DNA from: an uncultured Mycoplasmatota bacterium
GTDB taxonomy: Bacteria > Bacillota_I > Bacilli_A > RF39 > UBA660
NCBI GenBank assembly: GCA_947571135.1
Contig: CANOWY010000002.1
Span: forward strand, 5,569 to 69,568
Length of the DNA stretch: 64,000 nt
Reading direction: 5' to 3'
The notes beneath the pieces were generated by a model. The model saw only the letters and a program-made list of their open reading frames with translations. It made no database searches and was not told where the DNA came from. Below are positions 1 through 64,000 of this stretch, in pieces. Both the position numbers and the translations under genes were made by a program. Within the stretch, counting starts at the first letter, position 1, and every line of letters starts with the position of its first letter.

Positions 1-605
1 TTTTCGATTGGTAAATAGAATTCTTCTTGGTTTATTATTTTTCCATTTAATATAGTAAGTGCATTTTTTAATAAATCTATTTCTTTTTCTATATTTGCTT
101 TTAAAGGAAGAAAGTGTCCTTTTATTTTAAGTGCAGGAATTGAAATTTCTGCTAATATACGTAATTCTGCTACTGCACGAGAAGTTACAATATCAAATTT
201 TTCTTTGTGATTTTTAACATAATCTTCAGCACGTTCATAAATAATTTCTACATTCGTTAATTTTAATTTTTCTTTTAATAAGTTTAAAAACGTAATTTTT
301 TTATTATTGGAATCAAGTAGGGTAAAATGACTTTCTTTATTAATAATAGCCAAGACCATTCCCGGAAAACCTGCACCTGTTCCTATATCTAAAACTTTTA
401 GACCATTTTTTATATATTTATTTATAGTAAGTGAATCGTAAAAATGTTTTAAATAAATGTTTTCTTCGTCTGTTATGGCTGTAAGATTTGTATGAGTATT
501 GTATTCTATCAAAAAATCTTTATAAATTTCTAATTGGTTCATTTGTTCTTCTGTGAGTGTAATATTAATTTTTTCTAACTCACTTATCAATTGTTCTTTA
601 TTCAT
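1..605 (-). CDS. rsmG: 16S rRNA (guanine527-N7)-methyltransferase RsmG/GidB. It starts at ATG 603-605 and its 3' end runs off the window.
   Basis: Manual minus-strand translation gives MNKEQLISELEKINITLTEEQMNQLEIYKDF...VLDIGTGAGFPGMVLAI, with a SAM-binding GxGxG motif. It lies directly downstream of mnmG in the conserved operon and overlaps the mnmG stop by 8 nt. Confidence 0.85.
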   Translation of the reverse strand, partial: MNKEQLISELEKINITLTEEQMNQLEIYKDFLIEYNTHTNLTAITDEENIYLKHFYDSLTINKYIKNGLKVLDIGTGAGFPGMVLAIINKESHFTLLDSNNKKITFLNLLKEKLKLTNVEIIYERAEDYVKNHKEKFDIVTSRAVAELRILAEISIPALKIKGHFLPLKANIEKEIDLLKNALTILNGKIINQEEFYLPIE

Positions 606-2463
606 TTTTTCCATATTCCTTCTTTAAATAAATAGCAAGAATTGAGATATCCGCTGGATTAACTCCGCTGATTCTTGAGGCTTGCCCAATAGATAGAGGT
701 CGAATCATTTCTAATTTCTGTCTTGCTTCACTTGCTAAGTTTTTTACTTTACTGTAGTCAATATCTTTTGGAATTTGTTTTTCTTCTAGTTTTAGCATTC
801 TTTCTATTTCTTTTTCAGTCTTTTTAATGTATCCTTCGTATTTGATGTCAATACTGACAATTTCTTTTACCTCTAATGAAAAAGGAATAGGGATAAACTT
901 ATTTAAAAAATCTAGTGTTATTTCTGGTCTTTTTAATAATTCTAATAAGGAAGTTTTATTAAGTGGCAAAGAAAAGTTATTTTCTTCAAAAGAAGTTCGT
1001 ACTTCTTCTATTACTTCTAGTTTTGTATTTTTTAAGAAGTTTTTTAATTCTTCTATTTCTTTTAAATGATTCGTATAGTTTTTATACATTTCTTCAGTAA
1101 TTGTTCCTAATTGATGACCATATTCACGAAGACGAATGTCGGCGTTATCATGTCGAAGAAGAAGCCTATATTCTGCACGAGAAGTTAACATACGATAAGG
1201 TTCTTTTGTTCCTTTTGTGACTAAATCATCAATTAGTACTCCTATGTAGGATTCGTTTCTTTTTAAGATAAACGGTTCTTTATTTTCTAATTTTAGTACA
1301 GCGTTGATTCCTGCGATTAAGCCTTGGCCTGCGGCTTCTTCGTATCCACTTGTACCATTGATTTGTCCAGCCGTAAATAGATTTTCTATTACTTTTGTTT
1401 CTAATGAAGGTTTTAATTGTAATGGGTCTATTGCATCGTATTCAATTGCATAGGCATATTTCGTAATGATAGCATTTTCAAGTCCTTTCAAACTATGCAC
1501 CATTTTCTCTTGTACATCTTCTGGCATAGAGGTAGAAAATCCCCCGATATACCACTCATCATAATACATGCTTTCTGGTTCTAAGAAAAGTTGATGCCTT
1601 TCCTTATCTTTAAAACGTACTATTTTATCTTCAATTGAAGGACAGTATCTTGGACCTATGCCTGTAACATATCCACCATACATACTAGATTTGTCTAAGT
1701 TGTCCATTATAATTTTGTGTGTATTTTCATTTGTATAGATAAGATAGCATTTTTGTTGTTCTTCCATTTTGTATTTTGGTTTCTCATCATGGGAAAAGGT
1801 ATAGTAAATATTGGCTCCATATTCAGGGGAACATACAGAAAAATCAATGGAGTCTGCTTTAATTCTAGGAGGTGTTCCAGTTTTTAATCTTTGAATTGTA
1901 AAGCCTAGTTTTTTTAAATTATCACTTAAGAAGTTACTTCTTGCTTCTCCATGTGGACCACTTTCGGTACTTGATGCACCTCTTAATATATTGCTTTTTA
2001 AATAAGTTCCTGTTGTTAAAATTAGAATATCACATAAAATTTCTTCGTTATTTGAAGTTAGGATTCCTTTGATTTTGCTATTTTCTACTAAAATATCTTC
2101 TACGGTTGCTTCCATAATCTTTAAATTATCTGTATTTTCTAAACGTTTTAACATATTTTTAGGATATGTTGTTTTGTCGGCTTGGCAACGCAAGGAACGA
2201 ACAGCAGGGCCTTTTTTGCTATTTAACATTTTAATTTGAAAATGGGATTCATCTGCAACACAACCCATTAATCCCCCTAAAGCATCAATGTCACGGACAA
2301 TGACCCCTTTTGCTGTTCCTCCAATAGAAGGATTACAAGGCATATCGGCGATATTGTTTTTATTCATTGTAATTAATAATGTTTTTTTTTCCATAAAGGC
2401 TGTAATATGGGCTGCTTCACAACCAGCATGTCCACCACCTACAACTATACATTCGTATTTCAT
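598..2463 (-). CDS. mnmG: tRNA uridine-5-carboxymethylaminomethyl modification enzyme MnmG (GidA)
   Basis: 621 aa with an N-terminal FAD dinucleotide fold (VVGGGHAGCEAA). Length and position are typical of GidA. Confidence 0.95.
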   Translation of the reverse strand: MKYECIVVGGGHAGCEAAHITAFMEKKTLLITMNKNNIADMPCNPSIGGTAKGVIVRDIDALGGLMGCVADESHFQIKMLNSKKGPAVRSLRCQADKTTYPKNMLKRLENTDNLKIMEATVEDILVENSKIKGILTSNNEEILCDILILTTGTYLKSNILRGASSTESGPHGEARSNFLSDNLKKLGFTIQRLKTGTPPRIKADSIDFSVCSPEYGANIYYTFSHDEKPKYKMEEQQKCYLIYTNENTHKIIMDNLDKSSMYGGYVTGIGPRYCPSIEDKIVRFKDKERHQLFLEPESMYYDEWYIGGFSTSMPEDVQEKMVHSLKGLENAIITKYAYAIEYDAIDPLQLKPSLETKVIENLFTAGQINGTSGYEEAAGQGLIAGINAVLKLENKEPFILKRNESYIGVLIDDLVTKGTKEPYRMLTSRAEYRLLLRHDNADIRLREYGHQLGTITEEMYKNYTNHLKEIEELKNFLKNTKLEVIEEVRTSFEENNFSLPLNKTSLLELLKRPEITLDFLNKFIPIPFSLEVKEIVSIDIKYEGYIKKTEKEIERMLKLEEKQIPKDIDYSKVKNLASEARQKLEMIRPLSIGQASRISGVNPADISILAIYLKKEYGKNE

Positions 2464-2614
2464 TTTTAACCTCCTTATATTTTTTCTTATTAAATCGTTT
2501 ATCTTTTAAATTCTTCTATTTCATCATCATTACAAGTTGGAAATGACATTTTATTCAATAATAAATTCATATCTTTTTCTATTTCTTTTTCAGTTCGTTT
2601 ATCAATTTTTATTT

Positions 2615-3118
2615 CTAGCATATCTTCAAAATTATTTCTAAAAAAAACTTAGCAATCTCTTTTACTATTATTCCAGAAGATTTAATTTTGTCCACTAATT
2701 CTATGTATTTTGCAAATTCTTCCTCTTCATTTTCTCTTTCATTTCCTTCCATAGGATTCATAGAAATATCGACTATATATTGAGGTAAAAGTTCTTCTAA
2801 AGGTATTGCATATTCTGGAATTGGTAATGCTTTTCCTTTGAACATATAAAACCCAAATCCTATATATTTTTCTAGAATTTCTTCTGGGATATTGGCTATC
2901 ATGTATAAAATATAGTTATCATTTTTTCTTTCATAACTACCATCTTTTCCTAACTGAAAATAATATCTAGCAAACTCATCATATCGAAAAAAATGAAAGT
3001 ACTCTTTATCTTCTTGATATTTATGGGTATTTATTCTATTATTATTTATTTTTTCATTTTTGGCATTGGTGTATTTATTAATTACTTCTTGTAGTTTGAT
3101 ACAACGATATACTCGCAT
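2615..3118 (-). CDS. Hypothetical protein (167 aa) between mnmG and mnmE
   Basis: An ORF on the operon strand with an acidic C-terminal half and no recognised motif. mnmE and mnmG are normally adjacent. Confidence 0.4.
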   Translation of the reverse strand: MRVYRCIKLQEVINKYTNAKNEKINNNRINTHKYQEDKEYFHFFRYDEFARYYFQLGKDGSYERKNDNYILYMIANIPEEILEKYIGFGFYMFKGKALPIPEYAIPLEELLPQYIVDISMNPMEGNERENEEEEFAKYIELVDKIKSSGIIVKEIAKFFLEIILKIC

Positions 3119-3136
3119 TTAAACCCTCCACTTTTT

Positions 3137-4495
3137 TTATTTTCCTAAACAAAAATTTTTAAACAATTTATCTATTAGTTCATCTTCATAGGTCTCACCA
3201 ATTAGAATACCTAATTTATCAAAAGCATTTCTTAAATGAATTTCTAGCATATCTACTGGAATATTATTTTCGATATCTTCTAGGACTTGTTTTATACTAT
3301 CTAAAGATTCTGTAACTAGAGTAATTTGTCTTACATTAGACAGGTACGTTAAATCTTTTTCTTCTATTTTATCTAACTTATACATTTCTATGATTTTTTG
3401 TTTTAGTTCTTCTAAGCCATTTAAAGTTTTGGTGTTTCCTTTTATTATATTTAAATTATCTGGCAGTTTTATTTTTTGCTTTAAATCTGTTTTGTTAAGG
3501 AAAATTAAATTTGGTTTCTTTTTTATTTGTTCTAAAAGTTCTAAATCATTGTTTGTTAATTCTTCATTGCTATTTAATACGAGGATAATTAAGTCAGATT
3601 CTTCAATAACCTGTTTACTTTTTTCTACACCAATTTTCTCCACAATATCTTCTGTTTCTCTTATTCCAGCAGTATCAATTAAGTTGATTTCAATTCCATT
3701 TAATGTCATCTTGGCTTCAATAATATCTCTTGTTGTTCCAGAAATGTCAGTAACGATTGCTTTTTCCTCATTTAATAAGGAATTTAATATACTACTTTTT
3801 CCAACATTTGGTCTTCCAACCAACGCAATATCAATTCCTGATTTAATCATTTGTCCTACCTTAGAATTTGAAAGTAATAGTTCTAAGTCTTTTTTTATAA
3901 TAGATACTTTTTCTTTTAAAAATTCGTGTGTAACATCAATAGCGTCATCGTATTCAGGATAATCGATATTTACTTCAATGTTGGCAATGATGTCTAATAT
4001 ATGATCTCGTACGTTTCTTACTAATTTTGTTAGTCTACCATTTACACCATTTAAAGCCATTTTTCTTTGGGTTTCACTTTTGGATTCTATAAGATCACTT
4101 ACACTTTCGGCTTCAAGTAAACTAATACGGCCATTTAAAAATGCCCTTTTTGTAAATTCTCCAGGTTCTGCAAGACGTGCTCCGCTACTTATTAACAATT
4201 CTAAAATACGATTTGTAGTTGCAATACCTCCATGGCAGTTAATTTCTACAATATCTTCTGTTGTAAATGTTTTTGGAGATAACATGACCATTACTAAAAC
4301 TTCGTCGATTTCTTCGTTTCCATCCACAATATATCCATAATGTATCGTATGAGAATCTACTTTGGTTAAATCTTTTCCTTTAAATATACTGTTTACTAAA
4401 TATAATGCTTCTTTTCCACTTACTCTTATAATAGAAATTGCTCCTTTACCTAGAGAAGTTGATATTGCTACAATTGTATCTTCCATAAATACCAT
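3137..4495 (-). CDS. mnmE: tRNA modification GTPase MnmE (TrmE)
   Basis: 452 aa with a G-domain carrying GRPNVGKSS (G1), DTAG and NKTD, and the C-terminal CxGK tail (CLGK). Confidence 0.93.
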   Translation of the reverse strand: MVFMEDTIVAISTSLGKGAISIIRVSGKEALYLVNSIFKGKDLTKVDSHTIHYGYIVDGNEEIDEVLVMVMLSPKTFTTEDIVEINCHGGIATTNRILELLISSGARLAEPGEFTKRAFLNGRISLLEAESVSDLIESKSETQRKMALNGVNGRLTKLVRNVRDHILDIIANIEVNIDYPEYDDAIDVTHEFLKEKVSIIKKDLELLLSNSKVGQMIKSGIDIALVGRPNVGKSSILNSLLNEEKAIVTDISGTTRDIIEAKMTLNGIEINLIDTAGIRETEDIVEKIGVEKSKQVIEESDLIILVLNSNEELTNNDLELLEQIKKKPNLIFLNKTDLKQKIKLPDNLNIIKGNTKTLNGLEELKQKIIEMYKLDKIEEKDLTYLSNVRQITLVTESLDSIKQVLEDIENNIPVDMLEIHLRNAFDKLGILIGETYEDELIDKLFKNFCLGK

Positions 4496-4566
4496 TCCAA
4501 TCGACTTGTATTATAGCATAATTTCCTAAATTCTTGTATAGAATTAGTCTTTATTTCTTTTATAGG

Positions 4567-5448
4567 TTATTTTAAATACATTCCTAAATATCGTCTTTGA
4601 CTTTCTTCTTTAGTTTTATAATAGTTATAAACTTCTTCAAAGGCTGCACAATTTTGATTAAACTTATAAAATTTGCATATCTCTTCCCAAGTTGTACTCA
4701 TCTTTGTTTCTAATAATGAAGATAAAAAGTTTTCAAAATAAGGATATTGTTTTATTAAAATTTGGATATTTCTATCTGTAATTCTTAAAATAACACCTTG
4801 TAAATCTAAACCACTTTTTTCCTCTACTTTTGGAATACAATTAGAAAAATCATAAAGAGGTGCTAAATCAATATATTTTGTTATCGGGTTTTTTTCAAAT
4901 TGTAGATTGGCACTATTTCTATCTTTTTGTAACATATAAATATCTAATGCTAACATTTCTAAAATATGTTCTGTTAAAATTTCTCTGTTTTCATCACTAA
5001 CACATAATAATTTTAAGTTTTCAATATTCTCTACACAAAATGGTGCATAACTTAGATGAGTATATTTCTCATAAATGTCATAATAATGTTTGCCAAAGTA
5101 ATAAAGAAATCTTTCTTGTTTAAAATTTTTAGAAGCCAGTCCTATTTTTTTGTTTTTGATTTTTGCTATAAAATAAGAAACTACTTTCATATTGTTTTTC
5201 TGTGCTAAAAAACTTCCCATTAATTCGTCAAGCAAATAAAATGGATAGCCAAAGTTTTCCTCTTCTTCTTTAAAATAATACCAACTATTATTCATGAAAT
5301 ACATCATCTTCATATAGTCGTCTTGTTTTTCTAAATCCCCATTATTTGTGAGTAAAATTTCTTTTTTTTCTTCTTTTGAAACAGAATAATCATTTGAAAG
5401 TTTTATTGTAGGAGTATTTTCTGTAATTAAATTTTTTAAATATAACAT
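4567..5448 (-). CDS. Hypothetical protein with protein-kinase-like (HipA/APH-type) catalytic motifs
   Basis: 293 aa. It carries ...LQKDRNSAN... (DxxxxN) followed 18 residues later by YIDLAPLYDF, which resembles the catalytic-loop and Mg-binding LAPxYD motifs of HipA_C and APH-fold kinases. It is paralogous to the 47609-48679 protein. Confidence 0.45.
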   Translation of the reverse strand: MLYLKNLITENTPTIKLSNDYSVSKEEKKEILLTNNGDLEKQDDYMKMMYFMNNSWYYFKEEEENFGYPFYLLDELMGSFLAQKNNMKVVSYFIAKIKNKKIGLASKNFKQERFLYYFGKHYYDIYEKYTHLSYAPFCVENIENLKLLCVSDENREILTEHILEMLALDIYMLQKDRNSANLQFEKNPITKYIDLAPLYDFSNCIPKVEEKSGLDLQGVILRITDRNIQILIKQYPYFENFLSSLLETKMSTTWEEICKFYKFNQNCAAFEEVYNYYKTKEESQRRYLGMYLK

Positions 5449-5581
5449 AATAGTCCTTCCCCTTTGATTTTATCTATTATATATTATCTTTTTAAATTTT
5501 CAAGAAAAAATGAAAAAAACAAAAATTGGAAAATAAATTTTTTTATGGTATACTGAAAATATAATGAAGGAGGGTTTTAGT

Positions 5582-6565
5582 TTGAAATACATAAGACCGT
5601 ATAAAATAATACATTGTGAAGAATTTTTAAGGGAACCAGCGCAAGATACATTTAAAGAAATAGAAAAATTAGAAGTTTCTAAAATTATTTTGAGAGGAAA
5701 AGGAACAGGAAGAAGTACACTTTTAAATTATATGCAAGAAAAGAAAGCAAATACAGAACAACCATTTATGCTTTTAAATTTTAATAGGGATAATTTACCT
5801 TCAGATACAAAAAATTTTTTAGCAAAAGAATTTTTTGAACATTATTGGGAGATACATTTTACCAGAGAAATCCTTTGGTATATTAAAAAATATCATGAAT
5901 TAACTTATCAAAGCAAATTCTCACAATATGGTGAGGCTATACAGAATTGTTGCCAAGAAATAGTTGATTTACTAAATAGTTTAGTTTTTACAGATAGTTA
6001 TTGCTTACCAAAATTATATACTTCTAAAGAAATTAGTGGAGAAATATTAGATAAATTTAAAAAACTAATGCATATTGAATCAATAGAACTTGGTAGTAAT
6101 CGTTTTGATAGTATTAATAATAGTGATGAATTAGCACAAAAGATTTTATATTCTTATTTTGATTTATTTGATAAAACTATTATTGAAGTAGATGATGAAA
6201 GTTTACCTGAATATTGGTATAAAACTTATTTTAATGAAAATAGTGAACTCATTACTTTCACTCCATATTCTATCGAGTATAATAAAAATTTAGAAATTGT
6301 TTATGCTATTATAAAAAAGAGAATTATGGGATATAATGCAACAATACCATTGGATTGGTTAAATTATGACACTTTAAATTTATTAGTAACTTGTACAAAT
6401 GGAAATATAAAAATAATTTTAGATATTGTAAATGAAATAATTTTAATATGGGAAATAAATGACAGAATTAGACGAGAAGATATTAAAGATACAATTCATG
6501 AAGTTTTATTAAATAATAGAAGTAGAAAACTTATGCGTAGTAAACAACCAAAATTATATTTATAA
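5582..6565 (+). CDS. Hypothetical protein with a deviant P-loop (ILRGKGTGRSTLL). It is transcribed divergently from the kinase-like gene.
   Basis: The AAGGAGG RBS at 5567-5573 lies inside the ORF-track ATG codon, so the TTG at 5582 is the more likely start. The Walker-A-like GKGTGRST has Arg in place of the Lys, and no other motif was recognised. Confidence 0.4.
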   Translation: MKYIRPYKIIHCEEFLREPAQDTFKEIEKLEVSKIILRGKGTGRSTLLNYMQEKKANTEQPFMLLNFNRDNLPSDTKNFLAKEFFEHYWEIHFTREILWYIKKYHELTYQSKFSQYGEAIQNCCQEIVDLLNSLVFTDSYCLPKLYTSKEISGEILDKFKKLMHIESIELGSNRFDSINNSDELAQKILYSYFDLFDKTIIEVDDESLPEYWYKTYFNENSELITFTPYSIEYNKNLEIVYAIIKKRIMGYNATIPLDWLNYDTLNLLVTCTNGNIKIILDIVNEIILIWEINDRIRREDIKDTIHEVLLNNRSRKLMRSKQPKLYL

Positions 6566-6592
6566 TAAACTATTTAAAAACCCGCAGTTTTA

Positions 6593-7204
6593 TTAGTCTG
6601 TGGGTTTTATAATGACATGACGATTTGGCTCTTCGCCTTCACTAGTAGTTTCTACACCTTTAAAATCTGTTAATATGTTATGTACAATTCTTCTTTCAAA
6701 GGAATTCATATTCTCTAAAGTGGCTTCTACTTTAGTACTTCGAACTTCTCTAGCAATTTTCTTAGCCATGTATTCTAAGTTTTTTATTCTTTTTTCTTTG
6801 TAATTTTCTACATCTAAGGAAATAGTAATGTGAACACCATAAGTATTTAATACTTTTTGCTTTACTAATGTTTCTAAGGCTTTTAGTGTTTTTCCATCTT
6901 TTCCAATTAGGATAGCATTATTATCAGCATACATAGCAACATTTATTTTTCTATCTCGAATGGAACTTTCAAATTGAACTTCTAATCCTAAATTAATAAT
7001 GATTGCTTTTAGGTATTCTTTTATCTGTTCTACTAAATCTGTAAGAGTGATTGCTTTTATCTTATAATTGGATGATTTAAATAACTTGCCTGTTATTTCT
7101 TCTTCAACATGATAAATTATTTCACTTTCACTGGCATTTAATTTTTCTGTTGCTAATTTTATGGCCTCTTCTTTTGTTTTTGCTTCTAATTCTACTTCAA
7201 ACAT
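6593..7204 (-). CDS. jag: Jag/KhpB RNA-binding protein (Jag_N, KH and R3H domains)
   Basis: 203 aa, conserved directly downstream of yidC. It shows KH-like GKDGKTLKALE and an R3H region. Confidence 0.85.
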   Translation of the reverse strand: MFEVELEAKTKEEAIKLATEKLNASESEIIYHVEEEITGKLFKSSNYKIKAITLTDLVEQIKEYLKAIIINLGLEVQFESSIRDRKINVAMYADNNAILIGKDGKTLKALETLVKQKVLNTYGVHITISLDVENYKEKRIKNLEYMAKKIAREVRSTKVEATLENMNSFERRIVHNILTDFKGVETTSEGEEPNRHVIIKPTD

Positions 7205-7206
7205 TT

Positions 7207-8163
7207 CTAATTTCCTCTTTTCTTATTTCCCTCATTTATCTTTTTAAAAATAAAGTTTTGTATGACAACAAATCCATTCGTTACAATCCAATATAATGCA
7301 ATCGCAGTTGGTAGACTAAATGATGCAACGGAAATCATAATAATCATAAACTTTAAGGTAAGTTGCATTTGGCGTTCCATTTCATTGGTTGTTTTCTGGT
7401 TATGCATAGCATTTTTGAATGAAAAATAAGTGGATAAGATAATTAACACAATTAATAGAATATAAATATATTTTCCTTGCCCAATCCCAACCCAAGGGGT
7501 CATTCCAAGTTTCATTCCAAATAGACTATCTTCAAAAATTGCGGGCACACGATTGATGGCCTGTAAGAATGCAAAGAATAAAGGCAATTGAATAAAGGCA
7601 AGCAAACAGCCTGATACTGGATTAATTTTATATTTTTTGTATACGAGCATTGTTTCTTGACTTTTCATCATCATAGAATCACTATCGGTACGATTTTTAT
7701 ATTTCTTCTCAATTTTTTGTATTTCTGGTTGGGCTTTTTTCATATTTTCAGATTGTTCCATAGTTTTTTTAGAAAAAGGAAGTAAGATTAAACGAATTCC
7801 TAACCCAATTAACATTACAGATACTCCAAAGTTTTTAATAGCAAGTCCTAATTTCAATATTAACCATGCAAGTGGTTTCACAAATATTGATTCCCACAAA
7901 CTATGATACTTTATATCATTTGGTTTAAAACTGGCACACGTTGGCAAATCTTCTAATTTTGTTTTTAATTGGTCATTGTATTTTTCATACAGTTCATATA
8001 ATTCTTTTTCTTCTGGTTTACACAAAATATTATTTTGAAGACTTTGGCCTGTACTTTCATACGTTACTATACTTTTATCTTCTTTCAAATAGGTTTTATT
8101 TCCACAACCTGTTGTTAATAACAATACTGCAATTAGCAATACGAGTATTTTTTTTGTTTTCAT
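7207..8163 (-). CDS. yidC: Membrane protein insertase YidC/SpoIIIJ (lipoprotein form)
   Basis: 318 aa with a lipobox (LLTTGCG) and multi-TM YidC/Oxa1 core. It sits in the rnpA-yidC-jag synteny. Confidence 0.9.
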   Translation of the reverse strand: MKTKKILVLLIAVLLLTTGCGNKTYLKEDKSIVTYESTGQSLQNNILCKPEEKELYELYEKYNDQLKTKLEDLPTCASFKPNDIKYHSLWESIFVKPLAWLILKLGLAIKNFGVSVMLIGLGIRLILLPFSKKTMEQSENMKKAQPEIQKIEKKYKNRTDSDSMMMKSQETMLVYKKYKINPVSGCLLAFIQLPLFFAFLQAINRVPAIFEDSLFGMKLGMTPWVGIGQGKYIYILLIVLIILSTYFSFKNAMHNQKTTNEMERQMQLTLKFMIIMISVASFSLPTAIALYWIVTNGFVVIQNFIFKKINEGNKKRGN

Positions 8164-8486
8164 TTTATCTCCTTTATTAAATTTTCCAAATCACTTTTCT
8201 TTTGGAAAAATGATAATTCTACACAACTTTTCTTTATCATTATAATATAATCATGATTATTTGGAAAGTTTTCTTTTAGTTCATCTAGGATAGCACGTAA
8301 TTGTCTCTTTATCTTATTCCTTACTACGGCATTTCCAAGTTTTTTGGATACAGCAAGACCAAAGTGTCTTTTTCCTGTTTCTGTTTTCCTTATATATATA
8401 ACAAAACTTTGGTTTTTTATAAAAGGGGAATGTTTTATGATGTTATTGAAATCTATTTTAGATTTTACTACTTCATATTTTTTCAT
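8160..8486 (-). CDS. rnpA: RNase P protein component
   Basis: 108 aa and basic, with the RNR-like motif ...KLGNAVVRNKIKRQLR. It lies between rpmH and yidC. Confidence 0.9.
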   Translation of the reverse strand: MKKYEVVKSKIDFNNIIKHSPFIKNQSFVIYIRKTETGKRHFGLAVSKKLGNAVVRNKIKRQLRAILDELKENFPNNHDYIIMIKKSCVELSFFQKKSDLENLIKEIK

Positions 8487-8534
8487 AATATCCCTTCTTT
8501 CTGTAATATAGCAAAAAAACCACAGAAATGTGGT

Positions 8535-8663
8535 TTATTTCGTAATTAGGTTTTTACGGCCTTTTTTTCTTCTATTTTTTAAAATTTTCGTTTCTTTACG
8601 TGCAAAAAAACCATGTTTCTTTGCTTTTTTTCTTTTATTTGGTTGATAAGTACCTATTTTCAT
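8535..8663 (-). CDS. rpmH: 50S ribosomal protein L34
   Basis: Manual translation gives MKIGTYQPNKRKKAKKHGFFARKETKILKNRRKKGRKNLITK. It is not in the ORF track because it is shorter than the ORF-track length cutoff. Confidence 0.9.
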   Translation of the reverse strand: MKIGTYQPNKRKKAKKHGFFARKETKILKNRRKKGRKNLITK

Positions 8664-8885
8664 AAACGTTCCTCCTTAAATCTAAAGTCATTTTATTATA
8701 ATATTAGGCGAATCAAAATGTCAAGGAATAGATGATTCATTTTATGTTTTTATAAGGGAAAATATTTCTTTTTTATTTCGAGGCCCTTTTTTATTTTTAA
8801 GATTAAAATGTGAAGAAGTTTTTTTCTCATTCTAAATTATCAATAAGTATTAAAAATAGTTATTATAAAATAAATGTGCAAAATG

Positions 8886-9063
8886 TGTGCATAATCTTTT
8901 CTTTTAAATATTTGGGAAATATTGATTATAAACATTAATAACTTTATGTGGATAAATTTTATACACGATGTGAATAAAAAAATTAAAAATTTGTGGATAA
9001 TGTTGATAAATCTTAAAAAGTTAGTTATTATAATGGCGAATTGTGTGGATAACTTGTGCATAA
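8886..9063. promoter_or_regulatory. oriC DnaA-box cluster upstream of dnaA
   Basis: Perfect TGTGGATAA boxes (reverse complement of TTATCCACA) at 8947-8955, 8992-9000 and 9044-9052. One-mismatch boxes at 8886-8894, 8969-8977 and 9055-9063. All are in the same orientation within an AT-rich stretch. Confidence 0.8.
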
Positions 9064-9152
9064 CTATGTACATTTGCTTTTTCACTTTTCAATATTCAAT
9101 TAATGAGATACAATGAACTTACTTAGGGTAGCAGATAGCGGGGTGATGGAAT

Positions 9153-10502
9153 TTGCTGGTTGAAGAGTTATGGGGACAGTTTTTAGAGAAAGTCAAAAAT
9201 GAAATAAATTCTGCTTCTTATAATGCTTGGTTTAATGATTTGAAACTTGTGAATATTAACAGTGATTTTTTAACCATACAGGTGCCGATGGAAATTCATA
9301 AGAAAATTCTTGCCGAAAATTATTATTCTTTAATAGAAGATATTTTATTTAAACTTTCTGGGATTAATTATGATATTAAATTTATTTTAAAAGATGAAAT
9401 CCAAGAAGTAATTGTAGAACCACAAACAATTCCACAAAATCCCGTAAATGATTTTTGGGAAAGTAACTTGGATCAATCCCTTAATTTTGATAATTATATT
9501 GTGGGAAATACTAATCGGTTTGCTAAAGTGGCCGGAATGGCTGTAGCAGAACAACCAGGAAAAATTCATAATCCATTATTTATATATGGAAAAAGTGGAC
9601 TTGGAAAAACACATTTAATGCACGCTATTGGAAATTTCATAACAGAAAATACCAATAAAAAAGTGTTATACACAACAAGTGATATGTTTATGAACGAATA
9701 TATTGGAATTGCTGGGATGGAAAAAGGAAAATCAGCAATAGATTATTCTAATAATTTTAAAAATAAATATCGAAATGTTGACGTTTTGATTATTGATGAT
9801 ATTCAATATTTAGTAGGGGCAGATAAAACGCAAGAGGAATTCTTTTATACTTTTAACGCTCTTCATCAAGCCAATAAACAAATTATTATTAGTTCTGATA
9901 GAAGTCCAGATGATTTAAAGAAAATAGAGGAGCGCTTAAGAAGCAGATTTATGTGGGGACTTCCTGTAAATATTGACCCGCCAGACTTTGATTTACGCGT
10001 CCGAATTATTAAACAAAAGTTAAAGGGAAAAAGTATTCAAGATAAGGTGGACGAAGAAGTTATTGAATTTATTGCAAATAGTTGTCAAAATGATGTACGA
10101 TTTATTGAAGGAACTTTAAACCGGCTTATGGCATATACAGCAATGATTGTTCCAGAGCGTATTGATTTAGAGTTTGCTAACGAGGCTTTAAAAGATTATA
10201 TCAATGTGAATATATATTCTGATAACTCGATTGATAACATTCAAAAAGCCGTAGCAGACTTTTATAATATTACTATAGAAGATTTAAAAGGGAAAAAGCG
10301 AAGTGCGAAGATTGCTTATCCACGGCAAATTGGGATGTATTTATCTAGAATGCTTACAGATGAAACTGTATCTAGAATTGGCATGCAATTTGGTGGTAGA
10401 GATCATTCTACTGTTATTCATGCTTGTGATAAAATAACAGATGACTTAAAAAGTAATAAAAAATTGGAAGAAGAAATTAATATGATTAAGAATAAATTTT
10501 AA
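9153..10502 (+). CDS. dnaA: Chromosomal replication initiator DnaA (TTG start)
   Basis: 449 aa with an AAA+ core (GKSGLGKTHL, Walker B VLIIDDIQ) and a C-terminal DnaA-box-binding domain. Confidence 0.97.
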   Translation: MLVEELWGQFLEKVKNEINSASYNAWFNDLKLVNINSDFLTIQVPMEIHKKILAENYYSLIEDILFKLSGINYDIKFILKDEIQEVIVEPQTIPQNPVNDFWESNLDQSLNFDNYIVGNTNRFAKVAGMAVAEQPGKIHNPLFIYGKSGLGKTHLMHAIGNFITENTNKKVLYTTSDMFMNEYIGIAGMEKGKSAIDYSNNFKNKYRNVDVLIIDDIQYLVGADKTQEEFFYTFNALHQANKQIIISSDRSPDDLKKIEERLRSRFMWGLPVNIDPPDFDLRVRIIKQKLKGKSIQDKVDEEVIEFIANSCQNDVRFIEGTLNRLMAYTAMIVPERIDLEFANEALKDYINVNIYSDNSIDNIQKAVADFYNITIEDLKGKKRSAKIAYPRQIGMYLSRMLTDETVSRIGMQFGGRDHSTVIHACDKITDDLKSNKKLEEEINMIKNKF

Positions 10503-10665
10503 AGTTGTGAATACATGTGCATAACTTGTAAGAAAAAAGTAGAGGTTATTCACAGGAAATAGAAATAAAAATATGGGAAAATAAAGGAAATAACGAAGTT
10601 ATAAACTTTATCCACTGTATAATAAATAAAATAAAAAAAAGAACAAATAAGAAAGAAGGAAAATT
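10503..10665. promoter_or_regulatory. Second DnaA-box cluster and AT-rich putative unwinding region between dnaA and dnaN
   Basis: One-mismatch boxes TGTGCATAA (10517-10525), TTATTCACA (about 10546) and TTATCCACT (10608-10616), followed by an A/T run at 10620-10645. This bipartite arrangement is typical of Firmicutes oriC. Confidence 0.6.
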
Positions 10666-11784
10666 ATGAAATTTGCAATTGATAAAAATATTTTGCTTGA
10701 AAATTTGAATCATGTAATAAAAGGAGTATCTACAAAAAATGTAATTCCTGTATTAAATGGAATTAAATTTGAATTAAACAATAATGGATTATCTTTAACC
10801 GCAAGTGATAGTGAACTTACAATTAATTCTTTTATTGAAGCAAAAGAGATTAAGAATATTGAAAGTATTGGAACTATTATTATTCAAAGTAAATTTTTGG
10901 TGGATATTATTAGAAAACTCCCAGGAGATGTGGCTAACTTTGAAGTTATCGACAGATTAAAGATTAGAATTTATACGGAAAATGCCCAATTTAATTTGAA
11001 TTGTTTAGATGCTAATGATTATCCTAATTTAAAAATGGAAGAACACAAAGACCCTATTATTTTAAAAGGAGATCTTTTGAAAACACTTATTAATCAAACT
11101 GTGTTTGCTATATCTACACAAGAATTAAGGCCATTACTTACAGGTGTAAATGTTACAATTGTTGGAGATGAACTTGTATTTATTGCAACGGATTCTTATC
11201 GACTTGCGAAGAAGAATATAAAACTTGAAAATGCGATTGAAACAGATATTAACATTGTTATTCCAGGAAAAAACATTATAGAACTTGAAAAAATTATTAC
11301 AGATGAAGAAAACGTAGAAATGCATATTTTTAATAATAAAGTATTGTTTAAGTATAAAAATATTAAGTTTCAAACGAATTTGTTATCAGGAACTTATCCA
11401 AATACATCGAATTTAATTCCAACTGACTATGCTATTATCGTAAAGGTACGAAAAGATGAATATGCATCAAGTGTTGATAGAGCCGCCCTTTTAACCCAAG
11501 GAAAAGATAAGAATATTATTAAAATGAAGTTGGAAAATAAAGTCATGACGATTAATTCTTATGCGTCTGAAATTGGAAAGGTAGAGGAAAAATTAGCAGT
11601 AGATACAGAAGCAAGTTCTAGTATTGATATTTCTTTTAGTTCTAAGTATATGTTGGAGGCATTAAGAACCATAAAAGAAGAAGAGATATTTCTTTTAATG
11701 ACAGATGATGTGAAACCTATTGTAATTAAATCTGTTAGTGATGAATCTTTAATCCAACTTATTTTACCAATCAAAACTTATTAA
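10666..11784 (+). CDS. dnaN: DNA polymerase III beta sliding clamp
   Basis: 372 aa with three beta-clamp domains, downstream of dnaA. Confidence 0.95.
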   Translation: MKFAIDKNILLENLNHVIKGVSTKNVIPVLNGIKFELNNNGLSLTASDSELTINSFIEAKEIKNIESIGTIIIQSKFLVDIIRKLPGDVANFEVIDRLKIRIYTENAQFNLNCLDANDYPNLKMEEHKDPIILKGDLLKTLINQTVFAISTQELRPLLTGVNVTIVGDELVFIATDSYRLAKKNIKLENAIETDINIVIPGKNIIELEKIITDEENVEMHIFNNKVLFKYKNIKFQTNLLSGTYPNTSNLIPTDYAIIVKVRKDEYASSVDRAALLTQGKDKNIIKMKLENKVMTINSYASEIGKVEEKLAVDTEASSSIDISFSSKYMLEALRTIKEEEIFLLMTDDVKPIVIKSVSDESLIQLILPIKTY

Positions 11785-11870
11785 TTTAGGTTTTTTTCTT
11801 TTTTCGACAAAATTTCTTTCTCATTGAAGTTATTATAGAGAACAATTTTTAACAGGTGGGAGGTGGTTTT

Positions 11871-12317
11871 GTGGATAAGTATGAAATTAACGATAAGACA
11901 ATTGCTCTTTATTCTCTTACGAATAAAACAAGAGTGTATGAAGAAGATCGATCTTTTGTTGTGGATGCTTTAGCAAGTGAAATTATGGAAGATAGTTGTA
12001 CCTATTTTGGTAGTTCTTTGGAAGGAAGAAAGAAAGGAACTCATAATTTGATAGGGGTATCTTATAAGGCGCCAGTTATCGTAGAAGAAAGTAATGATAT
12101 GATTTTTTTTCCTACAACAAGTCCTAAAGTAAAATCTTGTTCATGGTTACGCTTTAATAAAATTAAATGTTATTATTACAAAAATAATCATTTAGTAGTA
12201 GAGTTTAAGAATGGCGATAAAATTTTACTTAATATTTCTTATGATATGATTAATAATCAAGTTTTACGTGCTACTAGATTAGAATCAGTTTTAAGAGAAA
12301 GAAAAATTCAAAAATAA
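11871..12317 (+). CDS. ComK-family transcription factor-like protein
   Basis: CTYFGSSLEGRKKGT, IFFPTTSP...CSWL and ISYDMINNQVLRATRLESVL align with the B. subtilis ComK motifs CRFFGSSYAGRKAGT, FLFPTLS...CGWI and ISYNSFENQVYRTAWLRTKF. The likely start is the GTG at 11871, after a GGTGGGAGGTGG RBS. Confidence 0.6.
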   Translation: MDKYEINDKTIALYSLTNKTRVYEEDRSFVVDALASEIMEDSCTYFGSSLEGRKKGTHNLIGVSYKAPVIVEESNDMIFFPTTSPKVKSCSWLRFNKIKCYYYKNNHLVVEFKNGDKILLNISYDMINNQVLRATRLESVLRERKIQK

Positions 12318-12434
12318 AAGTGATTTCATGTAAAAAATGCTACAATAGAGTTTATAAATATGATATAATTTTAATAGGTATAGGAGTACATAAATACCTA
12401 TTATTTTATTATATGAGCGTAAAAGAGGCATAAT

Positions 12435-13526
12435 ATGCAAATACAGGAATTGAAATTACTAAATTTTAGAAATTATGAAAAGATACACATTACATTTGCA
12501 GACCACTTAAATATCATTTATGGAAAGAATGGAAGTGGCAAAACAAATTTAGTAGAGGCAATTTATGTACTTGCTCTTTCTAGAACTTTTAAACAAGCCA
12601 ACGATAAAACTTTGATTCGGAATGGAACTTCTTTAACTAAAATAGAAGGTATAGTGAATGCTAATTATCAAAATACTTATAAAGTAATTCTAACGCCAGA
12701 AGGTAAGAAAGTGAAAATTGATAACAATAAAATCACAAAGATAAGCGACTATATTTCTAAAATTAATATTGTTTTATTTAATCCAAATGATTTAAAAATG
12801 ATTAAGGATACGCCAAGTATAAGAAGAAAATATTTGAATATTGCAATTTCTCAATTAAATGTAAGTTATTTAAGAAAATTGAATGATTACAATAAACTGA
12901 TTAAAACAAGAAATGCTTATTTAAAAAAAATGTATTTGAATGGAAATTCTCTTCAATCTTATATGGATATTTTAACAGAGAAGATGGTAGAGATAGGATT
13001 AGAGATTTATGAAATACGTAAAAATTATATTTCTCTTATGAATAGTCATATAAGTTCTGTCTATAAAAGAATTGCAACAGAAGGAATTTTAAAGGTAAAT
13101 TATACTAGTGATTATGAAAATAAAACTAAAGAAGAGTTGATGATGGTTTATAAAAAGAATCTAAGTCGAGATTTAACTTTTGGAAAGACAAGTTTTGGAA
13201 TTCATCATGATGATTTAGAATTCATTTTAGATGATTTGCCTTTAAAAGAATATGGTTCAGAAGGACAACAAAAAAATGCTATCATTTCTTGGAAATTTAG
13301 TGAAATTACCATTATTCAAAAAGAGAAAAATGTAACTCCAATACTTATTTTAGATGATTTATTAAGTGAACTTGATATGGATAAGATTCATAATATTTTT
13401 ACGTTTATTGAAAATGATATTCAAACTTTTATAACAACAACAGAGATAGAGAAGGTGTCCTCTTTGTTGGAGAACGAAAAATATAAAAAGATTCATGTTA
13501 GTAATGGAAAACTAGAGGAGGTATAA
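12435..13526 (+). CDS. recF: DNA replication and repair protein RecF
   Basis: 363 aa with an SMC-like N-terminal Walker A (GKNGSGKTN) and the conserved position after dnaN. Confidence 0.95.
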   Translation: MQIQELKLLNFRNYEKIHITFADHLNIIYGKNGSGKTNLVEAIYVLALSRTFKQANDKTLIRNGTSLTKIEGIVNANYQNTYKVILTPEGKKVKIDNNKITKISDYISKINIVLFNPNDLKMIKDTPSIRRKYLNIAISQLNVSYLRKLNDYNKLIKTRNAYLKKMYLNGNSLQSYMDILTEKMVEIGLEIYEIRKNYISLMNSHISSVYKRIATEGILKVNYTSDYENKTKEELMMVYKKNLSRDLTFGKTSFGIHHDDLEFILDDLPLKEYGSEGQQKNAIISWKFSEITIIQKEKNVTPILILDDLLSELDMDKIHNIFTFIENDIQTFITTTEIEKVSSLLENEKYKKIHVSNGKLEEV

Positions 13527-13529
13527 AAA

Positions 13530-15452
13530 ATGGATGAAAAAGTAACACATTATAATGATGATGATATTCAAGTATTAGAAGGACTAGAAGCCGTTCGAAA
13601 GAGGCCAGGTATGTATATTGGTACCACGAGTGAAAAAGGGCTTCACCATTTAGTTTGGGAAATTGTCGATAATGCAATTGATGAAGCCTTAGCCGGATAT
13701 TGTGATGACATCGAGGTTGTGATTGGTAAAGGGAATACGATAACTGTTAAAGATGATGGACGTGGAATGCCAACTGGTATCAACAAAAAAACGGGGTTAT
13801 CCACAGTAGAAACGATTTTTACAGTGTTGCATGCTGGAGGTAAATTCGGTGGCGGTGGCTACAAAGTGAGTGGAGGACTTCATGGTGTAGGTGCCAGTGT
13901 TGTGAATGCCTTATCAACTTGGCTTGAGGTAACTGTTTATCACGATGGTAAAATATTTTATCAAAAATTCCAAGATGGTGGAAAACCTGTAGAAGAATTA
14001 AAAGAAATTGGTACTTGTGAAGAAAATAGGACAGGAACTACCGTTACGTTTAAGGCAGATCCAGAGATATTCACAGAAACAACTGTTTATAATTATGAAA
14101 CTTTAGCGAAACGTTTACAGGAACTTGCTTTCTTAAATAAAGGAATTCGTATTATTTTAATTGATGAGCGTGAAGAAGAGAAGAAGAACGAGTTTTTGTA
14201 TAATGGTGGAATTATTGAATATGTGCAGATGTTAAATAAAAATAAGAAACCAATTCATGAAAATGTAATGTATTTTGAAGGTACAGAAGATGGAATAGAA
14301 TTAGAAGTTGCTATGCAATACAATGATTCTTATAATGCTAATGTGTATAGTTTTACCAATAATATCAATACATACGAAGGTGGAACACATGAAGATGGTG
14401 TTAAAAGAGCATTAACTCGAATTATTAATAATTATGCTAGAAATAATAAAATTTTAAAAGATAATGATGAAGCGTTAACAGGAGAAGATGTTCGTGAGGG
14501 TTTAACTATGATTATTTCTTGTAAACATCCAGATCCTCAATTTGAAGGACAAACAAAAACAAAGTTAGGAAATGCAGAAGTAAGAAAAATAGCCGATGAT
14601 GTTTTTAGTGAAGGTTTTGAACGTTTCTTGATGGAAAATCCAAATGAAGCAAAAACGATTATAGAAAATGCAAATACAGCAGCGAGGGCTAGACTTGCTG
14701 CGAAAAAGGCAAGAGAACTTACAAGAAGAAAATCTCCACTGGATACGATTAATACATTAGGCAAGTTAGCAGATTGTACAAGTAAGGACGCTACGATATC
14801 TGAAATATTTATTGTCGAAGGGGATAGTGCGGGAGGAAGTGCTAAAAGTGCCAGAATTCCAAAAACTCAAGCCATACTTCCTTTAAGAGGTAAGATTTTA
14901 AATGTAGAAAAAGCAAGACTTGATAGAGCATTATCGAATGAAGAAATTAGAACCATGATTACAGCATTTGGTACTGGTATTGGTGAGGATTTTGATATTG
15001 AAAAATTAAGATATCACAAAATTGTTATAATGACTGATGCCGATGTGGATGGTTCACATATTCAAATCTTATTATTAACATTGTTTTATCGTTTCTTTAG
15101 ACCGATTATTGAAGGTGGGTATGTGTATATCGCTCAACCGCCATTATTTAGAATTACGCATGGTAAAAATATTAAATATGTGCAAGATGAAGTTGAGTAT
15201 GAAGAATATCGTGCTACCTTACCTGCAAGTGCAAAGCCTACAGTAAATCGTTTTAAAGGGTTAGGAGAAATGAATGCGGAAGATTTACGTGATACCACAA
15301 TGAGTATTGAAAATCGTGTCTTAAGAAGGGTGACAATTGAAGATGCTATGGCTGCCGATAAAATAATATCCGAATTCATGGGTGATGATGTATTGCCACG
15401 TAAAGTATTTTTGGAAGAGCATGGTCACGAATATACGGAATTGGATGTTTAG
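13530..15452 (+). CDS. gyrB: DNA gyrase subunit B
   Basis: 640 aa with a GHKL ATPase domain, a Toprim domain (EGDSAGG) and a PLRGKILNV motif. Confidence 0.97.
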
Positions 15453-15464
15453 GAGGGTTAAATT

Positions 15465-18023
15465 ATGGATAAGATAGTAGAAAATAATATTACAGAAGAG
15501 TTTAGAAAATCCTTTGGTACTTATGCAATGAGTGTAATTGTCGATCGTGCTTTGCCAGACTTAAGAGATGGTTGTAAACCTGTTCACCGCCGTATTTTAT
15601 ATTCTATGTATGAGGCTGGTTATACTCCTGATAAACCGTATCGTAAGTGTGCGAGAATTGTCGGAGATGTAATGGGAAAATATCATCCACATGGGGATAC
15701 TTCTATTTATGATGCTATGGTTCGTATGGCTCAAAACTTTAGTTTTAGACATATGTTAGTAGATGGTCATGGTAATTTTGGTAATATGGATGGCGATGGT
15801 GCTGCTGCCATGCGTTATACCGAAGCAAAGTTATCAAAAATTGCATTGGAAATGGTTAGAGATATCAACAAAGATACAGTGGATTTTGTACCTAATTTTG
15901 ATGAAACGGAACATGAACCTAAAGTTTTGCCTAGTAGATTTCCAAATATTTTAGTCAATGGGACGATGGGTATTGCTGTAGGTATGGCAACGAATATTCC
16001 ACCACATAATTTAGGAGAAGTTATTGATGGATGTGTTGCTTACATTGATAATCACGACATTGATGTAGAGGGCTTAATGCAATATATTAAGGGACCAGAT
16101 TTTCCAACAGGTGCTTCAATACTTGGAAATAGCGGAATAAGAAAAGCCTATGAAACAGGAAAAGGTTCTATTACCATTCGTGGACAAGCCGATATTGAAG
16201 AAGTTAATGGTAAAACAAGAATTGTTGTATCTTCATTGCCTTATCAAGTAAATAAAAGTGAGTTCCAGTCTCGTATTGGAGAACTTGTTCGTGATAAAGT
16301 TATTGATGGAATTAGTGAATTGCATGAAGAATCTAATTTAGAAAATCCAGTGCGTGTAGTTATCTACATTAAAAGAGATGCGAATGCAAATGTAGTTTTA
16401 AATAATCTGTATAAATATACACAATTGCAAAATTCTTATGGTATTAATTTACTCATGATTGATCAAGGTTCTCCTAAGATATTAGGGCTTAAAGATATTA
16501 TTTCTAAGTATATCGATTATCAAAAAGAAATTATTATTCGTAGAACAAAATATGATTTAAAGAAGGCAGAAGAAAGAGTTCATATTTTAGAAGGTTTAAA
16601 GATTGCTTTAGATCATTTAGATGAAGTTATTAAAACGATTCGTGAGTCTGCTACAGATGTTATTGCAAAAGAACAATTGATGTCTAAGTTTGGTTTAGAT
16701 GATATCCAAGCCAATGCAATACTTGAAATGAAATTGCGTCGTTTAACAGGTTTGGAAAGAGAAAAGATAGAGAATGAACTAGCCGAACTTTTAAAAACGA
16801 TTGATGAATTAAGAGCCATTCTTGCTAGTGATGAAAAAGTTCTTGCTATTATTAGAGAAGAACTATTAGAAATTAAAAATAAGTATGCAGATGAGAGAAG
16901 AACTAACATTGATATGTCTGCTATTGAGTATATAGAAGATGAATCATTAATTCCAGTGGAAGATATAATGATAGCACTTACTCACAATGGTTATATTAAA
17001 CGTACAACATCAGATACATTTAAATTGCAAAATCGTGGTGGAGTAGGTATTAAAGGAATGAATACTAACGAAGAAGATTTTGTTGAGCATTTAGTGAACT
17101 TATCCACACATGATTTTGTGTTATTCTTTACGAATAAAGGAAAAGTGTATCGCTTAAAAGGATATGAAATTCCAGAATTTAGTCGTCAATCTAAAGGTTT
17201 ACCAGTTATCAACTTACTTCAAATTGAAAAAGAAGAAAAGATAAATTCTATATTAAGTGTAAAAAGAGAAGATAATGCGAAATATTTATTATTTGCGACG
17301 AAGCAAGGTATTGTAAAACGTACTAGTATTAATGAATTTGAAAATATTCGAAACAATGGAAAGATTTGTATTAGTTTAAGACCTAATGATGAGTTAATTG
17401 CTGTTAAGAAAACTACTGGAGAAGATTGTGTCCTTCTTGGTTCTGATAATGGACGTATGGTTAAGTTTATAGAAGATGAGATACGTGTTATGGGAAGAAC
17501 TGCTAGTGGCGTAAGAGGTATTAACTTAGATGGTGGGGAATGTATTGGGGCAGAAATTGCTACTGATACTGATTCTTTAATTATCGTAACGAAGCAAGGT
17601 TATGGTAAACAAACTATAATTAGTGATTATCGTCAAACGAGACGTGGTAGCAAAGGTGTAAAGGCATTAAATATTACTGAGAAGAATGGACCGATGGCTG
17701 CGTTTAGATTAGCACAAGAAAATAGCGATTTGATTATTATTACCAATACTGGAATGGTTATTCGTGTCCCTCTTGATCAAATTAATACTCTTGGAAGAGT
17801 TACACAAGGTGTAAGAGTTATCAACTTAAAAGGTGAACAAGAAGTTTCAAATATAAGTTTGGTAGAGAAGACACCGGAAATAACAGAAACTGAAGTACAA
17901 GACGAAAATATTTCAATAGAACAAACTCAAGTTGAATCTGATACTGTTACTTCAAATGAAAAAATCGAGAGTGATATTCCTGAAGTTGAATTAAGTACAG
18001 AAGTGAAAGAAAACGAAAATTAA
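15465..18023 (+). CDS. gyrA: DNA gyrase subunit A
   Basis: 852 aa with the active-site region [10 protein letters not shown] and a C-terminal beta-pinwheel ending in an acidic tail. Confidence 0.97.
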
Positions 18024-18053
18024 AATATGTTTCACGTGGAACATATTTTTTTT
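18024..18053. terminator. Bidirectional rho-independent terminator between convergent gyrA and the NUDIX gene
   Basis: An 11-bp hairpin (AATATGTTTCACG / GTGGAACATATT, 18024-18047) is followed by a T-run at 18046-18053. On the minus strand an A-run precedes the hairpin and a U-rich stretch follows it. Confidence 0.6.
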
Positions 18054-18054
18054 G

Positions 18055-18570
18055 TTAAAGACTTTTGATTATTTCGAATACTTTTACTCTTTCTTTTGTA
18101 AAAAGGATAGAATCGTTATTTTTATTAATTAAATCTATAATTGTATCTATTTTGAACCATCTAACTTCGGATAATTCTTCTTTTTGGATAATAAATTCTT
18201 TCGCTTTTTTATTGCATTTTAAAAGATAGTAATAGAATATGTGTGAGTCACTGTTATTTATGGAACACTCTTTGTATAAGATTGAACTTAATTCATTTTC
18301 TTTAATTATTAAGCCTAGTTCTTCTTTGAGTTCGCGTATAGCGGCTTCTACTAGTTTTTCTCCTGCTCGCACGTGCCCACCACAAATTTCCCATTTGTTA
18401 GGATTGAATATTCTGTTGTTACTTCTTTTAGACAATAGAATTTGATTGTTATCATTGATTATAAAAACTATTACACCACAATGTAATAAATTTTTGCTAT
18501 GCGCTTCTTGTTTGTCGATAATTTGTCCTGTTGGTTCTCCCTTTTGATTTACTATTTCTACTAATTCCAT
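18055..18570 (-). CDS. NUDIX hydrolase
   Basis: 171 aa with the Nudix box GGHVRAGEKLVEAAIRELKEELGL (Gx5Ex7REUxEExGU). Confidence 0.85.
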   Translation of the reverse strand: MELVEIVNQKGEPTGQIIDKQEAHSKNLLHCGVIVFIINDNNQILLSKRSNNRIFNPNKWEICGGHVRAGEKLVEAAIRELKEELGLIIKENELSSILYKECSINNSDSHIFYYYLLKCNKKAKEFIIQKEELSEVRWFKIDTIIDLINKNNDSILFTKERVKVFEIIKSL

Positions 18571-18645
18571 ATTAAGTTTTCCTTCCTTATTTTTTTTATT
18601 CTAGCATTTTTTTAAAAAACTAAAAAATGTTTCACGTGAAACTTG

Positions 18646-18674
18646 TTGAAAAAAAGTTAGAAAACTGGTATTAT
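18646..18674 (+). promoter_or_regulatory. Sigma-A-type promoter (TTGAAA-N17-TATTAT) for the putative SRP RNA
   Basis: The -35 TTGAAA at 18646-18651 is separated by a 17-nt spacer from the -10 TATTAT at 18669-18674. Confidence 0.5.
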
Positions 18675-18679
18675 CTATT

Positions 18680-18757
18680 TGTGCAACGAATATATTGTAA
18701 CCTGGTCAGAATCGGAAGATAGCAGCCACATCAGTCTCTGTTCGTGTGCACTTTTTT
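18680..18757 (+). ncRNA. ffs: Miniature signal-recognition-particle RNA (4.5S/scRNA-like, domain IV only)
   Basis: CCUGGUCAGAAUCGGAAGAUAGCAGCCAC matches the universal SRP RNA domain-IV consensus (GGUCAG...CC-GGAA-GG...AGCAGCC, with a GGAA tetraloop). It is closed by a GUGCAACGAA / UUCGUGUGCAC helix and followed by a U-run at 18752-18757. It sits in the tadA-scr-dnaX neighbourhood, as in Bacillus. Confidence 0.55.
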
Positions 18758-18778
18758 ATTGATTAAAGGTGGAGTAGT

Positions 18779-19201
18779 ATGGCGGATAATAAAGAAATTA
18801 TAAAAATATTAATTAAGTTGGCTACAAAGGCTTATAAGAAAGGTGAGATTCCTGTTTCTGCTGTTGTGGTACAAAACGAAAAGATTGTTTCTAAAAAATA
18901 CAATTTAAAAGAAAAAATAAAAGATGTTACGGCTCATGCCGAAATTTTATGTATTCGTGAGTCTGCTAAAAAATTAAAGCGATGGAATCTGTCTGATTGT
19001 GACCTATATGTTACTCTAAAACCTTGTAATATGTGTATGGAAATTATAAAACAAAGTCGAATAAAAACTGTTTATTATCTTTTGGATAAATTAGATTATA
19101 AACATGAATTTTCAAAAACAAATATAGAACAAATAAAGTGCGAAGAAGATATAGATACTTATCAACAATTATTATCCGATTTTTTTCAAAATATGCGATG
19201 A
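18779..19201 (+). CDS. tadA: tRNA-specific adenosine deaminase TadA
   Basis: 140 aa with the CDA zinc motifs HAE...PCxxC (HAEILCIRE, KPCNMC). Confidence 0.85.
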   Translation: MADNKEIIKILIKLATKAYKKGEIPVSAVVVQNEKIVSKKYNLKEKIKDVTAHAEILCIRESAKKLKRWNLSDCDLYVTLKPCNMCMEIIKQSRIKTVYYLLDKLDYKHEFSKTNIEQIKCEEDIDTYQQLLSDFFQNMR

Positions 19202-19245
19202 TAAATTGTTTTTTTATGCTATAATTGTTCTTGTGAGGGGATCAT

Positions 19246-20964
19246 ATGGCAAACGATTATAAAGTGCTTTATAGAAAATATAGACCAACTACCTTTGATG
19301 AAATAGTAGGCCAAAAGTATTCTATTGAAATGCTTAAGAATGCAGTGACGAGTAATAAAATATCTCATGCTTATATATTTACTGGTCCTAGAGGTACTGG
19401 AAAAACTAGTACTGCTAAAATATTTGCAAAAACGATTAATTGTGAAAATCCAAAAGATGGCGTCCCATGTGGAACATGTAATAGTTGTCAAAATATTAAT
19501 AATAATGCGGATATTATTGAAATTGATGCTGCTTCTAACAATGGAGTCGATGAGATTAGAGAACTTATCAACAATGTTAAAATTGCTCCTTCTTATAGCA
19601 AATATAAAGTATATATAATTGATGAAGTTCATATGTTATCTCAAAGCGCTTTCAATGCTTTATTATTAACTTTAGAAGAACCTCCGAGTCATATTGTTTT
19701 TATACTTGCAACAACTAATATTGAAAGTGTACCTATTACAATACTGTCACGATGTCAAAGGTATGATTTTAAAAAGTTATCAGATGAAGAACTATCTAAT
19801 CATTTGAAGAAAGTTTCTGATTTAGAGAAAATTGCCATTACAGATGAGGCGATTGAAGAAATTGCGTATTTATCTGAAGGTGGTTGTAGGGATGCCTTAA
19901 GCATTTTAAATCAGTTATCCACAAGTAATGATAGCATTGATTTAAATACTGTTTTAAATAATTATGGATCTGTGTCTATGATTCAAATTCAAAATATAGT
20001 AAAGTATTATTTAAAAAATAGTTTTGAACAATTAAAAAATGTATTTGATAGTATGGAAAAATCTTCAATGGATTATAAGGTGTTTTTAAAAAAATTAATT
20101 GACCGACTTTTTAAAGAAGCAGTGGAATATAAAAATAAAAATGAGAATGTGGAATATTTAAAAATAAAAGAGACTATATTTGAATTAAACGATTTAATTA
20201 ATAAAATAAATATAAATGTTGATCCTTTTATTTTGATCTTTTTAGTTTTAGTTAAGAATGTGAGTGTTTCTGAAGAAAATAAAGGTATGCTTGTGGAAAC
20301 AGAGGTAGAGAAGAAAGAAAAAATAGATACAGAAATGGTGGTAGAAACTGCAAAGCCAGAAACGATTGAAAATTCTAAAGAAAGTAGCAAGGAAGTAAAG
20401 AAAGAGAAAAAAATGGAAATTAAACCAAAAGAAATTCCTCTATTAAATCAAAAGTATATAGATTATTTAGAAGAATTAAAAAAAGTTAGAGTAAATAATT
20501 GCTTTGCAGAAGCCGATAAAAGTTTACTTTTAAGTAGTAAAGAAAAATGGTTACAGTTTAATAACAATTTAGCACCTACAGATGAAATAAAGTCTATTAT
20601 TATAGACTCTGAATTGGTACTTGCTTCTTCTACAATTAATATTGTTATTGATAATCAAGAAAGTATTGTTGATATGTTTAATAATAATATTAAAAAAATT
20701 GAAGCAAAGTATGAAGAGGTAATGGGAGTTAAAATACATTTTATAGCGGTATTATCGAGTGACTGGGATAGAGATAAAAAGGAATATATAAAAAATATTA
20801 AAGAAAAATATGTTTATAAACTTATGGAAGAACCTATTTCTCCCCAGTTAGAAGATACTCCCGAATCTAGGGTAAAGGAATCTTTAAGAGATAGCAGTGC
20901 CCAATATTCTGATTATACAGATATTTTGAAGATTTTTAGTGAAGATCATATAGAAATAAAATAG
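19246..20964 (+). CDS. dnaX: DNA polymerase III subunits gamma/tau
   Basis: 572 aa with an AAA+ clamp-loader N-terminus (GPRGTGKTS, a CGTCNSC zinc module, SRC motif TILSRCQRY) and a low-complexity tau-like C-terminus. Confidence 0.95.
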   Translation: MANDYKVLYRKYRPTTFDEIVGQKYSIEMLKNAVTSNKISHAYIFTGPRGTGKTSTAKIFAKTINCENPKDGVPCGTCNSCQNINNNADIIEIDAASNNGVDEIRELINNVKIAPSYSKYKVYIIDEVHMLSQSAFNALLLTLEEPPSHIVFILATTNIESVPITILSRCQRYDFKKLSDEELSNHLKKVSDLEKIAITDEAIEEIAYLSEGGCRDALSILNQLSTSNDSIDLNTVLNNYGSVSMIQIQNIVKYYLKNSFEQLKNVFDSMEKSSMDYKVFLKKLIDRLFKEAVEYKNKNENVEYLKIKETIFELNDLINKININVDPFILIFLVLVKNVSVSEENKGMLVETEVEKKEKIDTEMVVETAKPETIENSKESSKEVKKEKKMEIKPKEIPLLNQKYIDYLEELKKVRVNNCFAEADKSLLLSSKEKWLQFNNNLAPTDEIKSIIIDSELVLASSTINIVIDNQESIVDMFNNNIKKIEAKYEEVMGVKIHFIAVLSSDWDRDKKEYIKNIKEKYVYKLMEEPISPQLEDTPESRVKESLRDSSAQYSDYTDILKIFSEDHIEIK

Positions 20965-20989
20965 AAAAATAAGAAAGAAGGAAAAAATA

Positions 20990-21280
20990 ATGAATATGCA
21001 AAATTTAATGGCACAAGCCCAAAAAATGCAAAGGGATATGCAAAAAAAGAAAGAAGAAATTGATAATACACTATTTACAGGAAATTCTGAAATGGTAGAA
21101 GTAGTTTTTAATGGAAAAAAAGAAATGGTTTCTATTAAAATTAAAGGAGAAATTGCAAGTGAAGATATGGAAATACTTGAAGATATGATAGTGCTTGCTT
21201 CTAAAGAGGCAACTACTAAAATAGACAAGGAAATAGAAGAAAAAATGGGTTCTCTTGGTGGTTTAGGTGGACTTTTCTAA
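20990..21280 (+). CDS. ybaB: Nucleoid-associated protein YbaB/EbfC
   Basis: 96 aa. MNMQNLMAQAQKMQRDMQKK...GGLGGLF aligns with B. subtilis YaaK, and the gene sits in the conserved dnaX-ybaB-recR order. Confidence 0.9.
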   Translation: MNMQNLMAQAQKMQRDMQKKKEEIDNTLFTGNSEMVEVVFNGKKEMVSIKIKGEIASEDMEILEDMIVLASKEATTKIDKEIEEKMGSLGGLGGLF

Positions 21281-21882
21281 TGATTTATCCTAAAAAATTA
21301 GAAGAGATTATTGAGTATTATAAAAAATTGCCAGGTATAGGGGAAAAAAGTGCAGAGAGAATGGCTCTATCAACTTTAGATATGCCCACAGAGCAAGTAG
21401 AAAATTTTAGTACTAGTTTAGTAGAAGCAAAAAATATACTTAGACCATGTAGAATTTGTGGTCATATTACAGATAAGGAAGTTTGTGATATTTGTAGTGA
21501 TGAAGGAAGAGATAAAAATATCATTTGTGTTCTTGAAGACTATAAAAGTGTATTTACATTTGAAAAAACAGGCAATTTTAAAGGAGTATATCATGTTTTG
21601 AATGGTTTGATTTCTCCAACTGAAGGAGTTGGTTATGACGATATTAATTTACCAAGTTTATTAGATAGAATAGAAAAATTGGAAAATCCAGAACTGATTT
21701 TGGCGTTAAAATCTAATATCGAGGGAGAAACAACAACTTTATTTATAAAAAAAATTTTAGAAGGAAAAAATGTTGTGATATCTAGACTCTCTTATGGAAT
21801 TCCTATTGGTGCAGATATTGATTATATGGATACTGTTACCCTAGATAAAGCATTGGATGATAGAAAACAGATTTCAGAATAA
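21280..21882 (+). CDS. recR: Recombination protein RecR
   Basis: 200 aa with a C4 zinc finger (CRICGHITDKEVCDIC) and a Toprim domain. Confidence 0.93.
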   Translation: MIYPKKLEEIIEYYKKLPGIGEKSAERMALSTLDMPTEQVENFSTSLVEAKNILRPCRICGHITDKEVCDICSDEGRDKNIICVLEDYKSVFTFEKTGNFKGVYHVLNGLISPTEGVGYDDINLPSLLDRIEKLENPELILALKSNIEGETTTLFIKKILEGKNVVISRLSYGIPIGADIDYMDTVTLDKALDDRKQISE

Positions 21883-21918
21883 TAAATTTTAAGTTTGTCC
21901 CATATAATGAAGTAAAAG

Positions 21919-22116
21919 GTGATAAATATGGTAAAAAAGATAGTATCTCTTGTAAAAAAATTTGTATTCGCATTTGTTTTGTTGTATGGATTAAATCTTT
22001 GTATTAATTCTTTAAATGTATTGATTCCTATTAATTTATTTACTTTGGGAACTGTTACATTTTTAGGCGTTCCTGGACTTGTTTCCTTAGTAGCAATTTT
22101 TTTTATGACAAAGTGA
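21919..22116 (+). CDS. bofA: BofA-like small membrane protein (inhibitor of pro-sigma-K processing)
   Basis: LIPINLFTLGTVTFLGVPGLVSLVAIFF aligns with B. subtilis BofA HVPINLVTTAISGILGIPGIAALVVI. It occupies the same position after recR. Confidence 0.6.
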   Translation: MINMVKKIVSLVKKFVFAFVLLYGLNLCINSLNVLIPINLFTLGTVTFLGVPGLVSLVAIFFMTK

Positions 22117-22133
22117 AGTGAGTAGGTGGTTTT

Positions 22134-22958
22134 TTGATAAAGAATGAAAGTATTCAAGTTTTAGAAAAAAAATTTAATGAGAACAGGCTTGCTCATGTTT
22201 TTTTAATTGAAACGAATGACAAGCAATCTGCTCTTAAAGATGTATTGGAATTTTGTAAACTAGTGAATTGTCCTGAAAATTATCTATCCCCTTGTACAAA
22301 ATGTAATTTGTGTCATTTAATAGAAAATGATAGTTTACCATCTTTAAAGATTATTTATCCAGATGGACAGGCTATTAAAAAGTCTCAAATGGAAGAATTA
22401 AAAAGTGATTTTGCTAGTATTCCTTATCTATCAAAGTATAATATTTACATTATTCAAGATGCTGAGAAATTCAATGCATCTTCTGCTAATACTATGCTTA
22501 AGTTTATAGAAGAACCTGAAAAGAACATTATTGGTTTTTTAATAACGAACAATAAAGAGAATGTTATTAATACGATTAAAAGTCGTTGTGAAATTATAAA
22601 AGCAAACTATTCTGAAAAGGTAGAATGTTTTATTGATGAAAAGGTTCAAAATCTAGCAGAAGAATATTTATATAAATTGGAAGTAGAAAAAGAGGAACTC
22701 ATCGTTTATAATAAAGATATTCTTGATGAAAAATTAGAAAAGGAAGAGTATATCCAGTTATTTCAAACCCTTTTAGATTTTTATTTAAGTTTATTGAATG
22801 GAAAAAGGAAATTTGTTAAATTAAAAGATAATTTACAATTAAATCAGGAAACAATTTTGCAAAGAGTCTACCTTGTGAATGAAGTTATAGAACGATTGAA
22901 TTATAATGTGAATATGAATTTGTTATTAGATTATTTTGTACTTAGTTTGGAGGATTAA
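22134..22958 (+). CDS. holB: DNA polymerase III delta-prime subunit
   Basis: 274 aa, AAA+-like, with the SRC motif (TIKSRCEII) and the conserved holB-yaaT order. Confidence 0.8.
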   Translation: MIKNESIQVLEKKFNENRLAHVFLIETNDKQSALKDVLEFCKLVNCPENYLSPCTKCNLCHLIENDSLPSLKIIYPDGQAIKKSQMEELKSDFASIPYLSKYNIYIIQDAEKFNASSANTMLKFIEEPEKNIIGFLITNNKENVINTIKSRCEIIKANYSEKVECFIDEKVQNLAEEYLYKLEVEKEELIVYNKDILDEKLEKEEYIQLFQTLLDFYLSLLNGKRKFVKLKDNLQLNQETILQRVYLVNEVIERLNYNVNMNLLLDYFVLSLED

Positions 22959-22959
22959 A

Positions 22960-23742
22960 ATGAATATATATGGTGTTAAGTTTAGTGATAAAGGAAAAGT
23001 TTATTATTTTAATGCTCATGATTTAAAAATAAATAATAATGTTTGTGTAATTGTAGAAACAGAGAAAGGGTTACAATATGGTAAAGTTACAGAAAAAGTA
23101 AAAGATTTCAATAGCAAAGATACTTTTAAGGATATTGTAAGAGTGACTACAAAAGAAGATTATAAAAAACATTTAAATAATTTAAAGGAAGCCGATCAAG
23201 CATTGAAAAAAGCCCAAGAACTTGCAGATGGCTTATCTTTAGGAATGCGATTTTTGTCTTCTAGTTTTACATTTGACAAAAAACAATTATTGCTTAGTTT
23301 TACCGCAGATGAAAGAGTTGATTTTAGAGAGTTAACAAGAAAACTAGCCGCAATATATAAAACGAGAATTGAATTAAGGCAAATTGGTGCAAGAGATAAG
23401 GCATGTAGTGTAAGTGGAATTGGTCAGTGTGGGAGAGAGTTATGTTGTGCTTCCTTTTTGACTTCTTTAGAATCTGTTTCTATGAATATGGCTAAGAATC
23501 AAAATTTAGCATTGAATCCATCAAAAATTAATGGTTGTTGTGGACGACTTTTATGTTGTTTAGCCTATGAAGATCAAAATTATTTAGAAGCACAAAAGGG
23601 AATGCCTAATGTCGGAGATACAGTTACGATTGAAAGTAGTAAAGGAAAAGTTATTTTTGTAGATATTTTAAATCGTAAAATAAAATTGGATTGTGGAAAT
23701 GAGATTAAAGAAGTGAATTTAAATAATGAAAGTAATAAATGA
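22960..23742 (+). CDS. ricT: RicT/YaaT (PSP1 domain) regulatory protein
   Basis: There is a strong full-length match to B. subtilis YaaT (VDFRELTRKLAAIYKTRIELRQIG, CGRELCCASFL, CGRLLCCLAYE). The likely start is the ATG at 22960, after a GGAGG RBS. Confidence 0.88.
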   Translation: MNIYGVKFSDKGKVYYFNAHDLKINNNVCVIVETEKGLQYGKVTEKVKDFNSKDTFKDIVRVTTKEDYKKHLNNLKEADQALKKAQELADGLSLGMRFLSSSFTFDKKQLLLSFTADERVDFRELTRKLAAIYKTRIELRQIGARDKACSVSGIGQCGRELCCASFLTSLESVSMNMAKNQNLALNPSKINGCCGRLLCCLAYEDQNYLEAQKGMPNVGDTVTIESSKGKVIFVDILNRKIKLDCGNEIKEVNLNNESNK

Positions 23743-24433
23743 TTTGTATGATTATGAAAATTATAAAATTGTGCAAGACAATGAAGTATTTAAGTTTTCT
23801 TTAGATTCTATTTTGTTAGCAGAGTATGTAACGAACTTAAAACAAAGCGATGTGGTTTTAGACTTATGCACAGGCAACGGAGTAGTTCCTTTTATTTTAT
23901 CAAATTATTTCCCAAACAAAATTGTAGCATTTGAAATACAAGAATATATTGTTAAACTGGCACAAGAAGGCATAAAACTTAATGGTTTAGATAAGCAAAT
24001 AGAACTTATCCACGATGATATAAGAGTTATCAACAATTATTTCCCGGGAAATAATTTTGATGTTGTTGTGGCCAATCCTCCTTATTTTAAATATCATGAA
24101 AGTTCTTTAATTAACGAAAATGAAAATAAGGCTATTGCTCGACATGAAATTTGTTTAAATTTAGAAGACATTTTTAAAGTTGTAAAATATGCGCTAAAGG
24201 AGTATGGAATATTTTATTTGGTTCATTTGCCAGAAAGATTGGAAGAAATATTATATTTATGTGAAAAGAATCGAATTATTGCTAAACAGATTCAATTTAT
24301 TTATACAAAAGGTGACAAGAATGCTACGATGGTTTTGATAAAATGTATTAAGAATGCGAAAAACTCTGTTAAGGTTTTTGCTCCTTTGTATATAGGAGAT
24401 TATAAAAGTTATAAAAATATATTTAGAGGGTAG
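23726..24433 (+). CDS. N6-adenine-specific methyltransferase, YabB/TrmN6-like
   Basis: 235 aa with the NPPY motif (VVANPPYFK) and a SAM-binding GxG (LDLCTGNG). It sits in the position of B. subtilis yabB. Confidence 0.7.
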   Translation: MKVINDLYDYENYKIVQDNEVFKFSLDSILLAEYVTNLKQSDVVLDLCTGNGVVPFILSNYFPNKIVAFEIQEYIVKLAQEGIKLNGLDKQIELIHDDIRVINNYFPGNNFDVVVANPPYFKYHESSLINENENKAIARHEICLNLEDIFKVVKYALKEYGIFYLVHLPERLEEILYLCEKNRIIAKQIQFIYTKGDKNATMVLIKCIKNAKNSVKVFAPLYIGDYKSYKNIFRG

Positions 24434-24439
24434 ATAGAT

Positions 24440-24988
24440 ATGAAGTTAATTGTAGGTTTAGGAAATCCAGGAAAGGAATATGAAAATACACGTCATAATG
24501 TTGGCTTTATGGTGTTAGATCATTATGTGTGTGATGATAGTTGGCAAAAGAAATTTGATGGATTGTATCAAGTTGTAAATTATCAGGATGAAAAAGTACT
24601 TTTTTTAAAGCCTTCCACTTATATGAATAATTCTGGAATATCTGTTAGGCAAGCAAGTAAATATTATGATATTGAACCTAGTGATATTTTAATTATTCAA
24701 GATGATATGGACATTGCTTTTGGTAAATATAAATTAAAAAAGAATAGTTCTTCTGGTGGTCATAATGGAATTAAATCTATTATTGCTGCATTAAATACAG
24801 ATTCTTTTGCTAGATTAAAAATAGGGATTTCTCATGATAAAAATAGGGATACTATTCACTATGTGTTAGGAAAGTTTTCTAAAGAAGAAATGAATTATTT
24901 AAATGAAACTTATAAACAATATAATGAAATTATAGAATCTTTTATTTATAAAGGCATTGATATAACAATGAATAAGTTCAATTCTTAA
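24440..24988 (+). CDS. pth: Peptidyl-tRNA hydrolase
   Basis: 182 aa with the N-terminal KLIVGLGNPG...YENTRHNVGF Pth signature. Confidence 0.92.
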   Translation: MKLIVGLGNPGKEYENTRHNVGFMVLDHYVCDDSWQKKFDGLYQVVNYQDEKVLFLKPSTYMNNSGISVRQASKYYDIEPSDILIIQDDMDIAFGKYKLKKNSSSGGHNGIKSIIAALNTDSFARLKIGISHDKNRDTIHYVLGKFSKEEMNYLNETYKQYNEIIESFIYKGIDITMNKFNS

Positions 24989-24997
24989 GGAGGCCGT

Positions 24998-27900
24998 ATG
25001 AAATGGTTAGATAAAAAATTTCCACAAGATGTGAATATAAGAATTACTGGTTTAACCAAGGAATTAAATGTATTTTATTTACTTTCATTATTTAAAAGTA
25101 AACAGGAGAATTTATTAGTAGTTACAAACTCTTTGTATGAATGTAATCAGTTATATTCTTTATTAAGTACATATACAGACGATGTACTTCTTTTTCCTAT
25201 GGATGATTTCTTATCCTCTGTTGCTCTTGCTATTTCCCCAGATTTAAAAATAAAACGTTTGGAAACATTAAAGAAAATAGAAGAAAAAAAGAATATTGTT
25301 GTGACAAATCTTACAGGTTTTTTAAAGTATTTACCTCCTATAAAAGAAGGAGGAAAGAAGGAATTAAGACTTAAAGTTCATGAAGAAATTAGTCGTGATG
25401 ATATTGTTCTTTGCTTAGAAGAATATGGTTATACAAGAGATTCTTTGGTTACGGCAACTGGTACTTATGCAGTACGTGGTTTTATCATTGATATTTTTTC
25501 TACTTTTTTAGAGCATCCTGTTCGTATTGAATTTTTTGGAGATGAGATTGAGTCGATTCGCTATTTTGATGAAGATACACAATTGTCTTTACACTCTATA
25601 GAAGAAGTTTTTATCAGTCCTTATGATGAGATAGTAGAAGATGGTCATAATTCTTTAGTGGATTATTTGAAGCAACCGATTGTTATTTATTATGATTATA
25701 GTCAAATTGAAGTAGGGTATCAAAAATTATGGGAAGATATAGTTGAGTATAAAGTAAGCAATGATATTGCGCAAGATACGGAATATATGTATAAAAAGGA
25801 AGATTTTGTTCTAACAAAAGAAGTTTATATTGATACTTTAAATAATGTGAATACAAGTAATTTACAAGTTTATTCTTATCGGTCTTTTGAAATAGAAAAT
25901 TTTAGGTCTAACTTTGAAACTTTAAAAGAGAAAGTATTTTTATGGCTAAAAAATAAGAAAACAATCATTTTTTATTTATCAAAGGAACATCAAATAAAGC
26001 AGATTAAAGAATTGTTCGACGAAGTGCATATTGTAAAGCAAGAAGAATTGATAGAAAATCAAATTAATATTATACAAAAGAAAATAAATCAAGGTTTTAT
26101 TTTAGATGATTTTGTGGTTATTTCAGAATATGATATTGAACAAGTAAGTACTGGGGATATTAAATATAAAAATATTTTGAAGATTGGTAAAAAAGTCAAT
26201 TCTCTTAATAGTTTAGAACTTGGCGATTATGTAGTGCATAGAAGCCATGGCATAGGAATTTATAATGGTGTTGTTACGTTAACTCAAATGGGTATGCAAA
26301 AGGATTATATTCAGATTAATTATTTAGGTAATGATAAAGTCTATATACCTGTTGAGAAAATTACAACGATATTTAAATATACCGATAAAGATGGTACGAA
26401 ACCTAAAATCAATAAATTGAATAGTACTTCGTGGGAACTAAAGAAAAGACAAGTGCAGAAAAAGATTAAAGATATATCAGAAGAATTGATGCGTTTGTAT
26501 GCAATTCGTAGTAATACGAAGGGGATTTCTTATGTTGATTATCCTATGGAAGACTTGTTTGCGATGGAATTTCCTTATGAAGAAACAAAAGATCAATTGA
26601 AGGCAATAGAGGACGTTCAAAATGATTTAAGAAGTCCAGTTCCTATGGATAGACTTTTATGCGGAGATGTTGGATTTGGTAAAACAGAAGTTGCTTTTCG
26701 GGCTATTTTTAAAACAATTTTAAATAATAAACAAGTTTTGTATTTGTGTCCTACAACGATTTTATCAAAACAGCAATATGCTTCTGCAATAAAACGATTT
26801 TCTAGTTATCCTATTGAAATTGCTTTGCTAAATCGCTTTACTTCCACAAAGGAAACAAAACGAATTTTAGAAGATTTAAAAAGTGGCAAAATTGATATTT
26901 TATTTGGAACGCACCGTTTGTTAAGTGAAGATGTGAAGTGTAAAAATTTAGGATTACTTGTTGTGGATGAAGAGCAACGTTTTGGTGTAACACATAAGGA
27001 AAAAATTAAATCTTTCAAAAATGATGTAAATGTTTTAACGCTTTCTGCAACACCGATTCCTAGAACAATGAAGATGGCTATGAGTGGTTTAAGAGATTTA
27101 TCCATTATTGATACGGCACCAGTGAATCGGTATCCTGTTCAAACTTATGTGATAGCAGAAAATGAACTTATTGTAAAAGATGCAATCTATAAAGAATTAA
27201 CTAGAAAAGGGCAAATTTTTATTTTATATAATAAGGTGGCGTCCATAAGTGATTTTTGTGATAAGTTACGGGCTTTAATACCAGAAGCCAGAATAAATTT
27301 TGCACATGGACAAATGACCAAAAAAGAACTTGATGATATAATGGAATCGTTTGTAAATTATGATTTTGATATTTTGGTTTGTACTACTATTATTGAAACA
27401 GGTATTGATATACCGAATGCTAATACTTTAATCATTTATAATGCGGATCATTTTGGTCTTTCTCAACTTTATCAGATACGTGGTCGTGTTGGTAGAAATG
27501 ACAAAATTGCCTATGCTTATCTTTTATATGATAATAGAAAAGTGCTAAATGATATTGCGGTGAAACGTTTACAAGCCATAAAAGATTTCACAGAACTTGG
27601 TAGTGGATATCGTATTGCCATGCGAGATTTATCGCTTCGTGGAGCAGGTGATATTTTAGGAAGTGAGCAAGCAGGTTTTGTTGATTCTGTTGGTATTTCT
27701 TTATATACCAAAATGGTAGAAGAAGAAATTAAACGTCTAAATGGAGAAGAAGTTGAAGAAGATACAGATGCGAAATCTTTAGTAAATGTAAGTACTCATA
27801 TTAGTGATGATTACGTGCATGATGAAGATATTAAAATTGAAATTCATCAAATGATTAATGAGATAGAGGATGAAACTTCCTTAATTCGTGTAAGAAAAAT

Positions 27901-28228
27901 ATTGGAAGATCGTTTTGGGAGGATTACAGAAGAAATTGAAATTTATATGTATGAAGAATGGTTTGAAAAACTGGCAAAACGTCTAGAAATATTACACGTG
28001 AAACAAACAGAACGGATAGTAGAATTAGAAATACCTGAAGTCTATTCTTCTAAAGTTAAAGGTGATAAGTTGTTTTTTGAGGCTTATAATATAAATCCGA
28101 GTTTTTCGTTTAAATACTTAAATAAAAAAATCATCATTAACTTACTTATAAAAAGGGGAGAGAAACATTTCTTATATTCATTAGTTCCTTTGTTAGAATT
28201 AATTTTAAGAGATATAGAAGAGGATTAA
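24998..28228 (+). CDS. mfd: Transcription-repair coupling factor Mfd
   Basis: 1076 aa with a UvrB-homology N-terminus, a CarD-like RNAP-interaction domain and a SF2 helicase core (GDVGFGKTEV, DEEQRFG). Confidence 0.95.
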   Translation: MKWLDKKFPQDVNIRITGLTKELNVFYLLSLFKSKQENLLVVTNSLYECNQLYSLLSTYTDDVLLFPMDDFLSSVALAISPDLKIKRLETLKKIEEKKNIVVTNLTGFLKYLPPIKEGGKKELRLKVHEEISRDDIVLCLEEYGYTRDSLVTATGTYAVRGFIIDIFSTFLEHPVRIEFFGDEIESIRYFDEDTQLSLHSIEEVFISPYDEIVEDGHNSLVDYLKQPIVIYYDYSQIEVGYQKLWEDIVEYKVSNDIAQDTEYMYKKEDFVLTKEVYIDTLNNVNTSNLQVYSYRSFEIENFRSNFETLKEKVFLWLKNKKTIIFYLSKEHQIKQIKELFDEVHIVKQEELIENQINIIQKKINQGFILDDFVVISEYDIEQVSTGDIKYKNILKIGKKVNSLNSLELGDYVVHRSHGIGIYNGVVTLTQMGMQKDYIQINYLGNDKVYIPVEKITTIFKYTDKDGTKPKINKLNSTSWELKKRQVQKKIKDISEELMRLYAIRSNTKGISYVDYPMEDLFAMEFPYEETKDQLKAIEDVQNDLRSPVPMDRLLCGDVGFGKTEVAFRAIFKTILNNKQVLYLCPTTILSKQQYASAIKRFSSYPIEIALLNRFTSTKETKRILEDLKSGKIDILFGTHRLLSEDVKCKNLGLLVVDEEQRFGVTHKEKIKSFKNDVNVLTLSATPIPRTMKMAMSGLRDLSIIDTAPVNRYPVQTYVIAENELIVKDAIYKELTRKGQIFILYNKVASISDFCDKLRALIPEARINFAHGQMTKKELDDIMESFVNYDFDILVCTTIIETGIDIPNANTLIIYNADHFGLSQLYQIRGRVGRNDKIAYAYLLYDNRKVLNDIAVKRLQAIKDFTELGSGYRIAMRDLSLRGAGDILGSEQAGFVDSVGISLYTKMVEEEIKRLNGEEVEEDTDAKSLVNVSTHISDDYVHDEDIKIEIHQMINEIEDETSLIRVRKILEDRFGRITEEIEIYMYEEWFEKLAKRLEILHVKQTERIVELEIPEVYSSKVKGDKLFFEAYNINPSFSFKYLNKKIIINLLIKRGEKHFLYSLVPLLELILRDIEED

Positions 28229-28584
28229 TATGTTTTTCTTCTTTTTTTATTCAATTTAATTTCTTAAAAAATTCTATTATAGAAATATTTAATTTTTTTG
28301 AATAATGTAAAGAAATTCTAAACCAACAGGCAGATTATTTTCAATATTTGCTATTGTATCATTATATTGAATTAAATCTGCTAATTGAACTTGTTAAGAC
28401 CCTTTTCTTTTTTAAGCCGTCTAATATTGTTACCTATTACTATATATATTATCTTTTTTTGTTGATTTGTATAAATTTTTCCCTTAATTATATTATCTTC
28501 TTTCTATTTTTCAATGCTACTAATTTCATAAGTTAAAGGAATTGAATAATAAAATATTAATAAAGTAATTCTTATGATTGTAAT

Positions 28585-29223
28585 TTATTTATACTGGTTA
28601 TCTACAAGAGTGAAGCCCTCTCCTAATTGACTAAAAAAGTTTTGTAATTTTGCTAAAATGCTTGTTTCTAAGTCCTGTTCGTTTTGAATTGTATTATTTT
28701 TATCTAGTTCAATTAAAATAGGATTTTTCATTTGTTCTAGGAAGGATGGATTTTTTTGAGAAGTGATAATTTCTATTTTATTTGGTTTATTTATTAACCG
28801 TTCGTAAGCATTATTTTTGATTTCTTTTATTAATTCTCTTTTAGACATATTTTTAGTGATACATACATTTATATAATAATTTCGTTTGTTTTCTTCTTGA
28901 ATGGGTAATAATTCGCGATAATGTGACCAACTCAAAGTGAGACCCAGTGGGGCGCATTTTGGAAACACTAAATAAAATTGTCTGAATTTTCTTAAATTAG
29001 TTCCATCATATCCTTTTCCATATTTCTTTGTATATTTAATACTCCATTCTTTGATTAATCCATTTCCGTACTTAGCACGTTCATTGCCTCCTTGTGCTTC
29101 TATGAGCAATCTACCAATATTCCAATAATTTTCTATAGCACTCTGATTTTCTTCTAAGACTCTTCGTTTTTTACTTACTTCATTCTTCTTTATGTAAGTT
29201 TCTATTTCGTTAAAATAATTCAT
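28585..29223 (-). pseudogene. Truncated DUF1016/YhcG-family protein. Only the N-terminal domain is present and the PD-(D/E)xK nuclease core is missing.
   Basis: NYWNIGRLLIEAQGGNERAKYGNGLIKEWSIKYTKKYGKGY...FRQFYLVFP matches the YhcG N-terminal domain. The ORF ends at ...LGEGFTLVDNQYK, right where the nuclease core normally begins. Downstream there is only AT-rich non-coding DNA (28229-28584). Confidence 0.5.
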
Positions 29224-29357
29224 ACAAAACCTCTTTCTATTCTTATATATACACCACGAATTTGCATTTTCCTTTTTTCATCTTAATTTTTCTTTTTCTT
29301 TTGTATATTTTTCATTCTTACAACCCAAACTAATAGACGGAAGGAGTTTGTGATACT

Positions 29358-29880
29358 TTTGAAGTCAACAGGTGTAATTCGTAGAATTGATGAGTTAGGA
29401 AGAATTGTTTTACCAAAAGAAATACGTAGAAATTTAGGAATACGTGAAGGAGAAAATTTAGAAATATTTGTAGAAGAAGATAAAGTAATTTTAAAGAAAT
29501 ATTCAAAAATTAAAGATTATAAGGAAACTATTCATAAAATTGGTAATTTAGTAACACAAGTATATGAAATGAATTTGATAATTACAGATCGAGATAAAAT
29601 TGTATATGCTAATAAATTTTCAACTTATGAAGAGACGGATTTAGATATGAAATTTATTCAGTTGATACATAATCGTGAAAGTGTAGTAAAAAATGATATA
29701 CAAACATATAAATTAAATGGCGAAGAAAAAAGTGGTTATTATTTAATACAACCTATTATATCTTCTACGGATTGTTTAGGATTACTTATAATATTTAATG
29801 AAAAATCTATTAAAGAAGAGAATCTAACTTTACTTAAATTTGTAGCAAATCTTATCGTAAATAAGGTTGATATTTCTTGA
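29358..29880 (+). CDS. spoVT: Stage V sporulation protein T (AbrB-N plus GAF domain regulator)
   Basis: LKSTGVIRRIDELGRIVLPKEIRRNLGIREGENLEIF aligns with B. subtilis SpoVT MKATGIVRRIDDLGRVVIPKEIRRTLRIREGDPLEIF, and a GAF-like C-terminal half follows. It lies downstream of mfd, as in Bacillus. The TTG at 29358 is the more likely start. Confidence 0.8.
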
Positions 29881-29899
29881 TGTGGTAAAAATTATGTGT

Positions 29900-30115
29900 T
29901 AATATACAGATAATTAATGAAGAAGGAAAGAGTAGTGCTTTTTCTTTATGAGAAGAGAGTTTACGTTTGGTGAGAGTAAATATAAAGATGGGTATGAACA
30001 TGGTTCTGGAGTTAAATCGGATACTTCACGTTATGAAGAAAAGTGCATGATTAAAATCATGAATTAAGGTGGTACCGCGGATATTGTTTCGCCCTTAATT
30101 TATGATTTTTTTGTT
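29900..30115 (+). promoter_or_regulatory. T-box riboswitch leader (probably Met-specific)
   Basis: The canonical T-box sequence AATTAAGGTGGTACCGCGG sits at 30062-30080. A terminator helix (AATTAAGG/CCTTAATT) is followed by a T8 run. Stem-I-like GA-rich elements and AUG triplets followed by A lie at about 30000-30010. The leader is upstream of the SDR-metG operon. Confidence 0.7.
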
Positions 30116-30126
30116 TTTAAGGAGGA

Positions 30127-30868
30127 ATGATGATGAATAAAGTAGTTATGATAACAGGTGCTCGTCGAGGTTTAGGACTTGCATGCGCTAAAAAATTTTC
30201 TGAGGGGGGGGTACTGCGTTGTATTAAATGGTAGAAGTCATGAAGAGGAAATGCATGTTATTTCTAAAGAGTTAGAAGAAAAATATTCTATAGAGTGTCT
30301 TGTTTGTATGGGAGATATTGCAAACGAAGAGGATGTAAAAAGAATGCTTGATGAAGTACAAAATAAATTTGGAAGATTGGATGTACTCGTTAATAACGCT
30401 GGGATTGTTTATGATATGGAAATAGAAGAAAGGGCAACAAGTGTATTTGAAGAAACCATGCATAATAATGTTACAGGTACTTATCTAATGTGTAAGTATT
30501 TTGGTAATTTCATGAAGAGCCAAGATTTTATGACGAGAATTATTAATATATCGAGTACAAATGGTATTAATTACAATATTCCAACAAGTATTGATTATGA
30601 TGCTTCTAAAGCGGCGATAAATTCTTTAACAAAAAACTTTGCATTAGAATATGCTCCAAATATTTTAGTGAATGCTATAGCGCCTCATTGGATAAATACG
30701 GAAATGAATGTTTCTTTATCTAAAGAAGAATTGGAAGAAGAGACATCAAAAATATATTTGAAGCGATTTGCAGAACCCGAAGAAATTGCAAATTTTGTAT
30801 ATTTTTTAGGTAGTGAAGAAAATACTTATATAACTAATGAAATAATGGTTATTTCAGGTGGATATTAA
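30127..30868 (+). pseudogene. SDR-family oxidoreductase (FabG-like) interrupted by a +1 frameshift in a G8 homopolymer. It may be phase-variable or a sequencing error.
   Basis: Frame 1 reads MMMNKVVMITGARRGLGLACAKKFSEGG and then hits a stop at 30232. Frame 2 (30179-30868) continues YCVVLNGRS...NAGIV...YxxxK. The frames switch at the G run 30204-30211, and deleting one G gives an intact ~246-aa SDR. Confidence 0.7.
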
Positions 30869-30886
30869 AAAGAAAAGAGGAATATT

Positions 30887-32410
30887 ATGAAAGAGAAATA
30901 TTATATATCAACAGCGATTGCTTATACTTCAGGAAAACCTCATATTGGAAATACGTATGAGATTGTTCTTGCAGATAGTATTGCTCGTTATAAAAGATTA
31001 AAAGGATACGATGTTTATTTTCAAACAGGTACAGATGAACATGGAGAAAAGATTGAATTAAAAGCCAAAGAAGCCGGAATTACTCCAAAAGAGTTTGTGG
31101 ATACTGTTGCAAATGAAATTAAAAGTATTTGGGACATTATGAATACGAGTTATGATAAATTTGTACGTACGACAGATGAACATCATGAAAAAATCGTTCA
31201 AAAAATATTTAAGAAGATGTTTGATAAGGGAGATATTTATTTAGGTGAATATAAAGGCCTTTATTGTACACCTTGCGAATCTTTTTGGACAGAAAGCCAA
31301 CTTGTGGATGGGAAATGTCCTGATTGTGGAAGAGATGTGGAATTAAAAGCAGAAGAGGCATACTTTTTTAAATTAAGTAAGTATCAAGACAAATTAATAG
31401 AATATATTGAGAACCATCCAGAATTTATAGAGCCTGAATCACGTAAAAATGAAATGGTTAATAATTTTTTAAAACCAGGATTGCAAGATTTATGTGTATC
31501 TCGTACTTCTTTCGATTGGGGAATACCTGTTGATTTTGATTCTAAACATGTTGTTTATGTATGGCTAGATGCTCTAACCAATTATATTACAAATATTGGG
31601 TATGACCCAGATGGCTCGAGTGAAGAATTTAACAAGTGGTGGCCAGCAGATTTACACTTGATTGGAAAAGATATTATTCGTTTTCATACTATTTATTGGC
31701 CATGTTTCTTAATGAGTTTAGAATTACCTTTACCAAAACAAGTTTTTGGGCATCCATGGCTTATTATGAGTGATGGAAAGATGAGTAAAAGTCGAGGGAA
31801 TGTGATTTATGCTGATGATTTAGTGAATGAATTCGGAGTAGATGCAGTGCGTTATTATGTATTGCATGAAATTCCTTTTGCTTCCGATGGAGTATTTACA
31901 AGAGATTTATTAATCGAAAGAGTTAATGGAGATTTAGTCAATATTTTAGGTAACTTAGTCAATCGTACAATTTCAATGGCTAAAAAATATTTTGAGAGTC
32001 ACTTAGAAAATAAAAAAGTAGTAGAAGACGTAGATACGGATTTAATATCTATGATAAATACTTTAGAAGAGAAAGTGGAAAGTAGAATGAATAAATTGGA
32101 GATTGGTTCTGCTATTGATGAGATATTTGATGTATTACGTCGTAGTAATAAATATATCGATGAAACTACTCCTTGGGTACTTGCAAAAGAAGAAGATAAG
32201 AAAGATAGATTAGAAACTGTACTTTATAATTTGATAGAAGCAATACGTGTGTGTGCAGTCTTTATAGAACCATTCTTGCCTGAAACTAGTGAGAAGATTT
32301 TAAGTCAGATTAATTCTAGTGATAAATCATTTCAGTATAATGAAAATATGGTATATGATTTGAATGAAGCAGAAATTTTGTTTCAAAGAATTGAAGTAGA
32401 AAAAGAATAA
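30887..32410 (+). CDS. metG: Methionine--tRNA ligase (short form without C-terminal tRNA-binding extension)
   Basis: 507 aa with HIGH-type motif (KPHIGNTYE), KMSKS, and zinc-knuckle cysteines CTPC...CPDC. Confidence 0.95.
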   Translation: MKEKYYISTAIAYTSGKPHIGNTYEIVLADSIARYKRLKGYDVYFQTGTDEHGEKIELKAKEAGITPKEFVDTVANEIKSIWDIMNTSYDKFVRTTDEHHEKIVQKIFKKMFDKGDIYLGEYKGLYCTPCESFWTESQLVDGKCPDCGRDVELKAEEAYFFKLSKYQDKLIEYIENHPEFIEPESRKNEMVNNFLKPGLQDLCVSRTSFDWGIPVDFDSKHVVYVWLDALTNYITNIGYDPDGSSEEFNKWWPADLHLIGKDIIRFHTIYWPCFLMSLELPLPKQVFGHPWLIMSDGKMSKSRGNVIYADDLVNEFGVDAVRYYVLHEIPFASDGVFTRDLLIERVNGDLVNILGNLVNRTISMAKKYFESHLENKKVVEDVDTDLISMINTLEEKVESRMNKLEIGSAIDEIFDVLRRSNKYIDETTPWVLAKEEDKKDRLETVLYNLIEAIRVCAVFIEPFLPETSEKILSQINSSDKSFQYNENMVYDLNEAEILFQRIEVEKE

Positions 32411-32584
32411 AGAACAAGTATATTACTTTTTTTCTTCTTTTTTTTAATTCAAGTGCTAGTCTTAAAAAAGAAATTTTAAGAATGAAATATGAGAGTATAT
32501 TTTATCAAAATGAAGAATATTGTAAAGATTTATACCATTAAAGAAAATAATAGTCGAATTGTAATTGAACTAAACTATTCTTTT

Positions 32585-34189
32585 TTATTTACTTAAAGAT
32601 TGTTTTAAAACTAGAGCACCATCTTCAGTAATTTCAAATTGATTTTGTTCTTCTAATAAAGGAGTGCTATTTGAATATATAATTGTTTTTTCGTTAAATT
32701 CTCCATTTAGTGTATTAAAATAGATTGTCCTGTTCTCTTTCTTCTCTTTAATTTGAAAATAATTTCCAATAGGATATATATATGTGTTTGCTTTGTTATA
32801 AATAATATTTCCTTTATTGTCTATTATGCTATTTTTAATTATTTCATAATTTCCAATAATAGTATTTCTTTTTGTTAAACAAGCATAACCATTTAAATAA
32901 CGAAAACCAAATTGTCCAAAATGAGGAGCAAATCCAAGTTGTTCATAGGGAATAGATTCTATTAAAACTTTTCCACATTCATCAATAATTTGCAAATTTT
33001 CATTAGTTTCATCGAAACCCAATCCATATTCTATTTTTGTATTTTCGTCAAAAAATTGGAAATGAATATCTTCATAAGGTGTTTCAATTGCTTTTTGTTT
33101 TGAAACAATATAAAGAATTCCTCCTTCTTTTTGTTTTAGCCAAATTTTGTCCGCTTTATTACATACCAAGTAATCGTAATTCATTACATTATCTAATTCA
33201 TATAAAATATTAAAATCCTCGTCTAATAAAGTTATATCATAGCAAATATCGTTTCCATGATTATCATAAATTATATTATTTTTAGTAATGGTTATTTTAG
33301 TTGCAAGTCCACTCATATCTAAAGGTCGGATTCCTATTCTTTCTGACTCAAAATGTTTTCCGTTAATAAGATTTATTCCAACAATTTTTGTATTTTCATT
33401 TATTTTAATATACATTAATAAAGTATCATTTTCTATTGTTGAATCAGTGATTGTTCCTAAAAGCGGTAACGGGAATTGTTTTAATATTTCTTGATCTGGA
33501 CTAATAACATAAATATTGTTATTTTTAACAATACAAATATTTCTCTTGTAATAATGTGGTTTTGTTTGGTCTTTTTTTATAACAATTTCGTTTTGTGTAT
33601 CAAATTTCTTTTCTCTATATTTTTCTATTCTTATTTCTTCTTTATCTCTGTCAATTAGTATTAAATTGTCATCGACTAAATAAGGCCAGGCTTTTCCACA
33701 ATCAAAAAGTTGCTCACCTTCTTCATTTAAAATTAATGTTCTTCTTTTTAGATAATCCTCTATAGTTGTTTCAAATAAATATAAGTCACTCCCTAAACAA
33801 CAAAATATTTCTGGCTTTAAGCCCTCGGTATTTGGAATATATTCTTTTGTTTTTAGATTAAATAATTTTTCTCCTATTTCAACTATATTTTCACTTATTT
33901 TAAAACAATTGTCATATTTATCAAAGGAAATTATAATTTCTTTTGTAGTAAAATTTATTAAATGTTTTTTCCGTTCCTTTTCCATTATGACATAAGTGGT
34001 TCCATTCATTTCGAATACATCATAAAGTTTATTAAATTCGGTGAATTCTAGAATTAGTGTTCCATTTGTTAAAAATTTTCTATTATTGCTTAATTCTATA
34101 AATAAAAATGCATCTTTTTTAACTATGTTTACTACTTTTACTTCTTTATTTCTTATACTTGTATTATTGTTACTTATTTCATTATCCAT
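32585..34189 (-). CDS. Hypothetical protein (534 aa), N/I/K-rich with no recognised domain
   Basis: A long ORF on the lagging strand with no signal peptide or catalytic motif detected. Confidence 0.5.
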   Translation of the reverse strand: MDNEISNNNTSIRNKEVKVVNIVKKDAFLFIELSNNRKFLTNGTLILEFTEFNKLYDVFEMNGTTYVIMEKERKKHLINFTTKEIIISFDKYDNCFKISENIVEIGEKLFNLKTKEYIPNTEGLKPEIFCCLGSDLYLFETTIEDYLKRRTLILNEEGEQLFDCGKAWPYLVDDNLILIDRDKEEIRIEKYREKKFDTQNEIVIKKDQTKPHYYKRNICIVKNNNIYVISPDQEILKQFPLPLLGTITDSTIENDTLLMYIKINENTKIVGINLINGKHFESERIGIRPLDMSGLATKITITKNNIIYDNHGNDICYDITLLDEDFNILYELDNVMNYDYLVCNKADKIWLKQKEGGILYIVSKQKAIETPYEDIHFQFFDENTKIEYGLGFDETNENLQIIDECGKVLIESIPYEQLGFAPHFGQFGFRYLNGYACLTKRNTIIGNYEIIKNSIIDNKGNIIYNKANTYIYPIGNYFQIKEKKENRTIYFNTLNGEFNEKTIIYSNSTPLLEEQNQFEITEDGALVLKQSLSK

Positions 34190-34257
34190 AGTCTTTCTCT
34201 CTTCTTTTTTATTATAAAGAAATATATTTTATTTGCAAGAAAAAACGAAAGTCTAGA

Positions 34258-34468
34258 AATTTACTTCTTCTTTTATTTTTGCTATATTGTTTTAGGAGGG
34301 ATACTTATGTTTTGTAATACACATTGTCATTTGTTTTAGGAATATTATGAATATATTGATGAAATTATAAAACTTGCAAAAGAACATGGGGTAACTCGTA
34401 TGATTGTAGCGGGTTGTGATGATAAGTCAAATAAAGAAGATCTTTAGTAGAAAAAGAAGAGATTTATA
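34258..34468 (+). repeat. Degenerate ~210-bp duplicate of the tatD promoter, RBS and first ~58 codons (copy 1)
   Basis: It is about 90% identical to 36802-37017. It carries a 1-nt deletion (creating TAG) and a 5-nt deletion, so it encodes only a broken TatD N-terminus (MFCNTHCHLF*). Confidence 0.8.
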
Positions 34469-34634
34469 CCAAGGACAAATTATTTGTGAAACAAAGAAAG
34501 AAGATTTAGAAAGTCATTTGTATGATGTTATAACTGCTTCTAATAATCCTTATATAGAAGAAGAATTTAATGAAGCATTATTACTTGCTTTACATAAACA
34601 AAGCGTGGATATGAAAAAAAATCCTGTTAAATAA
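34416..34634 (+). other. 72-aa chimeric ORF
   Basis: Its first 17 codons derive from the duplicated tatD fragment in a shifted frame. The rest (…ICETKKEDLESHLYDVITASNNPYIEEEFNEALLLALHKQSVDMKKNPVK) has no match I recognise. Confidence 0.2.
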
Positions 34635-34692
34635 AATCTTGACTCTTCCCTTGAGGTTAGGATTAAAATTCAAGTGAAAGAGAGGAAGATTT

Positions 34693-35682
34693 ATGATTAA
34701 AATTGGAGATTTTGCAAAATTATTTAATGTTTCACTTAAAACAATTCGTTATTATGAAAAGAAGGGTTTATTAACTCCTGCTTTAGTAGATATTTATTCG
34801 GGGTATAGGTATTTTGATAAATCCAATATTATACAAATGAGTAAAATTATGGCTTTAAAGGAATTAGGCTTAGAATTAAGTGAAATTCATAATTTAAGTG
34901 ATGATTTAGTACAGAAAAAAATAAAAGAATATGAAGAACAAATAAAAAAATATTCCAATCAAATTCATATTTTGAAAACTCTTTCAAAAGAAAATGGAGG
35001 AATGAAAAATTTGAAAACGTTTATTAATGACGAAAATGCTATAGGGAAATGGCAATTAGAAGGAGTTTATGAAAGAAAGGAAGACTATCCCCAAAAAAAA
35101 ATTGAATTTGATTTAGGAATAAAAGAATTATATTTAATGCCTAGTGGTCAAGAATATTGGGTCATTTCTTGGACAAAAGGAATTCTTTATATTTCGGGTC
35201 GTGAAAATAAGTACGAGATAGAAAATGACACGATGTTTGTGGAGTTAGTGGATCCAATGGATAAAAATGAGGCTAAGATAGTAGTATACAAAAGAGTAGA
35301 TAATCGTATTTATACTATTGACGATATTCGAGTAAGAGACAATACGCAAATAGATTTTGTGGAAGATAAAAAATTGATTGGCTTTTGGAAAAGTATTGAT
35401 TTTACTAATAATAAGGATGAATTTGCTTTAAGAGTGGAAAAGAGCACGTATGATTTATCCATGAAACAAATTGTTATTACTCCTGACAATAAGGTTATGA
35501 TTGATTATGGGGATAATATTATTAATACTACTTATACTAAAGGTTATATTCTTGATTTATGTTTTAAAGATACACTTTGTAAATATGATTATAAAACTAT
35601 TAATGGAAAAGATTATTTAATTGTTGAGTGGAAAAGCGGCGATTATATATTTGGAAAAATGATAAATGCTATTATGTATTAG
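34693..35682 (+). CDS. MerR-family transcriptional regulator with a large uncharacterised C-terminal domain
   Basis: The N-terminal MerR HTH is IKIGDFAKLFNVSLKTIRYYEKKGLL...GYRYFD. A coiled-coil linker and a ~200-aa beta-rich C-terminal domain follow. Confidence 0.75.
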   Translation: MIKIGDFAKLFNVSLKTIRYYEKKGLLTPALVDIYSGYRYFDKSNIIQMSKIMALKELGLELSEIHNLSDDLVQKKIKEYEEQIKKYSNQIHILKTLSKENGGMKNLKTFINDENAIGKWQLEGVYERKEDYPQKKIEFDLGIKELYLMPSGQEYWVISWTKGILYISGRENKYEIENDTMFVELVDPMDKNEAKIVVYKRVDNRIYTIDDIRVRDNTQIDFVEDKKLIGFWKSIDFTNNKDEFALRVEKSTYDLSMKQIVITPDNKVMIDYGDNIINTTYTKGYILDLCFKDTLCKYDYKTINGKDYLIVEWKSGDYIFGKMINAIMY

Positions 35683-35822
35683 AAAAAGAACAGATTTGAT
35701 ATTTTTATTTATATAGATTTTTATAAGCATAAATTTTTGAAGAAAATATATCAGTCAAGTTACTCATTTTTCCAAGGGGGTTATCATGTATTGTATATTA
35801 TTAATGTGGCCTTTTTTAACTC

Positions 35823-35851
35823 TTGACAGAAGGTCGGGGGGGGGTTATAAT
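35823..35851 (+). promoter_or_regulatory. Consensus sigma-A promoter TTGACA-N17-TATAAT whose spacer contains a G9 homopolymer (candidate phase-variation switch)
   Basis: The -35 is at 35823-35828, the spacer GAAGGTCGGGGGGGGGT at 35829-35845 (G9 at 35836-35844), and the -10 TATAAT at 35846-35851. The gene start is at 35880. Confidence 0.6.
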
Positions 35852-35879
35852 ACCAAACAGTTCAAGGGGTGTTTAGTGT

Positions 35880-36803
35880 ATGTGTAATCCAGAATTAAAA
35901 CAAGATATTTCTATGGCTACTAATATTATTCATGATAATAGTAATTATAAAGATAAGTATATAAAACATTGTGTCATTCCTGCTAGAGGAACAGAAAATG
36001 TGACTGAGTTATTTTCAAAAATAGAGAGTTCTTTCGAAAAATCTCTTATTGTAACAGGAAGTGGCGATCAAGCGTTAGAGGCTATCTTATATGGTGCAAA
36101 AGAAATTCATTCTTTTGATATAAATGCTCTTGCTAAATATGGTAGCGCTTTAAAATTTGCGGCGATTGAGGCATTGGAATATAATGAGTTTTGTGCATTT
36201 TATACTAAGATGTTTCCTACACAGTTATATAAAAAAATACGTGAGTTTTTAAAAGGAAATTTTTTACTTTTTTGGGATTGCATTTTTGATTATGCTTATA
36301 ACTTTGATGTTTACCATTCCCTTTTCAATGCTGATGTTCATGGAAATTTAACAAAGTTTGGTTTTTCTATTTATGATAATAAAAAAGCATATTATCAAAT
36401 TAAAGATAGATTGGGTAAAGTTGCTATTACTTATGCAACGTGTGATCTTTTAGATATACGTTCAAAATTTATGGAAGAAAATTCTTATGATTTTGTTTAT
36501 CTTTCTAATATATTTTATTATATTAATCAAACGCCTGAAATATTTAGTGATTTTATTTTACAAAATATATATCCTCTTTTAAAAGAAGATGGGGAAATGA
36601 TATTGCATTATTTATATAGTGTTTATGGAAGAAGTGATGCTATTTTTAGATCTATTTTAGAAGACATTATTTATGGAGATCAAGACATAAAAGATATTGA
36701 AGAATTTGGTAAGTATTTGAATATGAAGAAATACATTATTGAAAGTTCTGGCTATGGTTTTGGATATAAAGATAAAGATGTTGCTCTTTCTTTGAAGAGG
36801 TAA
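35880..36803 (+). CDS. Hypothetical protein, possibly DUF3419-like (BtaA-N-like SAM-dependent transferase fold)
   Basis: 307 aa. The motif block LIVTGSGDQALEAILYGAKEIHSFDINALAKYGSALKFAAIEALEY resembles the DUF3419 N-terminal signature. The assignment is tentative. Confidence 0.4.
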   Translation: MCNPELKQDISMATNIIHDNSNYKDKYIKHCVIPARGTENVTELFSKIESSFEKSLIVTGSGDQALEAILYGAKEIHSFDINALAKYGSALKFAAIEALEYNEFCAFYTKMFPTQLYKKIREFLKGNFLLFWDCIFDYAYNFDVYHSLFNADVHGNLTKFGFSIYDNKKAYYQIKDRLGKVAITYATCDLLDIRSKFMEENSYDFVYLSNIFYYINQTPEIFSDFILQNIYPLLKEDGEMILHYLYSVYGRSDAIFRSILEDIIYGDQDIKDIEEFGKYLNMKKYIIESSGYGFGYKDKDVALSLKR

Positions 36804-36851
36804 ATTTACTTCTTCTTTTGTTTTTGCTATATTGGTTTAGGAGGGATACTT

Positions 36852-37598
36852 ATGTTTTGTGATACACATTGTCATTTGTTTCGAGAGTATTATGAAGATG
36901 TTGATGAAATTATAAAACTTGCAAAAGAAAATGGGGTAAATCGTATGATTGTAGCAGGGTGTGATGATAAGTCAAATAAAGAAGTATTATCTTTAGTAGA
37001 AAAAGAAGAGATTTATGGGACACTTGGCATACATCCAGAAGAAGTAGAAAATTTTAAAGAGAGTGATTTGAATTTTATTGAAGAAAATTTACAGAATAAA
37101 AAAATTATTGCGATTGGAGAAATTGGCTTGGATTATCATTATGGAAAAGAAAATAGGAAAGATCAAATTCAATTATTTGAGTTACAACTTGCTTTAGCAG
37201 AGAAATATCATATACCAGTAGTGGTTCATTCTAGAGAGGCTACTTTAGATACAATTAATTCTTTAAAAAAATATAATGTTAAAGGTGTTATTCATTCTTT
37301 TAGTGGGAGTTTAGAAACTGCTAAAATTTATATAGAGATGGGTTTTTTACTTGGTGTTAATGGTGTAATTACATTTAAAAATTGTAATTTGAAAGATGTC
37401 ATAAAGGAAATTGATTTGCATAATATTGTATTAGAGACTGATTCTCCTTACTTAACTCCTGTACCTTTTCGTGGAAAAAGGAATGATTCTAGTAAAATTT
37501 CAGTAATTGCTGATTATATTTGTGAGTTAAAAAATGTTTCACGTGTAAAGTTAAGTGAAGTTACAAATGTAAATATTAAACAGTTTTTTGACATTTAG
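36852..37598 (+). CDS. tatD: TatD-family metal-dependent DNase/hydrolase
   Basis: 248 aa with CDTHCHL at the N-terminus and conserved His/Glu/Asp positions. It is in the yabD position after metG. Confidence 0.9.
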   Translation: MFCDTHCHLFREYYEDVDEIIKLAKENGVNRMIVAGCDDKSNKEVLSLVEKEEIYGTLGIHPEEVENFKESDLNFIEENLQNKKIIAIGEIGLDYHYGKENRKDQIQLFELQLALAEKYHIPVVVHSREATLDTINSLKKYNVKGVIHSFSGSLETAKIYIEMGFLLGVNGVITFKNCNLKDVIKEIDLHNIVLETDSPYLTPVPFRGKRNDSSKISVIADYICELKNVSRVKLSEVTNVNIKQFFDI

Positions 37599-37636
37599 TT
37601 TGATGTTTGGTAAACTTATTTTAGTAAGAAATAATA

Positions 37637-38191
37637 TTGCGAGGTGAAATAAGAATGTGTCAATTTTTTAAAATGATTAAAAAGTTTTCTCAATTAACTT
37701 TGCTTATTTTACTTGTGATATTTGTTGAATCTAGTAATAATATAAAAGAGACTAAAGTTTTAAATGATAATTATAATAAATCTATTGATTTGGCCACTAT
37801 GGCTATGAAGTTAAAAGAAGATATTGCAAATGATTTATATAGTGCAAAAGATACTTTTACGGGAGATTTAACTAGTTATTTGCCGACTTGTCCTTTGTGT
37901 AGTGGACGTCTTGCATGTCTTCCTAAATATAATGTATTGGACGGAACGGAAACATATGATGATCTTTCTTATGGGAATGTTAAAATAGTTGCGTCTAGTA
38001 AAAACTTGCCTTGTGGTTCCATTGTTCGTTTGAATAAAACAAAATTATCTGATGAACCTGTTCTTGCTATAGTACTTGATCGAGGGGTTTTAGGGAATGA
38101 TTTGGATTTGTTAACTTCAAATGAAGCGTATGCTTATCAAGTTGGTCGTTCAACCGTTACTTATGATGTTTTGAGAAATGGATGGCAATAA
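37637..38191 (+). CDS. 3D-domain protein (YabE-like), probably membrane-anchored or secreted
   Basis: It has an N-terminal hydrophobic segment and a C-terminal 3D/RlpA-like region (GSIVRL...LAIVLDRG...D). This is the yabE position between tatD and rsmA. Confidence 0.55.
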   Translation: MRGEIRMCQFFKMIKKFSQLTLLILLVIFVESSNNIKETKVLNDNYNKSIDLATMAMKLKEDIANDLYSAKDTFTGDLTSYLPTCPLCSGRLACLPKYNVLDGTETYDDLSYGNVKIVASSKNLPCGSIVRLNKTKLSDEPVLAIVLDRGVLGNDLDLLTSNEAYAYQVGRSTVTYDVLRNGWQ

Positions 38192-38215
38192 GCCATTTTT
38201 TCAGTTGGAGGAATT

Positions 38216-38998
38216 ATGGAATATATAAAAGCAAAAAAAAAATATGGACAAAATTTTTTGAAAAATGAGGAAGTATTAATTAAGATTGTTTCTAGTGTGG
38301 AAATAGACATGAATGATTTGATTTTAGAGATTGGTCCTGGCATGGGAGCATTAACTTCTTATCTTGTTAAGAAAGATATTTCTCTTCTTTGTTATGAAAT
38401 TGATGAACGTATGCAGCCATTTTTAAAAAAATTTGAAGGTGAAAAGTGTAAGATTATCTATGATGATTTTTTAAAAAGAAATATTGTAGATGATATAAAA
38501 AAGATACCTTTTCAAAATCTATATGTAGTTGCAAATATTCCTTATTATATTACTTCTCCTATTATTGTAAAGTTAATAGAGATGGAAGAAAAGCCCAAGG
38601 AGATTGTATTGTTGGTTCAAAAAGAGTTTGCAGAAAGAATTGTAGCGAGTGCAGGACATAAGGAATATAATGCTTTTACTTTATTTGTCGATATAGAGTA
38701 TGAGGCAGAACTTTTATTTTTAGTGGATAGAAATCAATTTTTTCCTGTACCAAATGTGGATAGTGCGGTTATTAAGTTAACGAGAAAAGAAAAAATAGAT
38801 ATCTTAAATAAGGAGAAATATTTAAGATTTATTCGAGATGCTTTTTCAAATAAGCGTAAAACTTTAAGAAATAATTTAAAAGAATATGACTGGGAAAAAC
38901 TAAAAAATATTTTAGAAAAATTGGGCTATAAGGAAAATGTTCGTGCCGAAGAGATAAATAAAGAAGATTTTAAAAAATTAGTCAATCAATATGAATAG
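38216..38998 (+). CDS. rsmA: 16S rRNA (adenine1518/1519-N6)-dimethyltransferase RsmA/KsgA
   Basis: 260 aa with the KKYGQNFL N-terminal signature and SAM motif LEIGPGMGALT. Confidence 0.93.
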   Translation: MEYIKAKKKYGQNFLKNEEVLIKIVSSVEIDMNDLILEIGPGMGALTSYLVKKDISLLCYEIDERMQPFLKKFEGEKCKIIYDDFLKRNIVDDIKKIPFQNLYVVANIPYYITSPIIVKLIEMEEKPKEIVLLVQKEFAERIVASAGHKEYNAFTLFVDIEYEAELLFLVDRNQFFPVPNVDSAVIKLTRKEKIDILNKEKYLRFIRDAFSNKRKTLRNNLKEYDWEKLKNILEKLGYKENVRAEEINKEDFKKLVNQYE

Positions 38999-39025
38999 AT
39001 GATTTTTATGAAAGTAATATTTTAG

Positions 39026-39066
39026 CGATATAGCATATAAAGTTTAGTGCTGTATCGTTTTTTTTA
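39026..39066 (+). terminator. Rho-independent terminator after rsmA
   Basis: A 10-bp stem (39026-39035 / 39048-39057) with a 12-nt loop, followed by a T9 run. Confidence 0.55.
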
Positions 39067-39138
39067 TTACGTTTTAGAAAACGATAAAAATTATGCAAAA
39101 AAATAGTATTTTTGCATAGAATATATTGGTGAAGAATT

Positions 39139-39918
39139 ATGCCAGTTAAAAAAGGCGATATTGTGACTCGTAAAAGTTATGAACATGATACTTTGTTTAA
39201 AGTAATGAATATTAAAGGAAATATTTGTTATTTAAAAGGACTAGATGTTCGTTTGTATGCTGATAGTGAAGTAAGTGATTTAAGTTTGGCAACAGAAGAA
39301 GAAATAGAAGAATTAAAAAAGGAGGAAAAGGAAGAAAATGATGAGCCGCTTGATCGTAGTGCTTTCTTTTATCTTCCAGGAAAAGTTTTGCATTTGGACG
39401 GGGATAATGAATATTTAGGAAGATGTCTTGCTTATTATAAGAAACATAATATTTTTGCAGTTGGAAAAAGAGTAAGTGAATCTGAAGTGGCTAGTAAAAT
39501 TCGTAGTATGCTTCAAGAATATAATCCTGATATTGTGATTATTACAGGCCATGACGCTTATTTTAGAAAAAAAGGTAAAATGGAAGATATTCATAATTAT
39601 AAGAATACGGAAAATTTTGTGAAAGCCGTGAAAGAGTGTAGAAGATATGAAAAAAGCCATGAAAAATTAGTAGTGATTGCTGGGGCTTGTCAAAGTAATT
39701 ATGAAGAACTTATTAAGGCGGGGGCTAATTTTGCTTCTAGTCCAAAGCGTGTAAATATTCATTGCTTGGATCCAGCAATTATTGCTACAACATTATCTTT
39801 AACGGAACGGAATAAGGAAGTTGATTTGATTGCTATGCTTGAAAAAACAAAATACGGGAGTGATGGCATGGGGGGAATTATTTCCAATGGTCTTATGTAT
39901 GTTGGATATCCAAGATAA
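39139..39918 (+). CDS. yabG: Sporulation-specific protease YabG
   Basis: There is a full-length match to B. subtilis YabG (GDIVTRKSY...LF, LPGKVLHLDGD, DIVIITGHDAY, VIAGACQSNYEELIKAGANFASSPKRVNIHCLDP). Confidence 0.88.
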   Translation: MPVKKGDIVTRKSYEHDTLFKVMNIKGNICYLKGLDVRLYADSEVSDLSLATEEEIEELKKEEKEENDEPLDRSAFFYLPGKVLHLDGDNEYLGRCLAYYKKHNIFAVGKRVSESEVASKIRSMLQEYNPDIVIITGHDAYFRKKGKMEDIHNYKNTENFVKAVKECRRYEKSHEKLVVIAGACQSNYEELIKAGANFASSPKRVNIHCLDPAIIATTLSLTERNKEVDLIAMLEKTKYGSDGMGGIISNGLMYVGYPR

Positions 39919-39927
39919 GGGGGAAAT

Positions 39928-40140
39928 ATGAATTTAAATATAATTAAAGAGGAAGTAAAAGCACATTTGAAAGGAAATGTAGAGGTTTCCGTTTTTGGAA
40001 TGCGAAATAAAAATTATAAGGTAGTGGGATATATTTCAAATATTTATCCTAGTATTTTTACGGTAAATGAGAGTGGTGTAGAGAAGAGTTTTAGTTATTC
40101 TGATATTGCCACTGGTGAAATAAGTATCAAGTATTTGTAA
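39928..40140 (+). CDS. veg: Veg protein
   Basis: 70 aa. IKEEVKAHLKGNV...YPSIFTV...SFSYSDI matches the B. subtilis Veg pattern, and the position after yabG is conserved. Confidence 0.75.
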   Translation: MNLNIIKEEVKAHLKGNVEVSVFGMRNKNYKVVGYISNIYPSIFTVNESGVEKSFSYSDIATGEISIKYL

Positions 40141-40220
40141 AAACTCTTGCTAACTTTGGAAATTTATCATAAAATAGTATTAAGTTACTAGAAAATAAAA
40201 ACTTTAGAAGGAGTGTAAAC

Positions 40221-40487
40221 ATGAAAATTACATCAGTAACAGTTCGTAAATTTGAAAGAGATGGAAACAGAATGAAAGGAATCGCAACCGTAGTGGTAGA
40301 TGATGCCTTTGCTATTCACGATATTCGTATTATTGAAGGCGATAATGGTTTGTTTATTGCCATGCCAAGTAGAAAAACTGCCACTGGCGAATATAAAGAT
40401 ATTGCTCATCCTATCAATACAGAAGTTCGTAATATGTTTCAAAATGCAATCTTAGAAGAATACAGTAAAACAAGTGTTGAGGAATAG
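40221..40487 (+). CDS. spoVG: Septation/sporulation regulator SpoVG
   Basis: 88 aa. [64 protein letters not shown] is near-identical in pattern to B. subtilis SpoVG. Confidence 0.92.
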
Positions 40488-40523
40488 AAACGGAAGATTA
40501 TGGCAATTAAAAAATCTAGGAGT

Positions 40524-40763
40524 CTAGATTTTTTTTATGTCTTTATTTTCACTTATTTCAATGGCTTTTTTTACTTCATAAGCAATTTCTTTATCGCTAA
40601 GATTTAATGCTATTACAATTTTTGCAAAAGTATCTAAAAGGGGTATATTTAAATTATTTTCAATTCTGAATATTGTTTTTCGATCTATGTTTGTTATTTT
40701 TTCTAATTTTTCTTGAGACATATTTATTCTATTTCTATATTCCTTTAACATATATGGTTTCAC
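40524..40763 (-). CDS. XRE-family helix-turn-helix transcriptional regulator
   Basis: 79 aa with HTH_XRE (INMSQEKLEKITNIDRKTIFRIENN). It is divergent from the promoter/operator at 40800-40850. Confidence 0.7.
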   Translation of the reverse strand: MKPYMLKEYRNRINMSQEKLEKITNIDRKTIFRIENNLNIPLLDTFAKIVIALNLSDKEIAYEVKKAIEISENKDIKKI

Positions 40764-40799
40764 CTATTAAAATTGTAGCAAGTTTGCCTCATTTTAACA

Positions 40800-40850
40800 T
40801 TGACAAGTATGCCCCAAAAGTATTATAATCTGAGTAGGGCATATATGCCC
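40800..40850 (+). promoter_or_regulatory. Consensus promoter TTGACA-N17-TTATAAT followed by a perfect 14-bp palindrome GGGCATATATGCCC (candidate operator of the divergent XRE regulator)
   Basis: The -35 is at 40800-40805 and the -10 at 40823-40829. The palindrome at 40837-40850 overlaps the +1 region, and an extra ATGCCCC half-site sits in the spacer (40809-40815). Confidence 0.5.
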
Positions 40851-40868
40851 CATAAAGGTGATAAAAAA

Positions 40869-41591
40869 ATGAAATTAGAAAAATTTACTAAAAATAAAAG
40901 AATTAAGAAAATTATGATAGGAAGTATAGTGGGAATAGTTTTAATAATTGGTGGGATAACTTTATATAGAACATTTGCTTTTTATGAAGAGAAAAAAGAG
41001 TTTAATGTATTGCAAGGAAGGGTACCAGATTTTAAAGAAGGGGATATTCAATTATCTGTATTTGTAAACGAAGAAAGAGTAGAGGCAATACCTGAAAGGG
41101 GAAATTATTTAGTTGATGTTTCATGTGATAAAGGTGCAATAGGTAGTTGGGATTATAATAAATGGAGTGTTTCTGTTTCTAACTTTGTTACCAAAACAAA
41201 GTGTGATGTAAAATTTACTTCTGTAAGTGAGAGTGAAATGCCCTCTAATAATTCTTTTAAGCGTGTAACGAGAAATGTATCCGTTACTCCTTTATCAGTA
41301 CCTGGCAATGATGAGGGTATGAATAGTACACGTACGGTGATTTTTGATTTTTCGGATATTGAAGGGTATGAAAATTTTACAGTGGATAATTTTATTGCAA
41401 ATATTAATGCATATACTGCGATGATAGAAAATAATATGGGCGCTTATGCCCAAGTTAGGTCTAGTATAATTACAATATCCTATAATCAAACAACAGGTGT
41501 AGTAACGGTTGAGTATTGTTATGTTTTCCGTGATGTTGTTACTTTTTATAAGGCTGAATCAAGTATTGAATGTACTCTTTTTTATAATTAA
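40869..41591 (+). CDS. Hypothetical membrane-anchored protein (N-terminal TM, extracytoplasmic domain), first gene of an operon with yabP-yabQ-divIC
   Basis: The start is re-assigned to ATG 40869 (RBS AAAGGTG), because the ORF-track start at 40800 is itself the promoter -35. The TM is IMIGSIVGIVLIIGGITLY. Confidence 0.5.
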   Translation: MKLEKFTKNKRIKKIMIGSIVGIVLIIGGITLYRTFAFYEEKKEFNVLQGRVPDFKEGDIQLSVFVNEERVEAIPERGNYLVDVSCDKGAIGSWDYNKWSVSVSNFVTKTKCDVKFTSVSESEMPSNNSFKRVTRNVSVTPLSVPGNDEGMNSTRTVIFDFSDIEGYENFTVDNFIANINAYTAMIENNMGAYAQVRSSIITISYNQTTGVVTVEYCYVFRDVVTFYKAESSIECTLFYN

Positions 41592-41651
41592 TTGATATTT
41601 ATTCATATATATCTTAATTCACTCATATTCTTAACTAGGAGCGTGGTGGAA

Positions 41652-41942
41652 ATGGATAAAGAAGTGGACAATCTAATACTTGGTGGACATGAACTTAAGA
41701 TGAGTGAACGTAGAGAAATATTTTTAACGGGTATTAAAAAAATTGATAGTTTTGATAATGAAGAATTTTTAATGGAGAGTAATATGGGAATTATTCTTTT
41801 AAAAGGAACAAATTTAGAAATTATTAAATTAGACACGCACGATGGAAATGTAAAAATAAAAGGGAAGATTATTAGTTTTACTTATTTAGATGGGGAAGGA
41901 AAGCAAAATCATGAAAGTTTTTTTACAAAGTTATTTAAATAA
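41652..41942 (+). CDS. yabP: Sporulation protein YabP
   Basis: SFDNEEFLMESNMGIILLKGTNLEIIKLDTHDGNVKIKGKIISFTYLD...FFTKLFK aligns with B. subtilis YabP (SFDNEEFLLET...IKGKI...YLD...GFFSKLFK). Confidence 0.8.
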   Translation: MDKEVDNLILGGHELKMSERREIFLTGIKKIDSFDNEEFLMESNMGIILLKGTNLEIIKLDTHDGNVKIKGKIISFTYLDGEGKQNHESFFTKLFK

Positions 41943-42247
41943 TGAATTATAAATTACAACTAATTTCATTTGCGGTTTCCTTTCTTTTTGGTATTTTCTT
42001 TTATTTTACAAGTTTGTTGAATTATAAAATTATAAAAAAACATAGTATTGTTTTACAATACATTATTACTTTTGTATATATATTAGATATATCTTTGCTA
42101 TATATTTTATTAATGTATAAAGTGAATTATGGTATTATTCATATTTATTTTATTGGCATGTTATTTTTAGGGTTTTTGTTTGGGTGGTTTTACTGTAAAC
42201 ATTTTAGAAAATTTTGTCAAATTCGGAAGAATAAATTGAAAGAATAA
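41942..42247 (+). CDS. yabQ: Spore cortex biosynthesis protein YabQ-like small membrane protein
   Basis: 101 aa with 3 TM segments, in the conserved position immediately after yabP. Confidence 0.5.
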   Translation: MNYKLQLISFAVSFLFGIFFYFTSLLNYKIIKKHSIVLQYIITFVYILDISLLYILLMYKVNYGIIHIYFIGMLFLGFLFGWFYCKHFRKFCQIRKNKLKE

Positions 42248-42288
42248 AGTTTAGGTGCTATAATTTTCCTTAAGATAAGGAGATTGTA

Positions 42289-42591
42289 ATGAAAAAAGGA
42301 ATTACAAAAAAAACAAAGCGACGTTTAACTTTTTTATCTAGTGTTATTCTTTTACTTGTTGGTGTTATTATATCTAGTATATTTAAAGATATGTGTCAGG
42401 TTTTAAAAAACAAAAATGAAATTGCTATTCTTACTGATAAATACAATACTTTGTTACATGAAGAAGAGTCATTACAATCTGAAATTACAAAGTTACAAGA
42501 TAGTGATTATGTGGCTCGTTATGCAAGAGAAAAATTTATGTATTCTCTTCCTAATGAATTAATTATTAAGTTGCCAGATTCTAAAGAGTGA
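42289..42591 (+). CDS. divIC: Septum formation initiator DivIC/FtsB-like
   Basis: 100 aa with a single N-terminal TM and a coiled coil (NEIAILTDKYNTLLHEEESLQSEITKLQ). It follows yabQ, as in Bacillus. Confidence 0.6.
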   Translation: MKKGITKKTKRRLTFLSSVILLLVGVIISSIFKDMCQVLKNKNEIAILTDKYNTLLHEEESLQSEITKLQDSDYVARYAREKFMYSLPNELIIKLPDSKE

Positions 42592-42649
42592 AAACTCTTT
42601 TTTTTGATGTGTCATTTGTTGTATAATAGGAAATTAGTTGGTGTGTTTT

Positions 42650-43375
42650 ATGAAGAAGTTAATGGAAATTAAAAATTTAATAGTTGAAAAGGAAAATTTT
42701 AAAATATTAAATGGTATAAATTTAATCATATATGAAGGAGTGAATACTTTTCTTTGTGGAACTCCTAGTAGTGGGAAAACTTCTCTTTTAAAGTCCATTT
42801 CTGGTATGCAAAAGTATAAAGGACATATTATAAAAAACTGTAAGATAGAAGTACTTTTTGATGATTATTCTTTTTCTAAAGATACGATATTAGAGGAACT
42901 AGATTACGATACATTAAATGATAAGCAAAAAAAAATAGTGAATAAATTTATTTCCAAGACTACATTAAAGAAAAATCCTTTTGTGGTGGAGGAAAAGACG
43001 AAAAAACTTGTTTTGCTATGCCAAGTTCTTTTAAGAAAACCTCAACTTTTATTTGTTGATAATTTGTTTTCTGATTTAGATAAGAAGACTATGTATAAAA
43101 TTCTTTCTTATTTGAAAGTTAAGAAAATTACTTTTGTTCATGTTTCTACTTGTATTGAAGAATCTTTAAATTATCCCTATATGGTAATATTAAATAAAGG
43201 TTCTGTGGCGGTAGAAGGTAAGACCTTGCAAGTATTGGAACAGGAAAAAATTTTGAAAAGACTTGGAATTGGATTGCCTTTTTATGTAGATTTATCGATT
43301 CAATTGCGTCTTTATGGGTTGATTGATAAAGTATATTTATCGAAAGAAGAGTTAGAAGGTGCTTTATGGAAATAG
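42650..43375 (+). CDS. Degenerate EcfA1-like ABC ATPase (Walker A intact, signature motif and catalytic Glu lost)
   Basis: Walker A is GTPSSGKTSLL. The signature is replaced by LNDKQKKIV, and Walker B LLFVDNLFSDLD lacks the DE. The EcfA-type C-terminal helix LKRLGIGLPFYVDLSIQLRLYG is retained. It has its own extended -10 promoter (TTGTATAAT, 42619-42627). Confidence 0.6.
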   Translation: MKKLMEIKNLIVEKENFKILNGINLIIYEGVNTFLCGTPSSGKTSLLKSISGMQKYKGHIIKNCKIEVLFDDYSFSKDTILEELDYDTLNDKQKKIVNKFISKTTLKKNPFVVEEKTKKLVLLCQVLLRKPQLLFVDNLFSDLDKKTMYKILSYLKVKKITFVHVSTCIEESLNYPYMVILNKGSVAVEGKTLQVLEQEKILKRLGIGLPFYVDLSIQLRLYGLIDKVYLSKEELEGALWK

Positions 43376-44001
43376 AAAAATATATTGAATTTGGAAAAAT
43401 AAATGCCGTTTTAAATTTAGATTCTTTGGATTTTAATTTTCGAGAAGAAATACATGTTCTTAGAATAAAGCCTAAATATAAAAATATAAATGTAAAGAAA
43501 TATCTTTTAGAGAAAACTTCTTGTTTAGAGGAAAGAATGCTGAGTAGTTTAAAGTTAGTACATATGGAGGAAGATATTTTAGAAAAGAAAATGAATGTTT
43601 TATCTACTTCTGAAAAAGTAAAAGTAGAACTTGCGGTTCTTTTAATTCAAAATGTAAATTGTATTGTTTTCAATAAATTTGATTCTTATTTTATGGAAAA
43701 GGAATTGCTGTTTTTTAAGAAATTGTTTTTAAAGTTAGTAAAAAAGTATAAAAAAACATTTGTTTTTGTAAATAGTGATTTATCTTTTTTGTTTGATTTT
43801 GTAAATCATCTTGTAGTTAAGAAAAGTAAGAAAGATTATCTGGTTTTAGAAGATCCAAATTTTTATGAAGAAGAGTTGTATTCTATAATGGATTGTCCTC
43901 CTATTGTGGATTTTGTAAAATACTTGAATGAACAAGGTAAGAAAATTCTACCTTATATAGATTTAAAAGAACTTTTAAAGGCTATTTTTAGGGAAGTGTA
44001 A
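43366..44001 (+). CDS. Degenerate EcfA2-like ABC ATPase remnant (no Walker A)
   Basis: 211 aa with an LSTSEKVKVELAVLL signature-like block and a Walker-B-like CIVFNKFD lacking catalytic residues. It sits immediately upstream of truA, as in the conserved ecfA1-ecfA2-ecfT-truA arrangement. Confidence 0.5.
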   Translation: MEIEKYIEFGKINAVLNLDSLDFNFREEIHVLRIKPKYKNINVKKYLLEKTSCLEERMLSSLKLVHMEEDILEKKMNVLSTSEKVKVELAVLLIQNVNCIVFNKFDSYFMEKELLFFKKLFLKLVKKYKKTFVFVNSDLSFLFDFVNHLVVKKSKKDYLVLEDPNFYEEELYSIMDCPPIVDFVKYLNEQGKKILPYIDLKELLKAIFREV

Positions 44002-44005
44002 TTTT

Positions 44006-44731
44006 ATGCGTTATCTAATTCGTTTTGGTTATGATGGAAGTCATTTTTATGGTTTTCAAAGATTAAAAAATAAAGTAAGTGTGCAAAAGACTTTAGAAGA
44101 TGCTCTTACAATTATTAATAAGAAATTAGTAGAAATAAAAGGGGCTGGAAGAACAGATATTGGGGTTCATGCGAATTGCCAATGTGCTCATTTTGCTTTG
44201 GATATGAATATTCCAGTAGATAGATTAAAAACAGCACTGAATTCCATCGTACATCCTTATATTCATATTGTAGAATGTAGAAAAGTAAGTGATGATTTTC
44301 ATGCGAGATTTTCAGTTAAAAGAAAGAAATACGTTTATAAGATTTGGTGTGGTGCGTATGATCCTAAAAAGTATGATTATTATTTAATGTATGATAAAAA
44401 ACTTGATGTGGATAAGTTAAAAGAATGTGCCAGTGTATTGATTGGAAAACATGATTTTCATAACTTTGTTTCAGGGAGTAGAGATAATTATGATATGGAA
44501 ATAGAGGATATTGAAATTGTAGAAAATGGAGAAGAAGTAGATATTGTATTTACAGGGAAAAGTTTTTATCGTTATATGGTTCGTAATTTAGTTGGTGCTA
44601 TGTTAGACTATCATGAAGGTAAATGTGATATACTATTGTTGCAGAAAATGTTAAATAATAAAGATTTTGATTATCAATTGTCTTGTGCTTCTGCAAAGGG
44701 TTTATATTTGGAAGGTGTTTATTATGGATGA
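44006..44731 (+). CDS. truA: tRNA pseudouridine(38-40) synthase TruA
   Basis: 241 aa with the catalytic Asp motif GAGRTDIGVHA. Confidence 0.9.
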   Translation: MRYLIRFGYDGSHFYGFQRLKNKVSVQKTLEDALTIINKKLVEIKGAGRTDIGVHANCQCAHFALDMNIPVDRLKTALNSIVHPYIHIVECRKVSDDFHARFSVKRKKYVYKIWCGAYDPKKYDYYLMYDKKLDVDKLKECASVLIGKHDFHNFVSGSRDNYDMEIEDIEIVENGEEVDIVFTGKSFYRYMVRNLVGAMLDYHEGKCDILLLQKMLNNKDFDYQLSCASAKGLYLEGVYYG

Positions 44732-45899
44732 TGAAAAATTAATTGTTGATGAACAATATAGTAATTATGCACTGGAAATTTTTTTTCTAATTAATTATTG
44801 GGTTTGTCAAAATGGCATAATTTTGTCTAAAGAAGACTATGAAAATATTTTTGAACATTTACATACTAATCCAAGTTTTGATTCGAATTTTTTTCATACT
44901 AGTAGGGAAGTACAACTGTATTGTTTAAAGTATTCTCTTTTAGGAGAAGGTAATGCTGAACTTGTAAAAAAAATTTTAGAAAAAAGATTTGATAATGTAG
45001 ATATTATACTAAATAAATATACTAAGTGTAGCCATAAGCAAACTTATCAATATTTGCTATCAAAATATATGGATAATGAAAATCGAATAATACAAATTTT
45101 GAATTTTAAAGATTATAGAATGATGGTTTTATGTTTAAATATTGTTTTTTATTTTGATTTTTCAGAAGATTATGTAAGTTCGAAGGTAGAAACGGAATAT
45201 TTAAGATTATTGGAATCTATTCCTGTTACTCTCGTCAAAGAGGTAAAAGAACTTTTACAACAAAATCGTTTTGATGAATTTTTACTTTTATTACAAGATG
45301 TAGAGCCTATTAAAGAAGTGTTAATAACTTCGGAGGAAACTTTAACTACATATGCTCTTCCATGGGAGAATACAATAAGGACTTTTATAGAAAGAAGAAC
45401 AATTGGAACGCGTTTTTTTAATCAAATTGTAGAGGAGAGGGGTATTCCTGATAATTCAAAAAAATTGAATGATTGGATGAATTTTGATTTAAATGAAAGA
45501 TCAGAAGAATTTTTAGAAATATATAATAATGATTTTACTTTTAAAAATAAATGCTTAGATTTTTATGTACAATTTAGAGAGTTGTATAATTTATTATGCG
45601 AATTTATTAAAAGAGACTATGAAATGTACTATGTAAAAAAGTATTTAGACGATGGTTTTGAAACGGGTGAAGAAAAGGCACAGGGGGATAAACATTATGA
45701 TATAGTAAATATTCTAAAAAAAATGATATATATGTTATGGAATTGTTGGGAGTATACTAAAGTTTTTTCAAAAGAAGATTTTTATATGATAATAAATATT
45801 GTAAAACTTGCTAAGTCTGAGGGAATTCGCTATGCAAAAAATATATATTTAGAAGAAGAATATCAAAAAATATGTAGAAACTATACAAATTCACGATAA
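44724..45899 (+). CDS. Hypothetical protein (about 390 aa) inserted between truA and rplM
   Basis: The ATG overlaps the truA stop (ATGGATGA). No domain was recognised. A terminator hairpin (CACGATAAATTCGTG plus T-run, 45889-45912) follows it. Confidence 0.45.
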   Translation: MDDEKLIVDEQYSNYALEIFFLINYWVCQNGIILSKEDYENIFEHLHTNPSFDSNFFHTSREVQLYCLKYSLLGEGNAELVKKILEKRFDNVDIILNKYTKCSHKQTYQYLLSKYMDNENRIIQILNFKDYRMMVLCLNIVFYFDFSEDYVSSKVETEYLRLLESIPVTLVKEVKELLQQNRFDEFLLLLQDVEPIKEVLITSEETLTTYALPWENTIRTFIERRTIGTRFFNQIVEERGIPDNSKKLNDWMNFDLNERSEEFLEIYNNDFTFKNKCLDFYVQFRELYNLLCEFIKRDYEMYYVKKYLDDGFETGEEKAQGDKHYDIVNILKKMIYMLWNCWEYTKVFSKEDFYMIINIVKLAKSEGIRYAKNIYLEEEYQKICRNYTNSR

Positions 45900-45915
45900 A
45901 TTCGTGTTTTTTGTT

Positions 45916-45944
45916 TGACTTTTCTTTGTTTGTTGCATATAATT
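45916..45944 (+). promoter_or_regulatory. Promoter TTGACT-N17-TATAAT for rplM-rpsI
   Basis: -35 at 45916-45921; -10 at 45939-45944. Confidence 0.5.
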
Positions 45945-46027
45945 TTAACTGGTACATTTTATTTGTTTTGAAGCCAAATACCCTGGGAAAGTAAATGGTG
46001 GATGAACTAATGAAAGGAAAGTATGCA

Positions 46028-46459
46028 ATGAAAACATTCATGCAAAAAAAAGAAAATATTGAACGTAAGTGGTATGTAATCGACGCTGAAGGTAAAAATT
46101 TAGGTCGTATTGCTACAAAAGCAGCAACGGTTTTAAGAGGCAAACATAAAGTTACTTATACTCCTCATGTTGATTGTGGAGATTATGTAATTATTGTGAA
46201 TGCTTCTAAAGTAAACTTAACTGGTAACAAATTAAACGATAAGATGTATTACAATCATAGTGGATATACTGGAGGACTTAGAGAACGTAATGCTAAAACT
46301 ATGATTCAAGATTATCCTGAAGAAATGGTAGAAAGAGCAGTAAAAGGAATGCTTCCTCATAATAGACTTGGACGCCAAATGGGCAAAAAGTTATTTGTTT
46401 ATGCAGGTAGTGATCATAAACATATGGCTCAAAATCCTACTGAAATGAAAGTTGATTAG
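46028..46459 (+). CDS. rplM: 50S ribosomal protein L13
   Basis: [30 protein letters not shown]... matches the canonical L13 N-terminus. The start is re-assigned to ATG 46028. Confidence 0.93.
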
Positions 46460-46468
46460 GAGGGTATT

Positions 46469-46891
46469 ATGGCTACAAGTAAACAAAGTTGGACAGCAAC
46501 TGGACGTAGAAAACGTTCTAGTGCACAAGTAACACTTACAGGTGGAACTGGAATTATTACCATTAATGGTGTAGATGTTAATGACTATATGCCTTACGCT
46601 ACACTTGTAATGGATTTAAAACAACCTTTGACTATGACCAATAACGAAAATAAATTCGATATTACAGTTAATGTTAAAGGTGGAGGTTTCTCTGGTCAAA
46701 CTGGAGCAATCCGTTTAGGTATTACAAGAGCACTTTTAAAATATGATGCTAATTCTGATCAGTCTCGTGATGATTCTTATCGTAAAATTTTAAAAACTGC
46801 TGGATTTGTTACAAGAGATCCAAGAGTGAAAGAACGTAAGAAACCAGGACTTAAAAAAGCACGTAGAGCACCACAATTTAGTAAACGTTAG
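46469..46891 (+). CDS. rpsI: 30S ribosomal protein S9
   Basis: 140 aa with GRRKRSSAQV and the C-terminal ...RAPQFSKR. Confidence 0.93.
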   Translation: MATSKQSWTATGRRKRSSAQVTLTGGTGIITINGVDVNDYMPYATLVMDLKQPLTMTNNENKFDITVNVKGGGFSGQTGAIRLGITRALLKYDANSDQSRDDSYRKILKTAGFVTRDPRVKERKKPGLKKARRAPQFSKR

Positions 46892-47036
46892 AAATATTTT
46901 CATAAAGCCTTACCGTTTTGGTGGGGTTTTTGTTTTTTATTAATTAGAATAAAAGATAAGTTTACTTTTAAGTGAATTATCAATTTATGATATAATCATA
47001 TTAAATTTTTATTAAAAAATTGAAAGGGGAAATGTT

Positions 47037-47498
47037 ATGAATTTGGAAGACGAAGAATTACAACTTTTGGCAGAAGAACAGATGAATAGATTAATAACAG
47101 AAATTCAAAAATATTTAAATAAGTTCTATGATAAAACGTATATCTTAGATAGTAGAGTAAAAAGTCCAGATAAATTAAAAATGAAACAAACGTTAATTTC
47201 TAGTAAAAAGGGATACCCAATTAAATTGACTGATCTTCCAGACATTATTGGGTTAAGAATATCAACAGAAACTGAACAAGATGTAGAAAAAATGAGTGAA
47301 CTAATTAAAGGATTATCACCTAGTAAAGTGATGGATTATTTTAATACGCCTAGAGAAAATGGGTTTAAAGCATTTTTATATTATTTTGAGAATATAGGAA
47401 TAAATGTAGAGATTCAGATTATGACAGTACAAATGATGGAATGGACAAATGCCACACATAAGGAACATGATACTGAAAAATATGGTCAAATAAGATAA
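47037..47498 (+). CDS. Minimal RelA/SpoT-domain nucleotidyltransferase (small alarmone synthetase-like, 153 aa)
   Basis: Motif-by-motif alignment to RelQ: SRVKSPDKLKMK vs GRVKPVASILEK; LPDIIGLRIS vs MQDIAGLRIM (catalytic Asp); DYFNTPRENGFKAFLYYF vs DYIAEHKESGYRSYHLVV; NVEIQIMTVQMMEWTNATHKEHDTEKY vs LVEIQIRTLAMNFWATIEHSLNYKY (catalytic Glu). It lacks the basic R/K and His residues that bind the pyrophosphate-acceptor nucleotide in RelQ. Confidence 0.65.
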   Translation: MNLEDEELQLLAEEQMNRLITEIQKYLNKFYDKTYILDSRVKSPDKLKMKQTLISSKKGYPIKLTDLPDIIGLRISTETEQDVEKMSELIKGLSPSKVMDYFNTPRENGFKAFLYYFENIGINVEIQIMTVQMMEWTNATHKEHDTEKYGQIR

Positions 47499-47608
47499 GA
47501 TTTTGATTTATCATTATGCTACAATATAAAAAAATACTTATAAAGAAAATTTGAATTATTTTATAGTTAAAAATGTTATATTAATTTTAGTTAGTTAGTG
47601 AGGTTATT

Positions 47609-48679
47609 ATGCAAATTAGTTATAATGTAAGAAAAATTGATTATCGTAATAGATTACGAAATTTAGACGTACAAGCACAAAGTAATTTAAAAAGTGATAA
47701 ATTTTTTCCTGTGTTTTATATAGATGGAAAGGAAAAGATATTTAAACCACTTTCTAAAACAAAACCGTTATCTACACCATATTTTGCTTATAGTGAAGTA
47801 GTATGGTCAACTATTCTTAATCGTTTTTTTGATTCTTCTACTCCAGTTTATGAACTTGCTATTATTGAGCATATTGAAGATGATTTTGAAAGTAAATATC
47901 ATCATGGAGTTTTAGTGGATAATATAAGACAGAAAAACGAAGATTTAGTAAATTTATATGAATATTTTCGTGATTATCCAGAAGATGTATTTAATATTAA
48001 AGACTATATTAATTATGCATTAGAATTTTATGATTATAGAGGTTTATTTGAAACAAAGTTTATGAAGTCAAATCTGGTAGTAGCAGAAAGGTTTGTTTAT
48101 CAATTGTTGTTGTCTTATTTAAAATGTGATTTGAATTATCATTATGAAAATCCTTTGTTTAAAAGTGTAAATGGAAAGATTATAGATATTGCTCCTATGA
48201 TTGATCATGAGTTTTCAGGAATGTTTTTATTTATAGATGATTCTCTTCTTCATGATCTTTATTTTAGAAAATCAATTCGTTCTTTGTTTTCACATCATTT
48301 GATTGTCTCAAATTATCCTATCGATCAACAAAGATTTTTTAGTACGATTTCGCAGAATTTAGATGTTATTTCAAAGAAGTATCCTAATGTTTGTAAGTTT
48401 TTTTTGAGTAAGTTAAGAATATTTTTAAACCATTTAGAAGAAAACCCGATTTTTTTAGAAGATAATGGATATTTAGTTCCTTTTCATAGTTTTAATTATG
48501 AGATTGGAGAACAACTTTATAAAAAACATAATTTAGAAGAATCAGAAAGATTAAGAGTAGAAAAATCTTCAAAACAGTTTGTTTCTAATATACAGGAAGT
48601 ATCTAATATACTAAATAAAGAAATATATGTTTATGGAAACTGTTTAGAGAAAGAGATGACAAGAAAATTACAAAAATAG
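47609..48679 (+). CDS. Hypothetical protein with protein-kinase-like motifs, a paralogue of the 4567-5448 protein
   Basis: 356 aa. ...KCDLNYHYEN...KIIDIAPMIDHEF parallels DRNSAN...YIDLAPLYDF of the other paralogue. The N-terminal KEKIFKPLSK...PYFAYSEVVWSTIL parallels KIKNKKIGLASK / PFYLLDELMGSFL. Confidence 0.4.
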   Translation: MQISYNVRKIDYRNRLRNLDVQAQSNLKSDKFFPVFYIDGKEKIFKPLSKTKPLSTPYFAYSEVVWSTILNRFFDSSTPVYELAIIEHIEDDFESKYHHGVLVDNIRQKNEDLVNLYEYFRDYPEDVFNIKDYINYALEFYDYRGLFETKFMKSNLVVAERFVYQLLLSYLKCDLNYHYENPLFKSVNGKIIDIAPMIDHEFSGMFLFIDDSLLHDLYFRKSIRSLFSHHLIVSNYPIDQQRFFSTISQNLDVISKKYPNVCKFFLSKLRIFLNHLEENPIFLEDNGYLVPFHSFNYEIGEQLYKKHNLEESERLRVEKSSKQFVSNIQEVSNILNKEIYVYGNCLEKEMTRKLQK

Positions 48680-48721
48680 AACTGCTTTTCTTATTTCTAT
48701 TTTATTTGCATATAGTTTACT

Positions 48722-49381
48722 ATGAAGAAATATTTTATGAAAGTTAGTATTTTATTTGTTATTGCAATATTATGTTTTGCAAATCATATTGTTTTAGCCA
48801 GTCTTCCTTTGACAGGAAAGTTAATTGTAATTGATGTTGGACATGGTGGTGCGGATCCGGGTACTATGTATGGAGATATCTATGAAAAAGATATTAATCT
48901 TGCCATATCTTTGGATTTGGAGAGTGAACTTTCTAATCTTGGAGCCAGTGTGATTTTAATTCGTAATGAAGATTATGATTTATCAAAACCAAATGCTTCT
49001 TGGAGAAAGAAAAGTGACTTTGACAATCGAATAAAATTGATAAATGGGAGTGGAGCAGACTATTATTTTTCGATTCATTTGAATTATTTAGAGGATACAA
49101 GTTATTATGGGCCGCAAGTTTTCTATAATACAAAGAATGAAAGAAATAAAATAATTGCAGAACAAATTCAAAGTGAATTGAATAAGGAAATTAAAACAGA
49201 TAGGGAAGTAAAATTAATTCCTAGTACTACTTACATGTATAAAGAATTAAATATTGAGGGAGTATTAATTGAATGTGGTTTTTTGTCAAATGCTCATGAG
49301 CGTAGTTTGTTAGTAACGGAAGAGTATCAAAAAAAACTTGCAAAAACAATTGCAAGTGCTATTGGAAATTTAAAATTCTAA
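48722..49381 (+). CDS. cwlD: N-acetylmuramoyl-L-alanine amidase (Amidase_3), CwlD-like germination-specific amidase
   Basis: KLIVIDVGHGGADPG...NGSGADYYFSIHLN is the Amidase_3 signature. It has an N-terminal signal/TM. The position after rpsI matches B. subtilis cwlD. Confidence 0.8.
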   Translation: MKKYFMKVSILFVIAILCFANHIVLASLPLTGKLIVIDVGHGGADPGTMYGDIYEKDINLAISLDLESELSNLGASVILIRNEDYDLSKPNASWRKKSDFDNRIKLINGSGADYYFSIHLNYLEDTSYYGPQVFYNTKNERNKIIAEQIQSELNKEIKTDREVKLIPSTTYMYKELNIEGVLIECGFLSNAHERSLLVTEEYQKKLAKTIASAIGNLKF

Positions 49382-50347
49382 ATATTTCATATCCTTTTTA
49401 ATATGCCAAGATAGTCCAGTAGCATAGGATTTATCTTTTAGAACTTTTTTGTATTCTTCTTCTGTCATTTTGTTCTGTATAAATGTATGAGTTGCTTCAA
49501 ATAAAGCAATACATTCTTTTAGGGCTTTGTTATATAAATCAAAAAAAGATTCATTACTTTTTATTTTTTTATCGAAGGGATTATTCCAAGTATGGTGTTC
49601 GTTATTAAAAATGGATGTATGGCTATTATTGATATGAGAACTATAATTTGCGTAAACGCCTTCTTTTTTTGGTGTCATTTTATCGAATAATTGGTAGAAA
49701 AATTTTTTGATTCCTGTTTGATCGACAATTAAAAATTTATAAGCATAGTACATATATTGGCATCCTTTTTGGTATTTGTTTCCACCATTTTCTATGGAAA
49801 AAGTTTCTTTATAAGTTTTGTTTAAAAGATTGATTAATTCTTTATCTAATTTTTCTTTAGTGATTAGATGTTTGTGGATTTTAAAGTTTTTGAAAGGTTT
49901 CTTTTCTTTTTGTTTATATAAAAATGCATCGATTTCCATTTCCATTTTATTGTGTAAACCATTGTATTTAATTGTTTCTGGTTTTTCTTTTTTGTATTCT
50001 CCAGTTTTGTAGATAATATAAGGGTGTGTTGTACTATCTAAAATATAATGGGTAAGATGTCCATAAAGGCTTGCTAATACAGTTGGATTCTTTTGTAATT
50101 TATTTATTTTTATATATTTAATAAAGTTTAGGAAAAAAGTATCCGTGTTATTGTAATGACAATATTCTTGTAAATCGTGTTTTTTGATTTTAAAAAATTC
50201 ATAGAAAATAAAGGGGTCAAAACCTTGAGCAAAAAGTTCGTATAAATTTTTTTTCTCTTTAAAAGTATTGGTGATTTTTTTGGTGCAATTATTAAAAACA
50301 TCTTTTGCAAAGTAATTATGTGTGGTAATTAAGGGCATAAATTTCAC
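49370..50347 (-). CDS. Zinc-dependent phospholipase C-family-like protein
   Basis: 325 aa. ITTHNYFA near the N-terminus and LYGHLTHYILDSTTHPY resemble the H...N and HYxGDxxQPxH zinc-ligand motifs of Zn-dependent PLC. The call is tentative. Confidence 0.45.
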   Translation of the reverse strand: MKFMPLITTHNYFAKDVFNNCTKKITNTFKEKKNLYELFAQGFDPFIFYEFFKIKKHDLQEYCHYNNTDTFFLNFIKYIKINKLQKNPTVLASLYGHLTHYILDSTTHPYIIYKTGEYKKEKPETIKYNGLHNKMEMEIDAFLYKQKEKKPFKNFKIHKHLITKEKLDKELINLLNKTYKETFSIENGGNKYQKGCQYMYYAYKFLIVDQTGIKKFFYQLFDKMTPKKEGVYANYSSHINNSHTSIFNNEHHTWNNPFDKKIKSNESFFDLYNKALKECIALFEATHTFIQNKMTEEEYKKVLKDKSYATGLSWHIKKDMKYLEF

Positions 50348-50434
50348 TTTCCTTTCACATTATTATAACATAATCTTCATGTAAAAAATATATACTGATT
50401 TTAGGCGTTATGATATAATGTCTATGGTGATGAT

Positions 50435-51364
50435 ATGAATAAGATATTCAAAACTTTAGATGAGCAAATTTCTATTTTAGAAAGTAAAGGGATGATTATA
50501 GAGGATGTTTTGGCCGCTAAAGAAATTCTTTTGCGTGAAAATTATTTCTTTATTAGTGGATATCGTCTTTTATTTATGAAGTCGATGAATGATAAAACAT
50601 TTGTTCCGGGAGCAAGTTTTCGTGAACTGTATGGGGTGTTTAATTTTGATCGTCAAGTTCGAAATATTTTATTTAAAAATTTGCTTATTATTGAGAATAA
50701 TTTAAAGAGTATATTATCTTATCATTTATCTAAAACGTATGGAATTCGAGAGAATGATTATTTGAACCCTAATAATTTTAATAATCAACCAGAAAAGAAA
50801 AGGCAGATTAATGACTTAATTCAGAAAATGAAAAGACAAATTCGTTCAAATGCTGATAGTCATACGGCAACATCTCATTATAATACAAGGTACGGATATA
50901 TTCCTTTGTGGATAGCCGTTAAAGTTTTATCTTTTGGGATTGTGAGTGAACTTTATTTAATTTTAAAACCAAGTGATCAAAAATCTGTCGCAGAATTTTT
51001 TGATGTGGACGCAGATGATTTAGCCACTTATTTACCAGTCCTTGCTAATTATCGTAATTTGTGTGCACATGAAGAAATTTTGTTTGACCATCGTGTACAA
51101 AGGAAAATAGAGGATACTCGTTTTCATGAGTTATTGGAAATACCAAAGATAGGTGATGAATATATTTATGGTAAAGATGATTTATTTGCACTTATTATTA
51201 TTTTGAAACAAATGCTTCGTAAAGACGATTTTAATTCTTTAATTCGAGAATTAGATTATGAGATAAATAAGTTGAATGGAAAATTAGAAAGTATTAGTAT
51301 TGGAAAAGTTTTAGAAAAGATGGGATTTCCTATCAATTATATAGAAATAGAAGGGATGAATTAG
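50435..51364 (+). CDS. Abi_2 family (AbiD/AbiF-like) abortive-infection protein
   Basis: The N-terminus KTLDEQISILESKGMIIEDVLAAKEILLRENYFFISGYRLLF matches the Abi_2 (PF07751) signature. Length is 309 aa. Confidence 0.8.
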   Translation: MNKIFKTLDEQISILESKGMIIEDVLAAKEILLRENYFFISGYRLLFMKSMNDKTFVPGASFRELYGVFNFDRQVRNILFKNLLIIENNLKSILSYHLSKTYGIRENDYLNPNNFNNQPEKKRQINDLIQKMKRQIRSNADSHTATSHYNTRYGYIPLWIAVKVLSFGIVSELYLILKPSDQKSVAEFFDVDADDLATYLPVLANYRNLCAHEEILFDHRVQRKIEDTRFHELLEIPKIGDEYIYGKDDLFALIIILKQMLRKDDFNSLIRELDYEINKLNGKLESISIGKVLEKMGFPINYIEIEGMN

Positions 51365-51366
51365 AA

Positions 51367-52458
51367 ATGCAAGATTTTAAAGTGAATAAAAATGTAAGAT
51401 ATGCAGTTATTTTAATGGTGGTGTTCTTTTTAGGGGCTTTGGGGATGTTTGCACTAGTTAAGTATTCTCCAATGAATGTTATAGAAAATATAACGAAAAC
51501 AGTAAAAGATGTGACGGTTACGGATACAGGAATTGCTGATGCTGTTGAGAAAGTATATGATTCTGTTGTGACGATTGAAACATATAAAAAAGATAAGTTG
51601 TATGCAACAGGTACAGGTTTTGTTTATAAAAATGAAAATGGGAAAGGCTATATTTTAACTAATAATCATGTAATAGAAAGTGCTGATGCCGTTCGTGTTG
51701 TATTTACAAATAATAATTCAGTAGATGCTAAAATTGTAGGCAGTGATAAGTATGCTGATATTGCTGTGTTAACTGTTGATAGCAAAAATGTTTTAAGTGT
51801 TGCATCACTTGGCAATAATTCTAATTCTCGTATTGGAGATACTGTATTTGCAGTAGGTGCTCCTATTGATAGTAGTGCTTATTCCTGGACTGTTACAAGA
51901 GGAATTTTATCTGGTAAGGATAGAATGGTAGAAGTAAGTCTAAATAATTCTTCTATCAGTGACTGGGTGATGAGTGTATTGCAAACGGATGCTGCGATTA
52001 ATTCTGGAAATAGTGGAGGTCCTTTATCTAATTCTAATGGAGAGGTTGTAGGAATTACTTCTATGAAACTTGCTAGTAGTCAAATTGAGGGTATGGGCTT
52101 TGCTATTCCAATAGAAGATGCCTTATGGTATGCTGAAAAGTTTGAGAATGGGGAAAGTATTGTAAGACCTTATTTAGGAGTTTCTATGTATAATTTATCA
52201 GATATCCTAATCCGAGTAGATGCACCTGTATCTAGTGGGGTGTATATTGATCGTGTAGAAGATGGAAGTCCAGCAAGTGAAGCAGGATTAAAAAGTGGTG
52301 ATATTATTGTAAAATTAGGAAATGAAAATATTCCAAGTGTAGCATTTTTGAAGTATCAACTTTATAAACATACTGTTGGAGAAACTGTCGAAATTAGTTA
52401 CTATCGCGGAGAGGAATTAAAAACTACTTCTATACATCTAACAAAAGCAGCGAGTTGA
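51367..52458 (+). CDS. htrA: HtrA/DegP-family serine protease with PDZ domain
   Basis: It has an N-terminal TM, the trypsin-fold catalytic triad (TNNHVI, DIAVL, GNSGGPL) and a C-terminal PDZ domain. Confidence 0.9.
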   Translation: MQDFKVNKNVRYAVILMVVFFLGALGMFALVKYSPMNVIENITKTVKDVTVTDTGIADAVEKVYDSVVTIETYKKDKLYATGTGFVYKNENGKGYILTNNHVIESADAVRVVFTNNNSVDAKIVGSDKYADIAVLTVDSKNVLSVASLGNNSNSRIGDTVFAVGAPIDSSAYSWTVTRGILSGKDRMVEVSLNNSSISDWVMSVLQTDAAINSGNSGGPLSNSNGEVVGITSMKLASSQIEGMGFAIPIEDALWYAEKFENGESIVRPYLGVSMYNLSDILIRVDAPVSSGVYIDRVEDGSPASEAGLKSGDIIVKLGNENIPSVAFLKYQLYKHTVGETVEISYYRGEELKTTSIHLTKAAS

Positions 52459-52497
52459 ACTAGTTAAGTAAAAGTAGACAAGTAAAAAAAAATAGAA

Positions 52498-52536
52498 CCC
52501 TGATTCAATTTTATATTGAATGGGGGTTTTTATTTT
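52498..52536 (+). terminator. Rho-independent terminator after htrA
   Basis: The stem is CCCTGATTCAAT / ATTGAATGGGGG, followed by TTTTTATTTT. Confidence 0.6.
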
Positions 52537-52736
52537 AAAGTATAAGAAGGTCTCTTATTATAGTAATTAATATATTTTTTTATAAATTCTGGGACATCTT
52601 CCCAATGTTTTATATCAAAATCAATTTTTATTGTATCACTTCAAGTTAGTCTGCTTTTTTGTTTATAAAATTACGATAGTTAAGGTATAGTCTATGTTAT
52701 AATAGAATAACAAGTATTTTGATTGGAGGAATGAAT

Positions 52737-53942
52737 ATGAATGAAATTAAGTGTCCTAAGTGTGGAACTATTTTTCAAATAAGTGAAACAGATTATGAAT
52801 CCATTGTGAAACAAATAAGAGATACGGAATTTGAACATGAATTGTCTATTAGAGAAACACAGTTTAATAAAGAAAAGGAAAGTGCAATTAAGTTAGCAGA
52901 AGCCAATTTAGAAAGGACATTAAAGGATAACTTAAGTAAGAAAGATTTAGAAATAGTAGAATTAAATCATCAATTAAAATTAGAACAGACTGAAAAAGAA
53001 TTAGCAATTAAAATGGCGATTCATGAAAGGGATAAAACAATTAATGAATTAAATAATAAATTAGAGTTGAATCAAGCCGATTTTTTATTAAGAGAAAAAA
53101 ATTTAAAAGAAAACTATGAAGAAAAAATGAAAAATAAAGATGAACAAATTGCTTATTACAAAGATTTTAAAGCCAAACAATCTACGAAGATGATAGGGGA
53201 ATCTTTAGAACAACATTGTAATAATGAATTTAATAAGTTAAGACCTTTATTTAAAAATGCTTATTTTGAAAAAGATAATGATATTAAAACTGGCTCTAAA
53301 GGGGATTTTATTTTTAAGGATTATGATGAAGATGGAACGGAAATTATTTCGATTATGTTTGAGATGAAAAATGAGGCCGATGAAACTTCTACTAAGCATA
53401 AGAATGAAGATTTTTTTAAAGAATTAGATAAGGATAGAAGAGAAAAACGTTGTGAATATGCTGTTTTAGTATCATTGTTAGAAATTGATAATGAATATTA
53501 TAATGGAGGTATTGTAGATGTATCTCATAAATATGAAAAGATGTATGTCATTCGTCCTCAATTTTTTATTCCTTTGATTACGTTGATACGTGGCTTTGCT
53601 ATGAATTCGTTAGCATATAAAAAAGAGTTGCAAGTAGTTAAAAATCAAAATATAGATATTTCTCATTTTGAAGAAAATATGAATGCTTTTAAGGAAGGAT
53701 TTGGAAGAAATTATAGGTTGGCTAGTGAAAAATTTAAGAAAGCAATTGACGAGATTGATAAAACTATTGATCATTTACAAAAAACGAAAGAGGCATTGTT
53801 ATCAAGTGAGAATAATTTAAGACTTGCAAATAATAAAGCAGAAGAATTGACGATTAAAAAATTGACGCATAATAGTCCTACTATGGCAGTTAAGTTTGAA
53901 GAATTAGACAAGGCATCAAAAGTAGAAATGGTGACAGAATAA
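52737..53942 (+). CDS. DUF2130-family protein (N-terminal zinc ribbon plus coiled coil)
   Basis: [36 protein letters not shown] matches the characteristic DUF2130 N-terminus. The start is re-assigned to the second ATG after the GGAGGA RBS. Confidence 0.7.
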
Positions 53943-54097
53943 AAGTTACTAATTCATAGAATAGTTACATTCTTTTTCTTTTTTTCTTAATAGGGATTTA
54001 TTTCTCTTTTTTTAGTTTTTCTAAAATAGAGACAGTTTGTATGATAAAATTAAGTAAACGCACAATTTATGAATGTTAAAAATATAAGGAGTTTTAT

Positions 54098-56398
54098 ATG
54101 TTAGATCAGTTACGAAACAATGATTTGGTTATAACAAATAATAAAGATGCTATTTTAGATTATTTAGATAAAAAAAACCAATTATTAAATATTAAGATAA
54201 TGACACAGCAAGAATTTATAAATCATTATTTTGGATATACAGATACATCAGCGCTTTATTATTTAGTAGATAAGTATCATTATAAATATGATGTTGCCAA
54301 AATGTATTTAGATAATTTTTTGTTTGATGAAAAATTGTTTAAAGAATTGGAAGAAAATCACCTTATTTTTAGAACACCATTATTTAAGATGAGAATATCT
54401 CGTATTGTTATTATTGATATTGAGATTGAGCCTTTTTTGAAAAAAGAAATAGAAAAGTATGATTATTTATATTTGAAAAGAGATAAACAAAAATTTGTAC
54501 CTCAAGTTACTTTTTTTTCTACATTAGAAGATGAAGTAGAGTATGTTGCGAACAGAGTGAGAGAGTTATTAAAAATGATGCCTACTTCTAAAATTGCAAT
54601 TGTTTTAGAAAGTGGAGAGTATTTCAATACATTAAAAAGAGTATTTAAATTATACGGGATTCCTATAAATACGTATGAACCTAAAGGTATATATGGCACT
54701 TATTCTGTACATAAATTTTTACATACACTAAAGGATACAAAAGATTTTTCCATGGCTTTGAATTGTATTCGAAAAGATGCTATTTATGATGCGATATTAA
54801 AGGTCTGTAATCAATATCAGTTTACAGGAATAGATGATACAATTCTTTATTTAGTAGAAGAGGAATTAAAGCAAAAAAATATTCCTTATCAGGAAAAGAA
54901 AGAAGCCGTTCGTGTTATCAATATGAACAAAATGGTTGATGAAGAAGATTATTATTTTATTCTTTCTTTTAATGAAGGTATTTTTCCTAAAATCTATAAA
55001 GATGAAGATTATTTAAATGATTTTCAAAAGCAAAAGATTGGTTTATTTACATCTTTTGAGAAAAATAAAAATGAGAAAGAAAAAGTAATTCGTAAAATTA
55101 TGAGTTTTAAAAATGTAGTGATTACGTATAAATTGAGTTTTCAAGGACAAAAATATTATCCTTCTTCCTTGTTAGCGGAGTTGGGTTTAGAAGGAATAGA
55201 GGGAAGTAATCATGAATATTCCTTTTCTGATTCTTATAATCAATTAAAATTAGCAAGTATGTTAGATCAATTTATTAAATACAATAAAGTTCATGAAGAT
55301 TTAGGTCTTCTTATGTATAATTACCAAGAGATTCCTTATTTAACTTATGATAATCAATTTCAAAACATTGAAATTCCTACTTTTAGAAGTTATATTCATG
55401 AAAGGTTAACTTTGTCTTATTCTAGTTTGGATACATTTTATCATTGTAGTTTTCGCTTCTTTTTGGCTAATATTTTAAATTTAGATAAGCATGAAGAAAC
55501 GTTTATGAAAGTGATTGGGACTATGTTTCATTCTATTTTATCTGTTGCTTTTCAAGAGGATTTTGATTTTGAAAGTGCATTTTCTAAATTTGTTAGTACT
55601 AATAAATTTAGCCCAAAAGAAGATTTTTTTGTTTCAAAGTTAAAAATAAAATTATGGGAGGCAATTGAAATTATTAAAGAACAAAATCAAAATAGTGAAC
55701 TAGTGCATGGGTTGTACGAAAAAAAAGTTATTATTCATAAGAAAAAGGATATTGATGTAAATTTTGTTGGTATTATAGATAAAATAAAATATAATGAATT
55801 TAATGGAAAAAAAGTTGTGTCAGTTATTGATTATAAAACGGGGGTACCTTATATTGAACTTAATCATTTATATTATGGGTTGTCTATGCAACTTCCTATT
55901 TATTTGTATTTGTTGCATTCTTTATTTTTAGAAGATGTAGAGATTGCAGGATTTTATTTGCAAAAAGTAGTTCATGAAAATTTGTCTTTTCAAAAGGGGC
56001 ATGATTATGTTAAAGAGATGAAAAAACTTTATCGTTTGGAAGGGTTTAGTACTGATAATGAAGAAATATTAAAATTAAATGATTCTCATTATGTTGATAG
56101 TAAAATGATTAAGGGAATGAGGGTTTCTTCAAAAGGATTTTATCCTTATACAAAAGTTTTAAGTGCAGAACAAATGAAAAAATTGGTAAAATTAGTGGAT
56201 ACGAAAGTAGAAGAAGCCATTGTGGATATTCAAAATGCTCGCTTTAGGATTAATCCAAAAATGATTGATAATGAAATTATTGGTTGTGCTTTTTGTAAAT
56301 TTAAAGATATCTGTTACTGTAGTACTAAAGATTTTGTTTTGTTAAAGAAAATGAATTATGAAGAATTTTTGGGAAGAAGAGAAATAAATGAAAGTTAG
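54098..56398 (+). CDS. addB: AddB/RexB nuclease subunit of the AddAB helicase-nuclease (short form without N-terminal Walker A)
   Basis: 766 aa with a C-terminal PD-(D/E)xK nuclease (VIDYKTG) and Fe-S cysteines (CAFCKFKDICYC). It lies immediately upstream of addA. Confidence 0.8.
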   Translation: MLDQLRNNDLVITNNKDAILDYLDKKNQLLNIKIMTQQEFINHYFGYTDTSALYYLVDKYHYKYDVAKMYLDNFLFDEKLFKELEENHLIFRTPLFKMRISRIVIIDIEIEPFLKKEIEKYDYLYLKRDKQKFVPQVTFFSTLEDEVEYVANRVRELLKMMPTSKIAIVLESGEYFNTLKRVFKLYGIPINTYEPKGIYGTYSVHKFLHTLKDTKDFSMALNCIRKDAIYDAILKVCNQYQFTGIDDTILYLVEEELKQKNIPYQEKKEAVRVINMNKMVDEEDYYFILSFNEGIFPKIYKDEDYLNDFQKQKIGLFTSFEKNKNEKEKVIRKIMSFKNVVITYKLSFQGQKYYPSSLLAELGLEGIEGSNHEYSFSDSYNQLKLASMLDQFIKYNKVHEDLGLLMYNYQEIPYLTYDNQFQNIEIPTFRSYIHERLTLSYSSLDTFYHCSFRFFLANILNLDKHEETFMKVIGTMFHSILSVAFQEDFDFESAFSKFVSTNKFSPKEDFFVSKLKIKLWEAIEIIKEQNQNSELVHGLYEKKVIIHKKKDIDVNFVGIIDKIKYNEFNGKKVVSVIDYKTGVPYIELNHLYYGLSMQLPIYLYLLHSLFLEDVEIAGFYLQKVVHENLSFQKGHDYVKEMKKLYRLEGFSTDNEEILKLNDSHYVDSKMIKGMRVSSKGFYPYTKVLSAEQMKKLVKLVDTKVEEAIVDIQNARFRINPKMIDNEIIGCAFCKFKDICYCSTKDFVLLKKMNYEEFLGRREINES

Positions 56399-56409
56399 GA
56401 GGAGAATGT

Positions 56410-59400
56410 ATGTCAATGTGGACAAAAGAACAAAAAGATGCCATACATTTTGATCATTCTAATATTATTGTAAGTGCTGGAGCAGGTAGTGGAAAGACGG
56501 CCGTTTTGTCTGAAAGAGTTATTCGTAAATTAAAAGATGGAGTTAATATTAATGAACTTTTAATTTTAACGTTTACGAAAGCAGCAGCAGAAGAAATGAA
56601 GATTAGAATTAGAAACAAGATATCAAAGGATGATTCTTTAAAAAGTCAACTTGCTTTACTGGATGCTTCTTATATTACTACTTTTGATGCCTACGCTCTT
56701 GCGATAGTTAAAAAATATAATTATTTGTTAAATGTATCTAAAAATATTTCCATAATCGAGTCTAGTATTATTTCTATAAAAAAGGAAGAATTATTGGATA
56801 GTGTTTTTGATGAATACTATGTGTCTCGAGATGAAAAGTTTTTAAAGTTTATAGATGACTTTTGTGTTAAAGATGATGGAGTAGTTAAAGTATGTATTTT
56901 AGAGATGAATAATAAACTTGATATGCGTTATGATAAGGCAGAGTATTTAAAAAATTATATTGTAAATTATTATAATGATAATTTTATAAACAAGTTAATT
57001 CAAGAATATGAGAATTTAATTTTAGAGAAAGTGAGTCTTCTTCACGAACAGGTATTGAAGTTAGAAGAGTTTGTTTCGACTGAATATGCAGAGAAATTGA
57101 ATGAATCTTTAGGGGAGTTATTGATTGCAGATAGTTATCAAAAGGTTGTAAGTAATATAAATACTATACCTAGGTTACCTAAGAATGCAGAGGAAGAAGC
57201 AAAAGTTGTTAAAGAAAAAATAAGTGATTGCTTGAAAGAAATTGATACTTTATGTAGTTATAGAGATTTAGAAGAAATAAAAGATTCTCTTTACAAAACA
57301 AAGAATTATGTCGAAGTGATTATAGAAATCATTTTAAGGTTAGATGCGAAAGTGAATGATTATAAGTTTCAAAATGACTTATTTGAGTTTTGTGATATTG
57401 CTAAAATGGCGATTCGTGTATTAGAAGAAAACGAAGAGATTTGCATGCAATTGCGTGCTAGTCTAAATGAAATTATGATTGATGAGTATCAAGATACGAA
57501 TGATTTGCAAGAGAAATTTATTTCTTTTCTGGCAAAAGATAATGTCTATATGGTGGGAGATATTAAGCAGTCTATTTATCGCTTTCGAAATGCTAATCCT
57601 AATCTTTTTAAAGAAAAGTATGATCAGTATTCATTACATGAAGGTGGGATAAAAATTGATTTGAATAAAAATTTTCGTTCTAGAAAGGAAGTGCTACAGA
57701 ATATTAATTTGATTTTTAATTTGGTAATGAGTGATTTTGTTGGAGGTGCTAGTTATAGTGCGTCTCATCAAATGTGTTATGGAAATACTTCTTATGATGA
57801 AATTGGAAGTACAGCGCATTCTAATGATTTAGAGATATTAAATTATGTTTATGATAAAACGGCTGGTTACTCGAAAGAAGAAATTGAAATTTTTACTATT
57901 GCAACGGATATTAAGAAGAAAATGGAGGAACAATACGAAATTTTTGATAAAGATGCTCAAATCAAGCGTCCTATTCGATATGAAGATATTGTGATTTTGA
58001 TGGATCGGTCTACTCATTTTTATTTGTATAAAAAAGTATTTGAATATTTAAATATTCCTATGGCAATTTATAAAGATGAATCGATTACAGATAGTGTTAC
58101 TATTGCGATAGTGAAAAATATTTTGTATTTACTTTTAAATCGTTATCCCAATCAAGAATTTAAATATGCTTTTATTAGTGTTTTGCGAAGTTTTTTGTTT
58201 AGGGAAGAGGATAATGTAATTTTTTCTTATTTTGTAAATCAAAATTATGAGGATTCTTTTTTGTTAAAGATTATAGAATCTATCGATTATTTTATGTTAA
58301 ATCCTAAAGAAGTAATGGAAGAGATTATCGAAAAATTTGCTTTTTATGAAAAAATTGTTACAGTGGGAGATGTGGATAAGCATATTGCAATTTTGGATTA
58401 TTTGCTTACTATTGCGGATTCTTTGGGTAAAATGAGATATACTTTGGAGGATTTTTATCATTATTTGTGTGTTTTACAGGAGAAGAATTATGACATTACA
58501 ATTCATTCTTTGAAACAGGAAAATGGAGTTAAAATTATGACTATTCATAAATCTAAAGGATTAGAGTTTCATTTGTGTTATTTTAGTGGATTGTCTTCCA
58601 AGTTTAATTTGAGTGATGTAAATGCGAGGTTTTTGTATGATAAAAAGTATGGAATTGTAACCCCTTTTCTTGATAGAGGAATTAGAGGAACAATTTGTAA
58701 GGATTTGATTAAAATATCTCAATTAAAGGAAGAAATTTCTGAAAGAATTAGACTTTTTTATGTAGCGTTAACAAGGGCAAAGGAGAAGATGATTTTTGTA
58801 GCATCTTTAAAGGAAGAAAGTCCTTTTGTATTGGATAGAGTTATAGATTATCAAAAATTAGAGTATAGATCACTATTAGATATTTTAAATTCTATTAAGG
58901 GAAATTTGTCTTCTTTTATAAGGAGAGTAGATTTAGATAATATTGGACTTACTCATGATTATAATTATATTAAGGAATATAACTTTAGAGAGTTAATAGA
59001 GTATAAAAAGTGCAATTTGGATGTAGATATGCTTGTTAAAGAAGAGAATGTAGTGGAGAAGGAACGTTTTTCTAAAGTGTCTACTAAATTGATGTCTAGA
59101 GAAGAAATGGAAAATATGCGTAGTGGTGTATATTTTCACGAGATTATGGAGAATTTTGATTTTACTAATCCGAATTATAGCGGGCTGGACGATTTTGATG
59201 TAAGAAAGATTCAGGCTTTTATAGGAACTGGCATTTTAGATCGAGCCTTGCATTTATATAAGGAATATGAGTTTAAATATATAGTGAAAGACACTGTTTT
59301 GCATGGTGTGATTGATTTGTTGATAGAAGAGGAAAGTGAATTTAAAATAGTTGATTATAAGTTAGTGAATACAAAAGACGAAGTGTATATTAAACAATTA

Positions 59401-59526
59401 AAAGGATATAAGGAATATATTGAAAAAAGATTTCAAAAAAGTGTTAGAGTATTTTTGTATTCAATAGTAAAAGAAAGTCTTGAAGAAATAAAGTTACAAG
59501 ACTTGGATGTTTTAATGGAAGTCTAG
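56410..59526 (+). CDS. addA: AddA helicase-nuclease subunit (UvrD/PcrA-like SF1 helicase plus C-terminal nuclease)
   Basis: 1038 aa with helicase motif I (GAGSGKTAVL), motif II (DEYQDTN) and the C-terminal nuclease motif (VIDLL...IVDYKL). Confidence 0.92.
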   Translation: MSMWTKEQKDAIHFDHSNIIVSAGAGSGKTAVLSERVIRKLKDGVNINELLILTFTKAAAEEMKIRIRNKISKDDSLKSQLALLDASYITTFDAYALAIVKKYNYLLNVSKNISIIESSIISIKKEELLDSVFDEYYVSRDEKFLKFIDDFCVKDDGVVKVCILEMNNKLDMRYDKAEYLKNYIVNYYNDNFINKLIQEYENLILEKVSLLHEQVLKLEEFVSTEYAEKLNESLGELLIADSYQKVVSNINTIPRLPKNAEEEAKVVKEKISDCLKEIDTLCSYRDLEEIKDSLYKTKNYVEVIIEIILRLDAKVNDYKFQNDLFEFCDIAKMAIRVLEENEEICMQLRASLNEIMIDEYQDTNDLQEKFISFLAKDNVYMVGDIKQSIYRFRNANPNLFKEKYDQYSLHEGGIKIDLNKNFRSRKEVLQNINLIFNLVMSDFVGGASYSASHQMCYGNTSYDEIGSTAHSNDLEILNYVYDKTAGYSKEEIEIFTIATDIKKKMEEQYEIFDKDAQIKRPIRYEDIVILMDRSTHFYLYKKVFEYLNIPMAIYKDESITDSVTIAIVKNILYLLLNRYPNQEFKYAFISVLRSFLFREEDNVIFSYFVNQNYEDSFLLKIIESIDYFMLNPKEVMEEIIEKFAFYEKIVTVGDVDKHIAILDYLLTIADSLGKMRYTLEDFYHYLCVLQEKNYDITIHSLKQENGVKIMTIHKSKGLEFHLCYFSGLSSKFNLSDVNARFLYDKKYGIVTPFLDRGIRGTICKDLIKISQLKEEISERIRLFYVALTRAKEKMIFVASLKEESPFVLDRVIDYQKLEYRSLLDILNSIKGNLSSFIRRVDLDNIGLTHDYNYIKEYNFRELIEYKKCNLDVDMLVKEENVVEKERFSKVSTKLMSREEMENMRSGVYFHEIMENFDFTNPNYSGLDDFDVRKIQAFIGTGILDRALHLYKEYEFKYIVKDTVLHGVIDLLIEEESEFKIVDYKLVNTKDEVYIKQLKGYKEYIEKRFQKSVRVFLYSIVKESLEEIKLQDLDVLMEV

Positions 59527-59639
59527 CATGGATTGAGTTTGATATTATTTGCTCTAAAAAGTGGTAGTTTGATGGTGTGAAATGATTATTTTAACCAATT
59601 TTGTATTTTTTTCATACTTTATACTAGAGGTGAAAAACA

Positions 59640-59726
59640 TGTCTATAAGAGCGACTAAAAAAGTAGTAATAGATCCTGGTCACCCAAGGTATTTGTTCCC
59701 CAACAATAATATGTTGTGGTAAACGA
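59640..59726 (+). pseudogene. 28-codon remnant of an Amidase_3-type gene
   Basis: MSIRATKKVVIDPGHPRYLFPNNNMLW*, to compare with cwlD KLIVIDVGHGG. A stop follows immediately, at the left edge of the terminal island. Confidence 0.35.
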
Positions 59727-59803
59727 TAAATCTATAAGTTAAGGTACTATGTTAGCAGAGTATCTTTTTTAGTGATATAATTATATAAAGAGGTGAAATT
59801 AAC

Positions 59804-60511
59804 ATGATTTACAAAAAGACATATCAAGTTGAAGGAAAGATAATTACAAAAAATGAGATTACTAGCTTAATAAACAATATTTTATCAAAACTTTCAAATG
59901 AAATAGAACTAAATTTAAATATTAAAGCAGATTTTGTAGATCAAAGTTCTCTTGAAGATAATGCAATAGAATTATTAAATGATATATATTTTGACAAAAA
60001 GAAATTAAAAGATATTGAAATAAAGATATATTGCAATCACTTTGATGATCACATTTATATAACCTTGAATAATAATTATTATTCAAGCAGTATATCTTTA
60101 CAAATTAATGAAAAAAAGCTTTATGATTCAATATGCCATAGTATAGAAGAAAATTTAAATTTAATGGATAATCAAAATAAGATTTATTTACTGTCAAGTA
60201 AAAGTTGGGGATACTTTGTTTTATATATTCCAATTGTTGCATTAGAGGTATTATTAATTCTTATTTTGAATGAAGTTTTTAATTGTAAAATATCAACAAT
60301 AATGATGATTACATTGATGTTCTTAATACCTAGTTTAGCTTCCATGTATATAATAAAATATATTGAAAAGAAATATCCAATAAATCAATTTGATTTTGGA
60401 GAATCATCAATAAACCATTTTAGAAATGAGAAATCAGTATTTTTAAAAATAATAGGCTTTGTTATTACAAATATATTGTTGCCAATATTAGTTTCATTAA
60501 TTACTAAATAG
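59804..60511 (+). CDS. Hypothetical protein with a soluble N-terminal domain and a C-terminal 3-TM bundle
   Basis: 235 aa with hydrophobic segments at about residues 145-165, 170-190 and 210-232. No other motif was recognised. Confidence 0.45.
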   Translation: MIYKKTYQVEGKIITKNEITSLINNILSKLSNEIELNLNIKADFVDQSSLEDNAIELLNDIYFDKKKLKDIEIKIYCNHFDDHIYITLNNNYYSSSISLQINEKKLYDSICHSIEENLNLMDNQNKIYLLSSKSWGYFVLYIPIVALEVLLILILNEVFNCKISTIMMITLMFLIPSLASMYIIKYIEKKYPINQFDFGESSINHFRNEKSVFLKIIGFVITNILLPILVSLITK

Positions 60512-60591
60512 TTTTAAATATAAATTATAATGGTATGCGTAAGAGCATATCTTTTTGTTTTGCAAAATTTTAAAGATTGGAGGAATGATAT

Positions 60592-61858
60592 ATGAATTAT
60601 GCAATTTTTAAAAGTGAACCAATAATGACACTCAATGATTTAGCACAAATTGGTTCATACAATAAACGAGAAAAGAAAGCCTATAATTCTAACCCTGATA
60701 TTAAGTTAGAATTAACAAAAGAAAATATTGAATTAGTGCCTTTAGCAGATAAATATGTTAAAGGCTTTTATAATTTAACAAAAGAATATAAAAAGGAACA
60801 TGATGAACGAATGAAAACGGAACGAGAAGATAGAAAAAGAAGTTTTAAACAAATGGTAGATAAATCTAAAAGTGTTGTTGCTGATGAACTTTTATTTACA
60901 GCTACGCATGAGTTTTTTAAGGATATGAGTAAAGAAGATATTAAAAAGTGGGCAGAAGTTTGTATGGATTTTGTTTATAAAGATTTAGGATATACAAAAG
61001 AACAAGTACTACATAGTGTTATACATTTAGATGAAAAAACACCTCATATTCATTGTGTAGTAGTACCTTTAGTAAAAAAATATGATAAAAGAACAAATAC
61101 GGAAAGATATACGATTTCTAAAAAACAATACATTAGAGATAAACTTCATTTATCTGAATTACAAGATATTTACCATAAAAGATTAATTGATAACGGCTAT
61201 GATTTGGAACGAGAGAATTAAACATAGTGATAATGAGAGTATTCCTATTAGAGAATATAAAAAGATAATACGAAAACTTAATCATACTTTAAATGTTAGG
61301 AATGAAAGACTAGAAAATGCCATGACTGATTTAGAAGAACAAATGAAAAGCAATAAAGATGTTATGTTTGATAAAGAATATGTTAAAGTGAAGAAAGAAA
61401 CTTTTGATACTATGAATCATGTTTTTAAAGAAACAAAAAAGGTTATGGAAATACAACCTAAATTGCAACAAGTTTTTGATGAAGTAGATAGTTATTCCCA
61501 AAATTATCTTTCAGTTCAAAAAGAAAATAAAAGAGTAAAAAAAGAAGTTGAAACTTTAAAAAATAAAAATAAGAAATTACAAGAAGAAAATAAAAATCTA
61601 ATTTCCTATATTAGGTCTATGTTAAAGGGTATTAAATATTTTTTTAGAGAGTTACTACAAATTGGTAATGAGAAAACAAAAGAGGTTACTACGAACGAAA
61701 TTAAGGACTATTTTGATAACGAAGATTTTAATAAAGAAGATGTTTATGATATTGCAAAAGAAACTACTAAAGAAAGTGAATTATTTGATTATGCAGATAT
61801 TCCTAGTTATATGAGGATTAGCAAAAAGTCTTATGAAAAAGAAGATCTTAGTTTATAG
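60592..61858 (+). pseudogene. mob: MobV-family (Mob/Pre) relaxase, frameshifted into two ORFs (60592-61221 and 61187-61858)
   Basis: The N-terminus MNYAIFKSEPIMTLND...YNKREK and the motif HLDEKTPHIHCVVVP match the Mob_Pre HxDE..PHxH relaxase signature. ...DNGYDLERE (pMV158 MobM has DHGFELERGK) continues in the +1 frame as IKHSDNE... with a coiled-coil C-terminus. The frames switch within GAGAGAATTAA (61207-61221). Confidence 0.7.
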
Positions 61859-61938
61859 TTTAAATAAGTTTAATTATTATATTTGTTTTATATATATATA
61901 TTATTATATGATATAATTAATGCCAAGAGGTGTTTTAA

Positions 61939-63522
61939 ATGAATACAAAAGTTTTAGTTAAAAATAATTTTAAAAGAGAATTTAGAAAGTGGCTTTCTAG
62001 TAATAGCAATAATTTTGCGGTTAAAAAGAATACTGCTAATTCGTATGTTGCATTGTTAAATGTTTTAAATAACACTATGTTGGAGATGAATTTAATTTCT
62101 ACTTCAATATTTGAAATTGTGCAATATGATAAATTGCAAGAGTCTTATGATTTATTTGAAAGTACAGATGATTTAAAAAACTATTTTCAAAATACTACAT
62201 ATAGTTATTACACAATAAAGAACGCATTTAATAAATATTTAATATTTTTTAAAACTATGATTTTAGGTGAAGAGATTATAGATGAAATTGAGTATGATAA
62301 TAGAAAACTTTTTTCTAAGTGGCTACTTAACAAAGAAAATAATAGAGGCGAATATTTTTCAAAGAATACAGTTAATCAGTATCTAGGTGTATTATCTAAT
62401 GTAAGTTCAGAATTAATATCAAATAATTTAACTAATATGAAAATATTTGATATTAAAACTAGTGAAGAATTAAAAAATGTTTTTGAAAAAGCAGAAACTT
62501 TGGATATTTTTACACAATTTATTAATAATCATCAGCCAATTAATAGTGTAAAATCTTTATATATTGAATTTTTGGAAGAAAAGGAAAATAGCGGACTTAC
62601 AGAAGAATCTATGAATTCTGATTATAACAATATATATGATTCTAGTTTTATTAAGTACACAGAAATAGATTTTTTAAATGAAGTATTTGTTGAAAAAGAA
62701 AAATATGAAACTATGAAAAGTAGACTTTTGAAAAAGAAAAATATAATAATTCAAGGCTCTCCAGGAGTTGGAAAAAGTTTTTTATCTAAAAGGTTAGTTT
62801 ATTCTATTATCGGAAGTAAAAATAGTGAATTTGTTGAAATGGTTCAATTTCATCAAAATTATTCTTATGAAGATTTTGTTATGGGATATAGACCTACAGG
62901 AAGAGGAAACTTTGAATTAAAAAATGGAATTTTTTACAATATTTGTAATGTTGCAAAAAGAAATCCTAATCAAAAATATTTTTTAATCATAGATGAAATA
63001 AATAGAGGAAATTTAAGCAAAATATTTGGTGAGTTACTTCTTTTGATTGAAAATGATAAAAGAGGTGAAGAATATTCTATTCCTTTATTATATAAATCTG
63101 AATTAAAATTTTTTGTTCCGGAAAATTTATATATTATAGGTATTATGAATACTGCAGATAGAAGTTTGGCATTTATGGATTATGCATTAAGAAGAAGATT
63201 TAGTTTTATTGAAATTGAACCACAATTCAAATCAAATAAATTTCAAATGTATTTAAAAAAATGTAACGAGTATAGATATTTAGAAAAAATATTAAATATT
63301 ATAGACAATATAAATCAATCAATATTAGAAGATGAAACTTTGGGAAAGAATTATATGATTGGACATAGTTATTTTTGCAATCTTGAAGAGTCATCTAAGA
63401 ATGATATAAATGAAATAATCAATTTTGATATTATACCTTTAATTGAGGAATATTGGATTAATAATGAAAGCAAGTTTCTAGAATTTAAAAATGAATTATC
63501 GGGGGCAATCGAATATGACTAA
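61939..63522 (+). CDS. mcrB: McrB-like GTPase subunit of a type IV (modification-dependent) restriction system, with an unassigned ~250-aa N-terminal domain
   Basis: The AAA_5/McrB core has IIIQGSPGVGKS (Walker A), the McrB signature QFHQNYSYEDFV, IIDEINRGN and IGIMNTADRS. Confidence 0.8.
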   Translation: MNTKVLVKNNFKREFRKWLSSNSNNFAVKKNTANSYVALLNVLNNTMLEMNLISTSIFEIVQYDKLQESYDLFESTDDLKNYFQNTTYSYYTIKNAFNKYLIFFKTMILGEEIIDEIEYDNRKLFSKWLLNKENNRGEYFSKNTVNQYLGVLSNVSSELISNNLTNMKIFDIKTSEELKNVFEKAETLDIFTQFINNHQPINSVKSLYIEFLEEKENSGLTEESMNSDYNNIYDSSFIKYTEIDFLNEVFVEKEKYETMKSRLLKKKNIIIQGSPGVGKSFLSKRLVYSIIGSKNSEFVEMVQFHQNYSYEDFVMGYRPTGRGNFELKNGIFYNICNVAKRNPNQKYFLIIDEINRGNLSKIFGELLLLIENDKRGEEYSIPLLYKSELKFFVPENLYIIGIMNTADRSLAFMDYALRRRFSFIEIEPQFKSNKFQMYLKKCNEYRYLEKILNIIDNINQSILEDETLGKNYMIGHSYFCNLEESSKNDINEIINFDIIPLIEEYWINNESKFLEFKNELSGAIEYD

Positions 63523-64000
63523 TTTATATAAAAATAAAATTCCAATAAAGAATGTTTATTATATGCTATCATATGCTTATGATTTTTTGGAATATGAAGA
63601 ATTAAATCATTTAGGGGAAGAACAATTTGATAATATATATGAAATGTTATCTATAATACTTCTGCAGGGAATTTATAGTCAGATAAAAAAAGGATTATAT
63701 AAAGAATATATTGATATTAATGAAGATCTACCTTACATAAAAGGAAAATTGAATATGAATAACACTTTATTTTGCATATGTAATAGTTCAATTAATGTTA
63801 ATTGTGATTATGAAAAATATAGTATTAATAATATATTCAATCAAATTATTAAAACAACATTAATCTTATTGCAAAATAAAGATATTGACTTAACAATAAA
63901 ACAAAAAATTAGTAAGTGTTTGGAATATTTTTATGAAGTTGATGTTGTAAACTTTGATAATAACTTTTCATGGAAAAGTATTATTTACAACAGGAACAAT
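63515..64000 (+). CDS. mcrC: McrC-like nuclease subunit (5' part; runs off the window end)
   Basis: The N-terminus ...IPIKNVYYMLSYAYDFLEY matches the McrC N-terminal signature. It overlaps the mcrB stop by 8 nt. Confidence 0.7.
   Translation, partial: MTNLYKNKIPIKNVYYMLSYAYDFLEYEELNHLGEEQFDNIYEMLSIILLQGIYSQIKKGLYKEYIDINEDLPYIKGKLNMNNTLFCICNSSINVNCDYEKYSINNIFNQIIKTTLILLQNKDIDLTIKQKISKCLEYFYEVDVVNFDNNFSWKSIIYNRNN

Follow-up and report, generated by a model that had tools for sequence, protein, structure and literature searches.

Two genes in the same orientation lie between rpsI and cwlD in the 64,000-nucleotide stretch of DNA analysed here (the window), which comes from an uncultured Mycoplasmatota bacterium. 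The upstream flank is rpsI for ribosomal protein S9 (46469–46891, + strand; Pfam Ribosomal_S9, E=2.1e-45) and the downstream flank is a cwlD-like gene for an N-acetylmuramoyl-L-alanine amidase (48722–49381, + strand; Pfam Amidase_3, E=3.6e-43), both outside the feature under study. The two plus-strand ORFs between them were found as described in a first-pass annotation of this DNA. One (47037–47498, 153 aa) is a mini small-alarmone-synthetase-like gene with a SYNTH domain only, identified by PF04607, profile matches to PDB sequences, its structural model with Foldseek matches, invariant residues and dN/dS, and the other (47609–48679, 356 aa) encodes a CtkA/HipA-like atypical kinase-fold protein. 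They are separated by a gap of 110 bp. Both genes are real and under selection, the dN/dS value being 0.21 for synthetase and kinase-like gene alike against their orthologues in the relative L001.

A terminator-like hairpin with a T-run is located 3' of rpsI (46904–46930, + strand), where the terminator scan found a 12-pair stem followed by TGTTTTTTAT; this hairpin splits the ribosomal operon from the synthetase gene. The extended -10 element previously claimed for the synthetase (TGaTATAAT, 46988–46996, + strand) is present and, from reading of the sequence, is a candidate promoter for this gene. It is identical in the orthologous locus of L001, as is the block ATTTATGATATAAT around it, despite about 1 kb of extra DNA upstream there. 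The kinase-like gene has a candidate promoter of its own, a putative -10-like element (TGtTATATT, 47574–47582, + strand) that is conserved with the gene in L001, where the upstream ORF differs, and the orthologues in L117 and L119 have TATAAT-like elements of their own in the corresponding position. No terminator between the two genes was detected by the terminator scan, and therefore read-through co-transcription is possible. A riboswitch or other RNA element in the leaders was also considered and rejected, no credible Rfam match being found in 45700–49000.

The 153-aa ORF encodes a RelA/SpoT synthetase domain that is minimal and complete. The expected match to Pfam RelA_SpoT (PF04607) was obtained with E=2.7e-14 and 53.9 bits (gathering score 27) over profile positions 1–104 of 113, and the family profile matched the solved structures of RelP, RelQ and FaRel2 at 7e-10 to 3e-7. 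The AlphaFold model (pLDDT 82.8), in which the final helices span residues 131–139 and 141–149, has RelQ (5DEC; E=1.5e-6, TM 0.68) as its best Foldseek match. Profile alignments agree with the earlier estimate that the protein is about 60 aa shorter than RelP/RelQ: the N-terminus is shorter, the beta-hairpin is shorter by 8–10 aa, and the last 45–55 or so C-terminal residues are absent, the protein ending about 10 residues past the position aligned to residue ~160 of RelQ or ~172 of RelP. The C-terminal helix alpha5 is lacking and the N-terminus is shorter than that of RelQ; neither alpha5 nor the elements of the tetramer and allosteric cleft of RelQ/RelP were found in the alignment or the model. 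The score against the NCBIfam RelQ equivalog (GTPPhKinYjbM) is 22 bits with a cut-off of 320. The calculated pI is about 5.3, and the family as a whole is acidic (pI 4.9–6.2).

This family is small. Nearly all members are 141–170 aa long and come from MAGs of uncultured gut Bacilli, Erysipelotrichales and Tenericutes. About 19 representatives were found at E<=1e-30 among 1.84 billion proteins, again with lengths of 141–170 aa, and the intact ORFs read from MAG loci have 142–164 aa. One member (P0178) is tandemly duplicated.

The motifs D69-IIG-L-R74, G109-F-K-A-F-L and E125-IQIMT listed earlier are all present, and the motifs align to those of RelP/RelQ. Of the donor motif, which reads R40-V-K42-S-P-D-K46, the RxK part stands, but the literal RxKxxxS does not, because Lys replaces the Ser at +6 of RelP (RVKSFES in the aligned B. 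subtilis protein). When the ligands of S. aureus RelP (PMC5794853) are transferred via family-profile alignments, the donor/Mg site comprises R40, K42, K50, D69, G72, R74, E125 and H141, of which R40, K42 and K50 would contact the phosphates and adenine, D69 and E125 would bind Mg2+, R74 would stack on adenine and H141 would contact the ribose. R40, K42, K50, D69, G72, R74, H141 and the stretch E125–T130 (EIQIMT, nt 47409–47426), with Q127 likewise, are invariant in the 13-sequence family alignment and also across the complete members aligned from the larger set of MAGs. Judged from these alignments, all of the ATP- and Mg2+-binding residues of RelP/RelQ are kept in the mini-synthetase.

The acceptor (G) loop (P105–L114, nt 47349–47378) reads PRENGFKAFL, and its deviation from RelP/RelQ, with GFKAFL and EIQIMT as claimed in the first-pass annotation, is correct. 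The Tyr of GY(R/K)SxH was not found in the window protein, which has GFKAFL at this place; the family acceptor-loop pattern is G[FY][KQR]A[FYK][LNSI], with Ala and Leu/Asn in place of the Ser and His, and a basic residue equivalent to RelP R91 has been lost. All (p)ppGpp synthetases are described as sharing this Tyr (PMC5794853), and a Y-to-F exchange has served to cripple FaRel2 (PMC11782079). Given this divergent loop, the mini-synthetase might be weak, might be inactive or might use another acceptor. The 153-aa protein keeps an aromatic residue, F110, and most family members have Phe at the Tyr position. Since Tyr and Phe alternate at this position between clades, aromatic stacking is the conserved property. 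K111 is invariant and residue 106 (K/R) is basic in all but one aligned member; by alignment, these residues keep part of the acceptor phosphate patch.

The 356-aa protein had been called protein-kinase-like, which is right at the fold level, but the expected HipA_C profile match is absent. With confidence, it has a protein-kinase-like fold of the CtkA/HipA/PI4K-II type, with H. pylori CtkA and the HipA family as the closest matches; viral fold matches are weak (TM <= 0.40). No match was found to Pfam, NCBIfam, PADLOC or PHROG profiles. As for HipA_C (PF07804), the window protein is unmatched, and a weak likeness is seen in six of 50 family members (best E=0.03). Conserved residues include K46 (FKPLSK), E63 (YSEV), a catalytic-loop-like D174-x-N176-x-H178-x-E-N181 (nt 48128–48151) and I-D199-HEFS with D199 at nt 48203–48205; conservation of the Lys-Glu pair, the putatively Mg-binding Asn181 and Asp199 is shown across the family. 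The spacing H178...N181...D199 is identical to H311...N314...D332 of HipA. On this pattern, the catalytic Asp of HipA seems to be replaced by an invariant Asn (N176), and a conserved Asp lies two positions before it. This assignment draws on motif spacing only, because both an hhalign comparison of the family with an approximate HipA sequence and a profile search of PDB sequences came back empty, the latter with no kinase and no significant match to any solved kinase. HipA further differs in its N-terminal domain, which the 356-aa protein lacks, and in its HipB/HipS-type partner, which is missing in the window; no HTH or HipS-like gene flanks the kinase-like gene there, and one distant clade of the family has an upstream XRE-HTH gene. 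CtkA (JHP0940) is encoded on an ICE and secreted, whereas the 356-aa protein is neither; no signal peptide is evident in its sequence.

The kinase-like family, which is unannotated, is widespread in gut Firmicutes and comprises over 220 clusters at 90% identity. The first four contexts of this gene (synthetase, NUDIX, HD and Tag glycosylase) had hinted at a guild for nucleotide metabolism. This candidate was rejected, as the neighbours over 86 loci, read by eye, are unrelated (aroE, LysR, XRE, EamA, DUF1846-like, RsmJ-like methyltransferase, DegV and FtsW).

Whether the two genes form a pair was judged from 23 synthetase loci and from 86 kinase-like loci that were profile-scanned, with six more by tblastn. 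No neighbour family is conserved across the 23 synthetase loci beyond local synteny, and a RelA/SpoT ORF was found near none of the 86 kinase-like genes with the family synthetase profile at E<=1e-3. The adjacency is restricted to the window and the relative L001/L002, in which the synthetase is 76% identical and an 85-aa ORF stands between the two genes. Siblings sharing the synteny rpsI...cwlD-PLPC-Abi_2-htrA carry either the kinase-like gene without the synthetase (L117/L118 and L119/L120) or the synthetase without the kinase-like gene (L003/L004), and no remnant of the missing partner was found in these syntenic siblings even at E<=10. Both genes are presence/absence-polymorphic among close relatives, a pattern that also occurs with conflict or defence genes.

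The rplM-rpsI-cwlD block had been described as otherwise strictly conserved, which does not hold, as the interval differs in every relative examined. The proposal of horizontal acquisition fared better in one respect: the gene content of the interval is variable, and divergence is faster in both genes than in the flanking ones. Identity to L001 is 76% for the synthetase and 82% for the kinase-like protein, compared with 98–99.7% for rpsI, Abi_2 and HtrA; identity to L120 is 63% for the kinase-like protein versus 93% for cwlD. Hallmarks of insertion are, on the other hand, missing. No direct or inverted repeats of any note surround the pair, the window has no tRNA, and the GC content of the pair region (0.23–0.27) is not anomalous against that of the non-ribosomal flanks (0.24–0.30). 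A phage or plasmid origin was rejected: PHROG matches are at the domain level only, plasmid matches are distant (about 30% identity), and no close phage or plasmid relatives of the pair were found.

Collectively, the locus is probably best described as two separately promoted, functionally independent accessory genes that have become chance neighbours in a variable rpsI–cwlD interval of an uncultured low-GC gut Bacilli lineage. The first would be a minimal stand-alone RelA/SpoT synthetase that, most likely, moves the beta,gamma-pyrophosphate of ATP to the 3'-OH of a purine nucleotide, giving a (p)ppGpp- or (pp)pApp-type alarmone; because the ATP/Mg residues and F110 are kept, pyrophosphate transfer is most likely retained. 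It is predicted to be unregulated by pppGpp and to be controlled mainly at transcription from its own promoter, and the tandem duplication of P0178 gives a weak hint that it may act as a dimer. The second would be an atypical ATP-dependent phosphotransferase. RelQ and RelP (SAS1 and SAS2 of Firmicutes) are the nearest relatives of the first protein, having the same SYNTH fold and giving its top matches in structure (Foldseek E 1e-6 to 1e-4) and in sequence (profile E 7e-10 to 3e-7). They share with it the ATP/Mg ligands RxK...K, DxxGxR, EIQI-T and the His after W, and are likewise single-domain proteins without an adjacent antitoxin. They differ in their additional 60 or so residues with alpha5, in the longer N-terminus of RelQ, where residues of helix alpha1 form part of the allosteric pppGpp cleft, in the G-loop (G-Y-R/K-S-x-H versus G-F-K-A-F-L) and in EIQIRT versus EIQIMT, and the mini-synthetase falls short of the RelQ equivalog.

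An unlikely alternative to these independent accessory genes is that the mini-synthetase acts alone as a toxSAS-like effector and belongs to a small islet of defence type downstream of rpsI. It would then pyrophosphorylate the tRNA 3'-CCA end or synthesise (pp)pApp, and would be restrained by tight control of its transcription or by a neutraliser that is unlinked to it or not conserved. The toxSAS enzymes (FaRel, FaRel2, PhRel, PhRel2 and CapRel; also Tas1) have a similarly compact RelA/SpoT SYNTH core, a full-length profile alignment to FaRel2 was obtained at 1.7e-7, and the acceptor loop, which diverges from that of guanosine-specific enzymes, suggests a possible non-GTP acceptor. Close relatives also differ in whether they have the gene, which evolves more rapidly than the genes around it, and in a distant clade (36–37% identity) an XRE-HTH gene lies 7 nt upstream with a MobV-like relaxase nearby. 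On the other hand, toxSAS subfamilies are recognised via conserved bi- or tricistronic antitoxin partners (PMC7229694), whereas no antitoxin or immunity neighbour is conserved across the 23 mini-synthetase loci, including the clade of the window. The tRNA-targeting toxSAS use a cluster of basic residues, the equivalent surface of housekeeping SAS being negatively charged (10.1101/2021.04.30.441581), while the mini-synthetase is acidic; this pI and the lack of a conserved adjacent antitoxin argue against a tRNA-modifying toxSAS. The fold-search scores of CapRel and FaRel2 are also weaker than those of RelQ/RelP. An Abi_2 gene located 3 kb downstream could be counted in favour of a defence islet, but it is a near-invariant syntenic gene (dN/dS 0.006) and not islet cargo.

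It is equally doubtful that the mini-synthetase has little or no catalytic activity and is a pseudoenzyme or sensor which binds nucleotides but no longer binds the acceptor efficiently. The natural Phe at the G-loop Tyr in most members, as in impaired FaRel2, the loss of the Ser and His of GYxSxH and of the R91-equivalent basic residue, and a constraint relaxed relative to neighbouring genes are consistent with it. However, the ATP/Mg ligands and the catalytic Glu are all invariant across the family, the alternation of Tyr and Phe between clades keeps the stacking, and the basic residues at 111 and 106 are maintained as described above.

The first-pass annotation had regarded the two genes as one toxin-antitoxin or defence module acquired as a unit. 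In such a toxin-antitoxin or anti-phage module, for example, a toxic SAS would be neutralised or activated by phosphorylation by the kinase. In M. tuberculosis, the kinase antitoxin TakA phosphorylates the nucleotidyltransferase-fold toxin TglT (a type VII toxin-antitoxin system), which is to our knowledge the sole known precedent that can be named for a synthetase-kinase pairing. The likeness consists in an adjacent nucleotidyltransferase-fold enzyme and atypical kinase; no homology is claimed, and toxin-antitoxin partners are inherited together, while the pairing in the window is not conserved. In favour of the module, the genes are same-strand neighbours between which no terminator was detected, both evolve fast in a variable interval, and the pair is kept in the L001/L002 lineage. 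Against this, the pair occurs in that one narrow lineage only and is missing at the 21 further synthetase loci and the 86 further kinase-like loci, syntenic siblings hold one gene without the other, the gap between the genes takes an extra ORF in L001, and each gene has a promoter-like element. In PADLOC-DB v2, moreover, the kinase-like protein matches no system and the synthetase gives only a 26-bit domain-level match to the candidate PDC-S33. Because the pair does not co-occur elsewhere, the module fails the refutation test that its own proposal had named; it is already largely refuted by the co-occurrence data and is very improbable. Finally, the idea that decay of a relQ/relP gene left the 153-aa ORF as a truncated remnant, to which its shortness of some 60 aa might point, is rejected as virtually inconceivable, since the conserved length (141–170 aa in the strongest representatives and 142–164 aa in MAG-locus ORFs) and the dN/dS of 0.21 exclude a mere fragment, the N-terminal helix is conserved in a complete and confident model, 22 bits is remote from the 320-bit RelQ cut-off, and no extra RelQ-like coding sequence flanks the ORF.

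A new toxin-antitoxin or defence pairing, as had been proposed, is not supported. In practice, the locus is useful chiefly in that it points to two uncharacterised enzyme families, and the remaining interest lies in the mini-synthetase subfamily itself. It is conceivable, although we hold this only tentatively, that these mini-SAS of 141–170 aa constitute an RSH subfamily not described before and are the smallest RSH catalysts able to function unaided. Their remodelled loop (Phe for Tyr, loss of Ser and His, and Met for Arg in EIQIRT) would then steer pyrophosphate away from GDP/GTP to a different acceptor, for instance an adenosine nucleotide or another 3'-OH substrate, and they may serve uncultured gut Bacilli as stand-alone enzymes of signalling or conflict. 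An even weaker addition is that the synthetase, the kinase-like protein and a 153–157 aa 'Z' protein might belong to one loosely linked gene pool shuffling within variable loci. If active, the mini-synthetase would define the minimal RelA/SpoT catalytic unit, without oligomerisation or allosteric helices, and with its natural Tyr-to-Phe exchange it would shed light on what determines the acceptor specificity of RSH enzymes, as well as on the alarmone chemistry of uncultured gut Bacilli.

The 42–53 kb part of the window is AT-rich (GC about 0.22–0.36), with a GC skew above zero throughout. On the forward strand, truA (44006–44731) is followed by a 410-aa ORF (44667–45899) that overlaps the end of truA and matches no family, then by rplM (45995–46459), rpsI (46469–46891) and, directly after rpsI, a terminator-like hairpin (46904–46930). 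A 153-aa RelA/SpoT-type ORF (47037–47498) and, after a spacer of 110 bp, a 356-aa kinase-like ORF (47609–48679) come next, both where the first-pass annotation had placed them, and precede cwlD (Amidase_3; 48722–49381); all are on the plus strand. A Zn-phospholipase-C-like gene (PLPC) on the minus strand follows, and then an Abi_2/AbiD-like gene (50435–51364; Pfam 1e-41, PADLOC AbiD 2e-59) adjoining htrA.

The 153-aa protein reaches 53.9 bits against a Pfam RelA_SpoT cut-off of 27, and a profile built from 13 members of its family matches the solved structures of RelP (7e-10), RelQ and FaRel2 (1.7e-7). In a Foldseek search with its AlphaFold model (pLDDT 82.8), B. subtilis RelQ is closest (E=1.5e-6, TM 0.68), followed by RelP, an exported Streptomyces small alarmone synthetase (SAS) and long Rel enzymes, with CapRel and FaRel2 lower. 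The protein would work like RelQ and RelP, yet it departs from them in three features: its score against the RelQ equivalog is just 22 bits (cut-off 320), its G-loop motif differs and the C-terminal helix is missing. Its N-terminus and β-hairpin are shorter, and it lacks roughly the last 45–55 residues, where alignments place helix α5. In RelQ this helix links the G-loop with the allosteric pppGpp cleft (PMC5794853). The family is acidic (pI 4.9–6.2). A 350-aa member (P0178) is a tandem duplication whose first copy is degenerate and has lost its catalytic residues, which hints at a dimeric working unit. Many other matches of 400–460 aa, such as P0192, have a tandem pair of RelP/RelQ-like SYNTH domains.

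When residues are mapped by alignment onto the ligands of S. aureus RelP (PMC5794853), the donor site is intact, with R40, K42, K50, D69, R74, E125 and H141 all invariant in the family alignments. The first-pass annotation was right about D69/R74 and E125, but its RxKxxxS motif is not literal, position +6 being K46 in place of Ser. The acceptor loop (G-loop) reads PRENGFKAFL versus PKxxGYRSxH in RelP/RelQ, whose EIQIRT is here EIQIMT. All (p)ppGpp synthetases have been described as sharing the G-loop Tyr (PMC5794853), and Y128F is a substitution used to impair FaRel2 (PMC11782079). In this family some clades have Phe at the position and others Tyr, so aromatic stacking, not the hydroxyl, appears to be the conserved property. 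Because the G-loop is non-canonical, the acceptor may be a G nucleotide, an A nucleotide or something else. From the complete ATP/Mg site, the aromatic acceptor platform, the lack of regulatory helices, the acidic character and the lack of an antitoxin, the synthetase is taken to be an active stand-alone pyrophosphokinase, which would transfer pyrophosphate to a purine nucleotide via the intact ATP/Mg site and, with the regulatory helices absent, would be controlled mostly at the level of transcription. That it is a crippled pseudoenzyme, as the altered G-loop might suggest, is unlikely beside an invariant donor site.

A solitary toxSAS-like effector has an equally small chance of being correct. 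FaRel2 is among the matched structures; the conserved antitoxin neighbour that defines toxSAS enzymes is absent. Clustering of all neighbours in 23 synthetase contexts (the window, metagenome contigs and 19 loci of GTDB species representatives) gave no common family beyond local synteny. The neighbours, as read from sequence, include DHFR, a PLP enzyme, serS, ABC transporters, HD and XRE proteins (profile scan: XRE-HTH protein only). All 19 GTDB loci are from MAGs. The nearer ones carry labels such as uncultured Bacilli, Erysipelotrichales or Tenericutes; in the five with the weakest matches, the similarity falls inside a long protein, and these MAGs are Saccharibacteria, Dojkabacteria or unclassified. 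In a distant clade (36–37% identity; L028 9374–10345, L029 and L018 8468–9538), an XRE-type HTH gene ends 7 nt upstream and a MobV-like relaxase, read from sequence, lies less than 4 kb away in all three loci. This context is more toxin-antitoxin-like or mobile than that of the window's clade.

The 356-aa protein matched nothing in any profile library searched, nor any solved structure by sequence. HipA_C matches are weak and occur in 6 of 50 relatives. The earlier description of the protein as HipA-type appears to hold at the level of fold but not of HipA_C membership. The invariant residues are compatible with the active site of a kinase: K46 lies in a β-strand and E63 in the next helix, and two further stretches read D174-Q-N176-Y-H178-Y-E-N181 and I-D199-H-E-F-S. 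The spacing of H...N...D equals that of H311, N314 and D332 of E. coli HipA; on this register the catalytic Asp309 of HipA corresponds to the invariant Asn176, which, judging from motif spacing, would occupy the catalytic-Asp position. An hhalign comparison of the family with a HipA sequence found no alignment. The family, which exceeds 220 clusters at 90% identity, is new and unannotated within the CtkA/HipA/PI4K-II fold group. The most probable role of the protein is that of an ATP-dependent phosphotransferase whose catalytic loop is atypical and which would act separately from the synthetase. In one clade, about 37% identical to the window's protein, the gene for a 117-aa putative XRE-type HTH protein, read from sequence, lies on the same strand 17 nt upstream (L065 4070–4423 and 25 similar metagenome loci of the L068 type; the 26 contigs may come from only a few species), and the layout resembles hipB-hipA.

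The first-pass annotation had suggested that the two genes are one inserted toxin-antitoxin or defence module, a reading to be given up should the pair never co-occur elsewhere. By that standard it fails, and such a module is very improbable. The genes are adjacent in the window, and tblastn of the synthetase contexts with the 356-aa protein found the pair otherwise only in L001/L002, a relative with a 76%-identical synthetase. Conversely, a scan of 86 kinase-like loci with a synthetase profile detected no RelA/SpoT ORF to a distance of about 5 kb; the gene contexts of these loci are of roughly ten unrelated kinds. The strongest argument is provided by sibling genomes that share the backbone rplM-rpsI ... 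cwlD-PLPC-Abi_2-htrA. The interval reads rpsI-DUF3800-kinase-like-cation ATPase-cwlD in L117/L118, and no synthetase remnant is detectable in L117–L120 even at E<=10; in L003/L004 it reads rpsI-234 aa-synthetase-DHH-290 aa. L001 is collinear with the window but carries insertions exactly in the intergenic spaces on either side of the synthetase: upstream, about 1 kb containing two ORFs; downstream, before the kinase-like gene, about 460 bp containing an 85-aa ORF. The extended -10 of the synthetase (TGaTATAAT, 46988–46996, +) moves with its gene, unchanged between the window and L001. A separate conserved -10-like element (TGtTATATT, 47574–47582, +) belongs to the kinase-like gene, and orthologues behind other upstream genes have one as well. 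A family of 153–157 aa proteins without Pfam or PHROG match (L119 versus L030, 35% identity, E=1e-20) lies directly downstream of the kinase-like gene in L119 (7188–7646) and L120 (2112–2570) and of a distant mini-synthetase in L030 (2511–2981), which may be coincidence or reflect a common accessory gene pool.

Horizontal acquisition, also proposed earlier, survives in part. Close relatives clearly differ in which genes the rpsI-cwlD interval holds, and the two genes have diverged more quickly than those on either side; the pair shows no composition shift in the GC profile, and searches gave no tRNA in the window, no meaningful flanking repeats and no close relatives in phages or plasmids. Between the window and L001, amino acid identity is 76% for the synthetase and 82% for the kinase-like protein, compared with 91% for cwlD, 98% for rpsI, 98.6% for HtrA and 99.7% for Abi_2; dN/dS is 0.21 for both genes and 0.006–0.13 for their neighbours. 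The kinase-like protein is 63% identical in L120 (cwlD 93%) and in L119 (rpsI 100%), both lacking the synthetase. Compared with L117–L120 as a whole it is only 60–63% identical, though rpsI is 91–100% and cwlD 75–93%, a pattern suggestive of unusually rapid divergence or of allelic replacement at one fixed position on the chromosome. The truA-rplM gap is a second variable spot of the backbone: at the site of the 410-aa ORF, L001 and L119 have only a 105–124 aa ORF weakly similar to its C-terminus. The Abi_2/AbiD-like gene adjoins htrA in every relative examined (identity 99.7% in L001, 88.6% in L120, 83.8% in L117, 60.5% in L006; dN/dS 0.006 versus L001) and behaves like a conserved chromosomal gene, not mobile defence cargo.

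That the 153-aa ORF is a fragment of a decayed relQ, an outcome the first-pass annotation had allowed for, has next to no probability, since HMMER, run exhaustively against 1.84 billion representatives, gave about 19 relatives at E<=1e-30, nearly all of 141–170 aa, below which scores fall sharply to generic SAS and two-SYNTH proteins, and the dN/dS against the L001 orthologue is that of a maintained gene (0.21).

The element that made this locus exciting, a novel SAS-kinase pairing, is not supported by the data, and both genes are fairly described as accessory residents of an interval whose content varies. Judged against the features of RelQ/RelP and toxSAS, the synthetase is best called a new minimal SAS variant. 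The picture we consider probable, with some reserve, is that of an active stand-alone synthetase and a kinase-like phosphotransferase, which would be independent accessory genes of this interval.

What the first reader, a model, noticed from the sequence alone, without database searches (positions are those of the whole stretch)
59527..64000. Terminal island after addA: amidase remnant, membrane protein, frameshifted MobV relaxase and McrBC
Immediately after addA there is a 28-codon remnant of an Amidase_3 gene (MSIRATKKVVIDPGH…). Next come a 235-aa protein with a C-terminal 3-TM bundle, a MobV/Pre relaxase split by a +1 frameshift at 61207-61221, and a McrB (QFHQNYSYEDFV, IIDEINRGN, MNTADRS) plus McrC (NVYYMLSYAYDF) pair. 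The relaxase indicates that the segment derives from a mobilisable plasmid or integrative element, now decayed. The McrB N-terminal ~250 aa, which in McrB-like proteins is the modified-DNA reader, shows no DUF3578, YTH or SRA-like motifs that I can recognise. It may be a new specificity domain.
Basis: partly seen in the sequence, partly recalled or inferred. Interest (0 to 1): 0.55.

Follow-up and report, generated by a model that had tools for sequence, protein, structure and literature searches.

The report
McrBC island splits an amidase gene
The segment after addA is the left half of a ~9.5-kb mobilisable element that inserted into a cell-wall amidase gene and carries an McrBC restriction system whose DNA-binding end looks like two copies of a recombinase DNA-binding domain; this is a fairly ordinary defence island with one uncharacterised detail.

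The parts
59639..59682 (+). Host DNA: the 5' end (start codon through the CA of His15) of an Amidase_3 autolysin gene interrupted by the element. The remaining 12 codons of the 27-codon ORF (to 59722) are read-through into element DNA.
   Evidence: Searches show the ORF. In L001 the gene resumes at 8551 with GGTDPGTIANGITEKEY.... The rejoined 63 aa are 74-82% identical to uninterrupted genes. The L011 orthologue is 400 aa, Amidase_3 plus LysM repeats.
59660..59710 (+). attL, with the crossover dinucleotide CA at 59681-59682. The element begins at 59683.
   Evidence: attL (GATCCTGGT-CA-CCCAAGG) and attR (TTCAAGC-CA-TGGTGGT, L001 8549-8550) share only CA. The reconstructed attP has symmetric TTCCCCAA arms 14-21 nt from the centre (read from the output). 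The same junction is seen in L003 and L005.
59804..60511 (+). Cargo slot 1: a 235-aa protein of unknown function with three C-terminal membrane spans.
   Evidence: There is no hit in Pfam, NCBIfam, PADLOC or PHROGs. Hydropathy supports the spans. Other genes occupy this slot in L003 and L005.
60533..60570 (+). Candidate oriT: a weak hairpin (GGTATGC-GTAAGA-GCATATC) followed by the conserved T-rich TGCAA stretch, just upstream of mobV.
   Evidence: L003 and L005 have a hairpin at the same position with a different stem (AAGATAC...GTATCTT), followed by the conserved TTTTATTATGCAA. The fold is not significant on its own (z -0.6 to -1.2).
60592..61858 (+). mobV (MobV/Pre relaxase), a pseudogene caused by a 1-nt insertion (A at 61214). 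Frame 0 stops at 61219-61221. The repaired product is 421 aa.
   Evidence: The repaired protein aligns as one piece (residues 1-318) to intact plasmid MobV genes. An intact 425-aa allele is present in L005.
61939..63522 (+). mcrB, 527 aa and intact. It has Walker A GSPGVGKS (residue 273), Walker B LIIDE (about residues 349-353) and the NxxD signature MNTADRS (residue 403).
   Evidence: The NCBIfam McrB model matches residues 239-522 at E 1.6e-92.
61963..62268 (+). McrB N-terminal module 1 (residues 9-110): a five-helix bundle resembling a recombinase core-binding domain.
62293..62592 (+). McrB N-terminal module 2 (residues 119-218): a paralogue of module 1 (27% identity over 92 aa).
   Evidence: Homologous modules in other McrB proteins hit Pfam PF13102.
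63515..64000 (+). mcrC, 5' part (cut by the window end). The full gene is 349 aa (357 aa from an upstream ATG at 63491) in the identical contig L001. It overlaps the end of mcrB.
   Evidence: The full sequence carries a PD-(D/E)xK-like motif, YTDIVI...LIIDTKFY.

Best explanation
**The element.** Window 59683-64000 is the left 4.3 kb of a ~9.45-kb integrative mobilisable element. A TndX/TnpX-type large serine recombinase, encoded at the element's far end beyond the window, inserted it at a CA dinucleotide inside the His codon of the DPGHGG motif of a chromosomal Amidase_3 autolysin gene. That gene lies directly after addA.

**Backbone.** The order is attL, cargo slot 1, candidate oriT plus mobV, cargo slot 2, an HTH_3 regulator, small ORFs, an HTH_36 protein, the serine recombinase, attR.

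**This copy.**
- Slot 1 holds a 3-TM protein of unknown function.
- Slot 2 holds a canonical McrBC restriction system.
- The copy is being immobilised: mobV carries a 1-nt insertion, and the recombinase has a stop at codon 455 of 532.

**Inferred mechanism of McrBC.**
- The two tandem core-binding-like helical modules at the McrB N-terminus are its only candidate DNA-binding part. They tether the GTP-driven McrB hexamer to target DNA.
- McrC then cleaves.

**What is shown and what is inferred.**
- Shown: gene content, junctions, lesions, and the fold resemblance.
- Inferred: DNA binding by the modules, dependence on DNA modification, and past mobility.
For: **Extension beyond the window.**
- L001 is 100% identical to window 60584-64000.
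- It continues through mcrC, a 40-aa and a 177-aa ORF, an HTH_3 regulator on the minus strand, an 85-aa ORF, an HTH_36 protein, and a recombinase with Resolvase, Recombinase, Zn_ribbon_recom and DUF4368 domains.
- The in-frame continuation of the amidase gene follows.

**Split gene.**
- Rejoining the two halves gives an open reading frame that is 74-82% identical to uninterrupted amidase genes.
- Only 2 bp are shared between attL and attR. This is what is reported for Tn4451-type elements (PMC5704250, read).

**Recombinase.** It aligns end to end with TndX (533 aa, 33% identity). The stop falls inside the alignment.

**Related copies at the same site.**
- L003 comes from a genome whose AddA is 99% identical. 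It has the same attL, mobV (92% nt identity) and regulator module, but different cargo: SLFN_AlbA_2/HATPase_c_4, DUF4238 and an AAA ATPase. Its mobV carries a different lesion, TGG to TGA.
- L005 sits in a different amidase allele. It has an intact 425-aa mobV and McrBC at 95% nt identity, but its regulator module and most of the recombinase are deleted.

**Genetic code.** The host uses code 11, so TGA is a stop.

**McrBC.** McrB and McrC match their family models. No methyltransferase is encoded in the element.

**N-terminal modules.**
Against: **Element.**
- The right half, attR and the recombinase stop are seen only in a metagenome contig that overlaps the window by 3.4 kb, not in the window itself.
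- No empty attB from this species was found, and no circular form.
- The oriT hairpin is statistically weak.
- Whether loss of the DUF4368 tail inactivates the recombinase is unknown.

**N-terminal modules.**
- The window's own two modules give no Pfam hit.
- Pfam hits in homologous modules are local: module residues about 4-49 match profile positions 49-94 of 98.
- Foldseek found nothing significant against PDB or BFVD.
- A profile search of PDB sequences found nothing.
- DNA binding and target specificity are untested.
Confidence: 0.8

Rival explanations
1. One reading: a decayed fragment of a mobilisable plasmid lying next to a degenerate amidase pseudogene, with no defined integration machinery.
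For: mobV's nearest annotated relatives are on small plasmids of Priestia, Bacillus and Clostridium. mobV is frameshifted.
Against: The two amidase halves rejoin precisely and in frame across a 2-bp crossover. A serine recombinase sits at the right end. The same junction occurs in three copies. No plasmid replication gene of a recognised Rep family was found.
Confidence: 0.04
2. A skin-like intervening element. On this reading, regulated excision by the serine recombinase rebuilds the amidase gene in a particular cell type or condition, so the interruption acts as a genetic switch.
For: A coding gene is split exactly in frame by an element whose own large serine recombinase lies next to attR. 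The skin and SPbeta intervening elements have this layout (my knowledge, not checked in a paper here).
Against: - The recombinase has a premature stop in this copy, and most of it is deleted in L005.
- The element carries a relaxase and swaps defence cargo between copies, as mobilisable elements do.
- The amidase orthologue is not a CwlD equivalog (67 bits against a cutoff of 221).
- I did not look for sporulation genes in the host.
Confidence: 0.06
3. The tandem helical modules are not the DNA-targeting part of McrB. They would instead be a spacer, an oligomerisation surface or a partner-binding surface, and target recognition would lie elsewhere.
For: In many homologues one such module sits between another N-terminal domain and the GTPase. 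Examples are DUF3578/PF12102 in P0022 and P0035, and DUF8425 in P0002. This is compatible with an adaptor role. No DNA-binding test has been done.
Against: In this protein, and in P0046 and P0072, the modules are the only region outside the GTPase. McrB needs some DNA-binding part. The closest folds are DNA-binding domains.
Confidence: 0.2
4. The mobV split is functional: either programmed +1 frameshifting or two separate proteins.
For: The same split is present in three assemblies (window, L001, L002).
Against: Those three are at least 99.98% identical, so they are one lineage. Relatives lack the extra A and read through. No slippery motif is evident at the site on inspection of the sequence. 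L003 carries an unrelated nonsense lesion in the same gene.
Confidence: 0.03

Closest known systems
Tn4451/Tn4453 and Tn5397-type elements (TnpX/TndX large serine recombinases; Tn4451 also carries the MobV-family relaxase TnpZ)
   Same: - A single large serine recombinase with the Resolvase, Recombinase, Zn-ribbon and DUF4368 architecture. It is collinear with TndX over 533 aa.
- A 2-bp crossover (PMC5704250).
- A MobV relaxase and no transfer-pore genes, so the element depends on a helper for transfer.
   Different: - Only 33-35% identity to TndX.
- The crossover is CA inside one specific gene motif, seen in three copies. Tn4451 is reported to have low target specificity (PMC5704250).
- The cargo is defence genes rather than antibiotic resistance.
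- In this copy both the relaxase and the recombinase carry lesions.
Canonical E. coli-type McrBC (type IV restriction)
   Same: - An McrB AAA+ GTPase core with Walker A/B and the NxxD signature.
- An overlapping downstream mcrC with a PD-(D/E)xK-like motif.
- No methyltransferase gene nearby.
   Different: The N-terminus is not DUF3578. It is two all-helical modules resembling recombinase core-binding domains. The described McrB readers are DUF3578, a YTH fold and a B3 domain (PMC7680126).
Tyrosine-recombinase core-binding (SAM-like) domain (Pfam Phage_int_SAM_1 and Phage_int_SAM_5; XerD, lambda Int, IntI4)
   Same: - A five-helix bundle of about 100 aa.
- The motif F-x2-W-L ... T-x3-Y-x3-L in helices 1-2, which gives PF13102 hits in 16 of 31 homologous modules.
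   Different: - No catalytic recombinase domain follows; the modules are fused to a GTPase and duplicated in tandem.
- The Pfam matches are local and in a shifted register.
- The window's own copies fall below every Pfam threshold.
LlaJI / LlaI / BsuMI (McrBC-like systems that bind unmodified DNA site-specifically)
   Same: They are a precedent for an McrB-type motor that is targeted by a domain which does not read modified bases (PMC7680126; bioRxiv 10.64898/2026.08.31.748284).
   Different: Those systems come with methyltransferases, and LlaI and BsuMI have a separate R1 subunit. Here there is no methyltransferase in the element, and the modules are fused to McrB.

Membership tests
McrBC type IV restriction system | McrB AAA+ GTPase core with Walker A, Walker B and the NxxD signature | tested here: met
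   AAA_5 E 1.5e-21 and NCBIfam McrB E 1.6e-92 over residues 239-522. GSPGVGKS, LIIDE and MNTADRS are present.
McrBC type IV restriction system | An adjacent McrC partner with a nuclease motif | tested here: met
   Pfam McrBC E 1.5e-19 and NCBIfam McrC E 5.5e-36 on the window part. The full 349-aa gene in L001 carries D...IDTK.
McrBC type IV restriction system | An N-terminal reader of modified bases of a described type (DUF3578, YTH, PUA/EVE, SRA) | tested here: not met
   No such hit in Pfam, NCBIfam, PADLOC or PHROGs. The fold is all-helical.
McrBC type IV restriction system | Cleavage depends on DNA modification | not testable with these tools
   This needs restriction assays. The only indirect point is that the element carries no methyltransferase.
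MobV (Mob/Pre) relaxase | Matches the family model above its curated cutoff, including the HxDE...PHxH motif | tested here: met
   Pfam Mob_Pre 80 bits (cutoff 25.5) and NCBIfam MobV 102.3 bits (cutoff 100). HLDEKTPHIH is present. Assigning that motif to the family rests on my own knowledge.
MobV (Mob/Pre) relaxase | An uninterrupted reading frame | tested here: not met
   An extra A at 61214 shifts the frame. An intact allele exists in L005.
MobV (Mob/Pre) relaxase | A cognate oriT upstream of the gene | tested here: inconclusive
   A hairpin is conserved in position with different stems. It is not more stable than shuffles. No nick site has been defined.
Integrative mobilisable element | Its own integrase and att sites flanking the element | tested here: met
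   The serine recombinase lies next to attR. attL and attR share CA. The rejoined attB restores the host ORF. This rests on contig L001, which is identical to the window over 3,417 bp.
Integrative mobilisable element | A relaxase but no coupling protein or mating-pore genes | tested here: met
   The gene list of the whole 9.45 kb is.
Integrative mobilisable element | Demonstrated excision or transfer, or an empty site in the same species | tested here: not met
   The exact 38-nt attB was not found in the metagenome collection. Only more distant orthologues are uninterrupted.
TnpX/TndX large serine recombinases | Resolvase + Recombinase + Zn_ribbon_recom + DUF4368, collinear with TndX | tested here: met
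   See (33% identity over 533 aa).
TnpX/TndX large serine recombinases | A full-length open reading frame | tested here: not met
   An in-frame TAA lies at codon 455 (L001 8256-8258).
Tyrosine-recombinase core-binding / Phage_int_SAM domain | Sequence match to a Pfam SAM-like model above the gathering score | tested here: inconclusive
   - The window's own modules give no hit.
- Homologous modules do: 16 of 31 hit PF13102, best E 3.9e-9, up to 36 bits against a cutoff of 22.3.
- Those hits cover only about 45 residues, in a shifted register.
Tyrosine-recombinase core-binding / Phage_int_SAM domain | Fold match to solved core-binding domains | tested here: met

The most novel reading that the evidence does not exclude
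The tandem modules could represent an uncharacterised class of McrB targeting domain. On this reading an all-helical, recombinase-type major-groove binder replaces the base-flipping readers. It would give McrBC a sequence-, structure- or modification-specific target range different from the DUF3578, YTH or PUA types. The module occurs in one to three copies in roughly a quarter of the closest McrB homologues. In proteins such as P0004 and P0005, which lack the GTPase, it may also act as a separate subunit.
Probability: 0.35. Interest if true: 0.5.

Novelty: new variant of a known kind. Interest (0 to 1): 0.35.

Why it matters
- **Annotation.** What looks like a dead amidase stub is half of a split gene. 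The "island" has exact ends that can be used to find and compare further copies. That matters for defence-island and hotspot catalogues.
- **Element biology.** One backbone at one site carries different defence cargo in each copy, and each copy has lost a different mobility function. This illustrates how mobilisable elements become fixed defence loci.
- **McrBC.** The result adds a candidate DNA-binding module, recurrent but apparently undescribed, to the known range of McrB N-terminal domains. There are homologues in cultured bacteria where it could be tested, for example P0026 of Paenibacillus lentus.

Tried and rejected
**Searches that found nothing or failed**
- The word-indexed protein search found nothing, not even the query itself, with the N-terminal 245 aa or with the module alignment. 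The exhaustive phmmer search and a search with full-length McrB worked.
- Single-sequence AF2 of the whole McrB was useless (pLDDT 36).
- PDB sequence-profile searches with the module alignments found nothing.
- Foldseek against PDB and BFVD found nothing significant. AFDB50 was not available.
- The recombinase has no relative in the viral contig collection.
- The exact 38-nt attB was not found in the metagenome collection.

**Ideas considered and rejected**
- Genetic code 4, which would make the TGA in L003's mobV a Trp codon. It is rejected because all 75 Trp codons in the long ORFs are TGG, TGA ends three ORFs, and no long ORF is interrupted.
- CwlD identity for the amidase. The score is below the equivalog cutoff.
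- Synteny in the more distant AddA relative L004. There is no amidase or element after its addA, so it gives no information about the site.


Full report
**Observation**

- addA ends at 59526.
- A 27-codon ORF at 59639-59722 starts MSIRATKKVVIDPGH.
- A 235-aa ORF at 59804-60511 has three hydrophobic C-terminal spans and no family match in Pfam, NCBIfam, PADLOC or PHROGs.
- The MobV relaxase is in two pieces, 60592-61221 and 61187-61858 (Mob_Pre E 2.7e-22; NCBIfam MobV 102 bits).
- McrB (61939-63522, 527 aa) matches the NCBIfam McrB model over residues 239-522 (E 1.6e-92).
- McrC begins at 63515 and runs off the window.

**The amidase piece is half of a split gene**

An exact-protein look-up of McrB returned two metagenome contigs. 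L001 is 100% identical to window 60584-64000 and extends 5.3 kb further. After mcrC it encodes:
- a 40-aa and a 177-aa ORF;
- an HTH_3 regulator on the minus strand;
- an 85-aa ORF, an HTH_36 protein and a 48-aa ORF;
- a large serine recombinase with Resolvase, Recombinase, Zn_ribbon_recom and DUF4368 domains.

About 50 nt after the recombinase the sequence reads ...TTCAAGCCATGGTGGTACTGACCCTGGG..., which translates to GGTDPGTIANGITEKEYTLKISEY. This is the direct continuation of DPGH in an Amidase_3 domain.

The left junction is GATCCTGGT-CA-CCCAAGG and the right junction is TTCAAGC-CA-TGGTGGT. They share only CA. Joining them gives an uninterrupted frame, MSIRATKKVVIDPGHGGTDPG.... That 63-aa product is 74-82% identical to uninterrupted genes in gut and rumen metagenomes. 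One of these genes (L011) encodes a 400-aa Amidase_3 protein with LysM repeats.

A 2-bp crossover is what has been reported for Tn4451-type serine-recombinase elements (PMC5704250). The reconstructed attP has matching TTCCCCAA arms at equal distance from the centre (read).

The element therefore spans window 59683 to about 9.45 kb downstream. Its G+C is 23-25%, against 27.8% for the rest of the window. Positions 59527-59682 of the finding are host DNA.

**A family of elements at the same site**

| Copy | Host | Slot 1 cargo | Slot 2 cargo | mobV | Recombinase |
|---|---|---|---|---|---|
| Window / L001 | this genome | 235-aa 3-TM protein | McrBC, 40-aa and 177-aa ORFs | 1-nt insertion at 61214 | stop at codon 455 of 532 |
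| L003 | MAG titled "uncultured Tenericutes bacterium", AddA 99% identical | SLFN_AlbA_2/HATPase_c_4 protein, DUF4238 protein, 226-aa protein | 365-aa protein plus an AAA ATPase | TGG to TGA nonsense | not seen (beyond the fetched stretch) |
| L005 | different amidase allele (MSIRATKKVVLDAGH) | 229-aa and 224-aa proteins | McrBC, 95% nt identity | intact, 425 aa | only an internal fragment remains; regulator module deleted |

- L003 has the same attL, the same mobV at 92% nt identity, and the same regulator module.
- L005 has the same junction sequence.
- The backbone is therefore conserved while two cargo slots vary. Each copy has lost a different mobility function.

The evidence for each lesion is as follows.
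- **Window mobV.** It has an extra A relative to L003 and L005. The repaired 421-aa protein aligns as one piece to intact plasmid MobV genes.
- **L003 mobV.** TGA is a stop in this host. In 43 long ORFs of the window, all 75 Trp codons are TGG and TGA ends three ORFs.
- **L001 recombinase.** It aligns end to end with TndX (533 aa, 33% identity). An in-frame TAA at codon 455 lies inside the alignment. Whether the truncated protein still works is unknown.

No empty site from this species was found.

**Candidate oriT**

L003 and L005 have a hairpin at the same place with a different stem, followed by a conserved T-rich TGCAA stretch. This fits an oriT upstream of mobV but does not prove one.

**The McrBC system**

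- McrB has Walker A, Walker B and the canonical NxxD motif.
- McrC is full length in L001 and has a PD-(D/E)xK-like motif.
- The element contains no methyltransferase.

**The McrB N-terminus**

*Repeat structure and distribution.*
- Residues 12-101 and 122-212 are paralogous (27% identity).
- An exhaustive phmmer search of 1.84 billion representatives found only six proteins at E <= 0.001.
- A search with the whole protein, followed by a module HMM, gave a wider picture. About 30 of the roughly 120 closest McrB homologues carry one to three copies. The module occurs alone or combined with other N-terminal domains such as DUF3578 or DUF8425.
- Two proteins (P0004, P0005) have two modules and no GTPase.

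*Fold.*
- With 14 modules as the alignment, AlphaFold2 gave a confident five-helix bundle (pLDDT 91.2, pTM 0.85).
- The lambda Int core-binding domain, XerH, SroF and MrpR appear lower in the list.

*Sequence.*
- 16 of 31 homologous modules hit Pfam Phage_int_SAM_5, best E 3.9e-9.
- P0004 gives a weak collinear Phage_int_SAM_1 hit.

*Caveats.*
- The window's own modules give no Pfam hit.
- The PF13102 hits cover only helices 1-2, and they match the C-terminal half of the model.
- Foldseek and PDB sequence-profile searches are negative.

I put homology to the recombinase core-binding domain at about 0.7.

*Literature.* No paper in the held library mentions McrB together with a core-binding or SAM-like domain. 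The described readers are DUF3578, YTH and B3 (PMC7680126). The architecture is already flagged by automatic Pfam annotation in a few database entries.

**Mechanism**

The element integrated by serine-recombinase crossover at CA. This is shown by the junctions, although the event itself is inferred. It could formerly be mobilised by a helper conjugative element through MobV acting at an upstream oriT. That is inferred from the family, and it is now blocked by the frameshift.

McrBC most likely works as in the canonical system (PMC7680126 and my knowledge of the family). The N-terminal modules bind target DNA, GTP-driven McrB hexamers assemble with McrC, and the DNA is cut. What the modules recognise is unknown. 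The absence of a methyltransferase favours a modification-dependent or otherwise non-self target over plain sequence recognition. LlaJI-type site-specific binding remains a formal precedent.

**Verdict**

This is a well-defined but ordinary integrative mobilisable element with defence cargo, caught in the process of being fixed. The one feature worth follow-up is the recombinase-like tandem module on McrB.

Noticed in passing
window 9153-18023: dnaA, dnaN, recF, gyrB and gyrA lie in order here (NCBIfam equivalog hits). The window therefore covers the replication-origin region, and the element sits about 50 kb from dnaA.
   Followed up: partly
L003 11773-13873: In the related element, about 118 bp of the element's left end (equivalent to window 59679-59794) is duplicated at 13756-13873. 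The two copies flank a 2-kb segment carrying a SLFN_AlbA_2/HATPase_c_4 gene. This may be a nested or tandem insertion using the same end sequence.
   Followed up: partly
L005 5860-6216: In this copy, which has the intact mobV, mcrC and part of the 177-aa gene are joined directly to an internal 357-bp fragment of the recombinase gene. A DUF8370/DUF8371 gene follows. This could be a deletion or an assembly join.
   Followed up: partly
L006 3166-13694: P0002 is an McrB with three copies of the module plus DUF8425. It sits with its McrC on a different mobilisable element that has a tyrosine-integrase fragment, Prim-Pol, a MobC/Relaxase pair and TnpV. No methyltransferase was called next to it.
   Followed up: no
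P0004 (380 aa), P0005 (325 aa): These proteins have two copies of the module and no GTPase. P0004's C-terminal domain resembles the N-terminal domain of the McrB homologue P0089. They could be stand-alone DNA-binding subunits or truncated gene calls. Their genomic context could not be looked up.
   Followed up: no
L001 4120-4653 and 3989-4111 (just beyond the window end): A 40-aa hydrophobic ORF and a 177-aa ORF with no family match follow mcrC, in both L001 and L002. Whether they belong to the McrBC unit is unknown.
   Followed up: no
window 61939-62673 used as a query: The word-indexed protein search returned nothing for the N-terminal 245 aa or for the module alignment, not even the parent protein. 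That protein is in the collection. Negative results from this tool on short queries like these were not reliable here.
   Followed up: yes
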